IMG/VR virus record: IMGVR_UViG_2529292835_000021
Reading direction: 5' to 3' (one strand)
Origin: a virus
Lineage: Duplodnaviria; Heunggongvirae; Uroviricota; Caudoviricetes
Length of the DNA: 8,007 nucleotides
Shown here: positions 1 to 8,007 of the stretch, in pieces
How the letters are laid out: each line of letters starts with the position of its first letter
Position numbering within the stretch: position 1 is the stretch's first letter
Notes under the pieces: generated by a model
The model's input: only the letters and a program-made list of their open reading frames with translations
Database searches by the model: none
What the model was told of the DNA's origin: nothing
Program-made: the position numbers and the translations under genes

Positions 1-18
1 TTTCGTTCCTAGCGCGCA

Positions 19-37
19 GTGCTTTCCCCGCCTCGCC
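19..37. other. cos: cos cohesive-end site, P2/P4 type (19 nt)
   Basis: Plus strand gtgctttccccgcctcgcc is the reverse complement of GGCGAGGCGGGGAAAGCAC, which I recall as the 19-nt cohesive end of P2/P4-family phages. It lies ~165 bp beyond the psu stop, as expected for P4. Confidence 0.7.
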
Positions 38-137
38 CGCCCGCTTTGCGGGGCGGTTTTAATGCAGTTGCACTGACACGCTCAGACCGCGCCGGGAATG
101 GCGCGGTTTGCAGAAAATGAGGCAGGGAAACGCATGC

Positions 138-171
138 AAAGCCATGCACCTTATCGATGCATGGCTTTTTT
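138..171 (+). terminator. Rho-independent terminator-like hairpin (perfect 8-bp stem gccatgca/tgcatggc, 9-nt loop, T6 tail)
   Basis: Stem 141-148 pairs perfectly with 158-165, extended by A138-140 with T166-168, and is followed by tttttt (166-171). The T-run is strong on the plus strand and only TTT on the minus strand, so it mainly stops rightward transcription; it may also act weakly for psu, which ends at 202. Confidence 0.5.
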
Positions 172-201
172 CAGTAAAAACGGGCGGATTTTCGGGGAAT
201 T

Positions 202-774
202 TTACACAGACTGATGTGATGCCAGTTGCGCACTTTTACGCGAAAAAATCATGTTCTGCGCAGGAGTGAATTTTTCACGGCTGTCATCCACCGAAGCCGC
301 GTCAGGCCTGAATCCGATGGCCGTTAAAATGTCGCTATCCTGTGCGGAATAATTAATTTTTTCACCCTTCGCAAGCCAGGACAGGAGGGCTTCACGCAGG
401 GCATCTGTGGCACGCTGTATGGCACAGTTTCGGGCAATGGCCGTCAGCTCACTGTAGCCCATCAGCTCCGGTGCCAGTGCCGCCGCCAGTGCTGTGCCGT
501 GCTGCTGCATAAAATCATTCAGCCGGTCGCGGATGCTGATGTGCTGAACGGCTTCATGCGAACGAATATAACGACCGGCGGCCTGATTCACCTGCCATTT
601 TCTGACTTCGATAATATTGCGTAATTCGTCAAGGCGACTGACGTTTCTGCCTTCTCCTGACAGAAGCCGCAGATATTCCTGTTCGGCCGCAGCCAGCTCA
701 TTTTTGCGTTGCAGCCATGCTGCTTTGTTATTCTGACAGGTGTCAAAGGCCTGCTGTAAGGCTGTGCTTTCCAT
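202..774 (-). CDS. psu: Psu, polarity suppression (anti-Rho) / capsid decoration protein
   Basis: 190-aa ORF; translation (MESTALQQAFDTCQNNKAAWLQRKNELAAAEQEYLRLL...) matches my recollection of P4 Psu (190 aa). Last gene of a sid-delta-psu operon, 73 bp downstream of delta. Confidence 0.88.
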   Translation of the reverse strand: MESTALQQAFDTCQNNKAAWLQRKNELAAAEQEYLRLLSGEGRNVSRLDELRNIIEVRKWQVNQAAGRYIRSHEAVQHISIRDRLNDFMQQHGTALAAALAPELMGYSELTAIARNCAIQRATDALREALLSWLAKGEKINYSAQDSDILTAIGFRPDAASVDDSREKFTPAQNMIFSRKSAQLASHQSV

Positions 775-847
775 CGTTATCTCTTTCTCATCATGCTGAA
801 GAATAAAAATACGGTGTGCGGCGACGGCCGGTGTTAACCGGCAGCCC

Positions 848-1348
848 TCATTCCAGACGCAGCGAATATGATTGTGTTTTTAACCGTACTGGCGGCAGTT
901 CCTGTTTTTCATGCAGGCGTTCTGCCAGTTCGTCCGGTGTGACCGGGCGGACAATGAAGCGGTTGATGGTCTGAAGCGTTTTAAACACCAGACCACATCC
1001 CGGATCCGTGCACACATAAAAACGCTCGGTGACTTCCTGAGACAGACGCCGCGATGTTCTTGACAGTGCAAGGCCTTTACATCTCCGACAACAATATCCG
1101 GTAACAAGCATTCTTTTCGGGCGTTTCATACTGCCGGAGGCTGACGTCAGTGAATCGCGGTATCTCTGTTTGCCTGAAATGTATTCCATTCCTGAATCTT
1201 TACTGTCAGAGAAAAAGCTTTCACTCGCTTCAAATGTCGCAGAGCAATAAATATTCCGGCACTGTGCAATCATTATCTTGGTGCCATCGTCCATGAAATG
1301 TGCGCGACGGGTGTGAGCAACATGTCCACACGACGGGCAGTAAATCAT
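848..1348 (-). CDS. delta: Delta late-gene transcriptional activator (tandem Ogr-like zinc-finger protein)
   Basis: 166-aa ORF with two Ogr-like Cys-rich modules (CPSCGH...CRNIYC and CCRRCKG...CTDPGCG), the duplicated-Ogr architecture and the length of P4 Delta. Its ATG overlaps the sid stop (tcat at 1345-1348, ATGA on the coding strand); GAGGA RBS upstream. Confidence 0.88.
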   Translation of the reverse strand: MIYCPSCGHVAHTRRAHFMDDGTKIMIAQCRNIYCSATFEASESFFSDSKDSGMEYISGKQRYRDSLTSASGSMKRPKRMLVTGYCCRRCKGLALSRTSRRLSQEVTERFYVCTDPGCGLVFKTLQTINRFIVRPVTPDELAERLHEKQELPPVRLKTQSYSLRLE

Positions 1349-2079
1349 GACAGCAGTCCTCTGGCCTTAAGCTCTGCTCCCTGCTGGTCTATTTTGTCCT
1401 GCCACACCTTGCGCTGTGCCGGTGTGCCTGCCACCTCATAATCCATGTGCGGAAGTGTTGCCGCTGACAGTCCGGTCAGCCGGAGAACCGGCTCGCCGCT
1501 GAGGCTGATTTGCATCTGTTTAATTTTCTGTTCCAGCGATGATTTCACCTGCTGCATGACAGCCTTTTCCGGTGCGACGTAGCCCTGATGGCCGGTGGTG
1601 TTGGCGAGCGGATTTTCCTGTACCAGAATGCTCAGATGCATTGCCCGGACAAGCGCCTTACAGGTTTCATTCAGGGCGTGTTCCAGCTCATGCTCTGCAT
1701 ACAGACTCAGAAGGTGATGATGTGCCTTCCGGTAGGCGGTGGCCGTGCTGTCACACGCCCCTTTCAGGCGTTCACGTTCGAAATTCAGCACCACGGCCAG
1801 ATTGTCATATTCCTGTACCAGCTCCCGGCGTGCCACGCGCTCAATGTGGCGCTGTTTCAGCTCGTCGCTCAGGACACCACCGGCTGCACGAAAGGCTGTG
1901 CGCCAGTCGTCAGCGTCGTTTCCGTCGGCCTGCGTCAGCGCATTTTTTTCCTGCTCTGCCCGTTCAATGGCCTTGACGGTCTCATCCATCAGTCGGGCGT
2001 TCTCAAGATGAGCGGCTCTGGCCTTTTCCAGTTGTGCCAGTGCGGGTTGCAGATATTCAGGGATGGTGTTGTCAGACAT
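1345..2079 (-). CDS. sid: Sid, external scaffold / capsid size determination protein
   Basis: 244 aa from ATG at 2077-2079 with AGGAG 7 nt upstream. The 250-aa track ORF starts at an in-frame GTG (2095-2097) that overlaps this RBS, so the ATG is preferred. Length equals P4 Sid; first gene of the operon, downstream of a Delta-type site. Confidence 0.8.
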   Translation of the reverse strand: MSDNTIPEYLQPALAQLEKARAAHLENARLMDETVKAIERAEQEKNALTQADGNDADDWRTAFRAAGGVLSDELKQRHIERVARRELVQEYDNLAVVLNFERERLKGACDSTATAYRKAHHHLLSLYAEHELEHALNETCKALVRAMHLSILVQENPLANTTGHQGYVAPEKAVMQQVKSSLEQKIKQMQISLSGEPVLRLTGLSAATLPHMDYEVAGTPAQRKVWQDKIDQQGAELKARGLLS

Positions 2080-2151
2080 TTTCCGGCTCCTCGTCACTTC
2101 AGATTAAGAAAATTGTGACGTACACCGGACAACAACACGACGCATTGCAGA

Positions 2152-2169
2152 TGTGCCAGTCCTGACACA
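2152..2169 (-). promoter_or_regulatory. Delta/Ogr-type activator site TGT-N12-ACA for the sid promoter (Psid)
   Basis: tgt gccagtcctgac aca at 2152-2169, a dyad TGT-N12-ACA as described for P2/P4 late promoters (centred near -55). Centre at 2160.5 puts the leftward start near 2105, about 26 nt upstream of the sid ATG. Confidence 0.6.
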
Positions 2170-2248
2170 GGAGACTCATCCTCAGACCGGCAAGCCAGGA
2201 AAAGGTCGCAGGAAAAACCGGCTTACTGTTTGTTTTTTTATATTTTAC

Positions 2249-2352
2249 TGTTCACCTCTGTTCACCATAAGAAAAAAGATAAGTAATACAGTAAGTTAAA
2301 GGGTGAACAATCGCAGTAATGACTGTTCACCGTCTGTTCACCACTGTTCACC
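2249..2352. repeat. ori: ori-like iteron cluster: six TGTTCACC octamers (alpha-binding type I iterons)
   Basis: Exact TGTTCACC at 2249-2256, 2259-2266, 2324-2331, 2335-2342, 2345-2352 and inverted GGTGAACA at 2302-2309, spaced 10-11 bp within tandem groups. The same octamer recurs in the crr repeats ~4.7 kb away, and an AT-rich stretch follows (2360-2460). P4 ori and crr are described as carrying this octamer. Confidence 0.7.
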
Positions 2353-2511
2353 CGTTGATGGGCTTTTTGTGCTGTTTACTACTGTTTGTTTTTATTAATT
2401 CGCCGTGAATGAATAAGAAGAAACGATTTGTATTTCACTATAAAAATTACGAATTGCTTTAAGTGGCTTTAAATGACTTTAAGTGGGAATGAACAAAAAA
2501 CACACAGTCAT

Positions 2512-2529
2512 TGTAAGGCTGCCGGAACA
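2512..2529 (+). promoter_or_regulatory. Delta/Ogr-type activator site TGT-N12-ACA for the rightward late promoter (PLL-like)
   Basis: tgt aaggctgccgga aca at 2512-2529. Centre at 2520.5 puts the rightward start near 2575, about 55 nt upstream of the vis ATG. It is divergent from the Psid site on the other side of the iterons. Confidence 0.55.
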
Positions 2530-2631
2530 AATCCCCCCTGTTGCGTCTGCCAAAAATATTCACAAAATAAAGCGCTACCCGAAGCCGGACGGACTTATCC
2601 GGTGCTGTATGGACATTAACGAGGTAGCCCG

Positions 2632-2898
2632 ATGCAAGCTGTTTTTTCTTCCCCGTCTCCCGCCCCTGTGACGCCACTGATGCCGCTGCCGGACATCACG
2701 CAGGAGCGTTTTTTACGTCTGCCGGAAGTGATGCACCTGTGCGGCCTGTCACGCTCGACCATCTATGAACTCATCCGTAAGGGGGAATTTCCGCCGCAGG
2801 TGAGTCTTGGCGGTAAAAATGTGGCCTGGCTGCACTCTGAAGTCACCGCATGGATGGCCGGCCGCATTGCCGGACGCCAACGGGGGTATGACGCATGA
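2632..2898 (+). CDS. vis: AlpA-family small DNA-binding regulator (Vis-like late-promoter regulator / excisionase-like)
   Basis: 88-aa ORF with the AlpA-type HTH core ([44 protein letters not shown]); GAGG RBS 7 nt upstream. First gene after the PLL-like site, as for P4 vis. The true start could be the internal Met (MPLPDITQ...). Confidence 0.65.
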
Positions 2899-3449
2899 TG
2901 ATGCCTGTTCTGCAAAAAGTCCCTTTTTCTGGCTTGCCTTTTTCCGGCATTTGCGGATATAGTTTTTCCGCTGCCGCAAAATCGGCAGCCGGGCGTGAGA
3001 ACCCGAGTATGTTATCGGCGACATATGACGCGCCATGCGTCTTTTTTTGTGTCGTTGCTTCGGCACACCTGTTTTTCTGGCTGTGGTTTTTAAACCGTAG
3101 CCTCTGTCAGATAATGGTGGTCCGGGCGGGGCAGCCTTCGGGCTGGCCGGTTTCCGATAACGCCGGTATTCTCACCCCCGTCTGGGCTATCGCCATCGAG
3201 CGTGAGAACTCCGGCGATAGCGTCATTTACGCTGTTATCGGAGGTTGCCTTATGGCTACGACCCTTACCCCCTCACACCCTGAATTTGTCTTTGTGTTTG
3301 CGGCTGTCCGTCGCGCAGACCGTCATCCCCGTATCTGTATGCTTCGCACCGTCGCCGGTGATGAACGCAGCGCCCGCCGTTCCCTTGTCCGTGACTATGT
3401 GCTCTCCCTTGCTGCCCGTCTGCCGGTGGTGGAGGTGTCCCGTGCGTAA
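2895..3449 (+). CDS. eta: eta-like long ORF, in frame with and containing kil
   Basis: Frame 3 is open from ATG 2895 (atgatgatg, overlapping the vis stop at 2896-2898) to 3449. It spans the PLE-like promoter and immunity-RNA region and ends as the 65-aa kil ORF. This matches the published description of P4 eta as a long ORF starting upstream of PLE with kil as its terminal part. Low-complexity N-terminal translation, so whether it is translated here is unproven. Confidence 0.45.
2934..2963 (+). promoter_or_regulatory. Candidate sigma70 promoter (PLE-like): TTGCCT-N18-TATAGT
   Basis: -35 ttgcct (2934-2939) and -10 tatagt (2958-2963) with 18-bp spacing; predicted start ~2970, about 25 nt upstream of the seqA-like block. 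Located inside eta and upstream of kil, as described for P4 PLE. Confidence 0.4.
3105..3185 (+). ncRNA. cI: Candidate CI-type immunity RNA containing a seqB-like block (boundaries approximate)
   Basis: seqB-like block 3154-3175 (CCGATAAC-gccggta-TTCTCAC) is antiparallel-complementary to an upstream block at 2995-3018 (GTGAGAA-cccgagtat-GTTATCGG) and a downstream block at 3202-3215 (GTGAGAA-ct-CCGGC). A 10-nt direct repeat gcgtgagaac occurs at 2993-3002 and 3200-3209. A GC hairpin with TTCG loop (cagcc-ttcg-ggctg, ~3131-3143) precedes seqB. Ends of the RNA cannot be set from sequence. Confidence 0.4.
3252..3449 (+). CDS. kil: Kil-like small protein (65 aa; Icd-like cell-division inhibitor family)
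   Basis: ATG at 3252 with GGAGG 7 nt upstream gives exactly 65 aa ([26 protein letters not shown]...), the length reported for P4 Kil. It is the first ORF with a strong RBS downstream of the PLE-like promoter and is nested in the eta frame. Confidence 0.6.
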
Positions 3450-3729
3450 TAAAAAAGCCCCTCAGACCGTCTCAGCACGTCATGACGCCCGTGAACACCT
3501 CAGCATTGAGGCTTACCATAAGCTCAACCGCGCCAGCGCCGTATCCCGGTTTGTTGGGGGTGATTTGATTCACCGTGAACTCTCCGGCCTGCATCAGCTC
3601 TACATTCCGCATATTTTCAGCTACCTGAATGAAGATATTGATTTTGTGCTGAATGAGCTGAAAGCCAAAGGCCTGTGCCGCGATTTTCTCGCCCAGCAGA
3701 AAGACCGGGGAGACAGGACGCATGTTTGA
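3442..3729 (+). CDS. epsilon: Epsilon-like protein (P4 E, antirepressor of helper prophage), 95 aa from a GTG start
   Basis: Frame-1 ORF; the first plausible start is GTG 3442 with GGAGG (3431-3435) 6 nt upstream, giving 95 aa. It overlaps the kil stop by 8 nt and its stop overlaps the orf151 start (atgtttga at 3722-3729). Position matches P4 epsilon; the name rests on synteny and my recollection of size. Confidence 0.55.
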
Positions 3730-4177
3730 TTTTCCCCAGCCCGGTGAGATTTACCGTTCTGCCGGTTTTCCCGATGTGGCCGTGGTCGGCATTCTGGAAG
3801 ACGGTATTCCGTGGGAAATGCCGTACCGCTGCCCGGACATTGTCTGGAACCCGTACCGCCGTAAATTCAGTATCCTTGTACGTATCCTCGCTGACGGGCG
3901 CACCACAGACATCCCGCTGGGGCGTTTTCTGCGGGAATTTACCTGTGACCGTCCTGACCTGTTTAAACGCAGCCCCGTAAACCGGCATGCGGTACTGAAA
4001 GAAATGGCCGGAGACCCGGAATTACAGAAATGGCGGGAGAAATATCTGGATATTTACCCGCAGGACACTGTTCCGGCCAGCCGGGCGGCACCGGTGGCGC
4101 GGGAATGGCGGGAAATTCCCCGCACGGAGCCTGACCCGGAAATCACCCCGGATAACAGTTACCGCAATTATCTGTAA
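3722..4177 (+). CDS. Conserved P4-family protein of unknown function (orf151 equivalent)
   Basis: 151-aa ORF, coupled to epsilon by an 8-nt overlap; same length and position as P4 orf151, between epsilon and cnr. Confidence 0.6.
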   Translation: MFDFPQPGEIYRSAGFPDVAVVGILEDGIPWEMPYRCPDIVWNPYRRKFSILVRILADGRTTDIPLGRFLREFTCDRPDLFKRSPVNRHAVLKEMAGDPELQKWREKYLDIYPQDTVPASRAAPVAREWREIPRTEPDPEITPDNSYRNYL

Positions 4178-4312
4178 TTAAAAAACGACACCCGAAAAAT
4201 TAAATGTGCGTATTCGCGCAGGGATACGCACGTCTTCAGGAGACGCAGATATGCCTTATCAGTTAATGCAACCGGCACGGAATGCAGTCATCTGTCACAG
4301 GGAGGAAAACAA

Positions 4313-4633
4313 ATGAAAACACCCTTACCGCCCGTCTTACGCGCTGCCCTTTACCGTCGCGCTGTCGCCTGTGCCTGGCTGACCGTGTGCGAACGTCAGC
4401 ACCGCTACCCGCATCTCACCCTTGAATCACTGGAGGCGGCCATCGCCGCTGAGCTGGAGGGCTTTTATCTGCGCCAGCACGGTGAGGAAAAAGGGCGTCA
4501 GATAGCCTGTGCCCTGCTGGAAGATTTAATGGAATCCGGCTCCCTGAAGGCCGCGCCGTCGCTGTCCTTTCTCGGGCTGGTTGTGATGGATGAACTCTGT
4601 GCCCGTCACATAAAAGCGCCGGTACTGCACTGA
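4313..4633 (+). CDS. cnr: Cnr-like copy-number regulator of alpha-dependent replication (orf106 equivalent)
   Basis: 106-aa ORF immediately upstream of alpha (stop 4633, alpha ATG 4648), with GGAGG upstream. Length and position match P4 cnr. Confidence 0.65.
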
Positions 4634-4647
4634 AGGAGAACAACACC

Positions 4648-6979
4648 ATGAAAATGAACGTAACCGCCACCGTCAGCCATGCGCTCGGCCACTGGCCGCG
4701 TATTCTCCCGGCGCTGGGGATTCAGGTGCTGAAAAACCGTCATCAGCCCTGTCCGGTCTGTGGCGGGAGTGACCGCTTCCGTTTTGATGACAGGGAGGGG
4801 CGCGGCACCTGGTACTGCAATCAGTGTGGTGCCGGTGACGGCCTGAAACTGGTTGAAAAGGTGTTTGGTGTTTCCCCGTCCGACGCGGCCGCAAAGGTGG
4901 CTGCCGTGACCGGCAGCCTGCCACCGGCTGACCCGGCAGTGACGACCGCCGCCGTTGCTGAAACAGACGCTGCCCGGAAGAACGCCGCCGCACTGGCACA
5001 AACCCTGATGGCGAAAACCTGTCCCGGAACCGGTAACGCCTACCTGACCCGCAAGGGCTTTCCCGGCCGGGAATGCCGGATGCTGACCGGCACACACAGA
5101 GCCGGTGGCGTGAGCTGGCGCGCCGGTGACCTTGTGGTGCCACTGTATGACGACAGCGGCGAACTGGTTAACCTTCAGTTAATCAGTGCTGACGGCCGTA
5201 AGCGCACCCTGAAAGGCGGACAGGTCAGGGGCACCTGTCACACCTTGAAGGACAGAATCAGGCCGGAAAACGTCTGTGGATAGCGGAGGGATACGCGACC
5301 GCACTTACCGTCATCACCTGACCGGTGAAACGGTGATGGTGGCGCTTTCTTCCGTGAACCTCCTTTCTCTGGCCAGCCTTGCCCGGCAGAAGCATCCGGC
5401 CTGTCAGATTGTCCTTGCTGCTGACCGTGACCTCAGCGGTGACGGCCAGAAAAAAGCCGCCGCAGCCGCAGATGCGTGTGAGGGCGTTGTTGCCCTGCCG
5501 CCGGTCTTCGGTGACTGGAATGATGCCTTCACGCAGTACGGCGGGGAGGCCACCCGTAAGGCCATTTACGATGCCATCCGGCCACCGGCTGAAAGCCCGT
5601 TCGACACCATGAGCGAAGCAGAGTTTTCCGCCATGAGTACCAGCGAAAAGGCCATGCGTATCTATGAGCATTACGGCGAGGCGCTCGCGGTCGATGCCAA
5701 CGGCCAGCTTCTGTCCCGTTATGAAAATGGTGTCTGGAAGGTGCTGCCGCCACAGGACTTTGCCCGGGATGTGGCCGGGCTGTTTCAGCGTCTGCGCGCG
5801 CCGTTCTCCTCCGGGAAGGTGGCCTCCGTGGTGGACACCCTGAAGCTGATTATTCCGCAGCAGGAAGCCCCCTCCCGCCGCCTGATTGGCTTTCGTAACG
5901 GCGTGCTCGACACGCAGAACGGCACGTTCCACCCGCACAGTCCGTCACACTGGATGCGCACCCTGTGCGATGTGGATTTCACCCCGCCGGTGGAAGGGGA
6001 AACGCTGGAAACCCACGCCCCCGCGTTCTGGCGCTGGCTTGACCGTGCCGCCGGTGGCCGTGCGGAAAAACGCGACGTGATTCTGGCCGCACTGTTTATG
6101 GTGCTGGCAAACCGCTACGACTGGCAGCTCTTTCTGGAGGTGACCGGTCCCGGCGGCAGCGGCAAAAGTATCATGGCCGAAATCGCCACCCTGCTGGCCG
6201 GGGAGGATAACGCCACGTCGGCCACCATCGAGACGCTGGAATCCCCGCGTGAACGTGCCGCGTTAACTGGCTTCTCACTGATACGCCTGCCGGACCAGGA
6301 AAAATGGAGCGGCGACGGAGCCGGACTCAAGGCCATCACCGGCGGCGATGCGGTGTCCGTTGACCCGAAATACCGGGATGCGTACTCCACGCATATCCCG
6401 GCGGTGATTCTGGCCGTCAACAATAACCCGATGCGCTTCACCGACCGCAGCGGCGGCGTGTCACGCCGGCGGGTGATTATTCACTTCCCGGAACAGATAG
6501 CCCCGCAGGAGCGCGACCCGCAGCTTAAAGACAAAATCACCCGCGAGCTGGCAGTCATCGTGCGTCACCTGATGCAGAAGTTCAGCGACCCGATGCTCGC
6601 CCGGTCACTGCTTCAGTCCCAGCAGAACTCAGACGAGGCACTGAACATCAAACGGGATGCCGACCCGACGTTTGATTTTATCGGCTATCTGGAAACCCTG
6701 CCGCAGACCAGCGGCATGTATATGGGGAACGCCAGTATCATCCCGCGCAATTACCGTAAATACCTCTATCACGCCTATCTGGCCTACATGGAGGCAAACG
6801 GCTACCGGAATGTACTCAGTCTGAAAATGTTCGGGCTGGGGCTGCCGGTGATGCTGAAGGAATACGGACTGAATTACGAGAAGCGCCATACCAAACAGGG
6901 GATACAGACCAACCTGACGCTGAAAGAGGAAAGCTACGGCGACTGGCTGCCAAAATGTGACGACCCTGCAACAACCTGA
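4648..6979 (+). pseudogene. alpha: alpha primase-helicase (Zn-binding primase N-term, TOPRIM, D5_N, P-loop helicase, C-terminal DNA-binding), frame-disrupted by two 1-nt frame changes
   Basis: N-terminal 211-aa ORF (4648-5283, frame 1) has the CPVCGG...CNQCG zinc motif. The C-terminal 567-aa ORF (5276-6979, frame 2) has the TOPRIM DxD (VLAADRDLSGDG) and Walker A (GPGGSGKS). The TOPRIM glutamate motif AEGYATALTV is encoded only in frame 3 (5283-5312). Stitching 200 + 22 + 555 codons gives 777 aa, the length I recall for P4 alpha. AAGGAG RBS before ATG 4648. Confidence 0.85.
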
Positions 6980-6995
6980 CCATCATGACTCATCT

Positions 6996-7020
6996 GACCG
7001 GCATCTGCAGGTCTTTTTTT
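6996..7020 (+). terminator. Rho-independent terminator-like hairpin after alpha
   Basis: gaccggc-atct-gcaggtc (6996-7013; 7 positions, one G-A mismatch) followed directly by T7 (7014-7020), 17 nt after the alpha stop codon. Confidence 0.45.
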
Positions 7021-7036
7021 ATCCCTGAATTCCCCG

Positions 7037-7336
7037 AAGGTGAACAATCCACTGTTCACCCTTCACCGTATATTCACCCGTTATCACACTGAAATTAAAA
7101 GAGAAAAATGAAAGGTGAACAGTGTGAACAATCAAATCAAAAAAAACTTTTTTTCTCCCTGTGTGATTTCAGTACGGGGGATTAATCACCGGTATGAGTC
7201 ACACCGGCAGAATGCCGGAGGTGAAGAATCGAATGTTCACCCTTCACCCATTATTCACCACCTATCAAACTGAAATAAAAGGAGAAAACAGAAAGGTGAA
7301 CAGTGTGAACAGTTCTTTCGAAAAAAAACTTTTTTC
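7037..7336. repeat. crr: crr-like cis replication region: two ~119-bp direct repeats with 181-bp period, each carrying TGTTCACC/GGTGAACA iterons
   Basis: Unit A 7037-7155 and unit B 7218-7336 align along their length with scattered mismatches, separated by a 62-bp spacer. Each has GGTGAACA/TGTTCACC copies (A: 7039-7046, 7053-7060, 7114-7121; B: 7234-7241, 7295-7302) plus degenerate variants and ends in an A8-C-T6/7 tract. Matches the P4 crr description (two ~120-bp repeats ~60 bp apart). Confidence 0.8.
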
Positions 7337-7596
7337 TTATTTTTAATTGTGCGAAAAACAAGCGATGCGCGCAGTGTGTATAGATATGTGTATAGTTATA
7401 TTTTTTGAATATAATAATCTATTATAAATCAATGCGTTAACTTGCAATATTCATTCCTATTATCGCACCATTAAAATCAAAGAGTTACCCCATATTTAAA
7501 TACACCACGTTTCCTCCTGTGCCGCATTTGTGCCATTGTAACCTTGGCAATTCATCAAAATACTGTTCTGACATCAGGCAGTGCAGGTGCAGCTAT

Positions 7597-8007
7597 TTAA
7601 ACCAATTGCTGCCGCCATTCTTTGACGTAGTCAATCAGGGCGCGGAGCTTTGGTGCAATATTGCGACGCTGTGGGAAATACAGATAGAAGCCCGGAAATT
7701 GTGGAAGAAAGTCATCAAGCAGCGATACAAGCTTACCGCTTTCAATATATGGCCTGAAAGTTTCCTGAGTGGCAATTGTTATTCCTCCGCCGGCAAGAGC
7801 CAGCCTCAACATCAGACGCAGATCATTAGTCGTAATCTGCGGTTCGATCGCAAGGTCGAAAGTTCTCCCGTTTTCTTCAAATGGCCAGCGATAAGGCGCA
7901 ACCTCCGGGGACTGACGCCAGCCGATACACTTATGGGTATTTCCCCCGGAGGCGAGAAAGCGCTCTCCACGCCCGGCCGCAAGGATCAGGACGACGGGGG
8001 CAGGCAT
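7597..8007 (-). CDS. LysR-family transcriptional regulator, C-terminal effector-binding domain (partial; N-terminal HTH beyond window edge)
   Basis: Translation has typical LysR C-terminal features (RLMLRLALAGGGITIATQETF...GKLVSLLDDF...PGFYLYFPQRRNIAPKLRALIDYV); stop at 7597-7599. The ATG at the window edge is probably a coincidence, since LysR proteins are ~300 aa. Convergent with alpha and outside the P4-like block. Confidence 0.8.
   Translation of the reverse strand: MPAPVVLILAAGRGERFLASGGNTHKCIGWRQSPEVAPYRWPFEENGRTFDLAIEPQITTNDLRLMLRLALAGGGITIATQETFRPYIESGKLVSLLDDFLPQFPGFYLYFPQRRNIAPKLRALIDYVKEWRQQLV

Follow-up and report, generated by a model that had tools for sequence, protein, structure and literature searches.

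A probable P4-type antisense RNA immunity region with a variant recognition block in a P4-like satellite prophage

Introduction

The immunity system of phage P4 has been known since the 1990s. RNase P and trimming of the 3' end yield its mature CI RNA of about 79 nt, and termination of untranslated RNA takes place at t4 and at timm, the latter site being Rho-dependent. The details of t1, t4, timm, kil and eta in P4 were reportedly worked out in studies of 1999 and 2000, the latter of which is said to have found that termination at t1 depends on CI and seqA.

Pairing of CI RNA with the seqA and seqC sites leads to premature termination, and the seqA RNA of P4 is a structural homolog of IsrK (PMC4825925). 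The Rfam families IsrK and C4 are the counterparts of P4 seqA and CI, respectively (PMC3632133), and the CI RNA of P4 is a known RNase P substrate (PMC5499578). A heteroimmune relative of P4, the retronphage phiR73, is mentioned in PMC7567579, which cites Sabbattini 1996 for it.

Here we analyse the corresponding region of a stretch of 8,007 nucleotides from IMG/VR record IMGVR_UViG_2529292835_000021, the whole of which is called the window below. A preliminary description had proposed for this DNA a module in which a small antisense RNA pairs with blocks on either side of it, as described for P4. We conclude that this is, with high probability, the region that confers immunity in a P4-like satellite prophage, and that it most likely works as in P4.

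Results

Positions 2600-3500 of the window are 95.1% identical to phage P4 at the DNA level. The gene order of P4 is kept as well, with psu, delta and sid on the minus strand, followed on the plus strand by vis/orf88, the immunity region, epsilon, orf151 and alpha (Table 1). Judged by these features, the window is a P4-like satellite prophage. Over its whole length it is 98.4% identical to an element in E. coli 504237 that adjoins a tRNA-Thr gene, downstream of proA. Relative to its closest E. coli relative the alpha primase gene of the window has two 1-nt deletions, at positions 5242 and 5311, which split alpha. These frameshifts may be sequencing errors; given the deletions, the prophage may also be defective and its immunity module unused. 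The stop codon of vis/orf88 shares the sequence ATGA with the first ATG of eta and, by analogy with P4, epsilon would be the first gene gated by the immunity module. Current E. coli annotations call the immunity stretch an 'ash family protein' pseudogene.

Table 1. Features of the immunity region and its neighbours, in window coordinates
Feature	Position	Strand	Basis or remark
vis/orf88 (AlpA-family excisionase and regulator)	2632..2898	+	88-aa ORF; PF05930 Phage_AlpA, 74 bits; aligns to P4 ORF88
eta, 184 aa	2895..3449	+	ORF lists; PF10554 Phage_ASH and Icd-like
PLE-type predicted promoter TTGCCT-N18-TATAGT	2934..2963	+	TTGCCT 2934-2939; TATAGT 2958-2963; hexamers identical in P4
Leader RNA (seqA / IsrK-like)	2970..3048	+	Rfam isrK and c4-a1b1; terminator scan; fold; covariation
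Leader hairpin 1	2970-2976/2983-2989	+	fold
Leader hairpin 2	2990-2993/3002-3005	+	fold; loop displays b1
Target b1 GTGAGAA	2995-3001	+	in loop of leader hairpin 2; complements b'
Target a1 GTTATCGG	3011-3018	+	3' of leader hairpin 2; complements a'
t1-like intrinsic terminator	stem 3027-3041, T7 3042-3048	+	terminator scan
Variable spacer, leader terminator to cI	3049..3109	+	alignments; 45 nt shorter than in P4, eta frame preserved
cI gene, CI antisense RNA	3110..3197	+	Rfam C4 RF01695
CI closing stem	3115-3131/3176-3192	+	MFE fold
Block a' CCGATAAC	3154-3161	+	loop of CI hairpin 2; T3153 added for pairing with a2
Block b' TTCTCAC	3169-3175	+	single-stranded linker of CI
Hairpin displaying b2, GCTATCGCC/GGCGATAGC	3186..3221 (arms 3186-3194/3213-3221)	+	covariation; RNAalifold de novo
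Target b2 GTGAGAA	3202-3208	+	loop of hairpin 3186-3221; complements b'
Target a2 GTTATCGGA	3234-3242	+	9-bp pairing with 3153-3161
kil, Icd-like, 65 codons	3252..3449	+	NF033153 phage_ICD_like, 76 bits; Icd-like in E. coli genome annotation
epsilon (helper derepression protein)	3442..3729	+	PF25738 Derepression, 170 bits; aligns to P4 epsilon

The promoter that the preliminary description had placed just upstream of the complementary blocks is present, as are all other elements that it listed, each at or within one base of the position assigned to it. This promoter is the sole sigma-70-like match in a scan of positions 2400-3800, and its TATAGT hexamer is the one annotated as '-10' in P4 record X02534. 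The leader behind it matches Rfam isrK (RF01394) at 2970-3047 with 71.2 bits (gathering score 50; model positions 1-77) and, at 2957-3009, the target motif c4-a1b1 (RF03163) with 50.8 bits, again above the gathering score. Pairing in the leader hairpins and the t1 stem is kept up by compensatory changes, among them a swap from GC to CG that 15 of 41 sequences carry, and both the hairpin and the U-tract of the t1-like terminator, located between PLE and cI, are conserved. A search by folds and RNAalifold for a conserved antiterminator that would explain CI-dependent termination at t1 found none; a hairpin at 3007-3026 was considered for this role and rejected, being specific to the window and not conserved in P4.

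The C4 family of Rfam matches the cI gene over its full length with 75.7 bits (gathering score 45). The minimum free energy fold of CI (-45.8 kcal/mol) consists of a long closing stem and two hairpins, of which hairpin 1 closes with a CUUC loop, and the CI stems are 96-100% paired across 41 allele types. P4 record X02534 annotates a dyad of 76 nt whose counterpart in the window, 3116-3191, is the CI closing stem. The sequence GCCA at 3192-3195, just past this stem, fits an RNase P substrate. The mature CI RNA is predicted to extend from about 3115 to 3195, some 80 nt.

Downstream of cI the target is bipartite, being made up of b2 and a2. In the hairpin that displays b2, 98.9% of cells are paired and four of the nine pairs have compensatory changes. 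Since the 5' arm of this hairpin is also the 3' arm of the CI closing stem, the two structures are mutually exclusive. The a2 target, which has perfect 9-nt matches in nearly all loci, overlaps GGAGG at 3240-3244, the ribosome-binding site (RBS) of kil. In 124 of 127 haplotypes this gene, the first translated one downstream of PLE, is 63-65 codons long. The tract 3250-3299 is rich in C and poor in G, a weak hint of a Rho loading site.

The long open frame that had been described as ending in a 65-aa, RBS-driven ORF is eta, which contains cI and ends as kil. It begins with three ATGs (MMMPVLQK) upstream of PLE, and the PF10554 match covers both its translated leader and the RNA gene. In 120 of 126 haplotypes the frame in the phase of kil runs open beyond the leader, compared with three and two for the other two frames, which indicates that eta is conserved over the RNA gene.

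The 10-mer GCGTGAGAAC, which the flanking blocks were said to have in common, is present twice, at 2993-3002 and at 3200-3209. Block a' of CI (CCGATAAC) and a1 (GTTATCGG) form an exact 8-bp helix, b' and b1 form one of 7 bp, and b' is the exact complement of b2 as well; the perfect helices amount to 8 and 7 nt for seqA and to 9 and 7 nt for seqC. RNAduplex gave -35.8 kcal/mol for 3150-3180 against the leader (2965-3024), compared with a mean of -19.0 and a standard deviation of 3.2 for shuffled probes (z = -5.25), and -32.3 kcal/mol against 3198-3256, compared with a shuffle mean of -16.7 (z = -5.35). The background consisted of 2000 dinucleotide shuffles of the probe 3150-3180, none of which reached as low an energy for either target. 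Among all 60-nt tiles on both strands, the leader and 3198-3256 were the best targets of this probe except for the probe's own antisense strand. These results bear out the proposed pairing of 3154-3175 with 2995-3018 through helices of 8 and 7 bp, and the expectation that the duplexes would exceed chance in folding. The second proposed pairing, with 3202-3215, held for 3202-3208 and lacked covariation support for its extension at 3211-3216, and a2 had been overlooked. The helix of this extension, between 3161-3166 (CGCCGG) and 3211-3216 (CCGGCG), was rejected: it has no compensatory pairs, equal to shuffles. GCCGG is the invariant stem of CI hairpin 2, and the covariation partner of 3213-3221 is 3186-3194 instead.

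The alignment with the P4 cI region, which had been suggested as a check, demonstrated homology together with a coordinated exchange of the a block at three sites. Block a' of CI is CCTGTGAA in P4 and CCGATAAC in the window, and the targets in both seqA and seqC are TTCACAGG in P4 and GTTATCGG in the window; the b block is unchanged. The variation of these blocks was analysed in a sample from IMG/VR consisting of 79 loci collected via the kil region and a further 120 stretches collected via an invariant CI core pattern, in which 137 distinct haplotypes with full flanks were counted. These contain 22 a-alleles and 8 b-alleles in 43 combinations. All four targets are fully paired with the CI of the same haplotype in 123 of the 137. 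In seven haplotypes seqC matches its own CI and seqA is mismatched, and the reverse holds for two. Because of these seven haplotypes, pairing at seqA may be dispensable.

Covariation was evaluated in an alignment of 41 rows, with one sequence per allele combination. For b1:b' and b2:b', 100% of cells are paired and six of seven pairs are compensatory in each case; a1:a' is 97.6-100% paired (six of eight pairs compensatory) and a2:a' 96.9% (six of nine). Taken as a whole structure, seqA:seqB is 96.5% paired as against 34-44% in slid controls; of 500 shuffles, none comes up to it in percentage paired or in covariation score. For seqC:seqB the values are 98.5% and 32-45%, respectively, and again no shuffle reaches those observed. 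The blocks covary with CI at 12-13 positions per interaction, and RNAalifold, run without a prior structure, picks the hairpins of t1 and b2 as well as the long-range helices between seqA and seqB. The complementary blocks are therefore conserved as pairs in related elements, as the proposal had required, both interactions covarying three ways across the 41 allele types. The residues that eta carries at the b1 alleles, R-E-N, R-R-N, R-G-N and I-G-V, differ radically, and this argues that selection acts on the RNA and not on the protein.

Of the 131 differences between the window and a 98.4%-identical relative, 42 fall within 2997-3260. In elements that are 98% identical elsewhere, the immunity blocks form a hot spot of divergence. 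None of 5,426 complete E. coli genomes contains the whole haplotype of the window.

Discussion

The P4-type reading of this region is based on its homology, its architecture and its matches to RNA families, on complementarity that exceeds chance and covaries three ways, and on the conserved eta frame. The central proposal of the preliminary description, a module in which seqB of CI pairs with seqA and seqC within nested eta and kil frames, is supported by the identity to P4, the Rfam matches and the covariation alike. We infer the RNA ends, the processing, the terminators that respond and the Rho dependence from the P4 literature. In the mechanism that we propose, a constitutive PLE would transcribe the leader, the untranslated cI and then the kil-epsilon-alpha (replication) operon. 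The primary transcript would be cut down to a CI RNA of some 80 nt, its 5' end being made by RNase P and its 3' end by trimming. CI would have two recognition blocks exposed, a' on the loop of its hairpin 2 and b' on the single-stranded linker next to it, and would bind the nascent PLE transcript in trans at the two bipartite sites seqA and seqC. Pairing with seqA, just upstream of t1, would raise termination at t1 and so make the system self-limiting. Pairing with seqC would mask the kil RBS, kil would not be translated, and the untranslated RNA would be terminated before epsilon and alpha. With epsilon and alpha unexpressed, repression would persist in the prophage, or in a superinfecting element whose a and b sequences are the same. 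Transcripts from the upstream promoter PLL would translate the whole eta frame through the region and so would escape. Specificity resides, as far as the sequences indicate, in the a and b blocks.

Part of this mechanism might be dispensed with if control were solely of the P1/P7/N15 style, in which case a C4-like RNA would mask the kil RBS, the downstream genes would be silenced through lost translational coupling and Rho polarity, and seqA/t1 would serve as a decoy or buffer. The overlap of a2 with the GGAGG of the Icd-like ORF recalls that of a2/b2 with icd in P1, the N15-like phiKO2, with 76.7% DNA identity over leader and CI, has icd-like and antirepressor genes behind them, and the incompletely matched haplotypes are skewed in the direction expected (seqC-only match in seven, seqA-only in two). 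Nevertheless, the covariation with CI is as tight for a1 and b1 as it is for the downstream a2 and b2, and termination at t1 of P4 reportedly depends on CI and seqA. In addition, the hairpin and U-tract of t1 are conserved, with a GC pair swapped to CG in compensation, which speaks for the leader site being under selection. We therefore hold exclusive control of this kind to be rather unlikely, and it would in any case be a sub-case of the P4-type explanation and no true alternative to it.

It is very unlikely that the module is an intact-looking relic, that is, a conserved module in a defective prophage with nothing left to regulate. The two 1-nt deletions that split alpha would agree with this. 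Those frameshifts may however be sequencing errors, the four target blocks match CI perfectly, and promoter, t1, RBS, kil and eta frame are all intact; moreover, even in a defective prophage CI would give immunity against incoming elements of the same type and repress the toxic kil. Next to no credence is due to the notion that the blocks arose by chance or as a repeated peptide motif of Eta/Ash (GRENP, IERENS) and not for RNA-RNA recognition. It is true that GCGTGAGAAC reads R-E-N in the eta frame at both of its sites and that the Pfam family 'Phage_ASH' covers the stretch. However, the duplex energies lie about 5 SD beyond shuffles, the antisense partner in CI covaries with the blocks at 12-13 positions per interaction through 22 a-alleles and 8 b-alleles, and the residue changes between alleles are radical (E, R, G; or I-G-V). 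The energies together with the covariation of both interactions refute such an origin.

The system as such is already known as P4 immunity and is detected directly by Rfam. Only the picture at the population level, namely the a-by-b code and the divergence hot spot, is mildly new. In our literature search the satellite surveys made no mention of CI RNA, and this combinatorial picture may not have been described so far. The sequences suggest that a and b are independent specificity determinants. Given the DNA order b1 a1 ... a' b' b2 a2, a matched reassortant of a and b needs three crossovers or stepwise compensation, and the well-filled a-by-b matrix suggests strong diversifying selection for satellite-versus-satellite exclusion types. 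That P4-like satellites carry a large, modular 'two-word' antisense immunity code is a view that we put forward tentatively, with slightly less than even confidence. The different a block of the window may make the element heteroimmune to P4.

A textbook RNA immunity switch can be recovered from sequence alone. The proper annotation of the stretch is a CI/C4 antisense RNA gene with a seqA (IsrK-like) leader and a seqC target, and not an 'ash family protein' pseudogene. Satellite immunity groups can be typed directly from genome sequence via the a and b blocks, and their combinatorial variation with three-way complementarity kept constitutes a natural set of orthogonal antisense repressor-target pairs.

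Several described systems resemble parts of the region. Like the leader of the window, IsrK of Salmonella Gifsy-1 (RF01394) combines two hairpins at its 5' end with a single-stranded stretch and an intrinsic terminator. IsrK is described as a trans-acting activator of the translation of its own read-through mRNA (orf45-anrP), whereas the window leader is the proposed target of CI; the context of IsrK is that of the lambdoid Gifsy-1 (isrK-orf45-anrP-isrJ) and that of the window a P4-like left operon. By its model score the window leader can be classed as an IsrK-family RNA outside the Gifsy-1 context. In the anti-immunity locus of N15 and phiKO2 (CA RNA-icd-antA-antB), the similarity to phiKO2 extends over leader and RNA gene, and in phiKO2 a terminator is annotated at the position that corresponds to t1 and an icd-like gene comes next, as in the window. 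These elements are linear plasmid-prophages in which the antirepressor genes AntA and AntB follow, unlike in the window.

The C4 system of P1 and P7 (immI: c4-icd-ant; RF01695, RF03163) has its RNA family in common with the window, as judged by covariance model, and its RNA, as proposed for that of the window, is matured by RNase P (PMC5499578). An a'/b' pair is likewise combined with upstream a1/b1 and downstream a2/b2 targets, and in both systems an Icd-like gene has its RBS covered by the downstream target. In immI, however, the antirepressor gene ant lies downstream of icd in a P1-like plasmid prophage, where the window has epsilon, orf151 and the alpha primase gene. Judged by its sequence, the module would work like immI and is not an immI member; since no antirepressor gene follows, the window belongs neither with the P1/P7 nor with the N15/phiKO2 loci.

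The P4 immunity region itself is like that of the window in place, gene order, PLE hexamers, C4 fold and t1-type terminator, in having bipartite targets on both sides of cI, and in the nested eta and kil with a three-ATG start. It differs in the a block, at all three sites, and in the length of eta, which is 199 aa in P4 and 184 aa in the window, where the spacer between leader and cI is 45 nt shorter. Every defining feature of the family that can be examined in sequence was found in the window, and on these grounds we assign the module to the P4 immunity family.

Immunity haplotype and allele reassortment

The complete immunity haplotype of the window (2930-3260) was not found among 5,426 complete E. 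coli genomes, in which the top full-length match was 90.1%. Judged by its sequence, this haplotype looks like a mosaic that combines a short spacer, as in the related loci L003 and L076, with the a- and b-alleles of the L079 group.

In four other related loci, L037, L047, L042 and L023 (~1640-2010 in each), the a-allele of the seqA leader differs from that of the CI RNA and seqC of the same element. A crossover within the spacer would be expected to give such a leader/CI mismatch, and by their allele composition these four loci are natural hybrids. In L042 and L023, moreover, the a' block of the CI RNA matches neither of its targets. The DNA order of the recognition blocks in the window (2995-3242) and in the related loci is b1 a1 ... 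a' b' b2 a2, and hence to join an a-allele to a new b-allele in a fully matched reassortant requires three crossovers or stepwise compensation. Despite this requirement, the 43 combinations that occur fill the a-by-b matrix well.

The b2 block is displayed by a hairpin (see table). Because one arm is common to this hairpin and the closing stem of CI, only one of them can form at a time. Covariation is present in both structures, and their alternation may constitute a switch between precursor and processed RNA.

Features of the window in the immunity region and in and next to the alpha gene
Feature	Window coordinates	Remarks
Hairpin displaying b2	3186-3221	5' arm common with 3' arm of CI closing stem
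alpha primase-helicase gene	4648-6979	two ORFs: 4648-5283 and 5276-6979
Direct repeats (two)	7034-7153 and 7215-7335	~120 bp each, ~83% alike; 3' of alpha

Protein annotation of the RNA gene

Pfam family PF10554 ('Phage_ASH') covers window 2958-3287, which corresponds to residues 22-131 of the long frame eta and is the translated leader plus CI RNA gene. The same translation underlies the pseudogenes annotated as 'ash family protein' in E. coli genomes. Thus, an RNA gene is labelled as a protein in current annotations.

The alpha gene and a second divergence hot spot

Compared with the closest E. coli relative, the alpha gene lacks one base at each of two positions (indels at 5242 and 5311), which splits it into two ORFs. 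The deletions are either sequencing errors or a sign that the prophage is defective in replication. Window 2388-2508 is a second hot spot of divergence, holding 35 of the 131 differences from a 98.4%-identical relative, and contains the decamers CTTTAAGTGG/CTTTAAATGA/CTTTAAGTGG. Replicon specificity could be the cause of this pattern of divergence and decamers.

Comparison with other phages

A DNA-level homolog of the leader and CI RNA gene (76.7%) is present in the Klebsiella phage phiKO2 (L206, 1501-1926). The CI core is also matched by ten Ralstonia phage records, over 7% of the query, with best identities of 81.5-86.4% among the matches listed. phiKO2 is N15-like; a terminator is annotated where t1 has its counterpart in this phage, and icd-like, AntA and AntB genes come next. 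In P4, the 'ori type 2 repeats' occupy the place equivalent to the decamers, and the cis replication region crr lies at the position matching the direct repeats downstream of alpha.

Follow-up and report, generated by a model that had tools for sequence, protein, structure and literature searches.

The closest described relative of the gene examined here is the alpha gene of P4, whose product (gpalpha; P4p06 in NC_001609) is a 777-aa primase-helicase with a zinc ribbon, a TOPRIM domain carrying an EGYATA motif, and the domains D5_N, DUF5906, and Pox_D5. The window, by which we mean the whole 8,007-nt stretch of DNA that was analyzed (IMG/VR record IMGVR_UViG_2529292835_000021), holds an alpha-type gene that encodes the same set of domains and sits in the same gene order as in P4, namely psu-delta-sid / ORF88-cI region-epsilon-ORF151-ORF106-alpha. 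There are two departures from P4. Instead of the P4 genes int-cII-beta-gop, the surroundings are those of a chromosomal prophage, with other integrases and other cargo (selC with SIR2, thrW with HEPN). In addition, the alpha gene as deposited (positions 4648 to 6979, plus strand) comprises 2332 nt, 2 nt fewer than its 2334-nt counterparts in P4 and in the two prophage copies of Escherichia coli strain 504237, and is split into ORFs of 211 and 567 aa.

A second point of reference comes from genome assembly. A collapsed repeat usually results in a contig break or in a wrong allele in the consensus. The present locus resembles known collapsed-repeat errors in its setting, a ~7-kb repeat of ~97-98% identity that is far longer than 100-bp reads and 300-bp inserts, and in its features, with one contig running through the repeat, flanks of two loci, alternating alleles, and errors at variant sites. 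It differs from the usual outcome in that two of the variant sites appear as single-base deletions, which together imitate a double frameshift. As detailed in the following, we think it very probable that the two frame changes in alpha are consensus errors of a collapsed repeat rather than the mark of a pseudogene or of recoding.

A preliminary description of this DNA had read alpha as running in frame 1 from 4648 to a stop at 5281-5283, passing through a TOPRIM motif present in frame 3 only, and continuing in frame 2 to 6979. Translation confirms this layout. The N-terminal ORF that results from the first missing base (4648 to 5283, plus strand; EMW80847.1) encodes 211 aa, with its last 13 codons out of frame and a TAG at 5281-5283 as its end. 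Frame 3, the only one to contain the TOPRIM motif, is open from 5202 to 5318 and no further, with stops on either side (5199 and 5319); it reads ...GKRLWIAEGYATALTVIT up to the second of these stops. Frame 2 remains open between 5249 and its stop at 6977-6979; the C-terminal ORF within it (5276 to 6979, plus strand) has a GTG start and encodes 567 aa, comprising the remainder of TOPRIM, D5_N, the DUF5906 region, in whose translation a P-loop-type motif (GPGGSGKS) is found, and the C-terminal Pox_D5 domain.

The same description had postulated two -1 events, one within 5202-5283 and the other within 5310-5321. Alignment of positions 5180-5350 with P4 (NC_001609) and with an E. coli prophage places both events inside these intervals, two absent bases being the sole differences along the aligned stretch. 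The first absent base belongs between A5242 and C5243 (5242 to 5243, plus strand; CACA[C]CCTTG); here, the two copies of 504237 read C at selC (ACC, Thr199) and T at thrW (ATC, Ile199). The second belongs between T5311 and C5312 (5311 to 5312, plus strand; CCGT[A]CATC), a position occupied by A at selC (GTA, Val) and by G at thrW (GTG, Val). The dropouts at 5242 and 5311 are 69 nt apart, and restoring both bases yields a gene of 2334 nt, that is, the 777 codons anticipated earlier plus a stop codon. It had also been stated that neither site is a homopolymer. This applies to the second site; the first, when set against the selC-type allele, is a CCC-to-CC change in a short homopolymer. A random homopolymer error was nevertheless rejected as the cause, only the first site touching a C-run and both sites coinciding with variants between paralogous copies.

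The parallel statement that neither site carries a slippery motif was borne out, and this bears on the idea of programmed recoding, according to which a ribosome shifting +1 twice would produce full-length alpha from the deposited sequence. That the three frames jointly encode the whole protein is the one point in favor of such a mechanism, and there is nothing else. The slippery or shifty motif that would mark frameshifting is lacking at either site, P4 and every listed prophage homologue encode alpha in a single frame, and only one draft assembly shows this arrangement. We regard the chance of recoding as practically nil.

As judged by its sequence, the repaired gene is an ordinary member of the P4 alpha family, and a very close one. 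At the DNA level, alpha shares 98.7% identity with its P4 counterpart over its full length and 99.4% with the selC copy of 504237, and the repaired 777-aa product departs from P4 alpha at 6 residues, which together with the P4-type synteny is what one expects of a family member. The zinc ribbon (Zn_Ribbon_Prim, PF08273), itself typical of the family, is recognized at residues 30-66 (E = 1.9e-18) and is also detected on the 211-aa fragment. It is followed in the repaired product by Toprim_3 at residues 210-299 (E = 1.4e-12), which includes WIAEGYATALTV and thereby the EGYATA motif, and by D5_N, DUF5906, and Pox_D5. A single 777-codon frame that includes the latter three domains exists only once both bases are restored; the frame as deposited is broken.

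The window is an exact substring of contig AQEA01000008.1 in the draft assembly GCA_000354775.2 of E. coli 2747800. This strain, a clinical isolate of ETEC (ST443, CS5+CS6) obtained in Bangladesh in 2007, was sequenced as 100-bp Illumina HiSeq 2000 reads (SRR446741) and assembled with Celera Assembler (PMC5469772). A sister study from the same institute, published in mBio and dealing with multiple ETEC isolates per patient, also combined HiSeq with Celera Assembler, using 300-bp inserts at an average coverage of >200x (PMC4462620).

In exact protein look-ups against the genome collection, the 211-aa and 567-aa products were each found on one contig only. A 321-bp stretch around the dropouts was matched in 1005 of 5426 complete E. 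coli genomes; none of the matches listed lacks either base, and the best of them are 99.4% identical and span 323 nt. Similarly, a 30-mer across the first dropout had no match in the viral and metagenome collections or among species-representative genomes. Frameshifts that are unique to a draft assembly might suggest that two errors of sequencing or base calling, random and independent of each other, occurred in a correctly assembled single prophage. Illumina reads, however, rarely give indel errors outside long homopolymers, and the average coverage of the sister study speaks against errors of this sort, which moreover would leave the chimeric flanks, the mosaic of alleles, and the location of the gaps at paralog-variable sites, all described below, without an explanation. 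We therefore consider random errors very unlikely. The preliminary description had named two sequencing errors as one of its two options, and of this proposal the notion of error as such is favored, with the qualification that the cause would be repeat collapse and not random base-calling in a correct element.

Collapse of a repeat is suggested by what surrounds the window. On contig AQEA01000008.1, we considered a 21.7-kb extension of the locus (L005), of which the window occupies positions 4726-12732. The left part, L005:1-4900, with yicJ, tRNA-Sec, int, and SIR2, is 100.0% identical to positions 4494620-4499519 (plus strand) of the 504237 chromosome (CP025862), and the right part, L005:12100-21704, with paoDCBA and ecp, is 100.0% identical to positions 656147-665751 (plus strand) of the same chromosome. 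The contig thus has a selC flank on its left and a thrW flank on its right, in the same orientation, and flanks of two different loci are what a collapsed repeat would be expected to show. In 504237, each of these two loci harbors a P4-like satellite prophage, at ~4.495-4.507 Mb (selC) and ~0.646-0.657 Mb (thrW), respectively. The two prophages lie >1 Mb apart in direct orientation, were assembled separately, and are each annotated with an intact 2334-nt alpha gene.

Within the window, positions 1 to 7250 are common to both P4-like prophages, which are ~97-98% identical to each other along this stretch, and positions 7251 to 8007, comprising the thrW-side right end and the host flank, match the thrW locus of 504237 only. 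The two prophages can also be told apart by the cargo between integrase and psu, which is a 906-aa SIR2_2 protein at selC (L005:2005-4725) and a 461-aa HEPN-domain protein at thrW (L003:1604-2989). We take this int-psu position to be a variable slot of P4-like satellites in which anti-phage defense genes tend to sit. On the thrW side, a 136-aa ORF with a LysR_substrate domain (7597 to 8007, minus strand) adjoins the right end of the prophage. In the RefSeq annotation of 504237, this ORF is a LysR pseudogene truncated at its N terminus, and it is probably the remnant of a host gene beside the boundary of the thrW island.

Contig AQEA01000008.1 is almost certainly misjoined through the P4-like repeat. 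Given the direct orientation of the two parent prophages, a genuine junction with selC on the left and thrW on the right would require the loss of >1 Mb of chromosome. For this reason, a real recombinant hybrid element was rejected; besides the deletion that its junction would entail, 18 allele blocks without a private change are unlike the product of a single crossover.

The allele blocks were defined by a three-way alignment of window positions 1-6975 with the selC and thrW copies of 504237, which served as a two-copy reference and proxy for 2747800, such that the mosaic argument depends on this proxy. Over these positions, 209 substitution sites separate the two 504237 copies. At these sites, the window carries the selC allele in 137 cases and the thrW allele in 70 cases, with 0 private substitutions; in other words, 207 of 207 called variable sites match one or the other copy, in 18 alternating blocks. 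A mosaic that lacks private variants is the pattern to be expected of a collapsed repeat. The sole anomalies in this mosaic are the two missing bases, and both fall exactly on variable sites (C/T and A/G), again as expected if paralogous copies were merged. Furthermore, the two sites are consecutive in the list of variable sites and coincide with a switch from thrW to selC alleles: the block directly upstream (4872 to 5020, plus strand) has the thrW allele at 8/8 variable sites, and the block directly downstream (5359 to 5919, plus strand) has the selC allele at 7/7. Alpha contains 31 variable sites in 2334 nt, and the chance of both gaps falling on such sites is 1.7e-4, or 5e-4 when a 3-nt ambiguity in placing the first gap is allowed for.

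Two genuine prophages served as controls. The first, a selC copy taken from an unrelated complete genome, had 245 selC alleles, 1 thrW allele, and 0 private ones and was thus not a mosaic. The real thrW copy of strain ETEC-2265, in turn, had 28 private sites, which indicates that real divergence leaves private changes. Since this ETEC-2265 copy differs from the thrW copy of 504237, it is also the reason why we consider 504237 the appropriate proxy. Taking ETEC-2265 and a fox isolate as the parent copies was tried and rejected; this pair left 10 apparent private sites, the two gaps included.

These data also speak to the other option of the preliminary description, that is, a genuinely inactivated primase in an element that could not replicate by itself. 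Here, two real 1-nt deletions in one prophage of 2747800 would truncate alpha before TOPRIM. The deposited sequence does have both deletions and the premature TAG, the first site can be read as CCC-to-CC slippage, and prophage decay is common. However, the contig that carries the deletions is a chimera of two loci, the real counterpart of which would have cost >1 Mb of chromosome; both deletions lie on paralog-variable sites (p about 2-5e-4); zero private substitutions in ~7 kb is not the picture of a decaying element; and no deletion of either base occurs among the matches listed from the 1005 complete genomes. A draft from the same series, p0305293.8, has like dropouts, one of them at the identical site (see below). 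With the gaps falling on paralog variants in a chimeric contig, genuine inactivation finds no support, and we give this reading only a slight chance. A variant of it, a real knockout by two clustered 1-nt deletions, for instance through error-prone heteroduplex repair during gene conversion between satellites, strikes us as highly improbable. If it were true, the mutant satellite would need the alpha of its sister satellite in trans to replicate.

Mosaicism is not confined to alpha. In the P4 immunity region, which includes the C4/CI RNA and its targets, blocks are of selC type at 2997-3050, of thrW type at 3055-3138, and again of selC type at 3156-3320; Rfam matches in this region are c4-a1b1 (2957-3009), isrK (2970-3047), and C4 (3110-3197). 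Because the mosaic switches from selC to thrW and back here, both the RNA region and the 184-aa Phage_ASH ORF (2895-3449, plus strand) are chimeric and unlike either parent copy. The selC parent carries an Icd-like gene of 196 aa, and in the thrW parent there are an ash pseudogene and an Icd-like ORF of 65 aa; the 184-aa ORF occurs in neither. The earlier assertion that all other genes of the element are intact and of canonical P4 length thus needs qualifying, given that the window combines two elements in a mosaic and contains at least one chimeric ORF.

Scanning viral contigs with a 26-mer across the second dropout returned one match, IMG/VR UViG_2537561692_000012, which exact protein look-ups assigned to the draft genome of E. 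coli p0305293.8 (ENG73600-ENG73602). The element in this draft (~3890-10900) has a different left end, with a P4-type int, cII, and beta. In the repeat that it shares with the window, we counted nine deletions of one base each and no insertions. Five of these deletions hit positions at which the two 504237 copies differ (binomial p = 2e-6), among them the 5311|5312 site. Alpha in this draft is split into three ORFs, of 173, 267, and 300 aa. In the sibling isolate p0305293.9, there is a fragment of another length, 206 aa. Dropping of bases where paralogous copies differ is hence a recurrent feature of these assemblies.

Our preferred explanation, a consensus artifact of a collapsed repeat, builds on the observed chimeric flanks, the mosaic without private sites, the dropouts on variable sites, and their recurrence in a sister draft. 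According to this model, 2747800 would carry two P4-like satellite prophages, one at selC (int, SIR2) and one at thrW (int, HEPN); that these are the same two copies as in 504237 is something we infer. Celera Assembler would have been unable to separate the ~7-kb copies, since a repeat of this length at ~97-98% identity is not resolvable with 100-bp reads and 300-bp inserts, and would have laid the reads of both copies into a single contig that enters via the left flank of selC and exits via the right flank of thrW. At each variable site, the consensus would then have taken the allele of one copy, giving rise to the alternating mosaic, while at two neighboring variable sites, where the mosaic switches from thrW to selC, no base would have been emitted. 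As to how a base might be lost, we suggest that the assembler represented a C/T or A/G mismatch by two gap columns, each half-occupied, and that both columns were then voted out. Two points count against the artifact: only 2 of the 209 variable sites were dropped, and the CCC-to-CC change at the first site belongs to a class of real slippage mutations. If the model is right, each resident copy most likely possesses an intact 777-codon alpha gene.

An alpha query against the 504237 chromosome hit three places, pointing to a third P4-like alpha copy in addition to those at selC and thrW. No base of the window requires this third copy.

Taken as a whole, the frameshift in alpha is probably not a real feature, and there would be no biological finding at this site. 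EMW80847.1 (211 aa) and its 567-aa partner, as well as ENG73600-ENG73602 of p0305293.8, are then likely to be artifactual fragments. Contig AQEA01000008.1 would falsely join selC to the pao region, and the P4-like "element" of the window, being a mosaic, would not exist in this form. For 2013-era drafts made with Celera Assembler from HiSeq reads, single-base dropouts should be expected wherever resident paralogous copies differ, which may serve as a warning both for counts of degraded versus functional satellites and for studies of the psu-int cargo of P4-like elements that draw on such drafts.

Follow-up and report, generated by a model that had tools for sequence, protein, structure and literature searches.

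An AT-rich segment beyond crr as the attR of a P4-like satellite prophage in the tRNA-Thr gene thrW

The AT-rich segment at positions 7337-7596 of an 8,007-nt stretch of viral DNA (the whole of which is hereafter named the window) very probably spans the attR of a P4-like satellite prophage in the 3' end of the tRNA-Thr gene thrW (probability about 0.95), and the integration site of the satellite lies between proA and a LysR pseudogene with the adjoining paoD. The positions, the homology boundaries, the empty sites, the conservation of the repeats and the cognate integrase at the other end of related elements were all observed directly. Previous studies showed that tRNA genes are seats of P4-like satellites (PMC10121019), that these satellites are common in E. 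coli and have exchanged integrases (PMC8628076), and that thrW is an established integration hotspot (PMC7545054). On the present reading the segment is an ordinary att junction at an already known hotspot, and only its arm-repeat consensus and its single-G core are mildly new; a literature search found no detailed description of a thrW-type P4 attP.

The junction can be pictured from the free form of P4, in which alpha, crr, attP and int follow in that order. Integration splits attP and leaves crr and one attP arm at the int-distal end of the prophage. That arm is 7337-7454, where an IHF-like site accompanies a tandem pair of 12-nt arm-type repeats (TGTGTATAG); the core, in which the integrase of the element exchanged strands with thrW, is 7455-7471, and chromosomal DNA occupies 7472-7596. 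The TGTGTATAG repeats would be bound by the arm-binding domain of the integrase, the arm would be bent by IHF, and the terminal GCACCAT would be the place of strand exchange. The features of the window on this reading are as follows.

19-37, minus strand: cos, the exact 19-nt P2/P4 cohesive-end sequence (0 mismatches to GGCGAGGCGGGGAAAGCAC), on the other side of the satellite body
2632-2898, plus strand: AlpA/Vis-like helix-turn-helix protein of 88 aa (Phage_AlpA PF05930, E 7e-21)
4648-6979, plus strand: alpha primase-helicase gene, in two ORFs (4648-5283 and 5276-6979)
7034-7337, plus strand: crr, the cis-required replication region, the last block in common with P4
7337-7454, plus strand: crr-side arm of the satellite attP, delimited by the stop of other-site elements at 7335/7336 and by the host or empty-site start at 7454/7455
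7375-7398, plus strand: two tandem 12-nt arm-type repeats (TGTGTATAGATA, TGTGTATAGTTA), recognised by offset conservation, likeness to P4 and int-side copies
7427-7439, plus strand: match to the IHF consensus (AATCAATGCGTTA), a possible DNA-bending site between the arm repeats and the core, its columns partly conserved among arms
7455-7471, plus strand: attR copy of the att core, TCCTATTATCG-CACCA(T); compared with the thrW 3' end, TCCTATTATCGGCACCA(T), it lacks one G
7472-7596, plus strand: host DNA from thrW to the LysR pseudogene, within the one-piece 100% empty-site match
7597-7935, minus strand: LysR-family pseudogene without its N-terminus, a host gene (LysR_substrate, 106-207 of 209)
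7986-8007, minus strand: 3' end of paoD, a host gene (L001 17087-18043, minus, mapped from the NZ_CP025862 stretch)

Satellite body and gene order in the closest genome

Pfam domains of Psu, Ogr/Delta, AlpA and the primase-helicase supported the satellite body in the window. The sequence GGCGAGGCGGGGAAAGCAC, which we take to be the cos sequence of P2 and P4, gave 0 matches in any of 200 shuffles. By analogy with P4 Vis, the AlpA/Vis-like protein is a candidate excision directionality factor. The crr consists of two ~120-nt direct repeats (7034-7156 and 7215-7337) and is 95.5% identical to P4 crr (X51522 4291-4623). Compared with the intact 777-aa gene of the closest genome, alpha contains two 1-nt deletions, at ~5243 and ~5312, which reflect either a decaying satellite or an assembly error; with alpha frameshifted, the prophage may no longer replicate.

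The best whole-window match in the collection was the E. coli genome NZ_CP025862 (its stretch is named L001), with 98.4% identity over the whole window and 100% identity over 6900-8007, where window position 6900 maps to L001 16001. The gene order there is proA, thrW, a tyrosine int, a HEPN-domain cargo gene, psu, delta, sid, an AlpA-like gene, alpha, crr, the segment, the LysR pseudogene and paoD, so that the far end of the element, ~10 kb upstream, carries thrW and a P4-family integrase. Aligned over its full length, the L001 Int beside thrW shares 39% identity with P4 Int (E 5e-103) and contains the domains Arm-DNA-bind_3, Phage_int_M and Phage_integrase. The window itself starts just past the cargo gene, short of int and thrW; Int and the int-side arm were read in L001, and ARAGORN found zero tRNA genes in the window. 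The sequence-only reading had offered an int-distal end at a non-leuX site as one explanation of the missing integrase, and this was borne out: the site is thrW, the closest genome carries thrW and the integrase at the opposite end, and precise empty sites exist.

Positions 1-11 of the window were unaligned to the closest genomes, whose matches start at 9-12. They lie at the margin of the variable cargo DNA that separates cos from int and that includes the HEPN-domain gene in NZ_CP025862, and the cargo in the genome of the window may be different.

Homology boundaries, empty sites and the host flank

All the features listed in the sequence-only reading were found where it had placed them, and the abrupt shift to AT-rich DNA after crr was confirmed by a GC content of 0.28 in 7301-7500 versus 0.5-0.65 in the body of the element. 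The spread of matches to window 6500-7600 showed that P4-like elements at other chromosomal sites cease to match at 7335/7336, with the similarity of P4 itself ending at about 7334, and that genomes without the element begin to match at 7454/7455. Homology does break off at about 7336/7337, and the two boundaries, there and at 7454/7455, place the junction inside 7337-7596 as had been supposed. Together with the empty sites they indicate that 7337-7454 is a 118-nt block specific to the thrW-type integration module.

Comparison with an empty-site allele, which the sequence-only reading had proposed, was made with a synthetic empty site of 503 nt in which proA-thrW was joined to window 7471-7750. 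The whole construct was found uninterrupted and at 100% identity in real E. coli genomes, and it was covered to at least 80% in 948 genomes. Since precise empty sites exist, the DNA from 7471 onward is chromosome. The possibility that 7337-7596 was conserved internal sequence of intact P4-like elements holds for one part of it: 7337-7454 is conserved as an attP arm of the thrW type, and 7472-7596 is host DNA.

The host flank has a history of its own. At 84-87% identity, positions 7455-7538 match the lambdoid thrW phages HK542, mEp213, SfX and HK75 in the int 3' end and attP, and the first ~67 host nucleotides (7472-7538) are what is left of the attP arm of an older lambdoid prophage and of the 3' end of its int. 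In strain Eco889 (L006 3018-3235) the same host DNA continues into an integrase pseudogene. Even the "empty" thrW sites are thus scarred by an older lambdoid prophage.

The convergent LysR gene noticed earlier was found as a fragment on the minus strand from 7597, and its K-12 counterpart is presumably yagP. Its N-terminus is missing on the paoD side and the EDL933 gene is full length, indicating that the truncation is unrelated to the att junction. An ORF of 136 aa at 7597-8007 was considered as a fusion protein and rejected; it arises where the reading frame of the LysR pseudogene runs on, out of frame, into the end of paoD.

These boundaries also bear on the idea that the AT-rich block has nothing to do with the satellite, being either intergenic or regulatory DNA of the host or foreign DNA, and that it matches thrW by chance. 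A GC content of 0.28 is typical of foreign or intergenic DNA, and the match to thrW is no longer than 16 nt, with one gap; yet 7337-7454 is missing from empty sites, accompanies alpha/crr and the cognate Int across genera beside different host flanks, and gives way to host homology exactly at 7455, and the LysR gene turns its 3' end to the segment, so that the segment is not the LysR promoter. Such a coincidence is scarcely credible, and the block is better read as the arm of an attachment site.

Attachment arm and its likeness to P4 attP

The motif tgtgtatag, reported to occur twice, is the repeat TGTGTATAG at 7375-7383 and 7387-7395 in a tandem 12-nt unit, and the two units at 7375-7398 are candidates for recognition by the N-terminal arm-binding domain of Int. 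Exact TGTGTATAG occurs four times in the 33-kb L001, all within ~170 bp of the two att junctions, against about 0.25 copies expected under a uniform base model by our estimate, which makes the repeat more than chance. The int-side arm of L001 bears TGTGTATAGGAT and TATGTATATGTT in tandem 113 nt past the core, and an inverted CTATACACA lies over the int ATG, with a one-mismatch copy within int.

This arrangement was compared with the P4 attP as annotated in GenBank X51522 (six 12-bp arm repeats; int at 2607-3926). In P4, crr ends at 4291, followed by tandem arm repeats at 4151-4174, the 20-bp core at 4078-4097 and tandem repeats at 3942-3965; an inverted arm repeat at 3915-3926 covers the int ATG, and a further repeat lies within int at 3621-3632. 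The two sites share their place between crr and int in the free form, tandem 12-bp repeats on the crr side with a spacer to the core of 53 bp in P4 and 56 nt here, tandem repeats on the int side at 112 bp and 113 nt from the core, an inverted repeat over the int start codon, a core made of a tRNA 3' end, and an integrase with the same three domains. They differ in the target (leuX in P4, thrW here), in the core (20 bp in P4, TCCTATTATCG(G)CACCA here), in the arm repeat ((T/A)GGGGGCA(T/C) in P4, TGTGTATAG here) and in the spacer from crr to the repeats (117 bp in P4, 38 nt here), and the attR core here is one G short of the tRNA. The marks of a P4-type attachment site are thus present: crr and an arm stand at the int-distal prophage end, arm repeats occur on both arms with an inverted copy at the int start, and the cognate integrase, judged on the L001 Int, has an N-terminal arm-binding domain. 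Site-specific integration and excision are indicated indirectly, by the precise empty sites and by the recurrence of arm and core beside many different host flanks. The canonical leuX-specific P4 attP (core GAGTCCGGCCTTCGGCACCA, GGGGGCAT-type arm repeats) was not found here, where only GCACCA is in common with it.

A pattern search for the first repeat, 55-85 nt and the core found the arm with its core in the genomes of 14 species and in 28 IMG/VR contigs, the first repeat and the core being invariant by construction. The genera include Pectobacterium, Erwinia, Enterobacter, Citrobacter, Kosakonia, Scandinavium, Raoultella and Klebsiella. Two properties that the pattern did not demand were shared by the 39 distinct arms: the second repeat, TGTGT(A/G)TA(G/A), stands at a fixed 12-nt offset in 39/39, and the total length is 96-98 nt. 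The surrounding arm sequence diverges freely, and the flanks downstream of arm and core are widely different. In the contigs that reach that far, an integrase gene lies ~10 kb upstream of the arm, and its product shares 81-100% identity with the Int of L001; int and the alpha-crr-arm block lie at opposite ends in 11 contigs.

The other explanation in the sequence-only reading, that the att/int side had been deleted or rearranged and crr now abuts unrelated AT-rich DNA, is highly improbable. It could draw on the absence of int and a tRNA gene from the 8-kb window and on the frameshifted alpha as a sign of some decay, but a recognisable thrW core stands at the expected distance from the conserved arm repeats, the arm is collinear with the 39 homologous arms of other genomes and contigs, thrW and int are at the other end in the nearest genomes, and crr and int at opposite prophage ends are what the P4 map already predicts. 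Nothing was found in support of a deletion or rearrangement, and related elements keep int beside thrW ~10 kb upstream; an ordinary attR remains the preferred reading of the segment.

The consensus WATCAANNNNTTR is matched just twice in the 8-kb window (7427-7439 and 7475-7487; 0.23 expected), once in the arm between the repeats and the core and once on the other side of the core. As possible IHF sites around the core they are suggestive only, weakened by the local AT-richness. A motif (A)AAAATGAACGC, kept ~10 nt upstream of the first arm repeat in most arms of other genera, is diverged in the window (AAAAACAAGCGATGCGC, about 7350-7370); it may be a binding site of the AlpA/Vis-like protein. 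An inverted repeat joining the left end of the arm to the core (7341-7357 / 7460-7476) showed no conservation among the other arms and was treated as chance. An Rfam scan of 6900-8007 gave nothing near any gathering score, and a promoter/terminator scan of 6900-7700 gave no excess over shuffles.

E. coli O157:H7 EDL933 offers a close parallel: behind a P4-like primase come an arm homologous at 85% identity, the single-G core and the host flank seen here. It differs in the divergence of the arm, in an additional gene of 957 nt that separates alpha from the arm, and in its full-length LysR neighbour. The EDL933 element at the thrW locus is, we presume, the Sp2 of Sakai. O157 Sakai has a single P4-like prophage, Sp2 (PMC2669165).

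The lambdoid thrW phages HK542, mEp213, SfX and HK75 and the cryptic K-12 prophage CP4-6 use the same tRNA gene and hotspot. However, in K-12 CP4-6 the last 46 nt of thrW are duplicated, from the anticodon loop, whereas the satellite shares only the last 17 nt; the lambdoid phages have a site type related to that of CP4-6, and the satellite instead combines a P4-family Int with P4-style arms. The CP4-6/lambdoid type of attP, a 46-nt core with int transcribed toward it, was not seen in the satellite attR.

Several loci may carry more than one element. The IMG/VR contig L046 has, at about 7366-8325, a TGTGTATAG arm with a single-G core and directly thereafter a second int, with the repeats GGGGGAT/GGGGGTAT. 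This second int is only 59% identical and its arm has P4-type GGGGG repeats, indicating that the repeat sequence tracks the integrase type; the contig gives the appearance of a tandem pair of satellites at thrW. A similar-looking downstream flank occurs in Pectobacterium colocasium (L012 633-770), with no int detected there. In L002, at about 1237-1283 (minus-strand reading), a 46-nt thrW 3' fragment without the 5' half of the tRNA stands directly before the int-side arm of a satellite. This fragment is an attR of the lambdoid/CP4-6 type, which points to the stacking of two elements at thrW, one a lambdoid prophage and the other a P4-like satellite.

The single-G core and the meaning of the junction

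No tRNA att core had been recognised in the segment because the earlier search aimed at leuX only, and one is present at 7455-7470. In attL the thrW 3' end reads ...GACTCCTATTATCGGCACCA and is followed by TCCCAAC, and window 7455-7470 reads TCCTATTATCG-CACCA, followed by TTAAAATC. The window thus holds a 16/17-nt copy of the thrW 3' end TCCTATTATCGGCACCA with one G missing, and the GCACCA that had been noted at 7465-7470 is its tail. A core common to the 3' end of the tRNA gene and to both prophage ends is what a P4-type attachment site has.

The single G in place of the GG of thrW recurs in every P4-like attR examined in E. coli, including that of EDL933. Across the loci of the pattern search it was found at 12/14 genome loci and 26/28 viral-contig loci, 38/42 together, with many different downstream flanks. 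GG is retained in attL, and the attR of K-12 CP4-6 also has GG. Strand exchange to the left of the missing G would have given attR the GG of the host, so the single G would belong to attP and the exchange would fall in GCACCAT. The chances seem about even that, as these core sequences would have it, the attP core is natively single-G and strand exchange is confined to the final 7 nt, GCACCAT, comprising the CCA end and one base beyond; the recurrence at 38/42 loci is compatible with a single-G attP and short of proof. An intact attP with crr-side arm, core and int-side arm was not found in phage records, which gave P4 crr and int fragments only; an IMG/VR search with a core-plus-int-arm pattern gave two matches, both attL-type and neither an intact attP, and a metagenome scan for intact attP gave 0 matches.

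The attR of strain C5 (L007) has a 23-nt deletion at window positions of about 7465-7487, so that the core loses its end and the host flank its first bases, and its alpha is interrupted by an IS21-family element. This satellite copy is clearly immobilised.

If the attP is indeed single-G, no functional part of the tRNA would ever be replaced by DNA of the element, and attP and attB would be offset by one base in the left half-site of the core. For annotation, the right boundary of the satellite is fixed at 7455-7471 and its integration site can be named as thrW. The AT-rich block is read as a functional att arm and not as a deletion scar, and the TGTGTATAG consensus with its fixed 96-nt geometry could offer an easy way to mark out satellites of the thrW type.
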